A stretch of 64,000 bases of DNA from contig CAVZYU010000005.1 in NCBI GenBank assembly GCA_963779625.1, forward strand, positions 564,373-628,372. The letters are read 5' to 3'. Origin of the DNA: an uncultured Actinomycetes bacterium. GTDB lineage: Bacteria > Actinomycetota > Thermoleophilia > Solirubrobacterales > Solirubrobacteraceae. Positions 1 to 64,000 of the stretch are shown piece after piece; the first letter of the stretch is position 1; every line of letters starts with the position of its first letter. The notes beneath the pieces were generated by a model that was not told the origin of the DNA, ran no database searches, and worked only from the letters and a program-made list of their open reading frames with translations. The position numbers and the translations under genes are program-made.

Positions 1-1101
1 GGCGTGTTCGCCCTCGGCGGGATCGCGACGGCCGACGGCGGCCCGTCGGGCTTCGCGCACGACGCGTGGCACGAGTTCTCCAAGACGAGCAAGGACGACG
101 TCTCCAACCCCGCGCGCATCATCTCCTCGAATTCCGGCAACCGCTGGGTGTGGTGGGAGGAGGCGGCAGGCGCATGGTGGGCCAAGCCGGTCGGCGGCTG
201 GGGCGCGGGCTCGTTCCCGGTGACGCACAAGCTCTACCGCCGCGTCGAGCTCGGCGTCGTCCAGCCGCACAACGTGCCGCTGCAGTTCCTCGCCGAGACC
301 GGGCTCGTCGGCGCGCTCATCGTCATGGGCGGCGTCGCGCTGCTGTTCTGGGCGGCGCTGGCGCGCATCCGCGCGATGGCCGCCGGGCGCGAGCGCGAGC
401 TGGCGGTGGCGCTCTTCGCGGCGGCCTGCGCGTGGCTCGTGCACGGCCTCGTCGACTGGGACTGGGACATCCCCGGCGTGACGGTGCCGGCGCTCCTGTT
501 CCTCGGCGTCCTCGGCGCGACGCGCCCGCCCGCGCGTCGCGGCGCAGGGCGCCCCGACCACCCGCTCGCCGCGCGCTCCCTCGCCCTCGGGCTCGCCTGC
601 GTCGTGCTCGGCCTCTTCATCGTCTCCTCCGGCCTGCCGCTGCTCGCCGACGCCCGTGCCAGCTCGGCGCTGGCGGTCACGAACGACGCGGGCGAGGACG
701 AGCTCGAGAACGCCACGGCGCGGGCCGACCTCGCCTCGCGCCTGGATCCGACCGCCGTGCGCGCGCTGCTGGCAGCGGCGGCGATCGAGCAGGGCCGCGG
801 GCGCCTGCTGGACGCCAAGCGCTATCTGCTGAAGGCCGTCCGGCGCCAGCCCTACAGCTCGGCCGCCTGGGAGCGGCTGCTGCGCCTGACGCTGCTGACC
901 GCCGACCGCCCCGGCGCGCAGGCGGCGGGGCGGCGGCTGCTCGCGCTCGACCCGCTCGGGAAGGGCTCGCGCGCGCTCGCCGGCCAGCTCGGGCTGTTCC
1001 GCGTTCCCCCGGGCTCGTCCCCGACCGCGACCGGGACGCCGTTGAGCCCCGCGTTCGCGGCTGCGGGGCAGACGGCGACGCCCGTGCCGGGCGCGCCCTA
1101 G
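1..1101 (+). CDS. O-antigen ligase (Wzy_C) family membrane protein, C-terminal part with helical-repeat tail; 5' end lies outside the window
   Basis: ORF 4..1101 is open to the window edge. Motif VVQPHNVPLQFLAETGLVGALIV plus flanking TM helices is typical of O-antigen ligase-like proteins. A TPR-like helical tail follows. Confidence 0.7.
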   Translation, partial: GVFALGGIATADGGPSGFAHDAWHEFSKTSKDDVSNPARIISSNSGNRWVWWEEAAGAWWAKPVGGWGAGSFPVTHKLYRRVELGVVQPHNVPLQFLAETGLVGALIVMGGVALLFWAALARIRAMAAGRERELAVALFAAACAWLVHGLVDWDWDIPGVTVPALLFLGVLGATRPPARRGAGRPDHPLAARSLALGLACVVLGLFIVSSGLPLLADARASSALAVTNDAGEDELENATARADLASRLDPTAVRALLAAAAIEQGRGRLLDAKRYLLKAVRRQPYSSAAWERLLRLTLLTADRPGAQAAGRRLLALDPLGKGSRALAGQLGLFRVPPGSSPTATGTPLSPAFAAAGQTATPVPGAP

Positions 1102-4100
1102 GTCACCGCGACGCGCAGGACGCCGAGCACGAGCAGCGTCGCGGCGGCCGCGGCGATCATGAGCAGCAGGATCCCGACGACGAGCTCGGAGGGCAGATAG
1201 CGCGCTCGTGCGCGGACGCGCTCGCGCGGGAGCGTCGTGACGCTCGGCGGCACGGCACGCGACGGGGCAGCCTGCTGACGCAGCGCGAGCTCGCGCTCGC
1301 GGGCGACATGGCGTTCGCGCTCGCGTGAGGTCGCGCGCGAGGGCTCGCGCTCGCCGCGGCGCCTGCGCTCGCGGCGTGGGGCGGACTTGCGGTCCCGCCG
1401 GCGTTCGCGCTCGCGCGCGGGTGGCGCGTCCGGCGGCTCGGCGGGCGCGCGCTGCTCGGCCTCGGCGGCGGCGCGCCGCCGGGCCTCGGCCTCCGCGCGC
1501 GCCTCGGCCTCGGCGCGCGCCTCGGCCTCCGCGCGCGCCGTCGCGCGTGCCTCCTCGAGCGCCTGCGCCTCGGCGGCGGCGCGCGCCTCGGCGGCGGTGC
1601 GCTCCCGTGCGACCGTCTGCTCGCGTTGTGCGGCGAGCTCCCGGCGGCGCTGCTCGACGGCCGCATGCAGCCGCTGCTCCTGCTCGCGCCGCTCGGTTTC
1701 GGCGGCCGCGAGGCGCTGCTGCTCCTCGGCGCGCCGGCGCGCCGCGCGCTCCAGCGCCTCCTGCGCGGCCTCCCCGCGCGTGGCCGCGCGCGCCTCGTCC
1801 TCGGCCGCACGGCGTGCGGCACGGGCCGTCGCGGCCGTCGCCGCCTTCTCGACCGCGGCCTTGGACGCCCGCGCAGCCGCCCGGCGCGCGGCCTTGCGCG
1901 CCTCCTGGGCGAGCTGGGCGGCCTCCTCGCTCGTCTCGGCGAGCTCCCCCATCCGGCCCTCGAGCGCCTTGCGCGCGGCGTGCTCGGCCTGCGCGCGCTG
2001 GGTCGCCGTGGCGGCGGCGTCGATCGCGGCGTCGAGGCGCGTGAGCAGCTCGTCGCGCTCGGTCTCGTCCTCGGCGAGGCGCGCGGTCGCTCGGCGCAGG
2101 TCCTCCACCGCGTCCTCGAGGTCGCCGCCGAGCGCCCCTTCCAGGGCTGCCAGCCGTCCGACCTCGTCGAGCGCGCTGCTCAGCGCCTGCTCGAGCTCGC
2201 GCTGGAGCGCCGCGTCATCCTCGCTGCGCTGCTCGGCTTCGGTGCGAACCTCGCCGAGCACCGCCCCGAGGCGCTCGATCTCGGCCAGCGCGCTGGTGCG
2301 CTCGGCGCCGGCCGCGGCCGCGTCGGCGCGCGTGGCATCGAGCTGCTCGGTGAGCGCCCGGATGCGCGCGCGGGCGTCCTTGCGCTCGGTCATCAGCGCG
2401 GAGATCTCGGCCTGCGCGTCGTCGCGCTCCCGTGTGAGCCTGGCGATCAGCTCCTCGGCGTCGTCGCGCTCGCCGGCGAGCTCGGCGATGCGTGCGAGCG
2501 CACCGTCGCGCGCTGACGCGAGCGCCTGCAGCTGCGTCTGCGTGGTCTCGTGCTCGAGCGTCAGCGCCTGGAACTCGGCGGTGCCGGCGTCGCGCTCGGC
2601 GCCGAGCTCGCGCAGCGCGGCCTGTGCGCGCTCGTTGTCGCTGGTCAGCCGCGCGATCTGCGCCGCCGCGTCCTCGCGCTCGGTCTGAAGCTGTGCGATC
2701 ACGGTCTGGGCGGTCGCCTGCCCGGCGGTGAGGTCGTCGATCTGGGACCGCGCGCGATCGCGCTCGCGGGTGAGCTCCTCGATCGCGGCCTGTGAGACGC
2801 CGGCGCGCAGCGTCAGCTCCTCGATCTGCGCGCGCGCCGCGTCGCCGTCGCCGGCGAGCTCCGCGACCCGCGCGTGGGCCGCGTCGCGCGCGGCGGTCAG
2901 CGCGCGGATGTCGGCGACGTGGCGCTCGCGCTCGGCGCTCAGCGCCGCGATCTGCTGCTGCGCGCCCTCGTGCTCGCCGGTCAGCGACGCGATCGCGCCG
3001 CCCGCGGCGTCGCGCTGCGCCGCAAGCGCGGCGATCTGCGCCCGCGCGGCCTCCAGCTGCTCGGCGAGGCCCGTGACCTGCGTGTCGGCGCTCGCACGCT
3101 CGGCGCTGAGCGTCGCGATTCGCGCCTGCGCCTCGGCAAGCGTGCGCGCCAGCGCCTCGGTCTCCGTGCGCGCCTCGGCGCGCTCGGACGTGAGCTCGCG
3201 GCGGTCGCGGTCGGCGCGCTCGCGGGTCTCGTCGAGCTGCTGGGCGAGCTCGCCGATCTCCGTCTGCGCCAGCGCCAGCTCGGCGGCGGCATCGGCCGTC
3301 GCGGCACGCGCCTGCTCGAGCGCCGCGGCGCGCTCGGCCGACGCGCCGCCGGTCTCGTCGAGCAGCTGCTCCAGGGTCTCGGCGTCCTCGCGCGCCTGTG
3401 CCGCGCGGTCGTCGGCGGCCGCGACCTGCGCCGCGCCGGCAGCGACCTGCCCCTCGGCGGCGGCGAGGCGCTGCTGCAGCGTGGCGCCCTCGGCCCGCGC
3501 CTGCTCGAGCTCGCGCGCAAGCTCCTCGGAGCGCGCCTGTGCGGCCACCACGGCGTCGACCGCCGCGGCGCGGTCGAGATCCTTGGCGGCGAGCTGCTCC
3601 TCGAGCGCGCGGTGCTCGTCGGCCTGGGCCTCGAGCTCTGCGATCTGGGCCTCCAGCGCGTCGCGCTCGCGGCGCGCGGCCTCGAGCTCGCCCGCGCGCG
3701 CGGCGGCCGCGGCCTGGACGTGCTCGAGCTCGGCGGCGGTGGCGCGCGCCTCCTCGTGCGCCTCCTCGAGCGCCTTGCTGCGCGACGCGGCCTTCCAGGC
3801 GACCGCCTGCAGCTGGGCTTCGAGGTCCTGCGCCGCGCCGGCGCGCTCGGTCAGCGCCGAGACCCGCGCCTCGAGCTCGTTCGCGCGCGTGACCTGCCGG
3901 CGCGCGGAGGCCAGCTGCGTCTCGAGCTGCGGCACCCGCTCGGCTGACGCAAGGGCCTTGCGCAGGCGGCGCTCGAGCTCCGGGAGCTGCGCGCTGGACG
4001 GCGCGAGCTCGGCGACGCGCTGCTCGAGCTCTGCCGCCGCCGCGCGCGCGAGCTCGGCGGCGCCCTCGGCCTCCGCACGGGCGGCCCGCTGCGCGTCGGC

Positions 4101-6752
4101 GTCCGCCAGCGCGGCTGCGGCATCGGCCTGCGCCCGGGCCAGCGCGTCGCGCAGCCGCACGCGCTCCTCCTGGGCGGCCTGTGCGAGCGCGCCCGTCTCG
4201 CCGGCGGCGGCGAGCAGGCGCTCGCGCTCCTCCTCGGCCGCCGCGGCGGCGCGCTCGGCGGCTGCGCGCGCGGCCGCCTCCTGGCGGTGCTCGTCGCGCA
4301 GTCGTGCGAGCTCTGACTGCGCAGTCGCGGCGGCAGCCTGTGCCTCCTGGCTCTCCTCGCGCGCGCGCTCGAGGTCGCCCTCGAGGTCATGCGCGCGCTC
4401 GTCGCTGCCCTGCAGCGAGGTCGCGCGCTCGCGTGCCTCGGCGGCCCGCCGCTCGAGCGCCGCAACGCGCCCCTCGGCCTGCGCGGCGCGCGCGTCGAGC
4501 GCCGTCGCACGCTGAGCGTGGGCGGCGACCTGCTCGCGCAGCTCGGCGCCGGCGCCCGTGGCCTCCAGCAGCTCGCGCTCGAGCTCGGCGGCGCGCGCCG
4601 CGAGGTGCTCGGCTCGCTGCTCGGCGCTCGTCGCGCGGCCGGTGAGGGAGCGCACCTGGTCCCCGGCGTCCTGCGCGCCGGCGAGCTCCTGGTCGGCGCG
4701 GGCCTGCAGCTCGGCGGTGACGCGCTCGGCCTCCAGCGCCAGCGCAGCGGCGCGCGCGCGCTCGGCCTTCAGCGCCTGGGTCGCCTCGCCGAGCTGCGAT
4801 GTGCGGCGGTCGCGCTCGGCGCGCAGCTGCTCGGCGTGCGCGTCGGCGGCCTGCTGCGCCGCGCGCTCGCGGTCGTGCGCGGTCTGCTCGAGCTCGGCCA
4901 CGCGGGCGGCGAGGCGCGCGGCCTCGTCGCGCGCCTCCTGCAGCACGGCGGCCTCGGCCAGCGCGTGCTCGTGCTCGGTGCGCAGGCCCTCGAGCTCGGT
5001 GAGCGCACCCTCGGCCTGGGACTGCAGGTCGCGGCGCTCGGCGTGCGCGGCGGCAAGCTCGGCCTCGAGCTTGGGAACCTGGTCTGCCAGCGTGGCCACC
5101 TCCCGGCGCGCATGCTCCAGGTCGGCGACGCGCGCCTTGAGATCGCGCACGTGCTCCTCGGCGACCTCGGCCGTGCGGCCGCGGCGGGTGGCCTCCTCGA
5201 GCTCGCGCTCGAGCGTGCGCACGCGGCTCAGCGCGCGGTCGGCGCGCTCGGCGCCGGCACGCGCCGCGACGACCGCCTCGTCGCGCTCGCGCTCGACACG
5301 GCGCGCCGCCTCGAGCTCGCGCGCGGTCTGCTCCGCCCGGGCGCTTGCGAGCCGGCGCGCCCCCTCGGCCTCGGCGACCTTCGCCTCGGCGGCCTCGGCG
5401 GCGGTCATGCGCTTGCGGGCGGTCGCCTCCGCCGTCGCGCGCGCCGCCTCCAGCGCCTGGGCCTGCGAGTGCGAGAGCTCGAGCTGGGCGGCGAGCTCGG
5501 CCTGCGCCGCCTGCGCGTCCTGCAGCTCGGCGGCACGCGCGGCGGCGAGCTCCTGCGCCGCCTGCATCTCGGCCCGCGCGAGCTGCGCCTCGTCGGCAGC
5601 GCGCTGCGCCTGCGCCTGGGCCTCGGTCGCGATCCGCTCGGCGGCGGCCTTGGCCTCGGCCGCGGCGAGCGCCATCTGCTCGCGCGCTGCCGCCTGCTCG
5701 CGCTCGATCGTCGTTCGCGCCTGCTCGCGCGCGGATTGGATCGCCTCCTCGGCGCGCCTGGCGGCGGCCTTGGTCTCCTCGCGCGCGGCCTCGCTCTGCG
5801 CCTGCGCGCGGGTCGTCGCCTGCTCGGCCTGCGCCTGCGCGGCGCGCAGCTCGGCCTGCGCGCGCTCGGCGCGGGCCTGGGTGTCGGCCCGCAGCCCCTG
5901 GAGCGCGCGCTCCGTGTCGTGCGCCGCGCGCTCGGCCTCGGCGCGCGCGGACTGCAGCTCGCGCTCGCGGGCGGCGACAGCGGCCTCGAGCTCCTGACGC
6001 GCCGTGCGCTCGGCAGCGATGCGCTCGTCGAGCTCGGCGCGCGAGGCGGCGATCTCGTCGCGCGCCCGGTGGGCGGACTCCTCGGCCGCCGCGCGCGCCT
6101 CTTCGAGGAAGGCGACGCGCTCGCCGAGCTCCAGCGCCTCGCGCTGGCCGCTGCGGGCCGCCGCCTCCGCCTGGGCGCGCAGGCGCACGAGCTCGTCGCG
6201 GGCCTCGCGGGCCGTCCGTTCGGCGGCGCTGCGCGCGGTGCGCTCGGTCTCCAGGCGCCCTTCGAGACCCGCCATGGCCTGGCGTCGCTGCTCGGCGGCG
6301 CGCTCGGCGTCCTCGCGCCGGCGGCGCTCCTCGCGCAGGATCGCGGAGTCGCTGCCGCGCGACGGGAGCGGCGCGGGCGCTGCGACGGGCTCCGGGGTCT
6401 CAGGCCGGGGCGCCCGGCGCCTGGCCTCCTGCGGGCGCGGGAGGTCGACGATCCCGCGCGTCGTCTCCAGCGCGAACGCGACGCGGCCCTCGGCCAGCAG
6501 CGCCGCCGGCGCCGAGAACGCGGCCCGCCAGTCGGGCGGGTCGGGACCGGCCAGCGGCGAGGCGTCGTCGGGGCCGGGCAGGGGCGCGATCCGGCGCGTG
6601 CTGCGGCCGTCGTCGAGGATCAGCATCGGCGGCGCGAGCCGCTCGCGCTGCTCGGCGCGCCAGCGTCCGGAGATGCGCAGGAGCACCGTGCCGGCGCCGG
6701 CCGCGACGCGCTCGAAGCGATCGACTTCGAAATCGGGTTCGCGGCCGCTCAC
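1098..6752 (-). CDS. Giant (1,884 aa) Ala/Glu/Arg/Leu/Gln-rich coiled-coil protein with a globular N-domain (~110 aa), a basic RE-rich segment and one C-terminal TM helix (tail anchor)
   Basis: Uninterrupted ORF. Heptad-like composition throughout. C-terminus is YLPSELVVGILLLMIAAAAATLLVLGVLRVAVT. The GTG start (6752..6750) overlaps the tmk TGA stop (GTGA). Plus-strand ORFs over the same DNA are Ser/Arg/Ala shadow frames. Confidence 0.8.
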   Translation of the reverse strand: MSGREPDFEVDRFERVAAGAGTVLLRISGRWRAEQRERLAPPMLILDDGRSTRRIAPLPGPDDASPLAGPDPPDWRAAFSAPAALLAEGRVAFALETTRGIVDLPRPQEARRRAPRPETPEPVAAPAPLPSRGSDSAILREERRRREDAERAAEQRRQAMAGLEGRLETERTARSAAERTAREARDELVRLRAQAEAAARSGQREALELGERVAFLEEARAAAEESAHRARDEIAASRAELDERIAAERTARQELEAAVAARERELQSARAEAERAAHDTERALQGLRADTQARAERAQAELRAAQAQAEQATTRAQAQSEAAREETKAAARRAEEAIQSAREQARTTIEREQAAAREQMALAAAEAKAAAERIATEAQAQAQRAADEAQLARAEMQAAQELAAARAAELQDAQAAQAELAAQLELSHSQAQALEAARATAEATARKRMTAAEAAEAKVAEAEGARRLASARAEQTARELEAARRVERERDEAVVAARAGAERADRALSRVRTLERELEEATRRGRTAEVAEEHVRDLKARVADLEHARREVATLADQVPKLEAELAAAHAERRDLQSQAEGALTELEGLRTEHEHALAEAAVLQEARDEAARLAARVAELEQTAHDRERAAQQAADAHAEQLRAERDRRTSQLGEATQALKAERARAAALALEAERVTAELQARADQELAGAQDAGDQVRSLTGRATSAEQRAEHLAARAAELERELLEATGAGAELREQVAAHAQRATALDARAAQAEGRVAALERRAAEARERATSLQGSDERAHDLEGDLERAREESQEAQAAAATAQSELARLRDEHRQEAAARAAAERAAAAAEEERERLLAAAGETGALAQAAQEERVRLRDALARAQADAAAALADADAQRAARAEAEGAAELARAAAAELEQRVAELAPSSAQLPELERRLRKALASAERVPQLETQLASARRQVTRANELEARVSALTERAGAAQDLEAQLQAVAWKAASRSKALEEAHEEARATAAELEHVQAAAAARAGELEAARRERDALEAQIAELEAQADEHRALEEQLAAKDLDRAAAVDAVVAAQARSEELARELEQARAEGATLQQRLAAAEGQVAAGAAQVAAADDRAAQAREDAETLEQLLDETGGASAERAAALEQARAATADAAAELALAQTEIGELAQQLDETRERADRDRRELTSERAEARTETEALARTLAEAQARIATLSAERASADTQVTGLAEQLEAARAQIAALAAQRDAAGGAIASLTGEHEGAQQQIAALSAERERHVADIRALTAARDAAHARVAELAGDGDAARAQIEELTLRAGVSQAAIEELTRERDRARSQIDDLTAGQATAQTVIAQLQTEREDAAAQIARLTSDNERAQAALRELGAERDAGTAEFQALTLEHETTQTQLQALASARDGALARIAELAGERDDAEELIARLTRERDDAQAEISALMTERKDARARIRALTEQLDATRADAAAAGAERTSALAEIERLGAVLGEVRTEAEQRSEDDAALQRELEQALSSALDEVGRLAALEGALGGDLEDAVEDLRRATARLAEDETERDELLTRLDAAIDAAATATQRAQAEHAARKALEGRMGELAETSEEAAQLAQEARKAARRAAARASKAAVEKAATAATARAARRAAEDEARAATRGEAAQEALERAARRRAEEQQRLAAAETERREQEQRLHAAVEQRRRELAAQREQTVARERTAAEARAAAEAQALEEARATARAEAEARAEAEARAEAEARRRAAAEAEQRAPAEPPDAPPARERERRRDRKSAPRRERRRRGEREPSRATSRERERHVARERELALRQQAAPSRAVPPSVTTLPRERVRARARYLPSELVVGILLLMIAAAAATLLVLGVLRVAVT
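1483..1536 (-). repeat. Three tandem 18-bp coding repeats (gcctcggcctcSgcgcgc) encoding (AEAEAR)n inside the giant gene
   Basis: Units at 1483..1500, 1501..1518 and 1519..1536 differ at one position. The protein reads ARAEAEARAEAEARAEAEAR. Confidence 0.85.
2320..3040 (-). repeat. About 17 tandem 42-bp (14-residue) coding repeats inside the giant coiled-coil gene
   Basis: Protein stretch IAALAAQRDAAGGA IASLTGEHEGAQQQ IAALSAERERHVAD IRALTAARDAAHAR ... IARLTRERDDAQAE ISALMTERKDARAR IRALTEQLDATRAD. Consensus I-a-x-L-t-x-E-R-D-x-A-x-a-x. Boundaries are approximate. Confidence 0.75.
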
Positions 6753-7378
6753 GACTGCGCCGATTCTAGGTCGGAGAGCGCGTCGCGCGCACGGGCGAGC
6801 AGCTCGCCGGGCGCCCGCAGCGCGTCGAGGACGCGGATGCGCTGCGGCTCGCGGGCGGCGAGCTCGTCATACGCAGCGGCGATCGCCGCGAAGAAGTCGT
6901 CCTGCTCGCGCTCGAGGCGGTCTGGCGCGTCGTCGCGGCCGCGCAGGCGCGCGCGGGCGCTCGCGGGGTCGATGCGCAGCAGCAGCGTGCGGTCGGGCGT
7001 GAGCCCGCCGGTCGCGAACGCGTTGAGCGCCGCCACGGCGTCGATGCCGAGGCCGCGCCCCGCGCCCTGGTAGGCCAGCGAGGAGTCGACGAAGCGGTCC
7101 AGCAGCACCCACCGGCCATCGGCGAGCCAGGGCTCCAGCCGCTCGTCGACGAGCTGCGCGCGGGCGGCGGCGTACAGCAGCGCCTCGGCGCGGGGGTCGC
7201 AGCGCAGGTCGGGGTCCTTGACGAGGTCGCGGATGCGCTCGGAGAGCTCGACGCCCCCGGGCTCGCGCAGCAGTGCGACAGGCCGGTCGGCCCGGAGGTC
7301 GTCGTGCAGCGCCGCCGCGAGCGTCGACTTGCCGGCGCCGTCGATCCCCTCGATCGTGATGAGACGGCCGCGCACCAC
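6749..7378 (-). CDS. tmk: Thymidylate (dTMP) kinase
   Basis: P-loop ITIEGIDGAGKST, then LLREPGG and the DRFVDSSLAYQG motif. Length 209 aa. Confidence 0.93.
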   Translation of the reverse strand: MVRGRLITIEGIDGAGKSTLAAALHDDLRADRPVALLREPGGVELSERIRDLVKDPDLRCDPRAEALLYAAARAQLVDERLEPWLADGRWVLLDRFVDSSLAYQGAGRGLGIDAVAALNAFATGGLTPDRTLLLRIDPASARARLRGRDDAPDRLEREQDDFFAAIAAAYDELAAREPQRIRVLDALRAPGELLARARDALSDLESAQS

Positions 7379-7401
7379 CGCGACGCTACCGTTCGCGGGC
7401 G

Positions 7402-8514
7402 ATGCTTCCCGGCACAGAGCGCCACCCGCACGCCCGCGCCGTGCTCGGCGCTGCGCTGGCGCCGACCGGCGCGCCGAGCCACGCGTACCTCTTCAGCGGT
7501 CCCGCGGGCAGCGGCAAGCGCACCGTCGCGCGCGCCTTCGCCTCCGCGCTGCTGACCGCGGGCGCCCGCGATCCCGCGGGCGCGGCCGTCCGCGTCGAGC
7601 ACGGCGTGCATCCCGACCTCACCTGGGTCGCGCCCACGAGCGCCGCCGGCATCCTCGTCGGCGACGTCGACGAGGCCGTCGTCGCGGGCGCCGCGCGCAC
7701 GCCGTTTGAGTCCCAGCGCCGCGTGTTCGTCATCGAGGACGCCGACGAGCTCAACGACCAGGCCGCCAACCGGATGCTCAAGACGCTCGAGGAGCCGCCG
7801 TCGTTCGCGCACCTCATCCTGCTCACGAGCCGGCCCGGCGAGGTGCTGCCGACGATCGCCAGCCGCTGCCAGCCGGTGCGCTTCGACGCGCCGTCGCCCG
7901 AGCAGATCGCCACGCGGCTGGAGCGCCAGGGCGTCGCGCCGGCCACGGCGCTGGCCTGCGCGCGCCTGGGCCTCGGCGACGCCCGCCGCGCGCTCGCCCT
8001 CGCGCTCGGCGAGGGGCCCGCGCTGCGTGCCGGCGCCGAGGCCGTCGCGCGCGGCGCGCTGCGCGGCGACACCGCGGCACGGCCGTGGAGCACGCTCATC
8101 GCGCAGGCCCGCGCCGCGGGCGCGCGCGCCGGCGACGAGGTCGAGGCGGCGCTCGACGCCGACCTCGGCTACGCGATCTCCAAGGACCACGGGCGCATGC
8201 GCCGCGAGGCCGGCGAGCGCGGCAAGCGGGCCGCGCGGCGTGCGCAGACCGCCGCGCTGGACCGCGGGCTGGCGCTCGTCGGGCTGTGGCTGCGCGACGT
8301 CGCCTGCGTCCTGGACGGCGTGCCCGAGCTCGTGCACAACAGCGATCGCGTGCAGCTGCTCGCCGAGGACGCCGCGCTCGGGGTCACCGCCGGCCGGCTG
8401 CGCGCGGCGCAGGGGCTCGTGGAGGACACCCGCGCGGCGTTCGAGCTCAACCCCAACGAGGAGCTCGCGCTCGACGCGCTGGGCTCACGCCTCGCGCGCA
8501 CCCTCGCCGGCTAG
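7402..8514 (+). CDS. holB: DNA polymerase III delta-prime subunit
   Basis: HAYLFSGPAGSGKRT Walker A; VFVIEDADELNDQAANRMLKTLEEPP; SRCQPVRF sensor motif. Confidence 0.9.
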   Translation: MLPGTERHPHARAVLGAALAPTGAPSHAYLFSGPAGSGKRTVARAFASALLTAGARDPAGAAVRVEHGVHPDLTWVAPTSAAGILVGDVDEAVVAGAARTPFESQRRVFVIEDADELNDQAANRMLKTLEEPPSFAHLILLTSRPGEVLPTIASRCQPVRFDAPSPEQIATRLERQGVAPATALACARLGLGDARRALALALGEGPALRAGAEAVARGALRGDTAARPWSTLIAQARAAGARAGDEVEAALDADLGYAISKDHGRMRREAGERGKRAARRAQTAALDRGLALVGLWLRDVACVLDGVPELVHNSDRVQLLAEDAALGVTAGRLRAAQGLVEDTRAAFELNPNEELALDALGSRLARTLAG

Positions 8515-9381
8515 CAGCGGCCCGAGCCGCGGCTGCAGCCCGTGGAGCTCGAAGGCGCGAAAGCGCGAGAAGCGGACGTGGCCGGGGCCGTGGAAATCGG
8601 CGGAGCCGGTCGTCAGCAGCCCGAGCTCGTCGGCGAGCGCGCACAGCAGCTGCGTCTGCGCGCCGTTGTGCGTGGCGTAGAACGCCTCGACGCCGTCGAG
8701 GCCGCAGCCGGCGAAGCGCGCGAGCGCGGCGCTGACGTCCTCGGGGCCGGCGAGGTCCCAGAACGGATGGGCCCAGACCGCGATGCCGCCGGCGTCGTGG
8801 ATCGCGTCGATCGCCTCGGCGACGGTCGGCGTGGTGCGGCGGCTGTAGGCCGGCGCGCCGGCGACGAGGTAGGCCTCGAGAAAGGCCGACGGCTCGTCGA
8901 GCCCTTCGCGCGCCAGGCGCTCGCGGTTGCCCGTGATCGCGGCGGCGGCGAGGTGCGGGCGCCCGATCGGGCAGCCCGCCGCGCGGCGGCGCTCGAGCTC
9001 GGTGCGGTCGGGCGCCAGGCCGAGCTCCACGAGCTTGGCGGCCATCCGCTCGATGCGCAGGGCGCGGTCCTCGCACCACGCGCGCAGGCGCTCGAGAAGC
9101 ACCGGATCCGTGTGGTCGACGCCGTAGCCGAGCACGTGGAAATCCTCGCCGAGGACGTCGGCGGTCGACAGCTCGACCGCGGGGACGACCCGGATCGCGT
9201 GCGCCTCCGCGGCGGCGAGGGCCTCGGCGACGCCGTCGACGGTGTCGTGGTCGGTGAGCGCGAGCAGCTCGACGCCCGCCGCGGCCGCGGCGGCGACCAC
9301 GTCGGCCGGCTCGAGCGAGCCGTCCGAGCAGGTCGAGTGCGACTGCAGGTCAAACGTGGGGGCGCCGGAAGGCGTGCTCAT
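8485..9381 (-). CDS. PHP-domain metal-dependent phosphoesterase (TrpH/YciV-like)
   Basis: FDLQSHSTCSDGS and LALTDHDTVDG motifs. I prefer the internal ATG at 9381 (MSTPSG...) to the track start at 9465, which would overlap the divergent glycerate kinase gene. Confidence 0.8.
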   Translation of the reverse strand: MSTPSGAPTFDLQSHSTCSDGSLEPADVVAAAAAAGVELLALTDHDTVDGVAEALAAAEAHAIRVVPAVELSTADVLGEDFHVLGYGVDHTDPVLLERLRAWCEDRALRIERMAAKLVELGLAPDRTELERRRAAGCPIGRPHLAAAAITGNRERLAREGLDEPSAFLEAYLVAGAPAYSRRTTPTVAEAIDAIHDAGGIAVWAHPFWDLAGPEDVSAALARFAGCGLDGVEAFYATHNGAQTQLLCALADELGLLTTGSADFHGPGHVRFSRFRAFELHGLQPRLGPLLAGEGAREA

Positions 9382-9424
9382 CAGGGGAGCTTCGCGCAAG
9401 TCGCCCGGCGATAGCGTGCGGTCC

Positions 9425-10399
9425 ATGCGCACGGCCCTCGTCGCGCCCGACGCCTTCAAGGGCACGTTTGACGCTGCGACGGTCGCCGGCGCGCTCGCCC
9501 GGGGCCTGGAAGCGGCCGGCTGGCGGGCCGATCGCTGCCCCGTCGCCGACGGCGGCGAGGGGACGATGAAGCTGCTCGTCGACGCGCTCGGCGGCCGGCT
9601 CGAGCCGCGGCGCGCGACAGATCCGCTCGGGCGCGCGGTCGCCTGTTCGCTCGGCTGGGTCCCGGACGGCGTCGCGATCGTCGAGGTCGCACAGGCGTCG
9701 GGGCTCGGGCTCGTCGCCCCCGGCGAGCGCGACCCCGTGGCCGCGTCGTCCTACGGCACCGGCGAGCTGATCGCCGCCGCGTCCGCCGCGGGCGCGCGCG
9801 AGATCCTCGTCGCCGCCGGCGGCAGCGCCACGACCGACGGCGGCCGCGGCGCGATCGAGGCGATCGCCGAGGCCGGAGGGCTCGGCGCGGCGCGGCTCGT
9901 GGTGCTCTGCGACGTCGACCTCGCCTTCGAGGACGCGCCGCGGGTCTTCGGGCCGCAGAAGGGCGCCGATGCGCCGACGGTGAAGCGCCTCGAGCAGCGC
10001 CTGGCCGCATTCGCGGGCGAGCTGCCCCGCGACCCGCGCGGGGTTCCGCGCAGCGGCGCCGCCGGCGGCCTCGCGGGCGGGCTGTGGGCGGCCCTCGGCG
10101 CCGAGCTGCGCCGCGGCGCACCGGCGGTGCTCGACGCGCTCGGCGTCGACGCGCGGATGCGCGCCGCGCAGCTCGTCGTCGCCGGGGAGGGCTGCGTCGA
10201 CGAGCAGAGCTTCCGCGGCAAGATCGTGGGCGAGCTCGTGCGCCGCGCGCGGGCCGCCGAGGTGCCGGTCCACGCCGTCGCGGGCTCCACGACGATCGGG
10301 CAGCAGGCCTGGGCGCGCGCGGGCCTGGAGCGCGTGTGGATCGCCTCGACGCTCGAGGAGATCGAGGCGGCGGGGCGGGCGCTCGGCGCGACCGCCTAG
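9425..10399 (+). CDS. Glycerate kinase
   Basis: MRTALVAPDAFKGTFDA...PVADGGEGT is the typical glycerate kinase N-terminus. ATG at 9425 is in frame with track ORF 9242..10399. Confidence 0.85.
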   Translation: MRTALVAPDAFKGTFDAATVAGALARGLEAAGWRADRCPVADGGEGTMKLLVDALGGRLEPRRATDPLGRAVACSLGWVPDGVAIVEVAQASGLGLVAPGERDPVAASSYGTGELIAAASAAGAREILVAAGGSATTDGGRGAIEAIAEAGGLGAARLVVLCDVDLAFEDAPRVFGPQKGADAPTVKRLEQRLAAFAGELPRDPRGVPRSGAAGGLAGGLWAALGAELRRGAPAVLDALGVDARMRAAQLVVAGEGCVDEQSFRGKIVGELVRRARAAEVPVHAVAGSTTIGQQAWARAGLERVWIASTLEEIEAAGRALGATA

Positions 10400-10884
10400 C
10401 GCTCCGGCCGCAGGTGCGCCACGGTCAGCCCGTGGCGCTCCGCCAGTCGCTGCGCGACGAGCGAGCGGTGGCAGGCCTCGGGGTCGGCCTCGACGCAGAA
10501 GAGCGCCGCGGCACCCTCCTGCGGCAGCTGCGCCACGAGGCCGTCGAGGTCGGCGCGGTCGAGGACCTCGCGCACGTAGCCCTCGACATAGCCGGGGTCC
10601 AGCAGATCGCGCGAGCGCTTGCCGACGCCGAGGCGGTCGTCGGCCGCGTACTGCAGCCGGCGCAGCTCGGTCGTGGGGGCGAGGTCGGCGCGGTGCAGGT
10701 AGCCGACCCCTGCGTCCGCGAGCGCGGTCTGCAGGCGCAGCGAGTTCGCCCACATGTAGCGGCTGCCGCGCACGCCGCGGCGCTGGCGGACGTCGACGAT
10801 CAGCCGCACGCCGGCGCCGCGTAGCGCGGCGAGCCAGCTGCCCAGGTCCCACTCGTAGACACCGATCGTCAGCACGCGCGTCAT
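10396..10884 (-). CDS. DUF488 family protein
   Basis: The last 162 codons of track ORF 10396..11811 read MTRVLTIGVYEW...LIVDVRQRRGVRGSRYMWANSLRLQTALADAGVGYLH. The ATG lies 2 nt after the ZIP gene stop. Confidence 0.75.
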   Translation of the reverse strand: MTRVLTIGVYEWDLGSWLAALRGAGVRLIVDVRQRRGVRGSRYMWANSLRLQTALADAGVGYLHRADLAPTTELRRLQYAADDRLGVGKRSRDLLDPGYVEGYVREVLDRADLDGLVAQLPQEGAAALFCVEADPEACHRSLVAQRLAERHGLTVAHLRPER

Positions 10885-10886
10885 CG

Positions 10887-11582
10887 TCAGGAGACCGACG
10901 ACAACGCGGCGGCGACCGCGAAGCCGAGCGTCGTGACGAGGCCGGCGGCCCGTCCGGCGTCCCTGCGCGCAGTGGGGATCATGGAGTCGGTCAGCATGAC
11001 GATCAGCGCGCCCGCGGCGAAGCCGTCGATTGCCGCGCGCAGGTCGTCGGAGGCCGAGGAGGCGATCGCCCAGCCGATGCTCGTCGCCACCGTGCAGACG
11101 ACCGCGACGCCCGTCCAGAGCCGCAGGACGGCGGCGCGGCTCGTCCCGCCCCGGAGCATCTCCGAGGCCGAGCCGGTCGCCTCCGGGAGGTTGGAGATGA
11201 AGATCGCGACCAGCAGCCCGAGCCCGACGCCCTCGCCGCTCGCGATGCCGATGCCGAGCACGAGCTGCTCGGGGATGCCGTCGAGGAACGCGCCGAGGGC
11301 CAGGGCGGTGCCGGCGCCGCTGGAGGGGCGGCGCTCGATCACCCCGTCGAGCAGGTAATAGGTCGCCGCGCCGGCGGCGAGCCCGGCGGCCGTCCAGCCG
11401 AGGCCGCCGAGGCGCAGGCCCTCGTCGGCGAGCTCGAATGTCACGGCGCTGATGAGCGCGCCGGCGCCGAACGCGAGCACCATGCCGATCTGGCGCGGCG
11501 ACCAGCGGTGCGCGAACGCCACGAGCGCGCCGATCACGAGTGATGCGGCCGCCAGCGCGCCGATCCCGATCGCCTCGAGCAC
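10887..11582 (-). CDS. ZIP family divalent-metal transporter
   Basis: Multi-TM protein with FLDGIPEQLVLGIGIA and FISNLPEATGSA motifs, as in ZupT-like transporters. Confidence 0.85.
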   Translation of the reverse strand: MLEAIGIGALAAASLVIGALVAFAHRWSPRQIGMVLAFGAGALISAVTFELADEGLRLGGLGWTAAGLAAGAATYYLLDGVIERRPSSGAGTALALGAFLDGIPEQLVLGIGIASGEGVGLGLLVAIFISNLPEATGSASEMLRGGTSRAAVLRLWTGVAVVCTVATSIGWAIASSASDDLRAAIDGFAAGALIVMLTDSMIPTARRDAGRAAGLVTTLGFAVAAALSSVS

Positions 11583-11644
11583 GCCGCCGGTGTGCCCGCC
11601 CAGGCGGCGTCGCAGTCCGAAGTCGCCTCCCTACGATTGGAGGC

Positions 11645-12019
11645 GTGAGCATCGACGAGCGCATCGACGTCATCGCGCGCCATCCGTTTCGCGCGAAGTT
11701 CCGCCTGCGCGGGCGCGAGCGCGCGCTCGTGCAGTTGCGCGGCATGAGCGCGGTCCGCCAGCACGCCGAGGACCTCTTCGCCGCGCGCGTCGCCCCGGCG
11801 CAGCCGCGCAACGACGGCCGGCAGACGCCCTACCGCGGGCACCCCGTCTTCGTCGCCCAGCACGCGACCGCGACGTGCTGCCGGACCTGCCTGGAGCGCT
11901 GGCACGAGATCCCCAAGGGCCGCGACCTCGATCCGGCCGAGCGGGCTTATGCGGTCGACGTCATCTGCCGATGGATCGAGCGGGAGACCACTAGCATTGC
12001 CCCCCGCAAGCCGACGTAG
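11645..12019 (+). CDS. DUF4186 family protein
   Basis: RHPFRAKFRLRGRE...NDGRQTPYRGHPVFVAQHATATCCRTCLERWH is the DUF4186 signature. The GTG start at 11645 is uncertain: GGAGG ends 1 nt before it. Confidence 0.75.
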   Translation: MSIDERIDVIARHPFRAKFRLRGRERALVQLRGMSAVRQHAEDLFAARVAPAQPRNDGRQTPYRGHPVFVAQHATATCCRTCLERWHEIPKGRDLDPAERAYAVDVICRWIERETTSIAPRKPT

Positions 12020-12082
12020 CTCAGCTGGTAGAGCACTTCACTCGTAATGAAGGGGTCAGCGGTTCGAATCCGCTCGTCGGCT
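12010..12082 (+). tRNA. tRNA-Thr (anticodon CGT)
   Basis: Hand-folded cloverleaf. Acceptor GCCGACG/CGTCGGC, D arm GCTC-AGCTGGTA-GAGC, anticodon arm CTTCA-CTCGTAA-TGAAG, variable loop GGGTC, T arm AGCGG-TTCGAAT-CCGCT, discriminator T. No encoded CCA. Confidence 0.92.
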
Positions 12083-12102
12083 CTCGCCGGGACGTCCCGC
12101 AG

Positions 12103-12528
12103 CTAGGGGGCCAGCCGCTCGAGCACGCGCAGCAGGGCCGCGAGGTCGCCGGCGGGAACGGCACGCAGCGCCGCCGGCGGCTCGTCGAGGATCGCGTCGG
12201 CGCGCGCGGCGGCGTCGCGGCCGGCGGCGGTCAGCGCCACGAGCTTCGAACGCCGGTCCTCGGGGTGCGGCGTGCGCTGCACGAGCCCGTGCTGCTCGAG
12301 GTCATCGACGATCAGCGTGACGTAGGGCGGATCGGCCAGCAGCGTCTCGGCGAGCGCGCGCAGGGTCCGCGGCTCGTCGGCCAGCTGGCGCAGCGCGCGC
12401 ACGCGCGCGAAGCTCAGGCCGAGCGCCTCGGACGCTGCGACCTTGCGATCGTGGCTGAGCACGATGTCCGACATCGCGCGCCAGGCCCGCCGCGCGAGGT
12501 CGGCGTCCGCGTCCGCGCCCCCCATCAT
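12103..12528 (-). CDS. MarR family transcriptional regulator
   Basis: The last 141 codons of track ORF 12103..13806 carry a winged-helix segment, LRALAETLLADPPYVTLIVDDLEQHGLVQRTPHPEDRRSKLVALTAAG. The ATG overlaps the MFS TGA stop (ATGA). Confidence 0.85.
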   Translation of the reverse strand: MMGGADADADLARRAWRAMSDIVLSHDRKVAASEALGLSFARVRALRQLADEPRTLRALAETLLADPPYVTLIVDDLEQHGLVQRTPHPEDRRSKLVALTAAGRDAAARADAILDEPPAALRAVPAGDLAALLRVLERLAP

Positions 12529-13985
12529 GCCGGCTGCGGCGCGTCGTCCAGCCGTGCCGCGGTGCGCTCGGCGCTGGCCCGCGCCGCCGCGGTGCTGGCA
12601 GCCAGGCCCAGCGCCGCGATCCCGGCCCCCATGGCGGCGATCAGCCACCAGGCCGGGTGGCTGGCCGTCGCAAGATGGTCGTGCAGGGAGCCGTCCACCC
12701 TCGCGGTGGCCAGCGCGCCCAGCACCGCGACACCGAGCGTCAGGCCGATCTGGCGGCCTGTCGTCGCCACCGCCGCGGCCACACCCGCCTGGCTCGGCGG
12801 CATGCCCGACACGGCGGTGTTCGTGATCGGCGGGTTCACGGCGCCGAACCCTAGTCCGAACACGCAGTACGCAGACAGCAGCCACGCCAGCGAGGTGTCG
12901 GGGCTCAGGGACACGAGCATCAGGCCGCCGACGCCCAGCCCGAGGCCGCCGACGACGAGCGGGCCGCGAACCCCGCGCGCGCCGACCACGCGGCCGGCGA
13001 TCGGGCTGCACAGCACGGTCATCGCCGCGATCGGCAGCGTGCAGAGGCCGGCGCTCGCCGGCGAGAGGCCGCGCACGTCCTGGAGGTAGAGCGTGTTGAG
13101 AAACAGGAAGCCGCCGAACGCGGTGAACGCCGCGACGGCGATGACCGTCGCGGCGGCGAACGGCCGGCTGAGGAAGAAGCGCAGCTCGACGAGCGGGTCG
13201 AACCGGCGCAGCTCGTGGCCTACGAGCGTCACGAGCGCGACGCCTGCCGTGATCGCGAGCGCCATGATCCACGGCGAGCCCCATCCCAGGCCCGGGCCCT
13301 CGATGATCGCCGAGGTCAGGCTCGCCAGCATGACGATGACCAGCGCCTGGCCGATCGGGTCGGGACGGCGCGGGCGCGGCGCGCGGGACTCCGGCACGAA
13401 GCGCGCCGTGAGCGCGATCGCCGCCAGGCCGATCGGGATGTTCACGAGGAACACGGCGCGCCAGCTCAGCTCGGCGAGCACGCCGCCGAGGACGGGTCCC
13501 AGAGCCATGCTGATGCCCACGACGGCGCCCCAGATCCCGATCGCCTGCGCCCGCTCGCGCGGGTCCTCGAAGGTGTTGCGGATGATCGACATCGCGACCG
13601 GGTTGAGCATCGCGCCGGCGGCGCCCTGAAGGACGCGGAAGGCGATGAGCCAGCCGACCCCCGGCGCGAGGCTGCAGGCCAGGGACGCCGCCGTGAACAG
13701 CGCGAGGCCGAACTTGAACACGCGGGCGCGGCCGAGGCGGTCCGCAGTCGACCCGCCGAGCATGAGCAGGCTCGCCAGCGCGACGGTGTAGGCGGCGGTC
13801 GTCCACTGCAGCGCGGCCACCGACGCATCGAAGTCGCTGCGGATGGACGGCAGCGCGACGTTGACGATCGTCACGTCCATCCCCACGATCAGCAGGCTCA
13901 TGCAGCAGATCGCGAGCACGAGCCGCGGCCGCGGAGGCGTCACCGCCTCCCGTTCGGCCGACGTCACGTGGGTAGTGATAGGCAT
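12525..13985 (-). CDS. MFS transporter, DHA2 (EmrB/QacA-like, 14-TMS) drug-efflux type
   Basis: MDVTIVNVALPSI, GGSTADRLGRARVF and LQGAAGAMLNPVAMSII motifs. Length 486 aa. Confidence 0.88.
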   Translation of the reverse strand: MPITTHVTSAEREAVTPPRPRLVLAICCMSLLIVGMDVTIVNVALPSIRSDFDASVAALQWTTAAYTVALASLLMLGGSTADRLGRARVFKFGLALFTAASLACSLAPGVGWLIAFRVLQGAAGAMLNPVAMSIIRNTFEDPRERAQAIGIWGAVVGISMALGPVLGGVLAELSWRAVFLVNIPIGLAAIALTARFVPESRAPRPRRPDPIGQALVIVMLASLTSAIIEGPGLGWGSPWIMALAITAGVALVTLVGHELRRFDPLVELRFFLSRPFAAATVIAVAAFTAFGGFLFLNTLYLQDVRGLSPASAGLCTLPIAAMTVLCSPIAGRVVGARGVRGPLVVGGLGLGVGGLMLVSLSPDTSLAWLLSAYCVFGLGFGAVNPPITNTAVSGMPPSQAGVAAAVATTGRQIGLTLGVAVLGALATARVDGSLHDHLATASHPAWWLIAAMGAGIAALGLAASTAAARASAERTAARLDDAPQPA

Positions 13986-13997
13986 ATAATGATTATA
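13985..13997. promoter_or_regulatory. AT-rich perfect palindrome TATAATGATTATA at the MFS start codon; candidate bidirectional -10 region and MarR operator
   Basis: The sequence ggCATATAATGATTATAccactataac stands out in otherwise GC-rich DNA. On the minus strand, TATAAT ends 6 nt before the MFS ATG. Confidence 0.5.
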
Positions 13998-14099
13998 CCA
14001 CTATAACGGTGCCGCGCGGGGCGTGTCGCAGCCGACGGCGGGGTGCGAGTGGCCGCTCCCGATGTGTACGCTGCCGCTCCGGCGCCCGGCGCCCGGCCT

Positions 14100-14357
14100 A
14101 TGACCGACGACATCCGCGAGATCCTGCTCGACCTCCCGCTCGTCCTCGCCGAGGACACGCCCCCCGGCATGCTCGTGCTCAACCGCGCCGGCGTCCCCGA
14201 GGAGCGCCGCGACGAGGCCGACGCGTTCGTCGTCGCCAACGGCGGGCAGATCGGACACAAGCCGCTCTTCGAGGTCATCGGCGGTAAGACGCCCGCCAGC
14301 GTGCCCGGCGACGCGGCGTTCTACGCCCTGCCGCCGGCTGCGCTCATCGCGAAGTAG
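14100..14357 (+). CDS. Hypothetical protein (85 aa)
   Basis: Internal ATG of track ORF 14043..14357. Composition looks coding but I recognise no family. Confidence 0.45.
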   Translation: MTDDIREILLDLPLVLAEDTPPGMLVLNRAGVPEERRDEADAFVVANGGQIGHKPLFEVIGGKTPASVPGDAAFYALPPAALIAK

Positions 14358-14464
14358 CCGGCACGCGGCCGCGCACTCAGCGGATTCTCAGCCGAACCCG
14401 AACGTTCTCCCAGCGGGACCCTCGATCTTGTGACCATCAACGGATCACAAGGAGAAGCCCAAGG

Positions 14465-15088
14465 ATGCTCCCAATCAGCAGGAAGTCCGTCGTCGCGCTC
14501 GCAGCGATCGGCGCGTTCGCCGCGGGTGGCGTGTCGCTTGCCGGCGCCGCCACGAAGTCGCGCTCCTCATCGACCACCACGTCGACGACCGAGCAGCGCC
14601 CCGCACAGGATCAGCTCACGGGCGACGCCGCCGACAAGGTGACCGCCGCCGCCAAGGCGAAGGTCCCCGGCGGCACCGTGCTGCGCGTGGAGGCGGGCGG
14701 CCCGAGTGGCTCGCCCTACCACGCGCATGTGCGCAAGGCCGACGGCACGGAGATCGTCGTGCTCGTGGACGCGAACTTCGAGGCGACGTCCGTGCAGACG
14801 CGCCCGGCCGGCGGCCGGGGTGGCCGCCACGGTCACGCCGGCCCTGGGGGGCGCGGAGGTCGTGGCGACCACAAGGCCGAGACCGCGCTGACCGGCGAGA
14901 CCGCCGACAAGGTGACGGCCGCCGCCAAGGCGAAGGTCCCCGGCGGCACCGTCCTGCGCGTCGAGAACGACTCCGACAGCACCTCGCCCTACGAGGCGCA
15001 CGTCCGCAAGGCGGACGGCACCGAGGTCGTCGTGCTCGTCAACTCGAGCTTCGAGGCGACGTCCGTGCAGGAGCACCGGCACCCCTAG
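14465..15088 (+). CDS. Secreted protein with two PepSY-like domains joined by a Gly/Arg/His-rich linker
   Basis: Signal peptide. The module LTGDAADKVTAAAKAKVPGGTVLRVE...SPY.AHVRKADGTE.VVLV...FEATSVQ occurs twice. AAGGAG sits upstream of the ATG. Confidence 0.8.
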   Translation: MLPISRKSVVALAAIGAFAAGGVSLAGAATKSRSSSTTTSTTEQRPAQDQLTGDAADKVTAAAKAKVPGGTVLRVEAGGPSGSPYHAHVRKADGTEIVVLVDANFEATSVQTRPAGGRGGRHGHAGPGGRGGRGDHKAETALTGETADKVTAAAKAKVPGGTVLRVENDSDSTSPYEAHVRKADGTEVVVLVNSSFEATSVQEHRHP

Positions 15089-15163
15089 CCCGCGCCCCGG
15101 AGCCCGGCCGCCCCGGCCGGGCTCCCTTGGCGCCAGTCGACCGGTGACCTACATTGCAGGGCG

Positions 15164-15442
15164 GTGGCTGCCTGCTCGCACCTTGACTCGATCGAGTTCG
15201 TCGAGCCTCCGGGCTCCGTCGCCGGCTGCGAGGAGTGCCTGAAGATCGGGGCGCGCTGGGTGCACCTGCGGATGTGCCAGAGCTGCGGCAAGATCGGCTG
15301 CTGTGACAGCTCGCCCAACCGTCACGCGACGGCGCATCACGGCGAGACCGGGCACCCCATCGTCCGCTCGGTCGAGCCCGGCGAGGACTGGAGCTGGTGC
15401 TATCCGGACGAGCTGATGTTCCGGATCCGCGCCGGCGCATGA
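15164..15442 (+). CDS. UBP-type zinc-finger (zf-UBP) domain protein
   Basis: CSHL...CEECL...WVHLRMCQSCGKIGCCDSSPNRHATAHH..TGHP has a Cys/His spacing typical of bacterial zf-UBP proteins. Confidence 0.8.
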   Translation: MAACSHLDSIEFVEPPGSVAGCEECLKIGARWVHLRMCQSCGKIGCCDSSPNRHATAHHGETGHPIVRSVEPGEDWSWCYPDELMFRIRAGA

Positions 15443-16710
15443 GCCCCGTCCGGCCGGCGGTCACCGTCGTCGGTCACCGGATGGACAGCGAGTCCCACCG
15501 CCTGCGCGACTTCCTCACGCGCATCGCCCAGCCCTATGAATGGCTCGAGGCCGGCAGCGACGCCGGCGCGGCCATCCTCGCCGCGCACGGCGCGAGCGAC
15601 CACGACCTGCCGCTCGTCGACGACGGCGAGCACGTGGTGCGCAACGCGACGCTGGAGCGGCTCGCCGACACCTGGGGAAACTCCAGGCACCCGCCGAAGT
15701 CCGACTACGACCTCGTGATCGTGGGCGCCGGACCCGCGGGACTCGCGGCCGCCGTCTACGCCGCCTCCGACGGCCTGGCCACGGTCGTGCTCGAGCGCGA
15801 CGTCCCGGGCGGCCAGGCCTCGCACACGTCGAGGATCGAGAACTTCTTCGGCTTCCCCGACGGGATCGGCGGGGCCGAGCTCGCACGGCTCGCCGGGCGC
15901 CAGGCCGAGAGCTTCGGCGCGCACCTCGCGCTGCTGCTCCCGGTCGTCGGCAGCTCGCGGACCGCGGACGGGCGCTTCGAGATCGAGCTCACCGGCGGGC
16001 ATGTCGTGCGGGCGCCCGTCCTCATCGCGGCGCCGGGAATGGTGTGGCGCACGCTCGAGGCCGAGGGCTTCGAGGAGCTGCTCGGCCGCGGCGCGTACTA
16101 CGGCGCGGGGCGCAGCGAGGCCGTGCAGTGCAGCGGCGACCCGGTCGTCGTCGTGGGCGCCGGCAACTCCGCGGGCCAGGCCGTGATGGACCTCGCCAAC
16201 AACAACGCGCGGGTCACGATGGCCGTCCGCGGCGACGATCTGGGCAGGTCGATGTCGCGCTACCTCGTCGACCGCATCGCGATCCATCCGAACGTCGAGG
16301 TCCGCCTGAGGACCGAGGTCGCCGCGCTCGAGACCGACGCCGCGGGCGCGCTCGCAATGGCGGTGCTGCGCGCCCGCGATGGCGGCGCGACGGAGGCGAT
16401 CGCGGCGCGCGCGGTGTTCGCCTGCATCGGCGGCACGCCGCGCACGGGCTGGGCCGACGACGTCGGCGTGCGTCACGACCGCGCCGGCTACCTCCTCACC
16501 GGGCCCGACCTGCTCGACCACGGCGAGCGCCCGGCCGGCTGGCCGCTGAACCGCGACCCGCTCGCGCTCGAGACGAGCGTTCCCGGCCTGTTCGCGGCCG
16601 GCGACGCGCGCCACGGGTCGACGAAGCGCGTCGCGGGCGCGGTCGGGGATGGCGCGATGGCGACGGCGCTCGCGCACCGGCGCCTGGCCGAGCTGCTCGA
16701 CGGCGCCTGA
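15439..16710 (+). CDS. FAD-dependent pyridine-nucleotide oxidoreductase, thioredoxin-reductase-like, with N-terminal thioredoxin-fold-like extension; no CxxC
   Basis: Motifs: DLVIVGAGPAGLAAAVYAASDG (FAD), VVVVGAGNSAGQAV (NAD(P)H), GLFAAGDARHGSTKRV. The ATG overlaps the zf-UBP TGA stop (ATGA). Confidence 0.85.
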   Translation: MSPVRPAVTVVGHRMDSESHRLRDFLTRIAQPYEWLEAGSDAGAAILAAHGASDHDLPLVDDGEHVVRNATLERLADTWGNSRHPPKSDYDLVIVGAGPAGLAAAVYAASDGLATVVLERDVPGGQASHTSRIENFFGFPDGIGGAELARLAGRQAESFGAHLALLLPVVGSSRTADGRFEIELTGGHVVRAPVLIAAPGMVWRTLEAEGFEELLGRGAYYGAGRSEAVQCSGDPVVVVGAGNSAGQAVMDLANNNARVTMAVRGDDLGRSMSRYLVDRIAIHPNVEVRLRTEVAALETDAAGALAMAVLRARDGGATEAIAARAVFACIGGTPRTGWADDVGVRHDRAGYLLTGPDLLDHGERPAGWPLNRDPLALETSVPGLFAAGDARHGSTKRVAGAVGDGAMATALAHRRLAELLDGA

Positions 16711-16977
16711 CCCGGCACGGGTTCTCAGGAAGCCCTCAGGCTCCTCTGGGTCATCTCCGAGGTCGCGCGCCGATGGCACGTGCAAGGGCCACTCCGGCGC
16801 GAGCGGCACGGCCGCAGGCACCGACCCGAGGGACGCGGCTGCAGCCGCGGCGTAGGCCCGAGCCTCCCGAGCCGATTCTCAGCAAACGCTGGGGGAGGGC
16901 TCGAGAGGCGCTCACGGGCGGCCCGCAACATGATCGTCAGCAGGTCAATCCCTCCCTCCGACGCACAGGATCACACC

Positions 16978-17385
16978 ATGCCCGCACTGCGCAACAAGCT
17001 CACCGCCATCGCCGCGATCGGCGCCGCCGCCCTCGGCGGCTCGGTCGTCGCGAATGCCGCGACCTCGACCACGAGCTCCTCCTCGTCGGCCTCGGGTTCT
17101 GCGGCCCAGACCCAGCAGGCTCCGCCCGCCCAGCGCGATCCCTCGCTCGGGGGCCACATGAACGGCGGGGAGACCGAGAAGCTCCTGACCGGGGACACGG
17201 CGGCGAAGGTCAAGGCCGCCGCGGAGGCCAAGGTCAGCGGCGGCACGGTGCTGCGCGTCGAGAACGACGCCGACAGCACCTCGCCCTACGAGGCGCACGT
17301 CCGCAAGGCCGACGGCTCCGAGGTCGTCGTGCTCGTGAACGCGAGCTTCGACGTCACGAGCGTCGACGCGATGGGTCACCCGTAG
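16978..17385 (+). CDS. Secreted single-PepSY-domain protein, paralog of 14465..15088
   Basis: Signal peptide plus LTGDTAAKVKAAAEAKVSGGTVLRVENDADSTSPYEAHVRKADGSEVVVLVNASF. The internal ATG is in frame with track ORF 16780..17385. Confidence 0.8.
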   Translation: MPALRNKLTAIAAIGAAALGGSVVANAATSTTSSSSSASGSAAQTQQAPPAQRDPSLGGHMNGGETEKLLTGDTAAKVKAAAEAKVSGGTVLRVENDADSTSPYEAHVRKADGSEVVVLVNASFDVTSVDAMGHP

Positions 17386-17420
17386 GCCGGGCGCTCCCAC
17401 ACACCGCATCCGCGGCAACA

Positions 17421-17446
17421 GGCGCCCCGCTCTCCCGCGGGGCGCC
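17421..17446. repeat. GC hairpin, copy 1 (GGCGCCCCGC-tctccc-GCGGGGCGCC)
   Basis: 10-bp stem with a 6-nt loop, 36 nt after the PepSY paralog stop. The context caGGCGCC.CGCTCTCCCGCGGGGCGCCGG recurs 63 nt later. Confidence 0.7.
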
Positions 17447-17483
17447 GGCCGACGTGCGCGCTCATGGCATCCCCGCCAGACCA

Positions 17484-17509
17484 GGCGCCACGCTCTCCCG
17501 CGGGGCGCC
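17484..17509. repeat. GC hairpin, copy 2 (one stem mismatch)
   Basis: GGCGCCACGCTCTCCCGCGGGGCGCC, with the same flanks as copy 1. Confidence 0.7.
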
Positions 17510-17569
17510 GGTCGTCGTGCGAGCGCTTCGGGCATCGATGAGGAGACGGGGCGCCCGCGGCGGGGGCGA

Positions 17570-17639
17570 GGCGCACGCGGATCGTGCCACCGTCCCATCC
17601 TGCTGTCGTCCTGCGACAGCTATGTGGGATGGTGCGGTC
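17570..17639. repeat. 70-nt structured intergenic element, copy 1
   Basis: ggcgcacgcggatcgTgccaccgtcccatcctgctgtcgtcctgcgacagctatgtgggatggtgcggtc. Folds as CCG/CGG, CCATCCT/GGGATGG and GCTGTCG-tcctg-CGACAGC. Confidence 0.8.
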
Positions 17640-17701
17640 GGGGGCTCCGCCGCGCCGGGGCGCCGGGGACGCACCGCGGCGGACCGGCGCGGCCGGCGAG
17701 A

Positions 17702-17771
17702 GGCGCACGCGGATCGCGCCACCGTCCCATCCTGCTGTCGTCCTGCGACAGCTATGTGGGATGGTGCGGTC
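17702..17771. repeat. 70-nt structured intergenic element, copy 2 (69/70 identical to copy 1)
   Basis: Same sequence with C instead of T at position 16. Direct orientation, 132-bp period. Confidence 0.8.
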
Positions 17772-17833
17772 CAAAGCGCGGGCGCATCGGGGCGCCGGCC
17801 CGCACCGGGGGCGCCCGGTGCGCGACCGACCCG

Positions 17834-18316
17834 TTACATCATCGCGACCGCTGACGCCGGCGCCGCCACCACCGACGCCGGCGCGGCGTACTGCGGCGGC
17901 GCCGTGCCCTCCGAATCCAGCAGCCGGGGCGAACGGCGCTCGTTGTCGGCCTCGAGCCCGCGGACGGTCAGCTGCACCCGCCACTCGCGCGCGAAGTCGA
18001 ACACGTAGGAGAGCGGCTGGCCGTCGCTCAGCCCCAGGCCGCCGAGGCGCGCGCATGCGCTGCGCCCCAGGGCACCCGAGGTCGTCGCGTGCGACGGGTG
18101 GACGTAGTGGTGGACGTCGGGCGCCCAGAAGCCACCGCCGAGCCAGAAGGCATACAGGTGGTCGTCGTCCCAGCCGAACGCCGACTGCAGCGCGTAGTGC
18201 AGGTCCACGAGCGTCAGGTCGTCGCGCATGCCGATCGCGCGCCGGATGCCGTCGTAACCGACGAGCTGCGCGTCGAACACGTACATCTGCTGGCCCATCT
18301 CGCTCCTCTCGCCCAA
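17834..18316 (-). CDS. pRiA4b ORF-3-like (PRiA4_ORF3 / IS1096 passenger TnpR-type) family protein
   Basis: DLTLVDLHYALQSAFGWDDDHLYAFW is characteristic of this family. The true start may be one of the downstream Met codons (MGQQMYVF). Confidence 0.65.
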   Translation of the reverse strand: MGERSEMGQQMYVFDAQLVGYDGIRRAIGMRDDLTLVDLHYALQSAFGWDDDHLYAFWLGGGFWAPDVHHYVHPSHATTSGALGRSACARLGGLGLSDGQPLSYVFDFAREWRVQLTVRGLEADNERRSPRLLDSEGTAPPQYAAPASVVAAPASAVAMM

Positions 18317-18377
18317 GGTGCAAAGCGCGACGGTACGGCCTGCGCCCGACGGAAGCCCCCGGTACCCTCGTCAGCCG

Positions 18378-19862
18378 GTGACCACGACGGCCCAGATCAC
18401 CCCCGCCGAGCCCGCGCACCTGGGGACCGCGCTCCTCGCGCGCCTGCGCGGGATCTGCGGTGACCCGCACGTCCTCACGGACGGCACGCAGCTGCGCACC
18501 TACGAGTCCGACGGCCTGCTGCAGTACCGCGCGCGCCCGGCCGCCGTCGTCCTGCCGGGCACCGCGACCGAGGTCCGCGACGTCGTCAAGGCCTGCTCGG
18601 ACGCCGGCGTGCCGTGGGTCGCGCGCGGGGCCGGCTCGGGCCTCTCGGGCGGCGCGCTGCCGGTGAAGGAGGGCGTGCTCATCGCCGTCACGCGGATGCG
18701 CCGCGTGCTCGAGGTCGACCTGCCCAACGGCCGCATCGTCGTCGAGCCCGGCGTGACGAACACCGAGGTGAGCGCCGCGGTCGGCCCCACGCACTTCTAT
18801 CCGCCCGACCCGTCGTCGCAGATCGTCTGCTCGATCGGCGGCAACGTCGCCGAGAACTCCGGCGGCGCGCACTGCTTCAAGTACGGCTTCACGACGAACT
18901 ACGTCACGGGACTGGAGGTCGTGCTCGCCGACGGGGAGGTCGTGACGCTCGGCGGCAAGGAGGTCGACCACCCCGGCTACGACCTGCTCGGCGCATTCGT
19001 CGGCTCGGAGGGCACGCTCGGGATCTGCACGGCGATCACGCTGCGCGTCGTGCCGGTGCCGGAGGCGATCAAGACGATGGTCGCCTTCTTCGACACGCCG
19101 AGCCAGGCCGGCGAGGCGGTGTCGGAGATCGTCTCGGCGGGCGTCGTTCCCGGGGCGATCGAGATGATGGACCAGCTCACGATCCAGGCCGCCGAGCAGG
19201 CGGTCCACGCCGGCTTCCCGACCGACGTCGGCGCCGCGCTGATCGTCGAGCTCGACGGCTCGCGCCACGAGTGCGACGCCCGCTTCGACGACGTCGTCGC
19301 CGTCTGCGAGCGCAACGGCGCGACCGGTATCCGGATCGCCCGCGACGACGCCGACCGCGCGGCGATCTGGCGCACGCGCAAGGCGGCGTTCGCGGCGATG
19401 GGCCGGATCGCCCCCAACTACTACGTCCAGGACGGCGTCATCCCGCGCACGAAGCTGCCCGAGGTGCTCGCCCGGATCGCCGAGCTCGCCGAGGAGTACG
19501 GCATGCGCGTCGGCAACGTCTTCCACGCCGGCGACGGCAACCTGCACCCGCTCGTCTGCTACGACGGCGAGGAGCAGGCCGAGCGCGCCGAGGAGCTCTC
19601 CGGCCGCATCCTCGAGGCCTGCGTCGCCGCCGGCGGCTCGATCACCGGCGAGCACGGCGTCGGCGTCGACAAGAAGCGCCACATGCCGAGCATGTTCTCC
19701 GAGCCCGACCTCGCCGCCTTCCAGCACCTGCGCTGCGCCTTCGATCCACGCGGCCTCGCGAACCCGGGCAAGGTCATGCCGACGCCCCGCCTGTGCGGCG
19801 AGGTCCCGGGCCCCTACCGCCGTCACCCGCTGGAGGTCGACGGCATCGCGGAGCGGTTCTGA
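18378..19862 (+). CDS. glcD: Glycolate oxidase subunit GlcD (FAD-linked oxidase)
   Basis: FAD-binding PCMH domain (PWVARGAGSGLSGGALP) and C-terminal GSITGEHGVGVDK. I prefer GTG at 18378 because the track start at 18318 abuts the divergent gene. Confidence 0.85.
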   Translation: MTTTAQITPAEPAHLGTALLARLRGICGDPHVLTDGTQLRTYESDGLLQYRARPAAVVLPGTATEVRDVVKACSDAGVPWVARGAGSGLSGGALPVKEGVLIAVTRMRRVLEVDLPNGRIVVEPGVTNTEVSAAVGPTHFYPPDPSSQIVCSIGGNVAENSGGAHCFKYGFTTNYVTGLEVVLADGEVVTLGGKEVDHPGYDLLGAFVGSEGTLGICTAITLRVVPVPEAIKTMVAFFDTPSQAGEAVSEIVSAGVVPGAIEMMDQLTIQAAEQAVHAGFPTDVGAALIVELDGSRHECDARFDDVVAVCERNGATGIRIARDDADRAAIWRTRKAAFAAMGRIAPNYYVQDGVIPRTKLPEVLARIAELAEEYGMRVGNVFHAGDGNLHPLVCYDGEEQAERAEELSGRILEACVAAGGSITGEHGVGVDKKRHMPSMFSEPDLAAFQHLRCAFDPRGLANPGKVMPTPRLCGEVPGPYRRHPLEVDGIAERF

Positions 19863-19865
19863 GAC

Positions 19866-21038
19866 GTGGGCACCGAGACGCTGAGAACCGAGACGCCGGC
19901 AAGCGCCGACGATGCCGCCGAGCTCCTGCGCGCCTGCGCCGGCGACGGCGTGGCGGTGCGCATCGCCGGCGCCGGCACGAAGGCCTGGGGGCACCCGGGC
20001 GCGGACGTCGCGGTGCGCCTGCGAACGAGCGCGCTGGACGCGATCGTCGAGCACAACGTCGGCGACCTCACCGCCGTGCTGCAGGCCGGCGTCCCGCTGC
20101 GCGCGCTCGACGAGGCGCTCGCCGCCGAGCACCAGATGCTCGCGCTCGACCCGCCGCTGGGCGCGGGCGCGGGCGCGGGCGCGACCGTCGGCGGCGCGAT
20201 CGCGGCCGGCGACTCCGGCCCGCTGCGCCACCGCTACGGCGCCGCCCGCGACCTCGTGCTCGGCGTGACCGTGGCCCTGTCGGACGGCTCGGTCGCACAG
20301 GCCGGCAGCAAGGTCATCAAGAACGTCGCGGGCTACGACCTGGCCAAGCTCTTCAGCGGCTCCTTCGGGACGCTCGGGCTCATCACGCAGGTCGCCGTGC
20401 GGCTGCACCCGCGCCCGCCCGGTGACGCGACGGCGACCGGCTGCACCGACGACCCGGCGCGGCTGCAGGCGGCCGCGATCGCGCTCGCCGGCAGCTCGCT
20501 GGAGGCGCAGGCGCTCGACGTGCGCTGGGAGGCGGGCGAGGGGACCGTGCTCGCGCGCTTCGCCGGCATCGCCGCCGGCGAGCAGGCCGCCGCCGCCGGC
20601 GAGCTGCTGGCGGCCGCCGGCCTGCAGGCGCGCACGGAGGGTGACGACGAATCTCTGTGGGCCGCCCAGCGCGCGGGGCAGCGCAGCGCCGACGGCGCCG
20701 TCATCCGCGTCTCCGGCCGCCCGACGCAGCTCGCCGAGGCGTGCCGCGCCGCCGCCGGCAACCCCGGCGCGACGCTCGTCGGTCGCGCCGCGCTCGGCGT
20801 GTCCTGGATCGCCCTGCCGGCCGCCGCCCCCGGCGAGCTCGTGCAGGCGATCGCGGATGTGCGCGAGCTCCTGCACCCGTCGCCCTGCGTCCTGCTCGAC
20901 GCGCCCAGGTCCGTTCGCGCGCACCTGGACCCCTGGGATCAGGCCGAGACCACGGCGCTCGTGCTCATGCGCCGCGTCAAGCAGCGCTTCGACCCGACCG
21001 CGACCTGCAACCCCGGCATCTTCGCCGGAGGGATCTAG
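19866..21038 (+). CDS. glcE: Glycolate oxidase FAD-binding subunit GlcE
   Basis: GAGTKAWGHPG and TVGGAIAAGDSGPLRHRYGAARDLVLGV...KVIKNVAGYDLAKLFSGSFGTLG, positioned between glcD and glcF. Confidence 0.85.
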   Translation: MGTETLRTETPASADDAAELLRACAGDGVAVRIAGAGTKAWGHPGADVAVRLRTSALDAIVEHNVGDLTAVLQAGVPLRALDEALAAEHQMLALDPPLGAGAGAGATVGGAIAAGDSGPLRHRYGAARDLVLGVTVALSDGSVAQAGSKVIKNVAGYDLAKLFSGSFGTLGLITQVAVRLHPRPPGDATATGCTDDPARLQAAAIALAGSSLEAQALDVRWEAGEGTVLARFAGIAAGEQAAAAGELLAAAGLQARTEGDDESLWAAQRAGQRSADGAVIRVSGRPTQLAEACRAAAGNPGATLVGRAALGVSWIALPAAAPGELVQAIADVRELLHPSPCVLLDAPRSVRAHLDPWDQAETTALVLMRRVKQRFDPTATCNPGIFAGGI

Positions 21039-21049
21039 GTGGGCCACCG

Positions 21050-22396
21050 ATGACCAGCACGCCGATCGACCGTGCCTTCGACGACCACAAGCCGCCCGAG
21101 AGGGACCTCATCGAGGACTGCGTGCACTGCGGCTTCTGCCTGCCGACATGCCCGACCTACGTGCTGTGGAACGAGGAGATGGACTCCCCGCGCGGGCGCA
21201 TCGTGCTCATGGGCGAGGGGCTGCAGCCCGGCAGCGAGCTGACGCCCGCGATGGCCGGCCACTTCGACAACTGCCTGGGCTGCATGGCGTGCGTCACGGC
21301 CTGCCCCTCCGGCGTGCGCTACGACCTGCTCATCGAGGACACGCGCCAGCAGGTCGAGCGCCTGCACCCCCGCACCCCCGGCGAGCGGCTGCTGCGGCGC
21401 GTCCTGTTCGCGACGTTCCCGCACCCCGGGCGCCTGCGCGCGACGGTCCCGCTGATCGTCGCCTACCGCCGCTCGGGCCTCGCCGCCCGCCTGCAGCGAT
21501 CGCGGCTGCTGGACCGCATCCCGATCGCCAGGACCCTGTCGGAGCTCGCGCCGCCGGTCGCGCTGCGCGACACCGTCCGGCGCCTGCCGGCGGTGACGAA
21601 GGCGCGCGGCGAGAAGCGCGGGACCGTCGGCTTCCTGCAGGGCTGCGTCCAGCGCGCGTACTTCGGCGACGTCAACGCCGCGACGGTCGCCGTGCTCGCG
21701 GCCGAGGGCTATGAGGTCCACGCGCCGCGGTCGCCGCGCTGCTGCGGCGCGCTGGGCCTGCATGCCGGTCAGGAGGAGGACTCGCTGCCGCTCGCAAAGG
21801 CGACGATCGAGGCCTTCGAGCGCTTCGACCACGTCGTCGTGAACGCCGCCGGCTGCGGCTCGGCGATCAAGGACTACGGCCACCTCCTGCGCGACGACCC
21901 GGCCTGGCGCGAGCGGGCCGAGCGCATCGCCGGCCGCGCGCGCGACGTCCACGAGCTCCTCGGCGCCGTCGAGCCGCGCGCGCCGCGCGGGCGCGTCGAG
22001 CTGAAGGTCGCCTACCACGACGCCTGCCATCTCGCCCACGCGCAGGGCGTGCGCTCGCAGCCGCGCGAGCTCCTGCGCTCGATTCCCGGCATCGAGCTCG
22101 TCGAACCCGCCGAGTGGGAGATCTGCTGCGGCTCGGCCGGCATCTACAACCTCACGCGCCCCGAGGCCGCCGCCGAGCTCGGCGCGCGCAAGGCCGACAA
22201 CCTGCTCGCCACCGGTGCCGAGGCGATCGCCGCAGCCAACCCCGGCTGCACGCTGCAGATCACTGCGCACCTGGAGCGCAAGGGCCGGCCGCTGGAGCTC
22301 GTGCACCCGATGCAGCTGCTCGCCCGGTCGATCGCGGCGGCGGACGCCGGGCGCCGTCCACGGCCGTGGATGCGCCTGCGCCGGCGCCGGCGGTGA
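21050..22396 (+). CDS. glcF: Glycolate oxidase iron-sulfur subunit GlcF
   Basis: CVHCGFCLPTCPTY and CLGCMACVTACPSG ferredoxin motifs plus two CCG-type Cys-rich domains (PRCCGALG, EICCGSAG). Confidence 0.88.
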   Translation: MTSTPIDRAFDDHKPPERDLIEDCVHCGFCLPTCPTYVLWNEEMDSPRGRIVLMGEGLQPGSELTPAMAGHFDNCLGCMACVTACPSGVRYDLLIEDTRQQVERLHPRTPGERLLRRVLFATFPHPGRLRATVPLIVAYRRSGLAARLQRSRLLDRIPIARTLSELAPPVALRDTVRRLPAVTKARGEKRGTVGFLQGCVQRAYFGDVNAATVAVLAAEGYEVHAPRSPRCCGALGLHAGQEEDSLPLAKATIEAFERFDHVVVNAAGCGSAIKDYGHLLRDDPAWRERAERIAGRARDVHELLGAVEPRAPRGRVELKVAYHDACHLAHAQGVRSQPRELLRSIPGIELVEPAEWEICCGSAGIYNLTRPEAAAELGARKADNLLATGAEAIAAANPGCTLQITAHLERKGRPLELVHPMQLLARSIAAADAGRRPRPWMRLRRRRR

Positions 22397-22791
22397 CGGC
22401 CTTCCTCAAGGCCCACGGGACCGGCGACGAGCCGCTTGCAGATCACTGGCTGGCCGCGGGCAGCTCGCTCGTCGAGCGCGGCCGCACGGGCTTTCCGCGC
22501 CGCCCGCGGATGCGATCGGGCGATCGGCTCGTGCTCTACGCATCGGGCTGGCGCTGCATCTTCGGCGTCGCCGAGGTGACGAGCGAGCCGACGACGGAGG
22601 CGCCGGTCTCCGAGCGCTGGCCCTGGACGGTCGCCGTCGAGCTGCTGCTCGTCGTGCCGGTGCTCTCCAACGCGCCGCCCGTGCAGGCCATCGGCGTCGC
22701 GCCGCGCTCGATGAGCCAGCAGAGCCACATCCGCCTGGAGGAGCGCCACCTCGAGCTCGCGCTCGAGGCGCTGGCGGCGGTCGGGCACTAG
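22393..22791 (+). CDS. Hypothetical protein, possible PUA-like/EVE-fold (132 aa)
   Basis: The GTG start overlaps the glcF TGA stop (GTGA). MRSGDRLVLYASGWRCIFGVAEVTSEP...RWPWTVAVELL resembles the EVE/ASCH core strands. The family assignment is tentative. Confidence 0.5.
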   Translation: MTAFLKAHGTGDEPLADHWLAAGSSLVERGRTGFPRRPRMRSGDRLVLYASGWRCIFGVAEVTSEPTTEAPVSERWPWTVAVELLLVVPVLSNAPPVQAIGVAPRSMSQQSHIRLEERHLELALEALAAVGH

Positions 22792-22809
22792 TGCCATCCT
22801 GCGCAGGCC

Positions 22810-23310
22810 ATGGCCGATCTCGAGCTCAGGCGCACGCCGCAGGACCGCCGCCTCTATGAGATCGAGGGCGTCGGAACCCTGCGCCTCGAGGGCTTCGGCG
22901 CGCGGCGCGCGACGGCGCAGGCGGGTGAGGGCGGCTGGGAGATCGCGCGCCGCGGGTTCCTGCGCGGAACGGTCGAGGCGACCGACGCCGCGGGCGTGGC
23001 CGAGGGCAGCTTCGAGGGGCGCGCCCTGCGCCGCGGCGGGACGCTGCGCTGGCGCGACCGCGAGCTCACCCTGCGCCCGGCGAGCATGTGGCGCGAGCGT
23101 TATGCGCTGGCCGACGGCGATCGCGAGCTCGCGGTCCTGGACGGCAGGAGCTGGGGCAAGCGGCCGGTGAGGATCACGATCGACGATCCGGCTGGGATCG
23201 AGCCGGGACTGCTGCTCTTCGCCGCGTTCGTCGTGCGCGGCCTCGCCGAGGACGGCGGCGCGGCATCCGGTGCGGCCGCGGGCGCGGTCGCAGCCACCGG
23301 CGCCGGCTAG
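22810..23310 (+). CDS. Hypothetical protein (166 aa) with C-terminal hydrophobic segment
   Basis: Clean ORF starting at ATG. No recognisable motif. Confidence 0.5.
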   Translation: MADLELRRTPQDRRLYEIEGVGTLRLEGFGARRATAQAGEGGWEIARRGFLRGTVEATDAAGVAEGSFEGRALRRGGTLRWRDRELTLRPASMWRERYALADGDRELAVLDGRSWGKRPVRITIDDPAGIEPGLLLFAAFVVRGLAEDGGAASGAAAGAVAATGAG

Positions 23311-23340
23311 GGGCGGGCGTCCGCGCCGGGCGCGCGACCG

Positions 23341-24141
23341 TCAGCAGCCGCTGACGCGGCCGCGATCCCAGGCGCGGTCGCGGGTGAAGCCGGTGATGCC
23401 GGTCGCTCCGAAGGTGGGGGCGTACCCCCGCGTGTTGCGCGCCGAGGTCACGCGAAACGGCTGGCCGTTGTCGTCGACGGTGACCGTCTGCGGCGGGCCG
23501 CCGTCGCGGCTGACGGCCAGCTGCGCGTTCCACGCGACGCGGTGGCGGCGCGTGACCGCCTGCAGCTCGAGCACCGTCGGCCGCGTCTGATCCAGCGCAA
23601 GCGACAGCTTCCGCGAGGAGGCGCCTGCCGGGCTGACGTAGCGCACCGTCCGCCGGCGGCCGTCCAGGCTGATGCGCGCGACGCGGACCCGCGGGAAGTC
23701 GCAGGCGGGCTGGGCCGTGAACCAGCCCTCGAGCGGGCGCGCATCGCTCACGACGTCGGCGCCGACGCCCTCGACCGTCACCGCGTCGTCGGTCGTCGAG
23801 CGCACCTCGAGGCGGACGATCTGCGGGCTGCCGGCCTGGCCGCCCTTGGAGAGCGCGGCCTCGGGCCGGGTGACGAAGCGGTTGGTCGCGGCCTTCGAGA
23901 GCCGCGCCGGGCTCCCGAGGCGCTTGCTCGGGACGACGTAGTAGGGCGCGAAGGCGTGCGAGGCCTGGAAGGAGCCCGGCGCGAGCACGCGGACGATCAC
24001 AGGCGGCGGACCGGCGACCTCGGCGGTGTCGTCGCCGGAGCCCTTCAGCTCGTAGCCGACGAGCAGCACCACGAGCGCCGCGACCACCACCGCAGCGACC
24101 CTTGCCCCGCGCCTGCCGACCTTCTTGAGCTTGCCCCGCAT
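23341..24141 (-). CDS. Membrane-anchored hypothetical protein (N-terminal TM, extracytoplasmic beta-rich domain)
   Basis: MRGKLKKVGRRGARVAAVVVAALVVLLVGY anchor. The gene lies 58 bp downstream of the histidine kinase on the same strand. Confidence 0.55.
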   Translation of the reverse strand: MRGKLKKVGRRGARVAAVVVAALVVLLVGYELKGSGDDTAEVAGPPPVIVRVLAPGSFQASHAFAPYYVVPSKRLGSPARLSKAATNRFVTRPEAALSKGGQAGSPQIVRLEVRSTTDDAVTVEGVGADVVSDARPLEGWFTAQPACDFPRVRVARISLDGRRRTVRYVSPAGASSRKLSLALDQTRPTVLELQAVTRRHRVAWNAQLAVSRDGGPPQTVTVDDNGQPFRVTSARNTRGYAPTFGATGITGFTRDRAWDRGRVSGC

Positions 24142-24198
24142 CGTCACCACCCCCCGAGCGCGGCAGACTAGTGGCACGCGCCGCGGCGTGCGGAGGGC

Positions 24199-25662
24199 TC
24201 AGTCGCCGTCGTCGCTCAGGGGCAACACGACCTCGAAGCGCGCGCCGCCGCCGTCGGCGTCGGCAGCCGTCGCCCGCCCGCCGTGGGCGTGCACGATCCC
24301 GGCGACGATCGCGAGCCCGAGGCCCGCTCCGGCGCGCCCGCGCCCGCGCCCCGGATCGGCGCGCCAGAAGCGGTCGAAGAGCTCGCTGGGATCCGTCGTC
24401 GGCAGGCCCGGGCCGTGGTCGCGCACCGCGAGCGTCGCCTCGCGGCCGCTCGTCGCCAGCGAGACCTCGATCGGCGTCCCCGCGGGCGTGTGCACGAGCG
24501 CGTTGCGCACGAGGTTGGCGAGCACCTGGCGCAGCTGGTGCGGGTCGCCGTCGACGACGACCGCGCCGTTGCCCGCGCCGAGCAGCTCGATCTCGCGCCC
24601 GGGCGCGACCGCGCGCGCGTCGCCGACGGCGTCGGCGGCGAGCTCGCCGAGGTCCACGGGCTCGCGGTGCGCGTCGCGGACCTCGTCGAGACGCGCGAGC
24701 GCGAGCAGATCCTCGACGAGCACGCCCATCCGCGCGGCCTCGTCCTCGATGCGGGTCATCGCCTTCTCGACGTCCGGGCCCTCGCGCGCGGCGCCGATGC
24801 GAAACAGCTCGGCGTAGCCGCGGATCGACGCCAGCGGGGTGCGCAGCTCATGCGACGCGTCGGCGAGGAAGCGCCGCAGGCGCTCCTCGCTCGCGCGGCG
24901 CTCGGCGAACGCCTGCTCCAGCCGCGCGAGCATCGCGTTGAGCGACAGGCCCAGGCGCCCCACCTCCGTTCGCGGCTCGGCGCGCTCGACGCGCCGGGAG
25001 AGGTCGCCGGCGGCGATCGCGCCCGCGGTCGCGCTGATGCGGTCCAGCGGGCGCAGGCCGAGCCGCACGAGCCACCACCCCGCGGCCGCGAGCGCCGCCA
25101 GGACGCCGCCGATCACGAGGGCCTCGACCACGAGCAGCCGCTCGAGCGTCGCCTCGATGTCGGTGAACGGGACGGCGACGACCGTCATCCGGCCGGCGTC
25201 CCCGGAGGCGACCGCCGCGTAGACGCGGTAGCGCAGCTCCGACGAGCCCACGGCGTCGACGGTGGTCCGATCGCCGGCCGAGAGGCTCGCCGGCAGCTTC
25301 GGAGCCGCGGGCTCCGTCTCGCCCTGCGGCAGTCCGAGAACGCCGCTTCCGATCACCGCGCCCGACGCGTCGCGCTGCTGGGCATAGGTCCCGGCGGGGG
25401 CGAGGTTTACGCCGCCGGGAGGCCCGCCCGGCCGGTGCTCGTCGCGCTCGTGGGTGTCGCTGCCGGACGGGGGCCCGCCGGCACCGACGCCGCCCGTGCG
25501 CTCGAATTGCCGCTCGGCCTGGCCGACCGCGGCGGTCGCCTGCTCGTCGATGCGGTGCAGCTCGAAGGAGCGCAGCGCGGCGTAGGTCGCCGCCCCGAGC
25601 ACGAGCAGGCCGACGCCCGCCAGCAGCACGAGCGTGAGGATGAGCCGCGCGCGCAGCGACAT
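24199..25662 (-). CDS. Sensor histidine kinase (2 TM, HAMP, HisKA, HATPase_c)
   Basis: H-box FLADASHELRTPLASIRGYAEL, N-box LRQVLANLVRNALVHT, G-boxes DHGPGL and GAGLGLAIV. Confidence 0.92.
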   Translation of the reverse strand: MSLRARLILTLVLLAGVGLLVLGAATYAALRSFELHRIDEQATAAVGQAERQFERTGGVGAGGPPSGSDTHERDEHRPGGPPGGVNLAPAGTYAQQRDASGAVIGSGVLGLPQGETEPAAPKLPASLSAGDRTTVDAVGSSELRYRVYAAVASGDAGRMTVVAVPFTDIEATLERLLVVEALVIGGVLAALAAAGWWLVRLGLRPLDRISATAGAIAAGDLSRRVERAEPRTEVGRLGLSLNAMLARLEQAFAERRASEERLRRFLADASHELRTPLASIRGYAELFRIGAAREGPDVEKAMTRIEDEAARMGVLVEDLLALARLDEVRDAHREPVDLGELAADAVGDARAVAPGREIELLGAGNGAVVVDGDPHQLRQVLANLVRNALVHTPAGTPIEVSLATSGREATLAVRDHGPGLPTTDPSELFDRFWRADPGRGRGRAGAGLGLAIVAGIVHAHGGRATAADADGGGARFEVVLPLSDDGD

Positions 25663-25674
25663 CAGCGGTTCGCC

Positions 25675-26385
25675 TCAGCTCCGCGGCAGGCGCAGCGCGT
25701 AGCCGACCCCGCGCACGGTCTGGATGAGCGGAGGCCCGTGGGGGTCGAGCTTCTTGCGCAGGTAGCTGACGTAGGTCTCGAGGATCCGCGAGTCCCCGTC
25801 GAAGTCGTACTCCCAGACGTGGTCGAGCAGCTGGGCGCGGGTGAGCACGCGGCGCGGGTTGAGCAGCAGGTAGCGCAGCAGGCGGTACTCCGTGGCGGTC
25901 AGCTCGACCGGCGCGCCGGCGCGGCTGACCTCGTGCGTGTCCTCGTCGAGCTCGAGATCCTCGAAGGTCATGCGGCTGGATGACGGCTGCGCCAGGCCGG
26001 TGCGCCGCAGGATGACGCGGATGCGCGCGACGAGCTCCTCGAGGCTGAACGGCTTGGTGACGTAGTCGTCGCCGCCGCTCGTCAGCCCCCGGACCTTGTC
26101 CTGGGTCGCGTCGCGGGCGGTGAGGAAGATGATCGGCAGCTGCGCGCGCTGGGCGCCGAGGCGCTCGGCGACCTCGAAGCCCTCCATGTCGGGCAGCATG
26201 ACGTCGAGCAGGAGCAGGTGCGGGTCGAACGCGCGGACGGCCGCGATCGCGTCACGGCCGTTGGCCGCCGACTCGACCTCGAAGCCCTGGAAGCGCAGCG
26301 CCATCGACACGACGTCGACGATGTTCGGCTCGTCATCGACGACGAGGATGCGGTGCTGCTCCTCGGATGGCTGCGGTGACTGCAC
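25675..26385 (-). CDS. OmpR/PhoB-family response regulator
   Basis: ILVVDDEPNI...LLLLDVMLPDMEGF receiver domain and a C-terminal winged helix (LTATEYRLLRYLLLNPRRVLTRAQLLDHVW). GTG start. Confidence 0.93.
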   Translation of the reverse strand: MQSPQPSEEQHRILVVDDEPNIVDVVSMALRFQGFEVESAANGRDAIAAVRAFDPHLLLLDVMLPDMEGFEVAERLGAQRAQLPIIFLTARDATQDKVRGLTSGGDDYVTKPFSLEELVARIRVILRRTGLAQPSSSRMTFEDLELDEDTHEVSRAGAPVELTATEYRLLRYLLLNPRRVLTRAQLLDHVWEYDFDGDSRILETYVSYLRKKLDPHGPPLIQTVRGVGYALRLPRS

Positions 26386-26433
26386 GCGACCATTGTCGTC
26401 GCGAAGCCTGGGAAGTTGCTGAGAGCGCGCCGC

Positions 26434-26462
26434 GCCTCCGCCGGGACCGACCCGGCGGAGGC
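26434..26462 (-). terminator. Perfect 12-bp-stem hairpin between the LTXXQ gene and the response-regulator gene; candidate intra-operon attenuator/terminator
   Basis: GCCTCCGCCGGG-accga-CCCGGCGGAGGC, starting 11 nt after the LTXXQ stop on the minus strand. No U-tract. Confidence 0.5.
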
Positions 26463-26472
26463 TCTGTGGCGA

Positions 26473-27210
26473 TCAGCTGAAGACGCCGTCCCCGGGGGTG
26501 AGGGCCGGTGCCTCGCTGGTGTCGGGCTCGAAGCTGCCAGGCCTCAGGTCGGGGCCGGGCGCGCCGCCGCGGTGACCACGGTGACCGAACACCGGGCCGG
26601 CCTCGCCGAGGTGCTCCAGCGCCTCGTCGAGATGGGCCAGGAGGTCGTCGGCCTGCGCCTGCGTGATGTCGCCGTCCTTGACGGCCTTGTCGGCCGCCGT
26701 CTTGGCGTCCGCCTTCAGGGAGGAGCGCACGTCGTCGAGCGACTTGCCCTGCGCCTTGGCGATGTCGGCGATGCTCTTGCCGTCGCGCAGCTGCGTCTTG
26801 AGCTGCTCGCGGGTGACGCCGAGCGCCTTCGCGAGATCCGGGAAGATCGCGCCGGCCGGGCCGTGGTGTGGCCCGAAGCCGCGGCCGAAGCGATGCCCGC
26901 CGCCGCCGAGCCTGCCGGGGCCGCCGCCGAGGACGCGCCCGGACTGCTTGCGCCGGGCCTTGATCGCGTCGGCCTGCTTCTGCGTGAGCTTGCCGTCCTT
27001 GACGGCCTGGTCGATCTGCGCGTCCTGCGCCTGCGACAGCGCGTCGCGCAGCTGGTCGGGCGTCACGTCGAGGCGCTTGGCGGCGTCGTCGAGGACAGCC
27101 TGCTCGGCCTTCCTGCCGTCGTCCTTCGTCACGGCGGCGATCGCCACGCCGGTGCCTCCGGCGAGCAGTGCGCCCGTCAGGGCGAGCGCTGCGATCCTTC
27201 GTGCACTCAT
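26473..27210 (-). CDS. Secreted LTXXQ-motif (CpxP/Spy/ZraP-like) protein, internally duplicated, with Gly/His/Arg-rich segments
   Basis: Signal peptide. Four [LVI]TxxQ motifs (VTPDQL, LTQKQA, VTREQL, ITQAQA). AVKDGKLTQKQAD versus AVKDGDITQAQAD shows the duplication. His-rich segments GGGGHRFGRGFGPHHGP and FGHRGHRGG. Confidence 0.7.
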   Translation of the reverse strand: MSARRIAALALTGALLAGGTGVAIAAVTKDDGRKAEQAVLDDAAKRLDVTPDQLRDALSQAQDAQIDQAVKDGKLTQKQADAIKARRKQSGRVLGGGPGRLGGGGHRFGRGFGPHHGPAGAIFPDLAKALGVTREQLKTQLRDGKSIADIAKAQGKSLDDVRSSLKADAKTAADKAVKDGDITQAQADDLLAHLDEALEHLGEAGPVFGHRGHRGGAPGPDLRPGSFEPDTSEAPALTPGDGVFS

Positions 27211-27326
27211 CGGGTCCTTTCGGTCGGGGCGGGGTGAGAGGACGACCTTGTCACCGCCGCGTAAGAGCCACGTACGAATCGCCTGCTCTTAAGCCGGCGT
27301 TGAGGCCGACCCGCTGGACTGGCTGC

Positions 27327-27713
27327 ATGGTCCGCCTCGCGATCGCCGACGACCTCCCCGCCACCTCGGCGCTCGAGGTGCCGCCCGCGGGCGACAGCCT
27401 TCGCAGCGGCGCCTCCCTCGGCGACCTCGCGCCGGCCCGCTACCTCGTCGCCGACGACGGCGCGGCGCTGGCGCTCGGCGACGCGGTCTCGCACGTCGGG
27501 CGCGGCATGACCGCCGACGTGCGCCTCGACGACCACACCGTCTCCGCGCGCCACGCGATCGTCGTCGCGCGCGCCGGCGGGACCCGGATCCTCGACGACC
27601 GCAGCACGAACGGCACCGTCGTCAACGGCCGCCGCATCGACGAGACCGAGCTGCACGACGGCGACGTCGTCGTCCTCGGCCGCGTCGTGCTGACGTACCG
27701 CGACCTGCGCTAG
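27327..27713 (+). CDS. FHA-domain protein (128 aa)
   Basis: GRGMTADVRLDDHTVSARHAIVV...ILDDRSTNGTVVNGRRI...LHDGDVVVLG is a canonical FHA core. Confidence 0.85.
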   Translation: MVRLAIADDLPATSALEVPPAGDSLRSGASLGDLAPARYLVADDGAALALGDAVSHVGRGMTADVRLDDHTVSARHAIVVARAGGTRILDDRSTNGTVVNGRRIDETELHDGDVVVLGRVVLTYRDLR

Positions 27714-28087
27714 CGGGTCTCCAGGGACTTCGCCGCGTCCGGATGCGCCTGCAGGATCTCCTCGCCGGCCTCGCCGGTGCGGACGCGGTAGGCCTCCTCG
27801 ACGTGGACGACGAAGACCTTGCCGTCGCCGACACCGCCGGTGCGGGCGTGCTTGAGGATCGAGTCGGTGACGGTCCGCACGTCGCCGTCGGCGACGACGC
27901 ACTCGATCTTGACCTTCGGGCGCAGGTAGTTCGTCAGCTCGGCGCCGCGGTAGCGCTCGGTGATGCCCTTCTGGCGGCCGGACCCCTTGACCTCGCTGAC
28001 CGACAGCGACGGAAAGCCCTTCACCAGCAGGTCGGCCCGGATCGGCTCGAACGCCTCGTGGCGGATGTAGGCAATCACCATCTTCAT
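27710..28087 (-). CDS. glnK: P-II nitrogen regulatory protein (canonical T-loop), downstream of amt
   Basis: EVKGSGRQKGITERYRGAE T-loop with Tyr51, and TGGVGDGKVFV. GAGGTGA RBS 6 nt upstream of the ATG. Confidence 0.88.
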   Translation of the reverse strand: MKMVIAYIRHEAFEPIRADLLVKGFPSLSVSEVKGSGRQKGITERYRGAELTNYLRPKVKIECVVADGDVRTVTDSILKHARTGGVGDGKVFVVHVEEAYRVRTGEAGEEILQAHPDAAKSLETR

Positions 28088-28129
28088 GCGGTCACCTCAA
28101 GGTCGACGACAGGCCATGTCCCCGCGAAG

Positions 28130-29434
28130 CTACACCGGTTCGCCGACGCGCACGAACTCCTCGGTGCCGATCTCCGGGCGGATGAGCAGCGCGCCCTCGC
28201 CGGTGGCGTACGCCTCCTCGCCGTGATGGACGACGTCCATCCCGACAGCCTCCTCGTGCGCGTCGCCGCGCAGCGGCGTCAGCGCCCCGATGAGGCGCAG
28301 CAGGCCGTACGTCGCGCCGAACGCGTAGACCGGCGCGGCGAGCCCGGCGACGAGCTGCGAGCCGAGCTGGCCGGCGTCACCGAAGAACAGGCCGTCGGCG
28401 GTGCCGTTCCACGACAGCTGGGCGAAGAAGCCGATGAAGACGATGCCGGTGAACCCCGCGATGCCGTGCGCGGCGAGCACGTCGAGCGTCTCGTCGACGC
28501 GCGTGCGGGTGCGCCACACGATGACGAAGTAGCTCGGCACGGCGACGACCGCGCCCAGCACCATCGCCCACGCCGGGCTGATGAAGCCGCCCGCGGGCGT
28601 GATCCCGACGCAGCCCACGACGATCGCCGTCGCGGCGCCGATCGCCGTCACCGTGCGCCCGCGGATGAGGTCGAGGAGAAACCAGACGGCGAGCGTGCAG
28701 GCCGGCGTCAGCAGCGTGTTCGTGAACGCCAGCACGCTCGGGTTCCCGGTCGAGAAGCCGCTGCCGCCGTTGAAGCCGAACCAGCCGAACCACAGCAGGC
28801 CGGCACCCAGCAGGACGTACATCGCGTTGTGGGGCAGCAGCGCCTGGCGCCCGTAGTCCTTGCGCGCGCCGACGACGAGCGCGGCGGCGAGCGCCGAGAA
28901 GCCCGAGCCCATCTCGACCGGGACGCCGCCGGCGAAGTCCAGCGTTCCCTGCGCCTGCAGCCAGCCGCCCCCGAAGGCCCAGTGCGCGAGCACCGCGTAG
29001 ACGAGCACCGACCACAGCGCGGCGAAGAGCAGAAACGGGCCGAAGCGCATGCGCTCGACGACGGCGCCGGAGACGAGCGCGGTCGTGATGATGCAGAACG
29101 TCGCCTGGAAGGCGAAGAACACGAGGTGCGGGATCGTCGTGCCCTCGCGTGGCTCGAAGCCGACGCCGTTGAGCAGGGCGTGGCCGAGGCCGCCGATGAT
29201 GGGAGCGTCGCCGTCGAAGGCGATCGAGTAGCCGACGAGCGCCCACGTGACGGTCGCGACCGCGATCGCGCCGACGCACATCATGAAGGTGTTCAGCGTG
29301 TTCTTCGAACGCACGAGGCCGGCGTAGAAGAGGCCGAGCGCGGGCGTCATCATGAGCACGAGCGCGGTCGCGCAGAGCATCCATGCCGTGTCGCCGGTGT
29401 CGACGGCGGAGGCCGCGGCCAGGAGCGCGCTCAT
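28130..29434 (-). CDS. amt: Ammonium transporter (Amt family)
   Basis: DTAWMLCATALVLMMTP.LGLFYAGLVR, FQATFCIITTALVSGAVVERM, LDFAGGVPVEMGSGFSALA and LDVLAAHGIAGFTG are Amt signatures. In frame with the 3' part of track ORF 28130..30394. Confidence 0.92.
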   Translation of the reverse strand: MSALLAAASAVDTGDTAWMLCATALVLMMTPALGLFYAGLVRSKNTLNTFMMCVGAIAVATVTWALVGYSIAFDGDAPIIGGLGHALLNGVGFEPREGTTIPHLVFFAFQATFCIITTALVSGAVVERMRFGPFLLFAALWSVLVYAVLAHWAFGGGWLQAQGTLDFAGGVPVEMGSGFSALAAALVVGARKDYGRQALLPHNAMYVLLGAGLLWFGWFGFNGGSGFSTGNPSVLAFTNTLLTPACTLAVWFLLDLIRGRTVTAIGAATAIVVGCVGITPAGGFISPAWAMVLGAVVAVPSYFVIVWRTRTRVDETLDVLAAHGIAGFTGIVFIGFFAQLSWNGTADGLFFGDAGQLGSQLVAGLAAPVYAFGATYGLLRLIGALTPLRGDAHEEAVGMDVVHHGEEAYATGEGALLIRPEIGTEEFVRVGEPV

Positions 29435-29784
29435 CGCAGGACCGGCGTGACGGCGCCGTGGTCGGACTCGCCGGTGCGGATGCGCACCGCACGCTCGAGC
29501 GGGAGGACGAAGATCTTGCCGTCGCCGACCTCGCCGGTGCGGGCGCCCTCGCAGAGCGCGCCGATCGTCGCGTCGACGAACTCCTCGGACACGGCGACCT
29601 CGAAGCGGACCTTCTCCGAGAGGCCCATCTGCACCCGGGTACCGCGGTAGGTCTCGACACGGTCGAGCTCCCCGCCGTGGCCCTGGACCCGGCTCAGCGA
29701 GAAGCCCCGCACCTCGGCGCGGTAGAGCGCCTCGAGCACGTCGTTGACCTTGTCCGGGCGCACGATCCCGATGACGAGCTTCAC
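29431..29784 (-). CDS. Divergent P-II family protein upstream of amt (T-loop GHGGELDRVETYRG)
   Basis: VKLVIGIVRPDKVNDVLEAL...TGEVGDGKIFVLPLERAVRIRTGE. GTG start with a GGAGAGG RBS. Its TGA stop overlaps the amt ATG (ATGA). Confidence 0.8.
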   Translation of the reverse strand: MKLVIGIVRPDKVNDVLEALYRAEVRGFSLSRVQGHGGELDRVETYRGTRVQMGLSEKVRFEVAVSEEFVDATIGALCEGARTGEVGDGKIFVLPLERAVRIRTGESDHGAVTPVLR

Positions 29785-29841
29785 AGTCCTCTCCCCCTTG
29801 ACTCGATGCGCTTGAGGCTGCTCGCAGACGAGGGGCGGGGT

Positions 29842-29861
29842 CTTTGTCCGCGTGGACAAAG
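29842..29861. promoter_or_regulatory. 20-bp perfect palindrome CTTTGTCC-gcgt-GGACAAAG upstream of the P-II/amt/P-II operon; candidate operator
   Basis: Lies 58..77 nt upstream of the GTG at 29784. A related TTGTACAAAG half-palindrome sits at 29885..29894. Confidence 0.5.
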
Positions 29862-29868
29862 TTCGGCG

Positions 29869-29884
29869 CCGGGCTATGGCCCGG
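29869..29884 (-). terminator. Short hairpin CCGGGC-tatg-GCCCGG just after the yihY-like gene stop
   Basis: 6-bp GC stem located 12 nt downstream of the stop at 29896..29898 on the minus strand. Confidence 0.35.
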
Positions 29885-29895
29885 TTGTACAAAGA

Positions 29896-30747
29896 TCAGC
29901 CCGGCGGCCTGGACCGGGTGTCGGAGTGGCGCGACCACTCGGACGCGAACTCGGCGCCGAAGACGACGACGTTGGCGGCGGCGTACACGAAGATCAGCAG
30001 CGCCATCGCCGCGCCGAGCGAGCCGTAGATCGCGCCGAAGTCGGCGAGCTGGTCGAAGTAGAGCTCGAGGGCGAGCTTCACGAGCGCGAGCCCGAGCGCG
30101 CCCACGACCGCGCCGGGCCAGATGTCCCGCAGCGGCTCGCGGCGCATCGGCAGCACGCGGTAGAGGACGAGCAGCGCGAGGGCGACGAAGACGATCGGCA
30201 AAACCGCCCCGGCGGCGTCCACGAGCGCCGCGGCGACCCGCCCCGCGAGCGCCGCCTTGTCGTCGACGGCATCCGACACACGGTGCGTCACCGTGAGCGA
30301 CAGGCTCAGCGCGAGGATCGACGTGCCGCCGAGCACGAGCACGAGGTCCAGCGCCTTGCGCTTGAGCAGCGGCGGGCGCTCGTGGATGTCCCACGCCTCG
30401 TTGATCGAGTGGCGCAGCGCCGCCATCACGCCGCTGGCGGCGAAGATCAGCAGCAGCGTGCTGACGATCCCGAGGCTGCCCGCGCGGTCGAGCGCGTCGC
30501 CCACGGAGCGCTCCAGTCGCGGCCGGTCGCCGCTGCTTGCGAGCGGCAGGTTGTCGAAGACGGTGTCGATGATGCGATCGCGAACCTCCGTGTCATCGAA
30601 GACGAGCCCGAACGACGCCGCCAGCAGGAGCACGAGCGGGATGAACGAGAGGATCGCGAAGAAGCTGATCTGCGCCGCCGAGCGGTGCCCGCGGTCCTCG
30701 ACGAACTCCAGGAGGGCGCGCCGGGTGACCGCGATGATGCGCCGCAC
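29896..30747 (-). CDS. YihY/BrkB family membrane protein
   Basis: AAQISFFAILSFIPLVLLL..., multiple TM helices and a C-terminal GAIYGSLGAAMALLIFVYAAANVVVFGAEF motif. Confidence 0.85.
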   Translation of the reverse strand: MRRIIAVTRRALLEFVEDRGHRSAAQISFFAILSFIPLVLLLAASFGLVFDDTEVRDRIIDTVFDNLPLASSGDRPRLERSVGDALDRAGSLGIVSTLLLIFAASGVMAALRHSINEAWDIHERPPLLKRKALDLVLVLGGTSILALSLSLTVTHRVSDAVDDKAALAGRVAAALVDAAGAVLPIVFVALALLVLYRVLPMRREPLRDIWPGAVVGALGLALVKLALELYFDQLADFGAIYGSLGAAMALLIFVYAAANVVVFGAEFASEWSRHSDTRSRPPG

Positions 30748-30770
30748 GCGCGCACCCTATGCGGGCGCCG

Positions 30771-32297
30771 TCAGGAGAGCGCGCCGGTGGCGCTGCCACG
30801 CTCGCGCCGGCCCACCTCGCGCAGCGCGAGCGCGAGCCGCCGGATCGCCTCGTCGTGCTGCGCGGGCTCGACGAGCCCGAAGGACAGGCGCATGCTCGTG
30901 CGCGTCGACTTCTCGGCCTGCAGCGCGCCGCCGGGCAGGAACGTCACGCCCGCCCGCAGCGCCTCGGCGTAGAGCCGGCGCTCGTCGATCGCGTCGTGCA
31001 GCGTGAGCCAGATGTGATGGCCGCCGGCCGGCACGGTCCAGCTCGCCGCGTGGCCGAGGTGGCGCTGCAGCGCGCGCAGCAGCGCGTCGCGGCGACGGCG
31101 GTAGACCGGCAGCGCCTGCGCGAGCATGCGCTCGTGGCGGTCGCCGCGCAGGTAGCGCTCGCCGAGGTGCTGGGGCAGCGCGGCCGTGTGGATGTCGCTG
31201 TCCATCTTCAGCTGCACGATGCGATCGAACACCGGCCCCGTGGCGGCGAGCCAGCCGACGCGCAGTCCGCCGCCGATCGTCTTGGACAGCGAGTCGACGT
31301 AGATGACGTGCGACGGCGCGTCGGCGCGCAGCCGGGGCAGCGGCGTGCCCTCGTAGCGCATCGTGGCGTAGACGCCGTCCTCGAGCACGAAGAAGCCGCG
31401 CGTCCGCGCGAGCTCGATGAGGCGCGCGCGCCGGGCGGGGGAGAGGTCGGCGCCGGTGGGATTCTGGCAGGACGGCTGCACCGCGACGAGCTTGATCTCG
31501 TGGCGGGCGAGGATGCGCTCGAGGGCGTCGACGTCGGGGCCGTCGGCGTCGACGGGCAGCGAGAGCACGCGCGCCCCGGTGGCCTGCAGCGAGGCCAGGC
31601 AGCCGGCGAACGTCGGCGACTCGACGACGGCGACATCGCCCGGGCCGAGCAGCGCGCGGGCGGCGAGGTCGATGCCCTGGCGCGCGCCGGAGGTCACGAG
31701 GATCTCGGCGGCGCTCGTCGCGTAGCCGGCCTCGCGGCCGAGCTCGGCGAGGCGCTCGCGCAGCGGCCGCAGGCCCTCGACCTCGAGGTAGCCCGTCACC
31801 GCGCGGGGCTCGTCGCGAGCGATCTGCGCAGCGATCTCGGCGAGCTCGGCCGAGGGGCACAGCGCGGGATCGGGAAAGCCGGAGGCGAGCGCGATCGCGT
31901 CGCTCGTGTGGGGCGCGTGCAGCGAGTCGCGCAGCATGTCGTCGGCGTAGGAGAGCGGGCGCGGGGCGAGCATCCCGTGCTGCCACTCGTCGCTGTCGCG
32001 CGCGCTCGGCAGCGTCGTGGCGCCGGCCGGCGGCGGCACCGAGCGACGCACGAACGTGCCCCGGCCGACGGCGGCGGTGACGTAGCCGAGCTCGGCGAGG
32101 CGGCGGTAGACGCGCACCGCGGTCAGGTGGTTGATGCCGGCGTCGGCGGCGAGCGCGCGCGTGGCGGGCAGGCGGGCGCCGGGCTCGAGCTCGCCGCTGT
32201 CGACGAGCGCGGCGATGCGGGCGACGAGCTGCTGCGTGAGCGAGATCTCGCCGCCGCGCTCGAGGTCCAACACGTTCAACTTGTGGGACATTGACAT
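30771..32297 (-). CDS. MocR/GabR-type regulator (GntR wHTH fused to a PLP fold-type-I aminotransferase-like domain)
   Basis: N-terminal LPATRALAADAGINHLTAVRVYRRLAELGYV and an aminotransferase-like body (SLSKTIGGGLRVGWL). Alternative starts at 32291 and 32324. Confidence 0.85.
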   Translation of the reverse strand: MSMSHKLNVLDLERGGEISLTQQLVARIAALVDSGELEPGARLPATRALAADAGINHLTAVRVYRRLAELGYVTAAVGRGTFVRRSVPPPAGATTLPSARDSDEWQHGMLAPRPLSYADDMLRDSLHAPHTSDAIALASGFPDPALCPSAELAEIAAQIARDEPRAVTGYLEVEGLRPLRERLAELGREAGYATSAAEILVTSGARQGIDLAARALLGPGDVAVVESPTFAGCLASLQATGARVLSLPVDADGPDVDALERILARHEIKLVAVQPSCQNPTGADLSPARRARLIELARTRGFFVLEDGVYATMRYEGTPLPRLRADAPSHVIYVDSLSKTIGGGLRVGWLAATGPVFDRIVQLKMDSDIHTAALPQHLGERYLRGDRHERMLAQALPVYRRRRDALLRALQRHLGHAASWTVPAGGHHIWLTLHDAIDERRLYAEALRAGVTFLPGGALQAEKSTRTSMRLSFGLVEPAQHDEAIRRLALALREVGRRERGSATGALS

Positions 32298-32357
32298 ACC
32301 CGTGGGTGATCGTACAGTGGTCATACACACAAGGTCAACAGGGAATCGGGATCGCAC

Positions 32358-32714
32358 ATGTGGAAGACAATCGAAAAGGTGTTCGAGCGGCTGGACCCGG
32401 TGACCGACACGGTCGCACTGCGCGACGTCGTCGTCATCCGCCCGGCGCACGAGAACGAGCTGGCCGAGCTGCACGACCTCGCCGAGCTCGACTCCGCCGC
32501 CCCGCTGACCGGGCCCGTGCTCGTCGCGGCCGTCCAGGGCGCGCTGTGGGCCGCGCTCGCGCTCGACGACGGCCGCGTGATCGCCGATCCGTTCCGCCCG
32601 ACCGCCGGCGCCGTCGAGCTGCTGCGCGTGCGCGTGGCCCAGCTGCGCGCCGCGGAGGGCGCGGGCAGGCGGGCGGGGTGGGCGCCGCGGCGGGCGCGCC
32701 GCGCGCGGGCGTAG
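32358..32714 (+). CDS. Hypothetical protein (118 aa), divergent from the MocR gene
   Basis: ATG-initiated ORF with coding-like composition and an Arg-rich C-terminus. No family recognised. Confidence 0.5.
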   Translation: MWKTIEKVFERLDPVTDTVALRDVVVIRPAHENELAELHDLAELDSAAPLTGPVLVAAVQGALWAALALDDGRVIADPFRPTAGAVELLRVRVAQLRAAEGAGRRAGWAPRRARRARA

Positions 32715-32757
32715 GAGCGCGGCACGCCAACGCCGTCTCGTCCGTCACGATGGACGC

Positions 32758-33891
32758 GTGGAGCCTCCGCGCGCAGCCGCCGGCCAGCAGTACTCGATCG
32801 CCGCGCTCGACCTGCTCAGCGACGTCCTCGCCCGCATCGACGACGACCTCGGCTCAGCGGAGTTCTACTCGCGGCTGGCCGAGGCCGTGTGCCGCATCGC
32901 GCAGATGCAGCGCGCCGTGATCTTCAGCTACGACGACGCGCGCCGGCGCGTGCACGCCGCGGGCTCGCACGGCGTCGGGCTGGACCGCTTCACGGACGCG
33001 GAGATCACGGTCGAGTCGGCGCCGGTCGCGCGCGAGGCGCTCGAGACCGATCGCGTCATCGAGGTCCTGCCCGGCAGCGGCCCGCACGCGATCTCCGCGG
33101 AGTTCGCCGAGCTCGTCGGCGAGCATCCGATCGTCTACGTCCCGATCGTCGCCGCCGGGCGCTGGATGGGCGTCATCCTCGCCGAGCCCGAGCCCGGATC
33201 CTCGCCGCTGGACGAGCAGCGCAGCGACCTGCTGTGGATGCTCGGCAAGACGCTCGGGCTGGCGTCGGCGTCACGGATCGCCACGGCCCAGGGCGAGCGC
33301 GCGCGCGAGTTCGAGGAGCGCATCGACTTCACCCGCAGCATCCACGAGGGCGTCGTGCAGCGGCTCTTCGGGGTGTCGCTCGTGCTCTCCTCCGAGCAGC
33401 CGCTCAGCGGCGAGGCGCGCGCCCGCTGCGCGCAGGAGGTCGGCGCCGCGCTCGGCGAGCTGCGCTCCGCGCTGCAGCGCCCGCTCGGGCGCTCGTCGCC
33501 GCCGACGAACACGACGCTCGCCGCCGAGCTCGACCGCCTGCGCGGCGAGCACCCGGACCTCGGGATCACGCTGGAGGGCCCGCTCGCCGAGGTCCCACCC
33601 GCGCTCGAGGCGCTGAGCCAGTCCGTGCTCACCGAGGCCGTGCGCAACGCCCGCAAGCACGCCGACCCGCGGCGGCTGATCGTGCGCACCCGCACAGACG
33701 ACGACACGCTCGTGCTCGAGATCGAGAACGACGGCGTGCGCGACGAGCGCATCGCGAGCACCGGCGTCGGGCTGCGCCTCGCGGCGCTCGAGGCGCTGCA
33801 GTCCGGCGGCCTCGTCGAGTTCGGCGGGCGCTCGCCGGGGACCTGGCAGGTGCGACTCGTCGTCCCGCTCGCGCAGAACGGCGGCGGATGA
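32758..33891 (+). CDS. Cytoplasmic GAF-domain sensor histidine kinase (HisKA_3 / NarL-partner type)
   Basis: GAF-like N-half, H-box RSIHEGVVQRLFGVSL, ATPase motifs LTEAVRNARKHA and GVGLRLAALE. No TM segments. Confidence 0.85.
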   Translation: MEPPRAAAGQQYSIAALDLLSDVLARIDDDLGSAEFYSRLAEAVCRIAQMQRAVIFSYDDARRRVHAAGSHGVGLDRFTDAEITVESAPVAREALETDRVIEVLPGSGPHAISAEFAELVGEHPIVYVPIVAAGRWMGVILAEPEPGSSPLDEQRSDLLWMLGKTLGLASASRIATAQGERAREFEERIDFTRSIHEGVVQRLFGVSLVLSSEQPLSGEARARCAQEVGAALGELRSALQRPLGRSSPPTNTTLAAELDRLRGEHPDLGITLEGPLAEVPPALEALSQSVLTEAVRNARKHADPRRLIVRTRTDDDTLVLEIENDGVRDERIASTGVGLRLAALEALQSGGLVEFGGRSPGTWQVRLVVPLAQNGGG

Positions 33892-34502
33892 GCGAGGGCG
33901 GCCCGGACAGGCTGCGCGTTCTCGTGGTCGACGACCACGACGTCGTGCACTGGGGATTTCGCCTCATGCTCGGCGAGCTCGACTGGGTCGAGCGCTGCCT
34001 GTCGGCGCGCACCGGCGACGAGGCGCTGGACCTCACGCGCCGCTATGCGCCCGACGTCGCGCTCGTCGACCTCTTCCTCGGCGAGGAGTCGGGCCCCGAG
34101 GTCTGCGAGCGGCTGCTGACCGAGCGCCCCGAGCTGCGCGTCCTGCTGATCTCCGGGGCCGGCCGGATCTCTCCCGCGACGGCGCGCGCCTGCGGCGCGA
34201 GCGGCTTCGTCCCGAAGGACTGGCCGGCGGCCGACGTCGCCCGCGCTGTGCGCATGGTCGCGCTCGGGATGGCGCTCTTCGAGCCGCCGCCGGCCGAGGG
34301 CGCGGGCGTGCTGCTGTCGGCGCGCGAGCAGGAGGTGCTCCGGCACGTCGCGGGCGGTGCGACGAACCGCGAGATCGCCGTCGCGCTGCACCTCTCGCCG
34401 CATACCGTCAAGGAGCACACGAGCGCGCTGTATCGCAAGCTCGACGTCCGCAACCGCGCCGAGGCGGTCCAGCGCGCGCAGCGGCTGGGCCTGCTGAGCT
34501 GA
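33888..34502 (+). CDS. NarL/LuxR-family response regulator
   Basis: VLVVDDHDVV receiver and C-terminal LSAREQEVLRHVAGGATNREIAVALHLSPHTVKEHTSALYRKL HTH. The ATG overlaps the kinase TGA stop (ATGA). Confidence 0.92.
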   Translation: MSEGGPDRLRVLVVDDHDVVHWGFRLMLGELDWVERCLSARTGDEALDLTRRYAPDVALVDLFLGEESGPEVCERLLTERPELRVLLISGAGRISPATARACGASGFVPKDWPAADVARAVRMVALGMALFEPPPAEGAGVLLSAREQEVLRHVAGGATNREIAVALHLSPHTVKEHTSALYRKLDVRNRAEAVQRAQRLGLLS

Positions 34503-34591
34503 GCGCCGCCGTTTCGCCCCGTCCTGCCGTTGAGCCTGTCGCAGCGCCGCCGCGCGCGCTGCGGGAGCGCCCGCGCGGGTACGGTCGCTGG

Positions 34592-36061
34592 ATGCTCAAG
34601 CGCACAACACGCAGAGCCCGGCTGCTGGCCTGGCTGGGGACCGGCGACCGCCGCAGCTTCGACTTCGTCTCGCGGACGCGGGTGCCGCTCGCTGATCCGC
34701 TGTTGCCGCGGCTGAGCCGGCTGGCCGACCATTCCCTGCTGTGGGCGCTGATCGCGGGCGTGCTCGCGCGCGCCGGCGGCCGCCGCGGTCGCCGCGCCGC
34801 CCTGCGGGGGGTCGGCTGCATCGCCGCGGCATCGGCGATCACCAACCAGCCGGCGAAGCGGCTGTTTGCGCGCGCGCGCCCGTCGCTCGATCACGTGCCC
34901 GAGGTGCGGCGCAGGCGCCGGGCCCTGTCGTCGGCGTCGTTTCCGTCGGGGCACTCGGCATCGGCCGCCGCCTTCGCGCTCGGGGCGGGGGCGGAGCTGC
35001 CGCTGCCGGCGCGCGTCCCGCTCGCGGCGCTGGCGGGCGCGGTCGGGGTCTCGCGCGTCTACGTCGGAGCGCACTACCCGGGCGACGTGCTCGCGGGGGC
35101 CGCGATCGGCGCGGCGGTCGCCGGAGCGTCGCTGCGGATCTGGCCGCTGCCCGAGGTCGCCGCCGGCGAGGGCCCGCCCGAGCGCACCCCTGTGGCGGCG
35201 CCGGCCCGCCCCGACGGCGAGGGGCTCGCGCTCGTCGTCAACCCCGACGCCGGCTCGTCGCTCAGCCCGGAATCGCTCCGCAGCCGTCTGCCGGCGGCGC
35301 AGATCATCACCTGCGGCGAGGGCCAGGACCTCTGCGAGCTGCTGCGCGAGGCCGCGGTGGGCGCCGGCGTGCTCGGCGTCGGCGGCGGCGACGGCTCGGC
35401 GAGCGCCGCGGTCGGGGTGGCGCTGGAGTGCGGGCTGCCGCTGCTGGTGCTTCCGGGTGGAACGCTGAACCACCTCTGCCGCGATCTCGGCCTGGAGACC
35501 GTCGACGACGCGCTCGAAGCGCTCGCCGAGGGCCGCGCGATCAGCGTCGACGTCGGCCAGCTCGACGGAGCGCCCTTCATCAACACCGCGAGCCTCGGCT
35601 CCTACCCGGAGTTCGTCGCCATGCGCGAGTCCCTCGAGGGACACATCGGCAAGCTCGCGGCGACGTGCGTCGCCGGCCTGCGAACGATGATCCGCGCGGA
35701 GCCGACGGTGCTGGAGATCGACGGGCGGGCGATGCGCGCCTGGCTGATCTTCATCGGCAACTGCGCATACCTCCCCGACGGTCCCGCGCCGAGCGTGCGC
35801 CGGCGCCTCGACGACGGGCTGCTGGACATCCGGCTGCTCGACGGCGGGCGGCCGTTCTCGCGGCTGCGGCTGCTGGCGGCGGTCGCGATCGGGCGCGCCG
35901 CGGGATCGCCCGGCCTGCGCTGCTGGCACGCCGAGAGCCTGCGGGTGCGCTCGCTGGACGGATCCCTGCGCACGGCGCGCGACGGCGAGGTTTCCGACGA
36001 GGAGCGCAGCGGGTTCGTGATCTCCAAGCGTCGCGGCGCGCTCGTGCTCTACGCCGGCTGA
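34592..36061 (+). CDS. PAP2 phosphatase / diacylglycerol-kinase-catalytic-domain fusion protein
   Basis: PAP2 motifs KRLFARARP, PSGHS and SRVYVGAHYPGD, followed by DAGK_cat motifs LVVNPDAGS, GVGGGDGS and PGGTLNHL. Confidence 0.85.
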   Translation: MLKRTTRRARLLAWLGTGDRRSFDFVSRTRVPLADPLLPRLSRLADHSLLWALIAGVLARAGGRRGRRAALRGVGCIAAASAITNQPAKRLFARARPSLDHVPEVRRRRRALSSASFPSGHSASAAAFALGAGAELPLPARVPLAALAGAVGVSRVYVGAHYPGDVLAGAAIGAAVAGASLRIWPLPEVAAGEGPPERTPVAAPARPDGEGLALVVNPDAGSSLSPESLRSRLPAAQIITCGEGQDLCELLREAAVGAGVLGVGGGDGSASAAVGVALECGLPLLVLPGGTLNHLCRDLGLETVDDALEALAEGRAISVDVGQLDGAPFINTASLGSYPEFVAMRESLEGHIGKLAATCVAGLRTMIRAEPTVLEIDGRAMRAWLIFIGNCAYLPDGPAPSVRRRLDDGLLDIRLLDGGRPFSRLRLLAAVAIGRAAGSPGLRCWHAESLRVRSLDGSLRTARDGEVSDEERSGFVISKRRGALVLYAG

Positions 36062-36194
36062 CCGGCGGCGAGCGGGGCGCGCCCGGTGGGCCGGGGGCCC
36101 TGGCCATCTCGTCCACCCCCCATCACGGGCCTCTCATCCCCCCGGTCGGGGGGGATGCGTTCCGCTGGGCACCGCCCGCCGCCACGGTAGTCGT

Positions 36195-37076
36195 GTGCTC
36201 TCCACCTCTCCGACCGCGGTCCTCTTCCCGGGCCAGGGCAGCCAGACCCCGGACATGCGCGACGTCGTCGCGGACGTCCGGCCCGACCTGCTGCGGGCCG
36301 TCATCGACCTCGTCGGCGAGGATCCGTTCGCGCTCGTCGATGCGTCCACGCGCTACGCGCAGCCGGCGATCTTCTGCGCCTCGCTCGCCGGCTGGACGCA
36401 GGTCCGCGACCGCGTCGACCCGCTCGCGCTCGCAGGCCATTCGCTCGGCGAGCTCACCGCGCTCGCCGCCGGCGGCGCGATCGACGAGTTCGACGCGCTG
36501 GCGCTCGTCGTCCTGCGCGGCCTGCTCATGGACGTCGCGGGCGCCGCGAGCGGCGGCGGCACGATGCTCGCCGTCCTCGGCGCGACGCCGGCCCAGGCGG
36601 GCGCGCTCGCGTCGCGCCACCGCGTCAGCCTGGCCAACGACAACGCCCCCGGCCAGGTCGTCCTCTCCGGCGCGCCCGACAAGTTGAAGGCCGCTCGCGA
36701 CGACGCCCGCGGCAGCGGCCTGCGTGCCGTCGCGCTCGACGTCACCGGCGCCTTCCACTCCCCCCAGATGCAGCGCGCGGTGGTCCCGTTCCGGGAGGCG
36801 CTCGCCGAGATCGACGTCCGGCCCCCGGACATCCCGGTCATCTCCTGCGCGACCGCCGCGCCGTTCGCCGACCCGCGCGAAGAGCTTGCCGGCGCACTCG
36901 TCTCCCCGGTGCGCTGGCGAGAGACGATGGTCGCACTCGGCGCGGCCGGCGCCAACACGTTCGTCGACGTCGGCCCGGGCGCGGTGCTCGCCAAGCTCGC
37001 GCCGCGCTGCCTGCCGGGCGCGGCCGCGTCATCGCGCGACGTCCTGCTGGCCGCGCCTCAGCCCCTACACGCCTAG
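36195..37076 (+). CDS. fabD: Malonyl-CoA:ACP transacylase
   Basis: FPGQGSQ, GHSLGE nucleophile elbow, and the VALDVTGAFHSPQM motif. Confidence 0.9.
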   Translation: MLSTSPTAVLFPGQGSQTPDMRDVVADVRPDLLRAVIDLVGEDPFALVDASTRYAQPAIFCASLAGWTQVRDRVDPLALAGHSLGELTALAAGGAIDEFDALALVVLRGLLMDVAGAASGGGTMLAVLGATPAQAGALASRHRVSLANDNAPGQVVLSGAPDKLKAARDDARGSGLRAVALDVTGAFHSPQMQRAVVPFREALAEIDVRPPDIPVISCATAAPFADPREELAGALVSPVRWRETMVALGAAGANTFVDVGPGAVLAKLAPRCLPGAAASSRDVLLAAPQPLHA

Positions 37077-37102
37077 ACCCCGAGAAGAACGGACCCCTGC
37101 AC

Positions 37103-37351
37103 ATGGCCACCACAGCCACACCGCAGTCCATCGAAGAGACCGTCATCGAGTCGCTCGTGACCTTCGGCGCCGACGCCGACGCAATCAACCGCGACGCGAC
37201 GCTCGAGGCGATCGACATCGACTCGCTCGACCTCGTCGAGCTGACCCAGGTCGTCGAGGAGACGTACGCCATCAACCTCGAGGGCGCGGACTTCAAGAGC
37301 ATCAAGACCGTCGGCGACGTCGTCGACCTCGTCGTCGCGAAGGTCGGGTAG
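37103..37351 (+). CDS. acpP: Acyl carrier protein
   Basis: 82 aa, with the phosphopantetheine site IDIDSLDLVEL. Confidence 0.9.
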   Translation: MATTATPQSIEETVIESLVTFGADADAINRDATLEAIDIDSLDLVELTQVVEETYAINLEGADFKSIKTVGDVVDLVVAKVG

Positions 37352-37356
37352 AGCTC

Positions 37357-38553
37357 TTGCGCGACGTCGTCATCACCGGAGTCGGAGCCGTCACGCCCCT
37401 CGGCGATGGCGCTCGTGGTCTGCACGAGCGCTGGGCCGCCGGCGAGACCGCGTTCCGCGACGGGGAGGCGCCGTGCGCGGACTTCGACGTCACGGATTTC
37501 ATGACGCCGAAGCAGGCGCGCCGCGCCGACCGTGCGACACAACTGGCCGTCGCCGCCGGCGACGAGGCGATCGCGGACGCCGGCTGGGCCGACGGCCTGC
37601 CCTACGACCCCGAGCTGATCGGCTGCGTGCTGGGCACCGGCATCGGCGGGATCTCGACGATCGAGGGCAACCAGGACTCGCTGCGCGACAAGGGGCCCGG
37701 CTCGGTCTCCCCGCTCGCGATCCCGCTCATGATGGGCAACGCGGGCTCCGCCGCGATCTCGCTGCGCCACGACCTGCGCGGCCCCGTCTTCAGCGTCGTG
37801 TCGGCGTGCGCCGCCGGCAGCCACGCGATCGGCACGGCCCTGCGGATGATCCAGCACGGCGAGGCCACGGCCGTCGTCACCGGCGGCGCCGAGGCGCCGC
37901 TCACCCCGCTCTCGCGGGCCTGCTTCGCGCGGATGAACGCCCTGTCGCCGACCGGCGTCTCGCGCCCGTTCGACGCGCGCCGCGACGGCTTCGTCATGGG
38001 CGAGGGCGCCGGCGTGCTCGTGCTCGAGGACGGCGACGCGGCACGCGCCCGCGGCGCCCGCATCCTCGGGACGCTGCGCGGCTACGGCGCCAGCGGCGAC
38101 GCGCACCACATCACGGCCCCGCATGCCGAGGGCCGCGGTGGCGCCCGTGCCATGACCGTCGCGATCAACGACGCCGGCCTGACCGCCGCCGACATCGACT
38201 ACGTCAACGCGCACGGCACGTCGACGCAGCTCAACGACCGCGCCGAGACCCGCGCGCTGAAGCACGCGCTCGGCGAGCGCGCGTCGCAGATCCCCGTCTC
38301 GTCGACGAAGTCGGCGATCGGCCATCTGCTCGGCGCGGCCGGCGCCGTCGAGGCGATCGCCACCGTGCTCGCGCTGCGCGACCGGATCGCCCCGCCGACG
38401 ATCGGCTGGGCCGAGGCCGACGAGGACATGGATCTCGACTACGTGCCGACCACCCGGCCGCTGGCGATGTCCGACGGCCGGCTGCCGGTCGCGATCTCCA
38501 ACAGCTTCGGCTTCGGCGGGCACAACGCGACGCTCTGCCTGCAGGCTGCATGA
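37357..38553 (+). CDS. fabF: Beta-ketoacyl-ACP synthase II-type (KAS I/II)
   Basis: VVITGVGAVTPLG, active site VVSACAAGSHAIG, NAHGTSTQLND and SNSFGFGGHNATL. The TTG start at 37357 is inferred. Confidence 0.88.
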   Translation: MRDVVITGVGAVTPLGDGARGLHERWAAGETAFRDGEAPCADFDVTDFMTPKQARRADRATQLAVAAGDEAIADAGWADGLPYDPELIGCVLGTGIGGISTIEGNQDSLRDKGPGSVSPLAIPLMMGNAGSAAISLRHDLRGPVFSVVSACAAGSHAIGTALRMIQHGEATAVVTGGAEAPLTPLSRACFARMNALSPTGVSRPFDARRDGFVMGEGAGVLVLEDGDAARARGARILGTLRGYGASGDAHHITAPHAEGRGGARAMTVAINDAGLTAADIDYVNAHGTSTQLNDRAETRALKHALGERASQIPVSSTKSAIGHLLGAAGAVEAIATVLALRDRIAPPTIGWAEADEDMDLDYVPTTRPLAMSDGRLPVAISNSFGFGGHNATLCLQAA

Positions 38554-39149
38554 CGTCCCTCGCACTCGTCGAGACGCCCCCGGCCGAAGAGCGCACGAGC
38601 CCGGGTGACGGCGTCGTCGGCGCGACCGGCAACGTCCGCGACCTCCTCGACTACCTGCCGCAGAACTCGAGCGAGCGCACCCCGCGCTGGCCCTCCGTCG
38701 TCACGGCCGACGCGCGCCTCGACGGCCATGCCGTGGGGATCGTCGCCAACCAGCCGCGCCACCTCGGCGGCGCGCTGAACGCCGACGCCGCCTCGAAGGC
38801 CGCGCGCTTCGTGAACGGCTGCGACGCATTCGGGCCGCCGCTCGTCGTCCTCGCCGACACGCCCGGCTTCCTGCCCGGCGCGGCGCAGGAGGCCGGCGGC
38901 GTCATCCGCCACGGCGCCAAGCTCGTCCACGCGTTCGCGGCGGCCTCGGTCCCGCGGATCACGGTCGTGCTGCGCAAGGCCTACGGCGGCGCGTTCATCG
39001 CGACGAACGGCCGCGACCTCGGCGCCGACCTGCTGCTCGCCTGGCCGCGGGCGCAGATGGGCGTGATGGGCGCCCGCCAGGCCGTCGATCCGCGCACGTT
39101 CTCCGACCCCGCCCGGCCGCTGCGGCCGGCGCGCAACATCCCGTTATGA
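38550..39149 (+). CDS. Stand-alone C-terminal half of an acyl-CoA carboxylase carboxyltransferase (AccD/PccB-like), 199 aa; truncated relative to canonical beta subunits
   Basis: GIVANQPRHLGGALNADAASKAARFVNGCDAFGPPLVVLADTPGFLPGAAQEAGGVIRHGAKLVHAF...VVLRKAYGGAF matches the second crotonase-fold subdomain only. ATGA overlaps at both ends leave no room for the missing half. Confidence 0.7.
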   Translation: MTSLALVETPPAEERTSPGDGVVGATGNVRDLLDYLPQNSSERTPRWPSVVTADARLDGHAVGIVANQPRHLGGALNADAASKAARFVNGCDAFGPPLVVLADTPGFLPGAAQEAGGVIRHGAKLVHAFAAASVPRITVVLRKAYGGAFIATNGRDLGADLLLAWPRAQMGVMGARQAVDPRTFSDPARPLRPARNIPL

Positions 39150-39163
39150 CGCATGGAGGCCAC

Positions 39164-40258
39164 ATGAGGAAGTCCGGCAGGCCGGTTCTGATCACGGGCG
39201 CGACGGGCTTCGTCGGCATGGAGCTGCTCGTCCGCATCCTCGAGCAGACCGACCGCGACGTCATCGCACTCGTGCGCGCGTGCGACAACGAGGCGGCGCA
39301 GCGGCGCATGGACGACGTGCTCCAGACGCTCCTGGCGCCCGATGAGCGCCCGCGGCGCGGCCGCGTGCGCGCGCAGGCGGCGGACCTCGAGTCGCCCGGC
39401 CTCGGCCTGTCGGCGATCGCCCGCAGGGGGATCGTGCGCAGCATCGGCGCGGTCGTGCACTGCGCGGCGTCGATCAGCTTCACGCTCGAGCTCGACGAGG
39501 CGCGCCGCATCAACGTCGACGGCACGCGGGAGGTCGTCGCGCTCGCCGAGGAGGCCCACGAGCACGGGTCGCTGGATCGCTTCGTCCACGTGTCGACGGC
39601 GTACGTCGCCGGCGAGCGCGGCGGGTGCGCCAGCGAGGCCGAGGGCGACGTCGGCCAGGGCTTTCGCAACACCTACGAGAAGACGAAGCTCGAGGCGGAG
39701 GGAATCGTCCGCTCGAGCTTCGTGCCGGCCGCGATCCTGCGCCCGAGCGTCATCGTGGGCGACAGCGTCACCGGCTGGACGCCGGCGTTCAACGTCATCT
39801 ACTTCCCGCTGCAGGCGTTCGCCCGCGGGCTGTTCCCCAACGTTCCCGGCGAGGCCGGGGCGCGGCTGGACATCGTGCCGGTCGACACCGTCGCCGACGC
39901 GCTGCTCGAGCTCCTGGTCGGCGAGGTGCGCGAGGGTGCGTTCCACGTCGTCGCCGGCGACAGCGCGCCGACGAACACCGAGCTTGCGACGCTCGCCGCG
40001 GAGGCCTTCGACGCCGAGCCGCCGGTCTTCGTCGGCCCGGGGGAGGACCCCGCCGCCGAGTCGCGCGCCGGCGCGCTCGTGCCGTACTTCAGCGTGCGCT
40101 GCACCTTCGATGCCGCCCGGGGCCGGGCGCTCGGCGCGACGCCGCCGCCGCTCGCCGACTACTTCCAGACGCTGATGGACTACGCGCACCAGGCCCGCTG
40201 GGGGCGCGAGCCGGTCCCGCGGTGGGCGGTGGCACGCGAGCTGCGCCGCGTGGCGTAG
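39164..40258 (+). CDS. Thioester/fatty-acyl reductase (NAD_binding_4, extended SDR)
   Basis: VLITGATGFVG, VHCAASISF, HVSTAYV and YxxxK (NTYEKTK). GGAGG lies 4 nt before the ATG at 39164. The alternative ATG at 39146 overlaps the upstream stop. Confidence 0.8.
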   Translation: MRKSGRPVLITGATGFVGMELLVRILEQTDRDVIALVRACDNEAAQRRMDDVLQTLLAPDERPRRGRVRAQAADLESPGLGLSAIARRGIVRSIGAVVHCAASISFTLELDEARRINVDGTREVVALAEEAHEHGSLDRFVHVSTAYVAGERGGCASEAEGDVGQGFRNTYEKTKLEAEGIVRSSFVPAAILRPSVIVGDSVTGWTPAFNVIYFPLQAFARGLFPNVPGEAGARLDIVPVDTVADALLELLVGEVREGAFHVVAGDSAPTNTELATLAAEAFDAEPPVFVGPGEDPAAESRAGALVPYFSVRCTFDAARGRALGATPPPLADYFQTLMDYAHQARWGREPVPRWAVARELRRVA

Positions 40259-40323
40259 GCGGCGCTCCCGCGATCGCCGCAGGGCCGCCCGAGGCCCGCC
40301 TCGCGCAGCGCCCGGCCCACGAG

Positions 40324-41682
40324 TCACCCCAGCGACGGCGCCCCCGCAGGCAGCGCCTCGACCGCCGCGTCGAAGTCCTCGCGCGAGAACTCGGGGTCCT
40401 CGAGGGTCCCCGCGAGGTACGCGTCGTACGCGGCGAGGTCGAAGTTGCCGTGGCCGCAGAGCCCGAACAGGATCACCCGCTCCTCGCCCGCCTCCTTCGC
40501 GGCCAGCGCCTCCTCGATCGCCGCGCGGATCGCGTGTGCGGGCTCGGGCGCGGGGATGATCCCCTCGTGGCGCGCGAACTGCAGCGCCGCCTCGAACGTC
40601 TCGTTCTGGCGGTAGGCGCGCGCCTCGAGCATCCCGGCCTTCAGCAGCGCGCAGACCATCGGCGCGTCGCCGTGGTAGCGCAGCCCGCCGGCGTGCACCG
40701 GCGGCGGGACGAACCCGTGGCCGAGCGTGTACATCGGCATGAGCGGCGTCAGGCCCGCCGTGTCGCCGAAGTCGTAGGCGTAGACGCCCTGCGTCAGCGT
40801 CGGGCATGCGGCCGGCTCCACGGCGAGGAACCGCGGGCCGTGGCCGCTGCGCATCTTGCGCCGCATCCACGGGAACGTCAGGCCGGCGAAGTTCGAGCCG
40901 CCGCCGACGCAGCCGATGACGACGTCGGGCTCCTCGCCTGCCATCTCCATCTGGGCGATCGTCTCCTGGCCGATGATCGTCTGGTGCAGCAGGACGTGGT
41001 TGAGGACCGAGCCGAGCGCGTAGTTGGCATCGGGGTCCTGCGCGGCCACCTCGACCGCCTCGGAGATCGCGATCCCGAGCGAGCCCGTCGGACTCGCCGC
41101 ATTGGCCTTGCCGGACTCGGTGAGGTCCGACGGCGAGCGATGCACCGTCGCGCCCCACGTCTGCATCATCGAGCGCCGGTAGGGCTTCTGGTCATAGCTC
41201 GAGCCCACCATGAAGACCTCGCACTCCAGGCCGAACAGCGAGCACGCGAACGCCAGCGACGAGCCCCACTGGCCGGCGCCGGTCTCGGTCACGAGCTTCT
41301 TCACGCCCGCCTGCGCGTTGGCGTAGGCCTGCGGCACCGCGGTGTTCGGCTTGTGCGAGCCGGCGGGGGAGACGCCCTCGTACTTGTAGTAGATGTGGGC
41401 CGGCGTCCCGAGCGCCTTCTCCAGGCGTCGAGCGCGAAACAGGGGTGACGGGCGCCAGAGCCGGTAGACGTCGCGGACCGCCTCCGGGATCTCGATGTCG
41501 GGCTCGCCCGAGACCTCCTGCATGATGAGCTCGACCGGGAAGATCGGCGTCAGATCGGTGGGCCCCGCGGGGTCCATCGTGCGCGGGTTCAGCGGCGGCA
41601 GCGGCTCGCCCGGGAGGTCGGGGAGGAGGTTCACCCAATGCGTCGGGATCGCGTCCTCGGAGAGGAGGAACTTCGTCGTCAC
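40324..41682 (-). CDS. TrpB2-type tryptophan synthase beta-like PLP enzyme
   Basis: [24 protein letters not shown]-terminus, [18 protein letters not shown] (PLP lysine) and [16 protein letters not shown] start at 41682 inferred. Confidence 0.85.
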
Positions 41683-41814
41683 TGACGCGAGCCTAACCCA
41701 GCCGTGCGCAATCTCGCACATCACCGTCTTGCCGACCACCGCCTCGATCCTGTGGTTCGAGGACGCTCGGCGCCGCCGACGCGGGCCGCGTCGCCGCTCG
41801 TCGCAGCCGGCCGG

Positions 41815-42396
41815 CTAGTTGACCGACGGGTCGATCGGCATGCGCGCGACGAGGCGGAAATGGCCGCCCTTGCGCTCGAGGACGCGGCGCCAGAGCTCGT
41901 CGGGATCGGGATCGAAGATGTCGTCGACGCCGGCGGGCGCGACGAACCAGTCGTTGCGCTCGAGCTCGGCGTCGAGCTGGCCCGGGCCCCAGCCGGCGTA
42001 GCCCGCGAACGCTCGCGCCCGGACCGTGACGTCGACGAGCTCGGAGATCTCGCGGCGCTCGCCCATCAGGCCGACGTTGCCGATGACCGGCATGCCCGCG
42101 TAGGAGGCGTCCTCGAACTCGCCGAGCAGCAACAGCGCGTCCGGCTGCACGGGCCCGCCGCTGTCGATGACCGCGTCCCCGCCGGTGAGATCGGAGAGCT
42201 CGGGCGCGACGTCGCCGACGACGAGGTCGCCGGGACGGTTGAGGACGAGCCCCAGCGCGCCCTCGTCGCTGTGCTGGCAGATGAGCACGACGGCGCGCGC
42301 GAAGTTCGGGTCGGGCAGGGTGGCGCCGGCGATCAGGAGTTGTCCGCGGAGAGATCGGATCTGCGCTTTGTACCCGCTGGCCGAGGATCCGTGCAT
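41815..42396 (-). CDS. YqgE/AlgH family protein (UPF0301)
   Basis: LLIAGATLPDPNFARAVVLICQHSDEGALGLVLNRP is the family signature. Confidence 0.85.
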   Translation of the reverse strand: MHGSSASGYKAQIRSLRGQLLIAGATLPDPNFARAVVLICQHSDEGALGLVLNRPGDLVVGDVAPELSDLTGGDAVIDSGGPVQPDALLLLGEFEDASYAGMPVIGNVGLMGERREISELVDVTVRARAFAGYAGWGPGQLDAELERNDWFVAPAGVDDIFDPDPDELWRRVLERKGGHFRLVARMPIDPSVN

Positions 42397-42438
42397 CGCG
42401 CCGTTTGTGATGAGCGGGGCGCGGGAACCGAGGCGGGC

Positions 42439-42630
42439 ATGAAGAAAGAGCCCAGCCGCTGGTGGTACGCGCTGCTCGCGCTCCCCCTGCTGGGCCTGCT
42501 GTACCCGCCGCTGTACGCCACCCGTGATCCGGAGCTCGCCGGGATCCCGTTCTTCTACTGGTACCAGTTCGCCTGGGTCATCGTGGCCGTGGTCATCACC
42601 TCGATCGTCTACCGCGCGACGCGGCGATGA
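42439..42630 (+). CDS. DUF3311 small membrane protein (symporter accessory subunit)
   Basis: 63 aa, two TM helices, IPFFYWYQFAWV motif. Its stop overlaps the symporter ATG (ATGA). Confidence 0.75.
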   Translation: MKKEPSRWWYALLALPLLGLLYPPLYATRDPELAGIPFFYWYQFAWVIVAVVITSIVYRATRR

Positions 42631-44228
42631 CGCTCGCGCTGATCACCGAGTCGCATGACACGAACACGACGGCGCTCGTCGTCTTCATCGCGCTGTTCGC
42701 GCTCGTCACGATGCTCGGCTTCGTGGCGTCGCGCTGGCGGCGCGCGAAGCTCGACCACCTCGACGAGTGGGGCCTCGGAGGCCGGCGCTTCGGCACGCTC
42801 GTCACGTGGTTCCTCCTCGGCGGCGACCTCTACACCGCCTACACGTTCATCGCCGTCCCGGCGCTCGTGTTCGGCGCCGGCGCGATCGGCTTCTTCGCGC
42901 TGCCCTACACGATCATGGTCTATCCGCTGGTCTTCGTCGTGATGCCGCGGTTGTGGACGGTCTGCCGCGCGCACGGGTACGTGACGCCGGCGGACTTCGT
43001 GCGCGGGCGCTACGGCTCGCGCCCGCTCGGGCTCATGGTCGCCTGCACCGGGATCCTCGCGACGATGCCCTACATCGCCCTGCAGCTCGTGGGGATGCAG
43101 ATCGTGCTGGGCGCGATGGGGATCGAGGGCGACTGGCCGCTGATCATCGCCTTCGTGATCCTCGCCGCCTACACGTACCAGTCGGGCCTGCGGGCGCCCG
43201 CGCTCATCGCCGTCGTCAAGGATGCGCTGATCTACATCGTCATCCTCGTGGCGGTCATCTACATCCCGTCGAAGATCGGCGGGTTCGGGGCGATGTTCGA
43301 CGCGGCCGAGAAGGCATTGCCCACGCGCGACAAGCCCGGCGCGCTGATCCCGCTCGGCGCCGATGCGCAGATCGCCTATGCGACGCTCGCGTTCGGCTCG
43401 GCGCTCGCGCTGTTCCTGTACCCGCACGCGATCACCGCCGTCCTGAGCGCCAAGAGCGCCCAGACCGTGCGGCGCAACACCGCGCTGCTACCCGCCTACA
43501 CCTTCCTGCTCGGGCTCATCGCGCTGCTCGGCTACATGGCGATCGCGCGCGAGATCAGCCCCAGCAACCCGAACTTCGCGGTGCCCGACCTGTTCCTCAA
43601 CGTCTTCCCGTCGTGGTTCGTCGGCGTGGCGTTCGCGGCGATCGCGATCGGCGCGCTCGTGCCGGCGGCGGTCATGTCGATCGCCGCGGCGAACCTCTTC
43701 ACGCGCAGCATCTACAAGGCCTACATCCGTCCCGGCGCGTCACACTCCGACGAGGCGCGGACGGCGAAGATCGTCTCGCTGCTCGTGAAGATCGGGGCGC
43801 TGATCATCATCGTGACCCTGCCGACGAAGTACGCGATCGAGCTGCAGCTGCTCGGCGGCGTGTGGATCCTGCAGACGCTGCCGTCGATCGTCGTCGGCCT
43901 CTACACGCGCTGGCTGCACCGCTGGGCGCTCGTCGCCGGCTGGGCCGTCGGGATGGTCGTCGGGACGCTCATGGCGCAGTCCCAGGACTTCGCACCGACC
44001 TATCCGCTGGAGATCTTCGGCACGAAGATCAACGCCTACACCGGGGTCTTCGCGCTGACCGCGAACCTCGTCGTGACGCTCGCCGGCACGGCGATCCTGC
44101 GCGCCACGGGCACCGACGACCCCGGCGACGAGACGCGCGACCACGACTTCGACGAGCTCGCCGAGGACGCCGTCTATCCCGAGCCCGGCGCGACGGCGCG
44201 CCCGGCCGAGCCCGCGCCCGCGGCCTAG
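42627..44228 (+). CDS. Solute:sodium symporter family transporter
   Basis: 533 aa, about 13 TM helices. N-terminal WGLGGRRFGTLVTWFLLGGDLYTAYTF motif. Paired with DUF3311. Confidence 0.85.
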   Translation: MTLALITESHDTNTTALVVFIALFALVTMLGFVASRWRRAKLDHLDEWGLGGRRFGTLVTWFLLGGDLYTAYTFIAVPALVFGAGAIGFFALPYTIMVYPLVFVVMPRLWTVCRAHGYVTPADFVRGRYGSRPLGLMVACTGILATMPYIALQLVGMQIVLGAMGIEGDWPLIIAFVILAAYTYQSGLRAPALIAVVKDALIYIVILVAVIYIPSKIGGFGAMFDAAEKALPTRDKPGALIPLGADAQIAYATLAFGSALALFLYPHAITAVLSAKSAQTVRRNTALLPAYTFLLGLIALLGYMAIAREISPSNPNFAVPDLFLNVFPSWFVGVAFAAIAIGALVPAAVMSIAAANLFTRSIYKAYIRPGASHSDEARTAKIVSLLVKIGALIIIVTLPTKYAIELQLLGGVWILQTLPSIVVGLYTRWLHRWALVAGWAVGMVVGTLMAQSQDFAPTYPLEIFGTKINAYTGVFALTANLVVTLAGTAILRATGTDDPGDETRDHDFDELAEDAVYPEPGATARPAEPAPAA

Positions 44229-44233
44229 CCACG

Positions 44234-44983
44234 CTAGAGCGCGAGCGCGATCGCGACCACGACGCCGTACGCGATCACGACGCCGCGCAGCACCGCCGCG
44301 GGGAGCCTGCGCGCGACGCGGACGCCGGCGGCCCCGCCGACGAGGCTCGCAGCGCCCACGACGAGCGCCGCGTCCCACGCGATCGGGCCGAAGATCGCGA
44401 ACACGACCGCCGCGACGAGGGCGATCACGAGCGACAGCACGCCCTTGAGTGCGTTGAGGCGCTGCAGGTCGTCGGGCAGCAGGATTCCGAGCAGCGCGAG
44501 CAGCATGATCCCGAGGCCCGCGCCGAAGTATCCGCCGTACACGGCGGCGAGGAAGAGCCCGCCGTGAAGGGCGATCGGCGTCGACCCGCGCCGCCCGCGC
44601 TTTCGCTGCGCGATCGCGGCCGCGCGCGGCTGCAGCGCCAGCAGCGCACAGGCGGCGAGGATGAGCCAGGGTACGACCGCGTCGAACAGCGAGGCCGGGC
44701 TCAGCAGCAGCAGCGCCGCGCCCGCGGCGGTGCCGGCGACGCTCGTCGGCGCGAGCGCGCGGATGCGCGCGCGCTGGCCGGACAGCTCGGGGCGGTAGGC
44801 CAGCGAGCCACCGACGTAGCCGGGCAGGACGGCGACGGAGTTCGTCACGTTCGCCGTGACGCTCGGGTAGCCGGCCGCCAGGAGCGCCGGGAAGGAGATG
44901 AGCGAGCCGCCGCCCGCGACCGCGTTGACGCCACCGGCACCGAAGCCCGCGCCGGCGAGCAGGACGATCGTGCCGGCGTCCAT
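44234..44983 (-). CDS. TauE/SafE family anion exporter
   Basis: 249 aa, with GAGGVNAVAGGGSLISFPALL and GGYFGAGLGIMLLALLG repeats. These are the last 249 codons of track ORF 44234..45502. Confidence 0.8.
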   Translation of the reverse strand: MDAGTIVLLAGAGFGAGGVNAVAGGGSLISFPALLAAGYPSVTANVTNSVAVLPGYVGGSLAYRPELSGQRARIRALAPTSVAGTAAGAALLLLSPASLFDAVVPWLILAACALLALQPRAAAIAQRKRGRRGSTPIALHGGLFLAAVYGGYFGAGLGIMLLALLGILLPDDLQRLNALKGVLSLVIALVAAVVFAIFGPIAWDAALVVGAASLVGGAAGVRVARRLPAAVLRGVVIAYGVVVAIALAL

Positions 44984-45019
44984 CGCGCCGAGGCTAGTGG
45001 ATGCGCCATCCTTCTCGAC

Positions 45020-45511
45020 ATGGAATCCGGCGCCGGCACCGCGACTCCGACGTACCGCGGCGTCCTGCACGCCTCGCGGACGCTCGTGTGGTTCACGGCC
45101 GCGCTCTCGCTGTTCGCGGGCTACATCCACGTCGCCTACGTCGATTCGCACCTGCAGGAATGGTGGGGGTACGGCGCGTTCTTCATCGCCGCGGCGAACC
45201 TGCAGGTGCTGTTCGCGGCGGTGCTCGTCCGCTGGCCGCGCTCGTGGTTGCCGTATGCGGGCATCGCGGGCAACCTCGTCATCATCGGGATGTATGTCAT
45301 CACCCGCACCTCGGGCATCCCGCTGGGCCCGCACGCGCGCGTGGTCGAGGAGGCCGGCGCGACCGACTGGCTCACGACGGCCGCCCAGGTCGGGATCGTC
45401 ATCGCGCTGCTGGCCATGCTCGAGGGGCGCCCGCGGCGCTGGATCATCAACGGACTGCTGCTGCTCGGCGTGCTGGCGTGGGTGCTGAGGCTCTCGGGCC
45501 ACCTGCAGTAG
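45020..45511 (+). CDS. Hypothetical 4-TM membrane protein (163 aa)
   Basis: The terminal 164 codons of track ORF 42767..45511 begin at ATG and contain four clear hydrophobic helices. Confidence 0.55.
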   Translation: MESGAGTATPTYRGVLHASRTLVWFTAALSLFAGYIHVAYVDSHLQEWWGYGAFFIAAANLQVLFAAVLVRWPRSWLPYAGIAGNLVIIGMYVITRTSGIPLGPHARVVEEAGATDWLTTAAQVGIVIALLAMLEGRPRRWIINGLLLLGVLAWVLRLSGHLQ

Positions 45512-46047
45512 CGCAGGCGGCGGCCGAGCCCGAGGCCGACGGCGCGCGCCGGCGCCGCCGCCGGCCGCGGCGCTGGTGGCCGTTGGGCCTCGTCGTCGTG
45601 CTCGCGCTCGTGGCCGTCCGGGTCTTCCTCCTCGAGCCGTTCAGGACCGACGGCGTGAGCATGGTCCCGACGCTGCGCTCCGGCGACCAGGTCCTCGTCG
45701 ACAAGCGCGCCTACCGCGATGCGCTGCCGCGCCGTCGCGACCTCGTCGTCTTCCACGCGCCCGACGGCGCCGTGACGCTCAAGCGCGCGATCGGCCTGCC
45801 CGGCGACACGGTGTCGATCGAGGACGGCGTGCTCATCGTCAACGGCCGGCGCCAGGTCGAGCCCTATGCCAACCCCGACGCGATCGACAGCGTCTACTTC
45901 GGACCCGTGCGGGTGCGCCCCGGCGCCGTCTTCTTCCTCGGCGACAACCGCTTGGACTCGCGCGATTCACGCGATTTCGGTGCGGTGGCGCGGCGCGCGC
46001 TCATCGGGCGGGTCCGCGGCCTGATCTGGCCGCCGTCGCGCTGGTAG
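45478..46047 (+). CDS. lepB: Signal peptidase I
   Basis: GVSMVPTL (catalytic Ser), KRAIGLPGD (Lys box), GDNRLDSRDSR. Start uncertain: GTG at 45478 overlaps the upstream gene, and a TTG inside the TM is the alternative. Confidence 0.8.
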   Translation: MGAEALGPPAVAQAAAEPEADGARRRRRRPRRWWPLGLVVVLALVAVRVFLLEPFRTDGVSMVPTLRSGDQVLVDKRAYRDALPRRRDLVVFHAPDGAVTLKRAIGLPGDTVSIEDGVLIVNGRRQVEPYANPDAIDSVYFGPVRVRPGAVFFLGDNRLDSRDSRDFGAVARRALIGRVRGLIWPPSRW

Positions 46048-46120
46048 TACATCCGTCCATGAGACATGCGGGTTCGCGCACCGTGGGCCGCTGGTTCTGC
46101 GCTGTCGGCGCGATCGCCGG

Positions 46121-48202
46121 TTGAGGATGCTGGTGGTTGTGTCCAGATCCCGTCTCACGCTGGACCGCCGCGACCTCCTCAAGCTCGGCGTCTTCAGCAG
46201 CGCGGCGCTCGCCCTGCCCGCCGAGCGCCTCGCGCGCACGCAGGCCGCGCTCGCCAACAGGATGCCGGAGAGCGCGCTGCCGCAGCCGTTCACGATCCCG
46301 TTCACGACGCCGCCGGTGCTCGCGCCCGAGCGTCAGACGCAGAACTTCGACTACTACACGATCACCCAGCGCCAGGCCTCCGTCGAGATCCTGCCCGGCA
46401 AGCGGACCGACATCTGGGGCTACAACGGCATCACGCCCGGTCCGACGATCATGAACACGCAGGGCCGCCATGCGGTGGTCCAGCACGTCAACGACCTTCC
46501 CGCCGTACACCCGACGCTGCGCTACAACGTCTGGACCTCCACGCACCTGCACGGCTCCCCGTCCAAGCCGCAGTACGACGGCTACGCGAGCGACATCACG
46601 GACGTCGACAGCTGGAAGGACTACGTCTATCCCAACTCGGAGGACGCGCGGACGCTCTGGTACCACGACCACGGCGTCCATATCACCGCGGCGAACGCCT
46701 ACATGGGCCTGGCCGCGCTCTACATCCTGCACGACCCGCAGGAGCTGAGCCTGCCGATCCCGCACGGCGCCTACGACGTGCCGTTCGTCCTGCGCGACGC
46801 GATGTTCGAGGCCAACGGCCGGCTGCTCTTCGACGACAACAGCGAATCCGGTGTCTACGGCGACGTCATCCTCGTCAACGGCGTTCCGTGGCCGAGGATG
46901 CCGGTCGAGCGGCGCAAGTACCGCTTCCGGATCCTCAACGCGTCGCTCTCGCGCTCCTACGGGCTGCAGCTCGACAGCGGCGAGCCGCTGATCGTCATCG
47001 GCACGGACAGCGGGCTGACGGCGCAACCGCAGCCGGTCGCGAACCTGAAGTCCGGGATGGCCGAGCGCTACGAGGTCGTCATCGACTTCTCGAAGTACAA
47101 GATCGGCCAGCGGGTGGTGATGCAGAACGTCTCGCCGCCGAACAACATCGACTTCGCGACCACGGGCGTGGTCATGGCCTTCGACGTCGTCGCCGATGCG
47201 AGCGACCCGACGAACAACGAGGTCCCCTCGGTCCTCAACCCGGATTCGAAAACGATGGCGCTCACCGAGGCCGACTCCATGCGCACGCGCGAGTTCGAGT
47301 TCGCCCGCGGTGGCGGCCAGTGGACGATCAACGGCACCACCTGGGACGACGTCGTCAACAGCGACTACCAGTTCGTGCTCGCCAACCCGGGCCTCAACGA
47401 CGTCGAGATCTGGGAGTTCAAGAACAACTCCAACGGCTGGTTTCACCCGGTCCACGCACACCTCGTGGACTTCAAGGTGCTCGACCGCAACGGTCGGCCC
47501 CCGTTCGACTACGAGAAGGGCCCCAAGGACACCGTCTACGTCGGCGAGGGCGAGACCGTGCGCGTGCTCATAAAGTTCGAGCACGAGGAGGGGCGGTACA
47601 TGATCCATTGCCACAACCTCGTGCACGAGGACCACGACATGATGGCGCAGTTCCGCGTGGGCAGGGACTCGGCGGGCCAGGATCCGATCCATGCCGACGG
47701 CGCCGCGCGCAAGCCGGCACGGCCGGTGCGCAACCGCCACGACGATCCCGACGAGGACGGCGGCGGCGGGCGCGGCGATGGCGGTGGCGGTGGCGGCAAC
47801 GACGGCGGCGCCAGCGCCAGCGGCAGCAGCTCGAGCGGCTCCAGTGGCGCCGGCGGCGGTGGCTCGAACTCCGGCAGCGGGACCGTCAAGGCCTCCAGTA
47901 CGCCCAAGTGCGCGCCTGCCAAGAAGCAGACGGCGGCCCAGAAGAAGGCCGCGCTCAAGAAGCGCGTGCTCGCCAAGCAGAGGCTCGCCAAGCAGAAGGC
48001 GCGCGCCAAGCAGAAGGCGCTCGCCAAGCGCAATTCCAAGCTCCGCGCCGTGAAGAAGAAGCCCGCGGCGAAGTGCGTGACGCCGGCCAAGGGCAAGCCC
48101 GCGGCGAAGCGCACGCCGGCCCGCAAGCCCAAGCGCGCGCCGGCCCGCAAGCCCAAGCGCGCGCCGGCCAAGAAGAGCGCCGCCCGCCGCCCCGCGCGCT
48201 GA
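46121..48202 (+). CDS. Tat-signal three-domain multicopper oxidase (CotA/bilirubin-oxidase-like) with Gly/Ser linker and polycationic Lys/Arg/Ala/Pro C-terminal tail
   Basis: Twin-arginine motif DRRDLLKLG. Copper motifs THLHG, WYHDH, HPVHAHL and HCHNLVHEDHDMM. Residues from about 545 are a G/S linker followed by an acid-free tail of about 104 aa (41 Lys/Arg by my count). Confidence 0.9.
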   Translation: MRMLVVVSRSRLTLDRRDLLKLGVFSSAALALPAERLARTQAALANRMPESALPQPFTIPFTTPPVLAPERQTQNFDYYTITQRQASVEILPGKRTDIWGYNGITPGPTIMNTQGRHAVVQHVNDLPAVHPTLRYNVWTSTHLHGSPSKPQYDGYASDITDVDSWKDYVYPNSEDARTLWYHDHGVHITAANAYMGLAALYILHDPQELSLPIPHGAYDVPFVLRDAMFEANGRLLFDDNSESGVYGDVILVNGVPWPRMPVERRKYRFRILNASLSRSYGLQLDSGEPLIVIGTDSGLTAQPQPVANLKSGMAERYEVVIDFSKYKIGQRVVMQNVSPPNNIDFATTGVVMAFDVVADASDPTNNEVPSVLNPDSKTMALTEADSMRTREFEFARGGGQWTINGTTWDDVVNSDYQFVLANPGLNDVEIWEFKNNSNGWFHPVHAHLVDFKVLDRNGRPPFDYEKGPKDTVYVGEGETVRVLIKFEHEEGRYMIHCHNLVHEDHDMMAQFRVGRDSAGQDPIHADGAARKPARPVRNRHDDPDEDGGGGRGDGGGGGGNDGGASASGSSSSGSSGAGGGGSNSGSGTVKASSTPKCAPAKKQTAAQKKAALKKRVLAKQRLAKQKARAKQKALAKRNSKLRAVKKKPAAKCVTPAKGKPAAKRTPARKPKRAPARKPKRAPAKKSAARRPAR

Positions 48203-48449
48203 GCGCGCCCGCACGCCGGCAAGAAGAAGAGCCCGGCCCGGCGCCCTGAGCGCGCACCGGCACGCCCATGGTCGCGGCCTGCGTCTGCTGTCCGCTTGCG
48301 TGGAGACGCACGAAGCGCGATCTCGCTGGTTTGCGGGTAGCGCGGGCGCTTCCGGCATCGGTCAGGGGTCCGGGTCGGTCGCCGCGGTCGTTGTGGACCC
48401 GACTGCGGGTGCGGGCGGCGCGACGACATCGACCCCCTTGTTCTTGCGT

Positions 48450-48490
48450 GTGCTAGCGGCTGCTAGCTGGGGGCTATCAGCCGCTAGCAC
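48450..48490. repeat. Perfect 13-bp inverted repeat GTGCTAGCGGCTG-N15-CAGCCGCTAGCAC with a nested TAGC..GCTA palindrome
   Basis: Read directly from the sequence, in the 563-bp spacer between the two oxidase genes. Followed by direct repeats GTTCACG at 48492 and 48510. Confidence 0.8.
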
Positions 48491-48690
48491 GGTTCACGAG
48501 AGCTGGGTCGTTCACGGTCCCGGCAACTGCCCGCGAGCTCGGCGCCTCACGGCTGCGGGACGCGCTCGCGCCCGTGACCGCTCGCAGGACACGCGGGACC
48601 GCAAGCGCGGGGTCACGGCGTATCCACGCACGTGGACAGCAGGCCCGCGTGACGCCGGTCACACAGGCACTCGTAACACCCGCACCCCCG

Positions 48691-48708
48691 CTTGCAGGAC
48701 CCTGCAAG
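48691..48708. promoter_or_regulatory. 18-bp palindrome CTTGCAGG-ac-CCTGCAAG upstream of the second oxidase gene
   Basis: Perfect 8-bp arms, 58 nt before the ATG at 48766. Embedded in a larger GTAAC..CCCCC / GGGGG..GTTAC hairpin (48673..48725). Confidence 0.5.
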
Positions 48709-48765
48709 GAGATTGGGGGGGTTACACCCTGTTTCGGACCGGTGGTCGGATCGATAGTGCCGGGT

Positions 48766-50856
48766 ATGGAAAAGGTCGGACGCAACATGAACCGCCGCGA
48801 GCTCGTGAAGCTCGGACTCTTCAGCAGCGCCGCGCTGGCGCTCCCCGTGGAGCGCGTGGCCCGCACGCAGGTCGCGCTGAGCAACCGGATCGCCACGAGC
48901 GCGCTGCCGCAGCCGTTCACGATCCCGTTCACGACGCCGCCGGTGCTCGTGCCCGATCACCAGACGCAGACGCACGACTACTACAAGCTCGCCCAGAAGC
49001 AGGCGCCGGCCGAGATCCTGCCGGGCAAGCAGACGGACATCTGGGGCTACAACGGCATCACGCCGGGCCCGACGATCATGAACACGCAGGGCCGCTCGGC
49101 CGTCGTTCAGCAGGTCAACGAGCTGCCCGCGGTGCACCCGACCATGCGCTACAACGTCTGGTCCTCCACGCACCTGCACGGGTCCTGCTCCAAGCCGCAG
49201 TACGACGGCTACGCCAGCGACATCACCGATGTCGACTGCTGGAAGGACTACGTCTACCCGAACATCCAGGACGCACGAACGCTCTGGTACCACGACCATG
49301 GCGTCCACATCACCGCCCCCAACGCCTACATGGGCCTGGCGGCGATGTACATCCTGCACGACCCGCACGAGCTGAGCCTGCCGATCCCGCACGGCAAGTA
49401 CGACGTGCCGCTCGTCATCCGCGACGCGATGTTCGAGGACAACGGCCAGCTGTTGTTCGACGACAACGGGCACTCCGGCGCATACGGCGACGTCATCCTC
49501 GTCAACGGCGTGCCGTGGCCGAAGATGCAGGTCGAGCGGCGCAAGTACCGCTTCCGCTTCCTCAACGCCTCGATCTCGCGCTCCTACGACTACAGCCTCG
49601 ACAGCGGCGAGCCGCTCATCGTGATCGGCACGGACGGCGGGCTCATGCCCCACCCGCAGCCGGTCTCGCACCTCAAGCACGGCATGGCCGAGCGCTACGA
49701 GGTCGTCATCGACTTCTCGAAGTACCAGATCGGCGAGCGCGTCGTGCTGCAGAACACCTCGCCGCCGAACAACATCGACTACGACACGACCGGCGTGGTC
49801 ATGGCCTTCGACGTCGTCTCCGAGCCCACGGACACGACGAACAACGAGGTTCCCTACGACCTCAACCCCAACATGAAGGTCATGGGGCTCACCGAAGCCG
49901 ACTCGATGCGCACCCGCCACTTCGACTTCGAGCGCAAGAACGGCGGCTGGACGATCAACGGCACGACCTGGGACGACGTCGTCAACAGCGACTACCAGAT
50001 GGTGCTCGCGAACCCCGGCTTCGAGGACACCGAGATCTGGGAGCTCCAGAACTCATCAGGCGGCTGGTTTCATCCGGTCCACATCCACCTCGTGGACTTC
50101 AAGGTGCTCGACCGCAACGGCCGGCCCCCGTTCGACTACGAGAAGGGCCCCAAGGACGTCGTGTACGTCGGCGAGGGCGAGACCGTGCGGGTCATCATGA
50201 AGTTCGAGAATCAGCAGGGCCGCTACATGATGCACTGCCACAACCTCGTGCACGAGGATCACGACATGATGTGCCAATTCCTCGTGGGCGAGGATTCGCC
50301 GAGCTGCGATCCGATCCACGCCGACGGCGCCGACAAGCGCCCCGAGCGCCCGCTGCGCAACCGCCACGACGGTCCGGACGAGAACGAGGGCGGCGGCAAC
50401 TCCGGCTCCGGCTCCGGCTCCGGCTCGGGTTCGGGCTCCGGCGACAACTCGGGCTCGGGCTCGGGCTCGGGCTCTGGCTCTGGCTCTGGCGGCAGCGACA
50501 ACAGCGGCCCCGGCAACGCCGGCGACCTCGCCACCGCCAGCAGCATCAGCGTCGCGCCGGTCGCGGGCGCCTCGGCGTCGAGCATCGCGAAGAAGTGCGC
50601 GCCGGCGAAGAAGAAGCCCGTCCTGAAGCAGACGGCCAAGCAGAAGGCCGCGCTGAAGCGCAAGCAGGCCGCCGCCAGGAAGTCGACGACGAAGACGCGT
50701 GCGGCCGCCACGGCGAAGGCCAAGGCCACGACGACCGCCAAGAAGCCGGCCACGACCTGCGCGACGCCTGTGAAGAAGAAGGCCGTCGCCAAGCGCAAGC
50801 CGGTCATCGCCTCGCGCAAGCGCAAGCTCACCGCCAAGAAGACGATCGGCCGCTAG
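48766..50856 (+). CDS. Tat-signal multicopper oxidase paralog with (Gly-Ser)n linker and polycationic C-terminal tail
   Basis: NRRELVKLG. Copper motifs THLHG, WYHDH, HPVHIHL and HCHNLVHEDHDMM. Linker GSGSGSGSGSGSGDNSGSGSGSGSGSGSGG. Tail KKCAPAKKKPVLKQTAKQKAALKRK...TTCATPVKKKAVAKRKP. Alternative ATG at 48787. Confidence 0.9.
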   Translation: MEKVGRNMNRRELVKLGLFSSAALALPVERVARTQVALSNRIATSALPQPFTIPFTTPPVLVPDHQTQTHDYYKLAQKQAPAEILPGKQTDIWGYNGITPGPTIMNTQGRSAVVQQVNELPAVHPTMRYNVWSSTHLHGSCSKPQYDGYASDITDVDCWKDYVYPNIQDARTLWYHDHGVHITAPNAYMGLAAMYILHDPHELSLPIPHGKYDVPLVIRDAMFEDNGQLLFDDNGHSGAYGDVILVNGVPWPKMQVERRKYRFRFLNASISRSYDYSLDSGEPLIVIGTDGGLMPHPQPVSHLKHGMAERYEVVIDFSKYQIGERVVLQNTSPPNNIDYDTTGVVMAFDVVSEPTDTTNNEVPYDLNPNMKVMGLTEADSMRTRHFDFERKNGGWTINGTTWDDVVNSDYQMVLANPGFEDTEIWELQNSSGGWFHPVHIHLVDFKVLDRNGRPPFDYEKGPKDVVYVGEGETVRVIMKFENQQGRYMMHCHNLVHEDHDMMCQFLVGEDSPSCDPIHADGADKRPERPLRNRHDGPDENEGGGNSGSGSGSGSGSGSGDNSGSGSGSGSGSGSGGSDNSGPGNAGDLATASSISVAPVAGASASSIAKKCAPAKKKPVLKQTAKQKAALKRKQAAARKSTTKTRAAATAKAKATTTAKKPATTCATPVKKKAVAKRKPVIASRKRKLTAKKTIGR
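50401..50490 (+). repeat. Hexanucleotide (TCSGGC / TCTGGC) microsatellite encoding (Ser-Gly)n
   Basis: tccggc x4, tcgggt, tcgggc, tccggc, gacaac, tcgggc x4, tctggc x3, read directly from the sequence. Confidence 0.85.
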
Positions 50857-51371
50857 CCGTCCGACGGGTCCGGCGCGCACGCGCGCGCCGGCACCCCGCC
50901 GACGCTCGCGCCCGCCGCGACGTCGCGCGTGACGACGGCGTGCGGGCCAACCGTCGCCTGCGCGCCGACGCTGACGCCGCGCAGCACGCTCGCGGAGAGG
51001 CCGATGCGCGCGCCGTCGCCGATCGTCACCGGGTCGGCCGCGAGCGCCTGCGCCCGGATCGGACGCTCGACATCGTCGAAGACGTGGTCGAAGTCGACGA
51101 TCACGGTGCCCTCCTCCAGCTGCGCGCCCGCGCCGATCGTGACGCCGGCGTGCGCCACGACGGTGCAGCGCGGGCCGACCACCGCGCCCGCGCCGACCTC
51201 GACACGGCCGTGATTGACGACGATTCGCGTGGCCTCCCCGATCCGGCAGCCGTCCCCGAGTGCCAGGAGCGCCCCGGGCGCCAGGGAGAACTCGACGTCG
51301 CGGCCGAGCGTCACGTCGCGGCCCACCTGGACGCCGGGGAGGCGGGCCGACCGCCGGGCGCGCAGGCGCAT
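50853..51371 (-). CDS. Left-handed beta-helix (hexapeptide-repeat) acyl/acetyltransferase
   Basis: Imperfect hexapeptide repeats (IGEATRIVVNHGRVEVGAGAVVGPRCTVVAHAGVTIGAGAQL ... IGDGARIGLSASVLRGVSVGAQATVG). The start lies 2 nt after the upstream SGNH gene stop. Confidence 0.8.
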   Translation of the reverse strand: MRLRARRSARLPGVQVGRDVTLGRDVEFSLAPGALLALGDGCRIGEATRIVVNHGRVEVGAGAVVGPRCTVVAHAGVTIGAGAQLEEGTVIVDFDHVFDDVERPIRAQALAADPVTIGDGARIGLSASVLRGVSVGAQATVGPHAVVTRDVAAGASVGGVPARACAPDPSDG

Positions 51372-51373
51372 CG

Positions 51374-52066
51374 TCAACGGCCCAGCGCGCGCTCGCGGGC
51401 GCGACGCAGGAGATCGCGCGCGAGCATGCGCGCATGGGCGGGCGCGTAGCGGGCCGTCCGCAGCCCGTCGGGCGCCGCGAGAGTCGACGGCAGCTGCGTC
51501 GCGCCGAGCGCCCGCGCGACGCGGTCGGCGATGTCGAGCTGGCCGAGGGCCGTCGGGTGCACGACGTCGGGCAGCACGAGCATCCATCCGCCGAAATCCG
51601 TGAGGTTGACGACGACGGCGCTGTGGCGGCGCGCGACGCGGCTCACCGCGGCGTTGGCCTGCGCGGGCTTGGGCGCGCACGTCGGGCGGCCGAGGTCGAG
51701 CGGCAGGGTGAGCATGACCAGCCGCTCGGCACGGGCGGCGAGGCCGGCGGCGATCGCGTCGAGGTCGCGCTCATAGGCGGGTGCGTCCCAGTCGCCCGAG
51801 CGGACGTCGTTGACGCCGACGTAGAGCGCCGCGAGGTCGTAGTCGTTGCGCACGCGCGGGAGCTGGTCGCGCAGGACGTCGGCGGCGGTGGCGCCGTTGC
51901 AGGCATAGGAGTGAAACGGCAGGTCCAGGGCCCGCGCGAGCCACTGCGCCCAGGACAGCGCGGTGACGCCGAGCGCCATCGTCCCCTCGCCCAGGGTGAT
52001 GCTGTCGCCGAGCGCGAGCAGGCCCTTCCGGCACGGTGCGGCCGCAGGGCTCAGCCCGGCTTGCAC
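51374..52066 (-). CDS. SGNH/GDSL hydrolase family protein
   Basis: Block I LALGDSIT, block III VGVNDV, block V VVHPT. Confidence 0.8.
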   Translation of the reverse strand: MQAGLSPAAAPCRKGLLALGDSITLGEGTMALGVTALSWAQWLARALDLPFHSYACNGATAADVLRDQLPRVRNDYDLAALYVGVNDVRSGDWDAPAYERDLDAIAAGLAARAERLVMLTLPLDLGRPTCAPKPAQANAAVSRVARRHSAVVVNLTDFGGWMLVLPDVVHPTALGQLDIADRVARALGATQLPSTLAAPDGLRTARYAPAHARMLARDLLRRARERALGR

Positions 52067-52995
52067 GCGGTGATCATGAGGTTGTAGAAGACCGCGGGGG
52101 GAAGGCGGCCCTCGAGCAGCGCGACATCGACCTTCTGCAGTGCGAGGTAGCCGCGAAACGCGTATTGGCGCCAGAGCATCGGGATGTCCTCCTGCACGGC
52201 GGTCGCCTCGAGCGTGCGGTTGACCCAGCCGAACCAGTTGGCGAGCAGCTCCTCGCCGCGGACGTCGACGCCGTGAAAGCCCGCGTCGCGCGCCCAGGCG
52301 GCGAGGTCGCCGGGCGCGAACGCGTGCACGTCGACGAACGCCTCGAGCGCCTCGCCGTCGCGCGCGTCATGAGGCTCGTCATGCCAGTGGTCGCGCGTGT
52401 CGGGCATCTCGTAGCCGTCGGCGGCGCGGGCGCCGACGAGCGCGCGCCAGAGCGGGGCGGTGCGCAGCGCGGCGCGCTTGGGGTAGGCGGCGATCCGATC
52501 GCCGGTGCGCGACGGCTCGCCCGCGAACACGACGCGGCCGCCGGGCCGCAGCACCCGCCGGAACTCGGCGAAGGCGCGGTCGAGGTGCGGGATGTGGTGC
52601 AGCACCGCGTGCCCGAGCACGAGGTCGAAGGACTCGTCGGCGAACGGCAGCTCCTCGGCATCGCAGGCGGCGGTCTGGACGCCGACGCCGATGCGCCGCG
52701 CGTTGGCCTGCAGCGCGTCGAGCATGCCGGGGGAGATGTCGGTCGCCGTGGCCTCGCGCACCACGCCGTCCTGGAGCATGTTCAGCGTGAAGTAGCCCGT
52801 GCCGGCGCCGATCTCCAGCGAGCTGTCGAAGGTCGGCAGCGGGCAGCCGAGCAGCTTGTGGAGCTTGCCGCGGACCTGCGCTCGACCGATGTCGCCGTAG
52901 TCCACGCCCCACTTCGTGTCGTAGTGGCCGGCGGCGGCGTCGTGGTAGCGCGTGTTGACGTCGCGGATCGCCTCCGCGGTTGCGGGTGCTGCCAT
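52051..52995 (-). CDS. Class I SAM-dependent methyltransferase
   Basis: Motif I LEIGAGTGYFT, post-I ATDISPGML, and FDLVLGHAVLHHIP. Confidence 0.85.
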   Translation of the reverse strand: MAAPATAEAIRDVNTRYHDAAAGHYDTKWGVDYGDIGRAQVRGKLHKLLGCPLPTFDSSLEIGAGTGYFTLNMLQDGVVREATATDISPGMLDALQANARRIGVGVQTAACDAEELPFADESFDLVLGHAVLHHIPHLDRAFAEFRRVLRPGGRVVFAGEPSRTGDRIAAYPKRAALRTAPLWRALVGARAADGYEMPDTRDHWHDEPHDARDGEALEAFVDVHAFAPGDLAAWARDAGFHGVDVRGEELLANWFGWVNRTLEATAVQEDIPMLWRQYAFRGYLALQKVDVALLEGRLPPAVFYNLMITACKPG

Positions 52996-53201
52996 GGGGG
53001 CGCCAGTTTATGGCGGGATGACGTCGGAGGCCGGCGCTGGGAGGGGCGAACGCGCGCGGCGACCACCCAGCCGGTGGCCCGAAGGTCTGCTCTGTCGTGC
53101 GAGTTGCCGCACCGCATTGCGCGGTCTCCCCCGATGCTGCGCCCTGGCCGGCGGTGCATGATCCTGGCGTGCTCGAGGACTGCGGCGGCGGCGATCGATG
53201 G

Positions 53202-53594
53202 ATGGCGCTCACCGGCGACCAGGGCCTGCCGCCGGCCTTCCTCGGATCCGCGCCGCCGCTGCCCGAGCACCCGCCGGATTTCGAGATCCTCACCCTGACG
53301 TCGGCGCGGGCCGGCGACGCTCACACCCTCTGCCTGTTCGGCGAGCTCGACATTGCCGGCACGGGCCGCGTCGAGGACGAGCTCATGCGCATCGAGGCCA
53401 CCGACGCGCCGTCGATCGTCCTCGACCTCAGCGGGCTGGCGTACCTCGACCTCAGCGGGGTACGGCTGGTGCTCGACGCGGAGGCCCGGTCTCGCACCAC
53501 GCCCGGGCGCCTGAAGCTGCTGCGCGGGCCGCTGGAGGTGCACCGCGTCTTTGAGCTGTGCGGCGTCGCCGGCATGCTGCCCTTCGCCGAGTAA
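53202..53594 (+). CDS. STAS-domain protein (anti-sigma-factor antagonist-like)
   Basis: LFGELDIAGTGRVEDEL...IVLDLSGLAYLDLSGVRLVLDA resembles SpoIIAA/RsbV. Start uncertain; the track start is 53097. Confidence 0.7.
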   Translation: MALTGDQGLPPAFLGSAPPLPEHPPDFEILTLTSARAGDAHTLCLFGELDIAGTGRVEDELMRIEATDAPSIVLDLSGLAYLDLSGVRLVLDAEARSRTTPGRLKLLRGPLEVHRVFELCGVAGMLPFAE

Positions 53595-53605
53595 CGCACA
53601 CGACA

Positions 53606-54847
53606 CTAGGCCGCGAGCCGTCCCGCCTCCTCGGTCGCCGCGCGCAGCCGCCGCGCATGCTCGGCCGTCAGCGCTCCCGGCGCCATCCGCCAGCGCCACG
53701 ATCCGGTCGCGCGCCCGGGGATGTTCATGCGCGCCTCGCTGCCGAGGCCGAGGACGTCCTGCGCCTGCACCATCGCCAGGCGCGCCGGCGACGAGAACGC
53801 GAGCCGGATGAGCGACCACCAGACCTCGTCCTCCTGCAGGCCGCCCGCCGCGATGCGCGCGCGCGCCTCGGCGCGCGACGGCTCGTCGAGCGACGACCAC
53901 CAGCCGTGCAGCGTGTCCTGGTCGTGGGTGCCCGTGTAGACGACGCTGTCGCGCTCGTGGTTCTCCATCCGGTGCGGCCCGTGCGGGTCGTTCGGATCGA
54001 AGCCGAACTGCAGCACCGCCATCCCCGGGAAGCCGAGCGCGCGCCGCAGGCGCTCGACGGGCTCGGTGATGACGCCGAGGTTCTCGGCGATGACCGGCAG
54101 CTCGCCGAGCTCGGCGGACGCGGCGTCGAACACCGCGCGGCCGGGCCCGCGGCGCCAGCGCCCGCTGCGCGCGTCGGGCGCGCCCTCGGGAACCGCCCAG
54201 TAGGCGACGAAGCCGCGGAAGTGGTCGATGCGGGTCACGTCGAAGAGCGCGAACGTGCGCCGCAGGCGCTCGGTCCACCAGCGGTAGCGCCGGCGCTGCA
54301 GGGCGGGCCAGTCATAGAGGGGGTTGCCCCAGAGCTGGCCGAGATCGCTGTAGGTGTCGGGGGGCGCGCCGGCGACGTCGGCGTCGCGAAAGAGCTGCGG
54401 CCACGCCAGGTGGTCGGCGCCGCCGGGCGCGACGTAGATCGGCACGTCGCCGATCAGGCCGACGCCGCGCTCGGCGGCATACGCCCGCAGCGCGCTCCAC
54501 TCGCGATCGAAGCGCACCTGGTCGGCGATCGCGCGCCGGCCGCCCGCGGCCCGCGCCCAGTCGTCGATCCAGAACGCCTCGCGCGCGCGGAACCCCTCGA
54601 TCTCGTCGTCGCTCACCGGCGCCGACGGCTCGGCGAGCAGCCCGCGCCAGGCCGCGAACGCGGACTTCGACTTGTACGGCGAGCCCGCGCGGTCGGGCGG
54701 GCCGAGCGGCAGCATCTGCCACCACGACTGCCCGGCGTCCGCGAGCCAGTCGACGAAGCGCAGCGCGTCGTCGCCGAGCCCGCCGGCGGCGAGGCTGGTT
54801 GGATGCAGCTGCACCCCCGATGTGCGATGGACAAGCCGAGCCGGCAC
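53606..54847 (-). CDS. malQ: 4-alpha-glucanotransferase (amylomaltase, GH77)
   Basis: GVQLHPTSL, WQMLPLGP, DVPIYVA, RIDHFRGF, IAENLG and YTGTHD motifs. I prefer GTG at 54847. The track ATG at 54922 would overlap the divergent glgE start. Confidence 0.85.
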   Translation of the reverse strand: MPARLVHRTSGVQLHPTSLAAGGLGDDALRFVDWLADAGQSWWQMLPLGPPDRAGSPYKSKSAFAAWRGLLAEPSAPVSDDEIEGFRAREAFWIDDWARAAGGRRAIADQVRFDREWSALRAYAAERGVGLIGDVPIYVAPGGADHLAWPQLFRDADVAGAPPDTYSDLGQLWGNPLYDWPALQRRRYRWWTERLRRTFALFDVTRIDHFRGFVAYWAVPEGAPDARSGRWRRGPGRAVFDAASAELGELPVIAENLGVITEPVERLRRALGFPGMAVLQFGFDPNDPHGPHRMENHERDSVVYTGTHDQDTLHGWWSSLDEPSRAEARARIAAGGLQEDEVWWSLIRLAFSSPARLAMVQAQDVLGLGSEARMNIPGRATGSWRWRMAPGALTAEHARRLRAATEEAGRLAA

Positions 54848-54875
54848 GTTACGAACCCTCGTAAATGGAAAGAGT

Positions 54876-56815
54876 GTGGGAGTGCCCACTCCAAAGCGCA
54901 GCCAACCGCCGCCGCCACGCATCCAGATCGCCCGGCCGGCGCCGATGATCGACTGCGGGCGCTACCCCTCCAAGCGGACGATCGGCGACTCCGTGGCAGT
55001 CAGCGCGGACATCTTCGCCGACGGCCACGACGTCCTGCGCGCGGTCGTCAGATCCTGTCCTCCGGGCGAGGAGGGCTGGCGCGAGAGCGCGCTGCAGCGC
55101 ATCGACGCCCACATCGACGGCGACCGCTGGGCGGGCGAGTTCGCGGTCGACGCGCTGGGGCGCTGGACCTGGACGATCGAGGCCTGGATCGATGCGTTCG
55201 CCAGCTGGCGCGACGAGCTGCGCCGCAAGGTCGACGCCGGCGAACCCGACCTCTCCGGCGAGCTGTCGGAGGGCGTCGTGCTGCTCGAGCAGGCAGCCGC
55301 GCGCGCCAAGGGCGCCGACCGCAAGGCGATCAACCAGGCGCTCACGCGCCTGCGCGACGACGGCATCCCGCCTGACGCCCACCACGAGGCGGCGCTTGAT
55401 CCCGATCTCGCGGCCGCCGTCGAGCGCCACCCCGACCGCGCGCGCTCGACGGTGATGGACGACCGCCTGCAGGTCGACGTCGATCCCGAGCGCGCGCGCT
55501 TCGGCGCCTGGTATGAGCTCTTTCCGCGCTCGTGGGGCGGCTTCGCCGGCGTCGAGCAGCAGATCCCCGAGCTCGCCGAGCTGGGATTCGACGTGCTCTA
55601 CCTGCCGCCGGTCCACCCGATCGGCCACACGAACCGCAAGGGACCCGACAACGCGCTGACGGCGAGAACGGGCGACCCCGGCTCGCCTTGGGCGATCGGC
55701 GACGAGACGGGCGGCCACGCCGCCCTGCATCCGGACCTCGGCACGATCGACGAGTTCGACGCGCTCGTCGCGACCGCGGCCAAGCACGGGATCGACGTCG
55801 CGCTGGACTTCGCGATCCAGTGCTCGGCCGACCATCCCTGGCTCACCGAGCACCCCGAGTGGTTCAACCGCCGCCCCGACGGGACCCTCAAGTACGCCGA
55901 GAACCCGCCCAAGAAGTACCAGGACATCTACAACGTCAACTGGGACTCCGAGGACTGGCGCGGGCTGTGGGAGGCGCTGCGCGACGTCGTGCGCCACTGG
56001 GCCGACCACGGGGTGACGATCTTCCGCGTCGACAACCCGCACACCAAGCCGGTCGCCTTCTGGGAGTGGCTGATCGCCGAGCTGCGCGCCGACCACCCGG
56101 AGATCATCTTCCTCGCGGAGGCCTTCACCCGCGCGGCGATGATGCGCCAGCTCGCGAAGGTCGGCTTCAACCAGTCCTACACGTACTTCACGTGGAAGAG
56201 CTCCAAGTGGGAGCTGACCGAGTACGTCACCGAGCTCGCGACGAGCGGGATGCAGGAGTACTACCGGCCCAACTTCTTCGTCAACACGCCCGACATCCTC
56301 ACCGAGGAGCTGCAGACCGGCGGCCCGCCGAAGTTCGCCAGCCGGCTCGTGCTCGCCGCGACGCTGAGCCCGAGCTACGGCGTGTACTCGGGCTATGAGT
56401 CCTTCGAGCGCACCCCGGTCCGGCCGGGCAGCGAGGAGTACGACCACTCCGAGAAGTACGAGGTCAAGGAGCGCTCGCTGAGCGGGCCGCTGCTGAACCT
56501 CATCTCGCGCATCAACGCGATCCGCCGCGACAATCCCGCGCTGCAGCAGCTCGACAACATCCACTTCCTGACGACCGAGAACGACGCCCTCATCGCCTAC
56601 GCCAAGCGGACCGGCGACAATACGGTCATCACCGTCGTGACCCTCGATCCCGTCGGTGCGCAGGAGGGGATCGTCGTCGTGCCCTACGGCCTCGGCCTCG
56701 CCCCGGTCTTCACGGTGACCGACCTGCTCTCCGGCGAGAGCTTCGACTGGCGGATGGGCCGCAACTTCGTGCGCCTGGACCCCTATCGCGTGGCGCACCT
56801 GCTGCGGGTGACGCC

Positions 56816-56819
<4 letters not shown>
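54876..56819 (+). CDS. glgE: Alpha-1,4-glucan:maltose-1-phosphate maltosyltransferase
   Basis: N-terminus [52 protein letters not shown] and the FLAEAFT catalytic region. GTG start at 54876 or 54882. Confidence 0.9.
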
Positions 56820-58478
<1,659 letters not shown>

Positions 58479-58492
<14 letters not shown>

Positions 58493-59744
58493 CGACATCA
58501 CCGGGCCGCTCGAGGAGTGGCTCATGGCGCAGCGCTGGTTTGCCTCCAAGGCGCGTGAGGTCGCATCGGTCAACGTCCTTCAGCGGGTGCCGCTCAGCGC
58601 CGACCCTGAGCTGGCGCTCGAGATCGTCGAGGCGCGCTTCCACGCCGGCACGCACGAGCTCTACCAGCTGCTGCCCGGCGCTCCCGACGCGGTGCGGGCG
58701 CTCGCGGAGCTCTTCGGCAGCGAGGTCGCGATGAACGGCGTCACCTTCCACGGCGGCGTCGTGCCCGGCGGGCACATCCGGCCGATGGGCGCCGAGCAGT
58801 CCAACTCGTCGGTGGTGTTCGGCGAGGAGCACGTGCTGAAGGTCTTTCGCCGCATCGAGCCGGGCATCAACCCCGAGCTGGAGATGCTGCGCTTCCTCAC
58901 GGCGCGCGGCTTCGAGAACATCGCCACGCTCACCGGCTGGTACGACTACAGCGGCGAGCTGATGCAGGCGACGCTCGGCATCCTGCAGCAGTTCATCGGC
59001 GAGGCTCGCGACGGCTGGGAGCTCGCGCTCGACGACCCGCGCGGGCTGCTGACGCGCCTGCCCGAGCTCGGCGCCGCGACCGGGCGGATGCACTCGGCGC
59101 TGGCCTCGGACGCGTCTGACCCGGCATTCGCGCCGGAGGAGCCCAGCGACGAAGCGCTCGCGCTGCTGACGGCGACGATCGACGAGCAGATCGAGCGCGC
59201 GTTCCTCGACCTGCCGCCCGACAATCCCGCGCTTGCGCCGATCCTCGGCCGCGGCGAGGAGATCCGCGACCGCCTGCAGGCGATGTCGCACGTGGGGGTC
59301 GGCGGCCGGCTCATCCGCCACCACGGCGACTACCACCTCGGTCAGACCATGCTGCGTGACGCCGGCTGGGTGATCCTCGACTTCGAGGGCGAGCCCGCGC
59401 GCTCGCTGCTGGACCGCCGGCGCAAGCGCTCGCCGCTGCGCGACGTCGCGGGCATGCTGCGCTCCTTCGCGTACGCGGCCTCGGCGTCGGAGCTGCTGCG
59501 CGGCGTCCCCGCGCCCGAGGGCTGGGAGGAGCAGGCGCGCAGCGGCTTCCTCGACGCGTACCTCGAGACCGTCGACGCCACCCTCCTGCCGGCGGGACAG
59601 GCGGCGATCTCCAAGCTCCTCGCCATCTTCGAACTCGAAAAGGCGGTCTACGAACTGCGCTACGAACTCAACAACCGACCTGACTGGGTGGCGATCCCGG
59701 TGGCCGGCATCGCCCGGCTCCTCGACGAGGAGGTGACCTCGTGA
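58479..59744 (+). CDS. pep2: Maltokinase (Pep2/Mak), stand-alone
   Basis: [20 protein letters not shown], and the aminoglycoside-phosphotransferase-like catalytic HGDYHLGQ...ILDFEGEP. Positioned between treS and glgB. Confidence 0.85.
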
Positions 59745-61957
59745 TCACGTCCGACATCGACCGCCTGGTCGCTCGCGACCACCACGACCCGCATGCGCTG
59801 CTGGGCGCCCATCCGGGAGCGGACGGCGTCATCGTGCGCGCGCTGCACCCCGCCGCCGCGTCGGTCGTCGTGCAGCCCGCCGGCGTCGAGCTGCAGCGCG
59901 TGCATCCGGGCGGTGTGTTCGAGGGGGAGCTCCCGGGCGCGACGCTGCCGCTCGAGTACGAGCTCGAGATCCGCTTCGCCGACGGCACCACGTTCACGAC
60001 CCCCGACCCCTACCGCTTCGCGCCGACGCTCACCGACCTCGACGAGCACCTCTTCCGCGAGGGCCGCCACGAGCAGCTGTGGTCGAAGATGGGCGCGCAC
60101 GTCCGCGAGCTCGAGGGCGTCGCCGGCACGTCGTTCGCCGTGTGGGCGCCGGCCGCGCGCTCCGTGAGCGTCGTCGGCGACTTCAACTTCTGGGACGGCC
60201 GGCTGCACCCGATGCGGGCGCTCGGCGGGTCCGGCGTCTGGGAGCTCTTCGTCCCCGGCACCGGAGCCGGCGCGCGCTACAAGTACGAGATCCGCGCGCA
60301 GTCCTGCGAGCTGCTGATGAAGGCCGACCCGTTCGCCTTCGAGACCGAGCTGCCGCCGCTGACCTCGTCGATCGTCAGCGAGTCGACGTATGCGTGGCGC
60401 GACGGCGCCTACCTCGCCGAGCGGGCTGCGGGCTCGCCGCTCGCGAAGCCGATGTCCGTCTACGAGGTCCACCTCGGCTCCTGGCGGCTGAACCCGCTGG
60501 AGGACAACCGCGCGCTGACGTACCTCGAGCTCGCCGACGAGCTGGCCGCCTACGCGAGCGATCTCGGGTTCACGCACATCGAGCTGCTGCCGGTCATGGG
60601 CCACCCGTTCAGCGGCTCGTGGGGCTATCAGGTGACGTCCTACTACGCGCCGACCCCGCGCTTCGGCTCGCCCGACGACTTCCGCGCGTTCGTCGACCGC
60701 ATGCACGATCACGGCATCGGCGTCCTGCTGGACTGGGTCCCGGCGCACTTCCCGCGGGACGCCTGGGCGCTCGCGCGCTTCGACGGCACGGCGCTCTACG
60801 AGCACGAGGACCCGCGCCGCGGCTCGCACCCGGACTGGGGCACCCTCGTCTTCAACTACGGGCGCAACGAGGTGCGCAACTTCCTCGTCGCCAACGCGCT
60901 GTACTGGGCGCGCGAGTTCCACGCCGACGGGATCCGCGTCGACGCCGTCGCGTCGATGCTCTACCTCGACTACTCGCGCAAGGCGGGCGAGTGGGTCCCC
61001 AACGAGTTCGGCGGCCGCGAGGACCTCGAGGCCGTGGCGTTCCTGAAGGAGCTCAACGAGGTGCTGCACCGCGACGAGCCGGGGGTCGTCAGCGCGGCCG
61101 AGGAGTCGACCGCGTGGCCGGGGGTCTCGCGGCCGACGTACCTCGGCGGCCTGGGCTTCGGCTTCAAATGGAACATGGGCTGGATGCACGACACGCTGGC
61201 CTACTTCCAGCAGGACCCGATCCACCGCCGCTACCACCACCACGAGCTGACGTTCTCGATGGTCTACGCGTTCACCGAGAACTTCATCCTGCCGCTGAGC
61301 CACGACGAGGTCGTGCACGGCAAGGGCTCGCTCATCGACAAGATGCCCGGCGACCGCTGGCAGAAGCTCGCCAACCTGCGCAGCCTGTATGCGTTCATGT
61401 GGGCCCACCCCGGCAAGAAGCTGCTGTTCATGGGTCAGGAGTTCGCCCAGGGCGCGGAGTGGAGCCACGAGCGCTCGCTGGACTGGCACCTGCTCGAGCA
61501 GGGCGAGCACGCCGGCGTGCAATCGCTCGTGCGCGACCTCAACCGGATCCTCAAGAACACGCCCGCGCTCTACGAGGTCGACTTCGACGGCCGCGGCTTC
61601 TGGTGGATCGAGCCCAACGACGCCGATGCGAACGTCGTCGCGTTCGCCCGTGCCGGGGAGGACCCCGACCGCGACGTGCTGGTCGCGATCTACAACCTTT
61701 CGCCGGTGCCGCGCCCGGCCTACCGCGTGGGGCTCCCGCGCACGGGCCGCTGGGTCGAGGCGCTGAACACCGACTCGTCCTTCTACGGCGGGACCGACAC
61801 GGGCAACCTCGGCGGCGTCGAGGCCGAGTCGCTGCCCTGGGGCGGCCAGCCCGCCTCGGCCGAGGTGACCCTTCCGCCGCTGGGCGCCGTCTGGCTCGTG
61901 CCCGAGGCGCGGCCGCAGGTGCCCGCGCAACGTCCGGCCAGGCGCCCCCGGGCGTAG
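59741..61957 (+). CDS. glgB: 1,4-alpha-glucan branching enzyme
   Basis: FAVWAP.A..VSVVGDFN.WDG, GYQVTSYYAPT, DWVPAHF, GIRVDAVASMLY, EESTAWP and SHDEVVHGK. The GTG start overlaps the pep2 stop. Confidence 0.93.
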   Translation: MITSDIDRLVARDHHDPHALLGAHPGADGVIVRALHPAAASVVVQPAGVELQRVHPGGVFEGELPGATLPLEYELEIRFADGTTFTTPDPYRFAPTLTDLDEHLFREGRHEQLWSKMGAHVRELEGVAGTSFAVWAPAARSVSVVGDFNFWDGRLHPMRALGGSGVWELFVPGTGAGARYKYEIRAQSCELLMKADPFAFETELPPLTSSIVSESTYAWRDGAYLAERAAGSPLAKPMSVYEVHLGSWRLNPLEDNRALTYLELADELAAYASDLGFTHIELLPVMGHPFSGSWGYQVTSYYAPTPRFGSPDDFRAFVDRMHDHGIGVLLDWVPAHFPRDAWALARFDGTALYEHEDPRRGSHPDWGTLVFNYGRNEVRNFLVANALYWAREFHADGIRVDAVASMLYLDYSRKAGEWVPNEFGGREDLEAVAFLKELNEVLHRDEPGVVSAAEESTAWPGVSRPTYLGGLGFGFKWNMGWMHDTLAYFQQDPIHRRYHHHELTFSMVYAFTENFILPLSHDEVVHGKGSLIDKMPGDRWQKLANLRSLYAFMWAHPGKKLLFMGQEFAQGAEWSHERSLDWHLLEQGEHAGVQSLVRDLNRILKNTPALYEVDFDGRGFWWIEPNDADANVVAFARAGEDPDRDVLVAIYNLSPVPRPAYRVGLPRTGRWVEALNTDSSFYGGTDTGNLGGVEAESLPWGGQPASAEVTLPPLGAVWLVPEARPQVPAQRPARRPRA

Positions 61958-61958
61958 C

Positions 61959-61981
61959 TCAGGCCGCAACCGCAGGCCTGA
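61959..61981 (+). terminator. Hairpin TCAGGCC-gcaaccgca-GGCCTGA immediately after the glgB stop
   Basis: 7-bp stem starting 2 nt after the TAG. No U-tract. Confidence 0.35.
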
Positions 61982-62035
61982 CGAGCGCCTCCAGCTCGTC
62001 CACCGCGCTGCCCGCGCGCGCCGCTACAGCTCAAG

Positions 62036-62452
62036 TCAATGTGGGGTCGCCCCCCACCCCTCGGGTGCGACGGCGGCGATCGGCTGGGAGATCGACCAGG
62101 CGTGGCCCTCGGGGTCGCGGGCCATGAAGCGCCGCTCGCCGTACGCCTGATCGGCGGGCTCCTCGGTGATCTCGGCGCCCGCGGTCCTGGCGCGCTCGTA
62201 GGTCGCGTCGACGTCGTCGACGAGCACGCAGACCATCTGCGTGCGCGCGCCGACGTTGGCGGGGTTGCGGTAGTCGCCGCCCGGGTCGCCCATGTAGATC
62301 ACGCCGTCGCCGAGGCGCATCTCGGCGTGGTTGACGTAGCCCTCGGGGCCGGTGTGGCGCAGCGTCTCCTCGAAGCCGAACGCGCGCGAGAGGAAGTCCA
62401 GCGCCGCGTCGCAGTCCTCGTAGAGCAGGTAGGGGGCGATCGTCGGGGTCAT
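62036..62452 (-). CDS. VOC (glyoxalase/bleomycin-resistance) family protein
   Basis: 138 aa: IAPYLLYEDCDAALDFLSRAFGFEE...HAEMRLGDGVIYMGD...YGERRFMARDPEGHAWSI. These are the last 138 codons of track ORF 62036..62671. Confidence 0.8.
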   Translation of the reverse strand: MTPTIAPYLLYEDCDAALDFLSRAFGFEETLRHTGPEGYVNHAEMRLGDGVIYMGDPGGDYRNPANVGARTQMVCVLVDDVDATYERARTAGAEITEEPADQAYGERRFMARDPEGHAWSISQPIAAVAPEGWGATPH

Positions 62453-62615
62453 TGCGGTTCTCCTGTCGTCCGGTTCGTCGTGCGCCGCCGGCGGATCTCG
62501 GTGTCGAGCGCGTCGAGGCGTGCATGTCGCTTTGACAGCGGATATAGCGGTCAACTCGACACGCGTGGCGAAACGGTGCTCACGCTCCGAGCAGACGACG
62601 ACCTCCGCCGGCCGC

Positions 62616-63494
62616 TCAGGCAACCGCCCGCGCCGAGCCCTCGGCCCCCGCCTCGACCGGCGCGACCGCACCCTCTGGCACCCACCCCGGCCCCCGCAGC
62701 ATGTAGCCGGCCCGCGCGCGCCACCCGCGCGCCGCGCGCACGTCGCGAATGATCGCCCTGTACTCGTGGAAGGCGACCTCGGTCGGCTTGTAGGTCCTGA
62801 TGTTCTTCGTCAGGCCGTAGCGCACGCGCTCCTCCTCGCCGGCGAAGGTGCCGAACATGCGGTCCCAGATGATCAGGATCCCGGCGTAGTTGCGGTCGAG
62901 GTACTGCTCGTTGGCGCCGTGGTGCACGCGGTGATGGGAGGGTGTGTTGAAGAGCAACTCGATCGGTCGCCACAGGCGCCCGATGCGCTCGGTGTGGATC
63001 CAGAACTGGTACATGAGGCTGATCGCCTGCTGGGTGAGGATCATCCACGGCGGGAAGCCGAGCAGCGCGAGCGGCAGCCAGAAGGGCAGGTAGGTCATCG
63101 GCACCCAGGTCTGGCGCAGCGCGGTGCTGAGGTTGTAGTGCTCGCTGGAGTGGTGGACGACGTGGCTGGCCCAGAAGACGCGCACCTCGTGGCTGATGCG
63201 GTGAAACCAGTAGTAGGCGAGGTCGTCGAGGAAGAAGATCAGCACCCAGGCCCACCACGCGTCCGTGGGGATGCGCAGCGGCGTCAGCTCGTAGAGGCCC
63301 GCGTAGACGACGAGCACGACGAACTTCCAGCCGAAGTTGACCGCGACGTTGCCCAGGCCCATGCTGATGCTCGTCGCGGTGTCCTTCGTGTCGTAGCCGA
63401 CCAGCGCCTCGTTGCGCGCGATGAGAAACGAGATCCACTCGACGGCGAGCAGCAGCGCGAAGGCCGGGATCGCGTAGTACAGGACCTCAGCCAT
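62616..63494 (-). CDS. Fatty acid hydroxylase / sterol desaturase family membrane protein
   Basis: Histidine boxes HRISHE, HVVHHSSEHYN and HHRVHHG, with four TM segments. Confidence 0.85.
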   Translation of the reverse strand: MAEVLYYAIPAFALLLAVEWISFLIARNEALVGYDTKDTATSISMGLGNVAVNFGWKFVVLVVYAGLYELTPLRIPTDAWWAWVLIFFLDDLAYYWFHRISHEVRVFWASHVVHHSSEHYNLSTALRQTWVPMTYLPFWLPLALLGFPPWMILTQQAISLMYQFWIHTERIGRLWRPIELLFNTPSHHRVHHGANEQYLDRNYAGILIIWDRMFGTFAGEEERVRYGLTKNIRTYKPTEVAFHEYRAIIRDVRAARGWRARAGYMLRGPGWVPEGAVAPVEAGAEGSARAVA

Positions 63495-63996
63495 GGGTCG
63501 TCTCCTCTGTGCGGTGTGCGTTCTGGGTCAGCGCGATGGCGCGGTGCAGCAGGTCCGCGGCGGCGTCGGCGGCCGCGTCGGGGATGCGCGCCGCGATCGT
63601 CGCGACGAGCGTGCTCACCGCCTCGAGGTCGCAGGCCTCGCCCGTGAACAGCGCCCGCGACTGCGGCGCGTCGGGGTCCAGCCCGGCCAGCAGGCTGTTG
63701 TAGGCGAGGCGGTAGGCGATGTTGTCCGCGCCGTCGATGACGTGGTCCCACAGGTGGGCATAGACGAGCGGGGCCTGGGCCGGCGTCGCCAGCCGCTGGG
63801 TCTCCAGCGCCTCGTGCAGCGCGTCGACGGTCGCCGGGGTCGCGCGCTCGGCGCAGCGGCGCGCGGCGTCGACGCCGACCGACAGGCGCAGCTCGAGGAT
63901 CGAGCGCAGCAGCGCGGGGTCGGGCTGCTCGCCGGGCGTGGTGAGGGGCAGGTGCGCGAGGAGGTCCAGGCCACCCGTCGCGCGCCAGTCGAGCAC
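63487..63996 (-). CDS. FadR-subfamily GntR regulator, C-terminal effector domain only; N-terminal wHTH lies beyond the window edge
   Basis: DWRATGGLDLLAHLPL...LLRSILELRLSV...LWDHVIDGADNIAYRLAYNSLLAGL parallels E. coli FadR FWETSGLNILETLARL...LLSVRTNIS...[24 protein letters not shown]. The reading frame stays open toward position 64000. Confidence 0.6.
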   Translation of the reverse strand: MLDWRATGGLDLLAHLPLTTPGEQPDPALLRSILELRLSVGVDAARRCAERATPATVDALHEALETQRLATPAQAPLVYAHLWDHVIDGADNIAYRLAYNSLLAGLDPDAPQSRALFTGEACDLEAVSTLVATIAARIPDAAADAAADLLHRAIALTQNAHRTEETTHG

Positions 63997-64000
63997 GCGC

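Follow-up and report, generated by a model that had tools for sequence, protein, structure and literature searches.

Why should a bacterial multicopper oxidase with a putative export leader end in a long polycationic tail that is free of acidic residues? Two adjacent genes, MCO1 and MCO2, raise this question in the window, by which we mean the whole 64,000-nucleotide stretch of DNA that was analysed, from an uncultured soil actinobacterium of the family Solirubrobacteraceae. The features of the locus are as follows.

45020..45511, + strand: gene for a 163-aa membrane protein, linked to the oxidase family across Actinomycetota
45478..46047, + strand: signal peptidase I (S26) gene, probable GTG start, overlapping the membrane-protein gene at that gene's end; its place beside the oxidase is conserved
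46121..48202, + strand: MCO1, bilirubin-oxidase/CotA-type multicopper oxidase with three domains; 693 aa when read from TTG 46121
46163..46225, + strand: MCO1 twin-arginine leader DRRDLLKLGVFSSAALALPA, RR motif and short hydrophobic region
46286..47755, + strand: MCO1 catalytic core, residues 56-545, including the conserved post-core segment DPIHAD..KPARPVRNRHDDPDED
47756..47905, + strand: MCO1 Gly/Ser/Asp spacer, residues 546-595, disordered and slightly acidic
47906..48199, + strand: MCO1 polycationic tail, residues 596-693, with Cys597 (nt 47909-47911) and Cys652 (nt 48074-48076)
48450..48490, no strand assigned: hairpin with 18-nt arms and a 5-nt loop, within the 585-nt MCO1-MCO2 intergenic spacer
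48766..50856, + strand: MCO2, paralogue of MCO1, 696 aa from ATG 48766
50386..50592, + strand: MCO2 Gly/Ser spacer, residues 541-609, with (GS)n runs
50593..50853, + strand: MCO2 polycationic tail, residues 610-696, with Cys611 (nt 50596-50598), Cys665 (nt 50758-50760) and a conserved KKKPVLKQTAKQK motif

For MCO1, ATG 46127 and GTG 46133 are alternative starts, the latter being used by a database homologue. The more likely start of MCO2 is ATG 48787, which would give MNRRELVKLG, to be compared with MDRRELMKLG in an orthologue. The intergenic spacer measures 585 nt versus approximately 150-160 nt in orthologous loci; its hairpin, the exact arms of which are unique within the window, could act as a terminator or as an operator.

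MCO1 and MCO2 are duplicated oxidases of the bilirubin-oxidase/CotA class

The sequence-only reading had described two adjacent paralogous three-domain oxidases with four copper motifs each, and the open reading frames, Pfam domains and motif positions all bear this out. Both proteins matched PF07732 (Cu-oxidase_3), PF00394 (Cu-oxidase) and PF07731 (Cu-oxidase_2). The motifs THLHG, WYHDH, HPVH.HL and HCHNLVHEDHDMM lie at residues 141, 180, 442 and 496 of MCO1 and at residues 135, 174, 436 and 490 of MCO2. Aligned over 533 aa, up to the spacer, MCO1 and MCO2 share 79% identity, and orthologous second copies of MCO2 are present in two related loci (L001 and L002). The pair represents an old tandem duplication of a multicopper oxidase with a Tat-type leader.

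In a sequence search of the PDB, the best match of MCO1 was the bilirubin oxidase of Myrothecium (E 3e-104), with residues 56-512 covered by the alignment. The catalytic domain is nearer to the fungal enzyme, with GW.HP.H.H conserved, than to CotA (E 7e-67), the type named in the sequence-only reading. An AF2 model of MCO1 had a mean pLDDT of 81, with core values of 83-93 up to about residue 540, and it superimposed on bilirubin oxidase with a Foldseek TM-score of 0.81, normalised to the target.

The twin-arginine motif reported in both proteins was located as RR[DE]L[LV]KLG at residue 16 of MCO1 and residue 10 of MCO2. The leader residues R12 and R13 are kept in at least 90% of 103 homologues, AF2 places a helix at MCO1 residues 12-41, and the NCBIfam model of CueO aligns from model position 2 at residue 15 of MCO1. 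The TAT_signal HMM (Pfam, NCBIfam) matched neither oxidase. From the motif alone, we infer that both oxidases are exported by the Tat pathway. A check for other anchors found neither an LPXTG motif nor a hydrophobic C-terminus in either protein.

The C-terminal extension is translated and largely disordered

Counted from KCAPAKK onward, the MCO1 tail comprises 98 aa with 40 Lys and Arg, and the MCO2 tail 87 aa with 31; neither contains Asp or Glu, giving net charges of +40 and +31. The acid-free composition first noted is thus confirmed, with a slightly different count (previously 41 in 104 for MCO1). So are the two cysteine boxes: KCAPAKK begins at residues 596 and 610 and C[VA]TP[AV]K at residues 652 and 665 of MCO1 and MCO2 respectively, the cysteines being spaced 55 and 54 residues apart.

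Since spurious long open reading frames are common in DNA of 70-75% G+C, we considered whether the tails might be an annotation or sequencing artefact, the true stop lying just past the oxidase domain. GC3 is 0.98 in both tails, compared with 0.95-0.96 in the oxidase domains, and all 51 Lys codons in the tails are AAG. Tandem DNA repeats scoring at least 39 in the spacers and tails always have periods that are multiples of three, the sole exception among 19 repeat rows being a minimum-score 15-nt match of period 7. They include in-frame repeats of 3, 6 and 15 nt in the MCO1 spacer, a 24-nt repeat in its tail (48107-48169, 2.6 copies, 97%) and repeats of 6 and 18 nt in the MCO2 spacer (50400-50490). 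Moreover, the tail frame is open in more than 100 non-redundant homologues, and frame and architecture recur, with frame-preserving indels, in more than 100 independent assemblies. The in-frame GC3, the repeats and the homologues together refute the artefact, to which we attach virtually no probability: the tails are translated, and they are not a local peculiarity of this assembly.

AlphaFold assigned pLDDT values below 50 to the spacer and most of the tail of MCO1 (33-46 in the spacer). The expected disorder holds to this extent, but not between the tail cysteines, where a moderately confident helix was modelled (residues 602-637 of the 689-aa form, pLDDT 65-83).

The extension defines a clade of oxidases

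The architecture is not special to the window: it marks out a large clade, from which our sample includes 106 non-redundant tails. When the 120 nearest homologues in the databases were examined, about 95 had such a tail. Relatives come mostly from soil metagenomes and MAGs. Among GTDB genomes it is confined to Solirubrobacteraceae-type loci and one Rubrobacteraceae locus; the orthologues of Streptomyces, Terrabacter, Kribbella, Ilumatobacteraceae and Gaiellales have no tail and end 34-50 residues past HCH. The Solirubrobacteraceae-type clade gained a bipartite, disordered C-terminal extension on the oxidase, consisting of a neutral-to-acidic Gly/Ser/Asp spacer of 50-70 aa followed by a polycationic Lys/Arg/Ala/Pro/Thr tail of 85-100 aa.

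The tail did not turn up outside this oxidase family: when 1.84 billion representative proteins were searched exhaustively with a profile, only oxidases or oxidase fragments matched. In a six-frame scan for Lys-rich segments, covering the window and 81 related loci (1.48 Mb), 20 such segments lay on oxidases and none on other exported proteins, which argues against a chance origin of the tail.

Orthologous tails are 34-65% identical, as against 79-85% for the cores, and the MCO2 tail shares 60-65% identity with the second-copy tails of L001 and L002. Across 32 tails the only invariant positions are the two cysteines. Selection thus acts mainly on the charge and composition of the tail and on the two cysteines, and the tails evolve by in-frame repeat expansion. 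Against a role of charge alone, the conserved KKKPVLKQTAKQK motif of the MCO2-type tail hints at a particular partner or structure.

A candidate electrostatic anchor

We propose, with a probability of about one half, that the tail is a non-covalent electrostatic anchor to extracellular polyanions. After export of the oxidase, the cationic tail would engage polyanions outside the cytoplasmic membrane, candidates being anionic cell-wall glycopolymers, extracellular DNA or matrix, and humic and mineral colloids; the very acidic catalytic domain, tethered through the flexible spacer, would thereby stay close to the cell. The neighbouring genes (a symporter, TauE, a hexapeptide transferase, a GDSL hydrolase, a methyltransferase and glycogen genes) contain no pointer to wall polymers or matrix.

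The cysteines bear on how such a tail might be organized. Among the 106 tails, 54 have no cysteine and 50 have two, with one and three cysteines found once each. Such zero-or-two parity would be expected of an exported protein with a disulfide; most likely the cysteines bond with each other and so close a cationic loop some 55 residues long. As only about half of the tails have the pair, tail function does not depend on the disulfide. Laccase-driven cross-linking of proteins through Lys- and Cys-type residues is established chemistry, and the extreme Lys content, the frequent Cys pair and the predominance of soil metagenomes and MAGs among the relatives would also suit covalent self-immobilisation. 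Here Lys and Cys would attack quinones or radicals that the oxidase makes from phenolics (quinone tanning), and the resulting cross-links would fix the enzyme to the cell envelope or to matter of humic or lignin origin. We find this very doubtful, as Arg-dominated, Lys-poor tails exist (P0118, P0073), which fits charge better than amine chemistry, and the pairing of the cysteines suggests a disulfide, not free thiols.

Charge also distinguishes the cores. The net charge of the core is −21 in MCO1 and −27 in MCO2, and averages −22.3 ± 3.4 in 92 tail-bearing sequences compared with −8.7 ± 5.3 in 48 tail-less ones, an association that is confounded by phylogeny. The nearest tail-less relatives range from −10 to −18, and the cores with a tail exceed them in acidity by about 9 units. 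The C-terminal region of the 92 sequences averages +24, leaving a total of about +2. Such a near balance, together with the charge diblock of acidic spacer and basic tail, is what might be expected if the tail bound the acidic core and no foreign polyanion, either within a molecule, as a shield, autoinhibitor or aid to solubility or export, or between molecules, in head-to-tail oligomers or a coacervate-like enzyme layer. Within the clade, though, core and tail charge are uncorrelated (r = −0.15, p = 0.15), AlphaFold docked no part of the tail on the core, and a spacer of 50-70 residues suits a projecting tether more than a lid, all of which makes self-association or charge neutralisation rather unlikely.

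The oxidase, the membrane protein and signal peptidase I (PF10502 at 1.7e-38, TIGR02227 at 1.6e-36) form a three-gene module that tblastn linkage shows to be conserved across Actinomycetota. The membrane protein matched no Pfam or NCBIfam family. Its model, a His-bearing four-helix protein (AF2 pLDDT 87.5), had no fold match in the PDB, and residues H37, H44, W48, W49, H105, E110, D116 and R139 are invariant. Ascomycete laccases undergo C-terminal processing. By the same token, spacer and tail could be a removable propeptide that keeps the enzyme inactive or export-competent and is clipped after export, perhaps by the linked S26 peptidase or by some other protease; the C-terminal extension of a Verrucomicrobium tyrosinase (PMC10526336) offers a parallel. 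A dedicated signal peptidase gene adjoins the oxidase, and the spacer/tail junction carries a conserved motif, ASS[VI], or ISVP..VLGS in other subclades. Nevertheless, linkage to the peptidase and the membrane protein is equally a feature of tail-less orthologues, so neither evolved for the tail. Signal peptidase I cuts after a membrane-embedded hydrophobic region, and none precedes the junction. Furthermore, a discarded piece would not be expected to keep the paired-cysteine rule and a charge of about +25 over such divergence. We consider a propeptide improbable. Overall, the electrostatic anchor is the most economical reading, in agreement with both the zero-or-two cysteine rule and the strong acidity of the cores.

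Comparison with known systems

No described oxidase of this architecture had been known to the sequence-only reading, and among the papers covered by our literature search, likewise, none described an oxidase with a spacer and a polycationic tail. Bilirubin oxidase (Myrothecium verrucaria, PDB 2XLL, 6IQZ) and CotA (Bacillus subtilis, 1GSK) have in common with MCO1 and MCO2 the three cupredoxin domains, the four copper-ligand motifs and the axial Met (HCHNLVHEDHDM), at about 40% identity over some 515 aligned residues and Foldseek TM-scores of 0.81-0.83 normalised to the target. The shared GW.HP.H.H motif holds, in bilirubin oxidase, Trp396, the residue mutated in 6I3K and 6I3L. Neither enzyme has a C-terminal spacer or polycationic tail; CotA lacks a signal peptide and is built into the spore coat, and bilirubin oxidase is a secreted fungal protein, whereas MCO1 and MCO2 combine a twin-arginine leader with a far more acidic core. 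Two Tat-exported proteins of E. coli, CueO and FtsP/SufI, have the same fold and a twin-arginine leader at the same position. They have no tail, and the window's oxidases score far below the NCBIfam cut-offs for them (222 versus 525 for CueO, 147-150 versus 581 for FtsP) and lack a Met-rich insert (at most 3-5 Met per 45-aa window).

The tails of HupB/Hlp, HBHA and histone H1, with acid-free AKKA/PAKK-like repeats and an expected affinity for polyanions, resemble the oxidase tails in composition. The likeness first drawn to them stands at this level but not as homology, which was detected neither with Pfam or NCBIfam, no model of which matches the tails, nor when the profile was run against the 1.84 billion representatives. 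HupB and H1 bind DNA inside the cell, and none of these tails is fused to an exported enzyme or has paired cysteines.

A precedent for the proposed function is ScpH of Streptococcus sanguinis, a secreted protease that has been shown by experiment to be tethered to extracellular DNA by a Lys-rich C-terminal tail, which in its family replaces the LPXTG anchor (bioRxiv 10.64898/2026.05.25.726231). Like the oxidases, it is a secreted Gram-positive enzyme with a basic, low-confidence C-terminal tail where relatives have another anchor or none. It belongs to an unrelated, subtilisin-like class, and has no sequence similarity, Gly/Ser spacer or cysteine pair. Its tail, acting jointly with a folded FIVAR domain, assembles an ordered filament. 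Long disordered C-terminal regions also occur on secreted copper oxidoreductases, the LPMOs, where they are enriched in Actinobacteria and have been speculated to attach the enzyme to substrate or wall (PMC8615602). Those regions are weak, near-neutral polyampholytes (PMC8615602), whereas the oxidase tails are strong polycations with a net charge per residue of about +0.4.

The two oxidases belong to the bilirubin-oxidase/CotA class

The oxidase genes and the features around them are as follows, in window coordinates.

45020..45511, + strand: 163-aa membrane protein, directly upstream of the oxidases
45478..46047, + strand: S26 signal peptidase I, directly upstream of the oxidases
46121..48202, + strand: MCO1, oxidase ORF of 693 aa; likely true start ATG 46127 or GTG 46133
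48450-48490: hairpin in the MCO1–MCO2 intergenic spacer (48203-48786), 18-nt arms GTGCTAGCGGCTGCTAGC / GCTATCAGCCGCTAGCAC, 5-nt loop
48766..50856, + strand: MCO2, paralogous oxidase ORF of 696 aa; a longer GTG-initiated version runs from 48574; likely true start ATG 48787

Judged by their domains and copper motifs, MCO1 and MCO2 are three-domain multicopper oxidases. Both proteins exceed the curated Pfam cut-offs of 20–21 bits for all three multicopper-oxidase domains (PF07732, 41–48 bits; PF00394, 32–33 bits; PF07731, 78 bits), and each contains the copper-ligand motifs HxH, HxH, HxxHxH and HCHxxxHxxxxM, in the form THLHG, WYHDH, HPVH.HL and HCHNLVHEDHDMM. Every motif that the sequence-only reading had named was found in its place, and the four copper motifs are invariant among 103 homologues. 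Over 533 residues MCO1 and MCO2 share 79% identity, and BLAST aligns them no further than the onset of the low-complexity Gly/Ser spacer. The best match to MCO1 in the PDB by phmmer was Myrothecium bilirubin oxidase (E 3e-104, approximately 40% identity), with CotA at E 7e-67, and a Foldseek search with the MCO1 core gave E 1.7e-53 and target-normalised TM-scores of 0.80–0.83 for bilirubin oxidase/CotA, the Myrothecium enzyme scoring 0.81. Both methods ranked bilirubin oxidase nearest, then Bacillus CotA, with CueO and FtsP far behind. The two proteins also share GW.HP.H.H (GWFHPVHAH in MCO1, GWFHPVHIH in MCO2; conserved in 101/103 family members), which corresponds to the W396-x-H398 position of bilirubin oxidase, where Trp lies two residues before the T1 His ligand. 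By these comparisons the enzyme itself is unremarkable within a known class. Source annotations give general names only (‘spore coat protein A’, ‘FtsP/CotA-like multicopper oxidase’, ‘hypothetical protein’).

Two other enzyme classes were considered and rejected. LPR1-type bacterial ferroxidases are marked by three consensus motifs around an Fe2+-binding acidic triad (PMC9168544); none of the three occurs in MCO1 or MCO2, and the residue equivalent to D462 is Trp. For the cuprous oxidase CueO (NCBIfam NF008205), the score of 222 bits lies well below the equivalog cut-off of 525, and there is no Met-rich window.

MCO2 carries Cys at residues 141, 158, 503 and 514 (nt 49186-49188, 49237-49239, 50272-50274 and 50305-50307), forming two extra pairs in the core region (HLHGSCSKPQ / DVDCWKD, and MMCQF / SPSCDP). 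At all four positions MCO1 has Ser, Ala or Gln, and the family consensus is Cys at least at the first (GSCS). That these residues again come in pairs suggests disulfides lost from MCO1.

Export signal and absence of known anchors

In both proteins a Tat-like motif is followed by a moderately hydrophobic region near the N-terminus (DRRDLLKLGVFSSAALALPA in MCO1, NRRELVKLGLFSSAALALPV in MCO2), as sought with an S/T-R-R-x-F-L-K-like consensus. The RR pair is kept in at least 90% of homologues, and the leader motif falls at the beginning of the CueO model when aligned; neither protein matched the curated Tat-signal HMMs PF10518 and TIGR01409 at E ≤ 0.01. The motif makes MCO1 and MCO2 exported-type oxidases and putative Tat substrates. 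Neither contains an LP.TG motif or an internal lipobox, and no hydrophobic 18-aa window occurs in the last 200 residues outside the core, so there is no C-terminal transmembrane helix. An amphipathic membrane-binding helix in the tail was ruled out by comparison with shuffled tails, whose maximal hydrophobic moment is no lower than that of the real ones. A term search of a 2018 review on Gram-positive surface display found no polycationic disordered tail among the anchor classes.

The tails are translated, acid-free and mostly disordered

Counted from KCAPAKK, the tail of MCO1 comprises 98 aa with 40 K+R, and that of MCO2 87 aa with 31 K+R; neither has a single D or E. Each holds exactly two Cys, 55 (MCO1) and 54 (MCO2) residues apart. 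The concern that such tails might be frameshift artefacts was dismissed because GC3 is 0.98 in both tails (0.88–0.94 in the spacers and 0.95–0.96 in the oxidase domains), all 51 of 51 Lys codons in the tails are AAG, and the tandem DNA repeats of spacer and tail keep the reading frame. The repeat periods (3, 6, 12, 15, 18, 24, 30, 36 and 51 nt) are all multiples of 3, the sole exception among 19 repeat rows being a 15-nt match of period 7 that scores the minimum. In-frame tandem repeats with periods of 6 to 51 nt occupy the spacer/tail coding DNA at 47924-48169 and 50400-50756; among them is a 24-nt unit encoding KRAPARKP, present in 2.6 copies that are 97% identical. Such repeats point to ongoing expansion and contraction, presumably by slippage or unequal exchange.

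An AlphaFold2 model of MCO1, built from 103 aligned sequences (mean pLDDT 81; numbering of the 689-aa form), is confident up to about residue 540, a stretch that takes in the core and the conserved segment DPIHAD..KPARPVRNRHDDPDED. The spacer (551–600) scores 33–46 and the last 50 residues below 50. The expectation that the tail would be modelled as disordered holds for these last 50 residues but not for a predicted helix between the two tail Cys (602–637, pLDDT 65–83).

Tail cysteines are paired and the tail-bearing cores are acidic

Among 106 non-redundant tails, Cys is absent from 54 and occurs twice in 50, with one Cys in one tail and three in another. A disulfide in an exported protein would be expected to give such zero-or-two parity. 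The Cys-to-Cys spacing ranges from 11 to 57 residues (median 44), and each of the two Cys precedes a small residue and then Pro (CAP.., C[VA]TP). A formylglycine site (C-x-P-x-R) at the tail Cys was rejected, C.P.R being present in just 3 of 32 tails, among which CAPKK, CAPAK and CVTPA are the common contexts.

Net charge was surveyed in the cores encoded by 46286-47755 and 48931-50385 of the window and in 140 homologues. Tail-bearing cores average −22.3 ± 3.4 (n = 92), whereas tail-less ones average −8.7 ± 5.3 (n = 48), an association that is confounded by shared ancestry; the nearest tail-less relatives have core charges of −10 to −18. The C-terminal region contributes a mean of +24, which brings the whole proteins close to neutrality. 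Within the tail-bearing clade, core and tail charge are not correlated (r = −0.15, p = 0.15). The near-neutral total speaks for, and the within-clade result against, a less likely rival to extracellular tethering, namely that the tail associates with the core or neutralises its charge.

The tail is specific to this oxidase

A profile of 32 tails, in which only the two Cys are invariant, recovered true tails at 34–67 bits in local tests. A word-indexed search of 5.8 billion proteins with the tail profile A1 gave nothing at E ≤ 1e-3, probably because its 8000 candidates were swamped by unrelated K-rich proteins. An exhaustive profile search of 1.84 billion representative proteins returned three matches: one full-length oxidase and two C-terminal oxidase fragments. 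The tail had been described as histone-H1-like. In composition this stands, but no homology to histone H1, HupB or HBHA was found, since no family matched the tails and the search of the 1.84 billion representatives gave multicopper oxidases only.

We also scanned the window and 81 related loci (1.48 Mb) in six frames for Lys-rich, acid-poor segments. Twenty were oxidase tails. The other nine came either from ORFs that were short or spurious or from the interior of larger ORFs, and these larger ORFs resemble by sequence a ribosomal protein, an RNA polymerase subunit and an AKKAP-repeat protein. No other exported protein with a Lys-rich C-terminal tail was present in this 1.48 Mb. The view that the tail serves the lineage more widely, for secretion or anchoring, is therefore unsupported, the tail occurring on oxidases only in both the 1.48-Mb sample and the profile search. 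In the literature searched, mostly outside subscription journals, a Lys-rich or polycationic tail is not described on any multicopper oxidase; to our knowledge the appended module and its regular features are new.

Tails mark one clade and evolve by composition

Rather than being a local artefact, the tail proved to be a clade feature that is present in orthologues. Approximately 95 of the 120 best database homologues continue past the oxidase domain into a spacer and then a tail that is rich in K/R and has few acidic residues, and approximately 20 end 39–48 residues past the HCH motif. Source names point to Solirubrobacteraceae, with one Gaiellaceae MAG. A GTDB scan with one genome per species yielded 595 Actinomycetota relatives. 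Among the best 80 of these 595, tails were found only in Solirubrobacteraceae-type loci and in one Rubrobacteraceae protein, which has a Thr/Pro spacer; tail-less orthologues came from Streptomyces, Terrabacter, Kribbella, Intrasporangium, Pseudonocardia, Ilumatobacteraceae and Gaiellales. In a neighbour-joining tree of the cores, which is rough and not a tested phylogeny, tail-bearing proteins form one large block, with the two-Cys type mostly in a nested sub-block.

The same tandem pair, both members with tails, occurs at related loci L001/L006, L002, L004 and L005. The MCO2 tail is 60–65% identical to second-copy tails at orthologous loci and 34% identical to the MCO1 tail; therefore the duplication is old and the tail has been kept in each copy. 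Tails are 34–65% identical where cores are 79–85% identical, and this low identity, together with in-frame repeat growth, indicates selection mainly on composition. The MCO2-type tail still keeps a recognisable KKKPVLKQTAKQK motif.

In a few clade members, for example at locus L021 (11468-11935) and in the database homologue P0044, the spacer leads into a basic domain, beta-rich and probably folded, in place of the disordered tail, with weak, sub-threshold matches to the bacterial Ig-like families Big_3_5 and He_PIG. Such alternative appendages would fit a position that hosts targeting modules.

A three-gene module predates the tail

By tblastn, genes for the membrane protein and the signal peptidase accompany this oxidase family across Actinomycetota. 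In relatives (L008–L081) the usual order is oxidase, membrane protein, peptidase, both partners lying directly downstream of the oxidase; the order in the window's lineage is membrane protein, peptidase, oxidase, oxidase. Where the sequence extends at least 1.8 kb downstream (84 oxidase genes), the membrane protein follows in at least 51, the peptidase in at least 56 and both in at least 42, these counts being lower bounds because the membrane protein diverges quickly. The module is older than the tail and independent of it. An unlikely rival account makes the tail a removable propeptide; the linked peptidase speaks for it, and the equal linkage of that peptidase to tail-less orthologues against.

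The membrane protein matched no Pfam or NCBIfam family. Its invariant residues are H37, H44, W48, W49, H105, E110, D116 and R139, and it is modelled with confidence as a helical bundle (pLDDT 87.5), with no fold match in the PDB at E ≤ 0.001. It would be a new His-bearing four-helix protein, possibly a copper-delivery or docking partner. The oxidase–peptidase module is nowhere described in the literature covered, again mostly outside subscription journals.

Two complete modules stand in tandem at L008 8551-12984, a Solirubrobacteraceae MAG locus; the first oxidase is tail-less (42 aa past HCH), whereas in the second a 155-aa extension includes a polycationic tail. On a 1.5-Mb NCBI contig, the 980-aa protein P0053 is annotated as joining oxidase, spacer, a short basic stretch, approximately 300 Arg/Gly/Pro-rich residues and an S26 peptidase domain in one chain. 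This is probably gene-calling read-through or a frameshift across the module and not a true fusion.

The MCO1–MCO2 intergenic spacer measures approximately 585 nt in the window and approximately 150–160 nt at orthologous loci. Its hairpin, which had no Rfam match, could be a terminator or an operator. The Rfam scan over 44000-52000 gave two sub-threshold chance matches and nothing else. The promoter/terminator scan found no sigma-70-like promoters. Terminator-like matches on the minus strand within tail-coding DNA were discarded as composition artefacts. The flanking genes (DUF3311 protein, SSF symporter, TauE, hexapeptide transferase, GDSL hydrolase, methyltransferase and glycogen genes) keep their order in close relatives and were uninformative.

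Discussion

Laccase-like oxidases of soil Actinomycetota are invoked for the turnover of lignin, humus and pollutants, and Solirubrobacterales are abundant in soil and hard to culture. Where in soil the oxidative chemistry takes place depends on how their exoenzymes are retained close to the cell or on particles. We infer that the tail may hold the enzyme electrostatically on polyanions outside the cell, the acidic catalytic domain being projected by the spacer. Quinone-mediated covalent self-immobilisation is a further, unlikely rival to a tether of this electrostatic kind.

A more far-reaching reading, to which we give a probability of about 0.3, is that proteins of the Solirubrobacteraceae-type clade combine an enzyme-specific, often disulfide-looped, polycationic disordered module, evolved in that clade, with a spacer and an unusually acidic core. 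Such a charge-diblock exoenzyme would decorate an anionic scaffold (wall glycopolymer, extracellular DNA, or a humic or mineral surface) or self-assemble into an immobilised extracellular oxidative layer, and the oxidase would act across Actinomycetota in an uncharacterised three-gene unit, alongside the membrane protein and a dedicated signal peptidase I.

If true, the charge-diblock oxidase would represent a previously undescribed localisation of a laccase-type enzyme in soil bacteria, and a polycationic tether that is conserved and particular to one enzyme would offer a simple and genetically portable means of localisation. As a tag, the tail could be reused to immobilise biocathode enzymes of the bilirubin-oxidase type on anionic supports. 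More than 100 natural tail variants of common composition and differing sequence offer a model for selection on disordered regions, of which the balance of acidic core and basic tail and the zero-or-two Cys would make a clean natural case. The oxidase/membrane-protein/peptidase unit points to an unstudied maturation or docking pathway that accompanies an oxidase family widespread in Actinomycetota, Streptomyces included.

The likeness of these tails to the Lys-rich tails of histone H1, HupB and HBHA is compositional. The nearest experimentally supported analogue of the proposed tether that we found is ScpH, a secreted Streptococcus sanguinis protease whose Lys-rich C-terminal tail binds extracellular DNA and replaces the LPXTG anchor (bioRxiv 10.64898/2026.05.25.726231).
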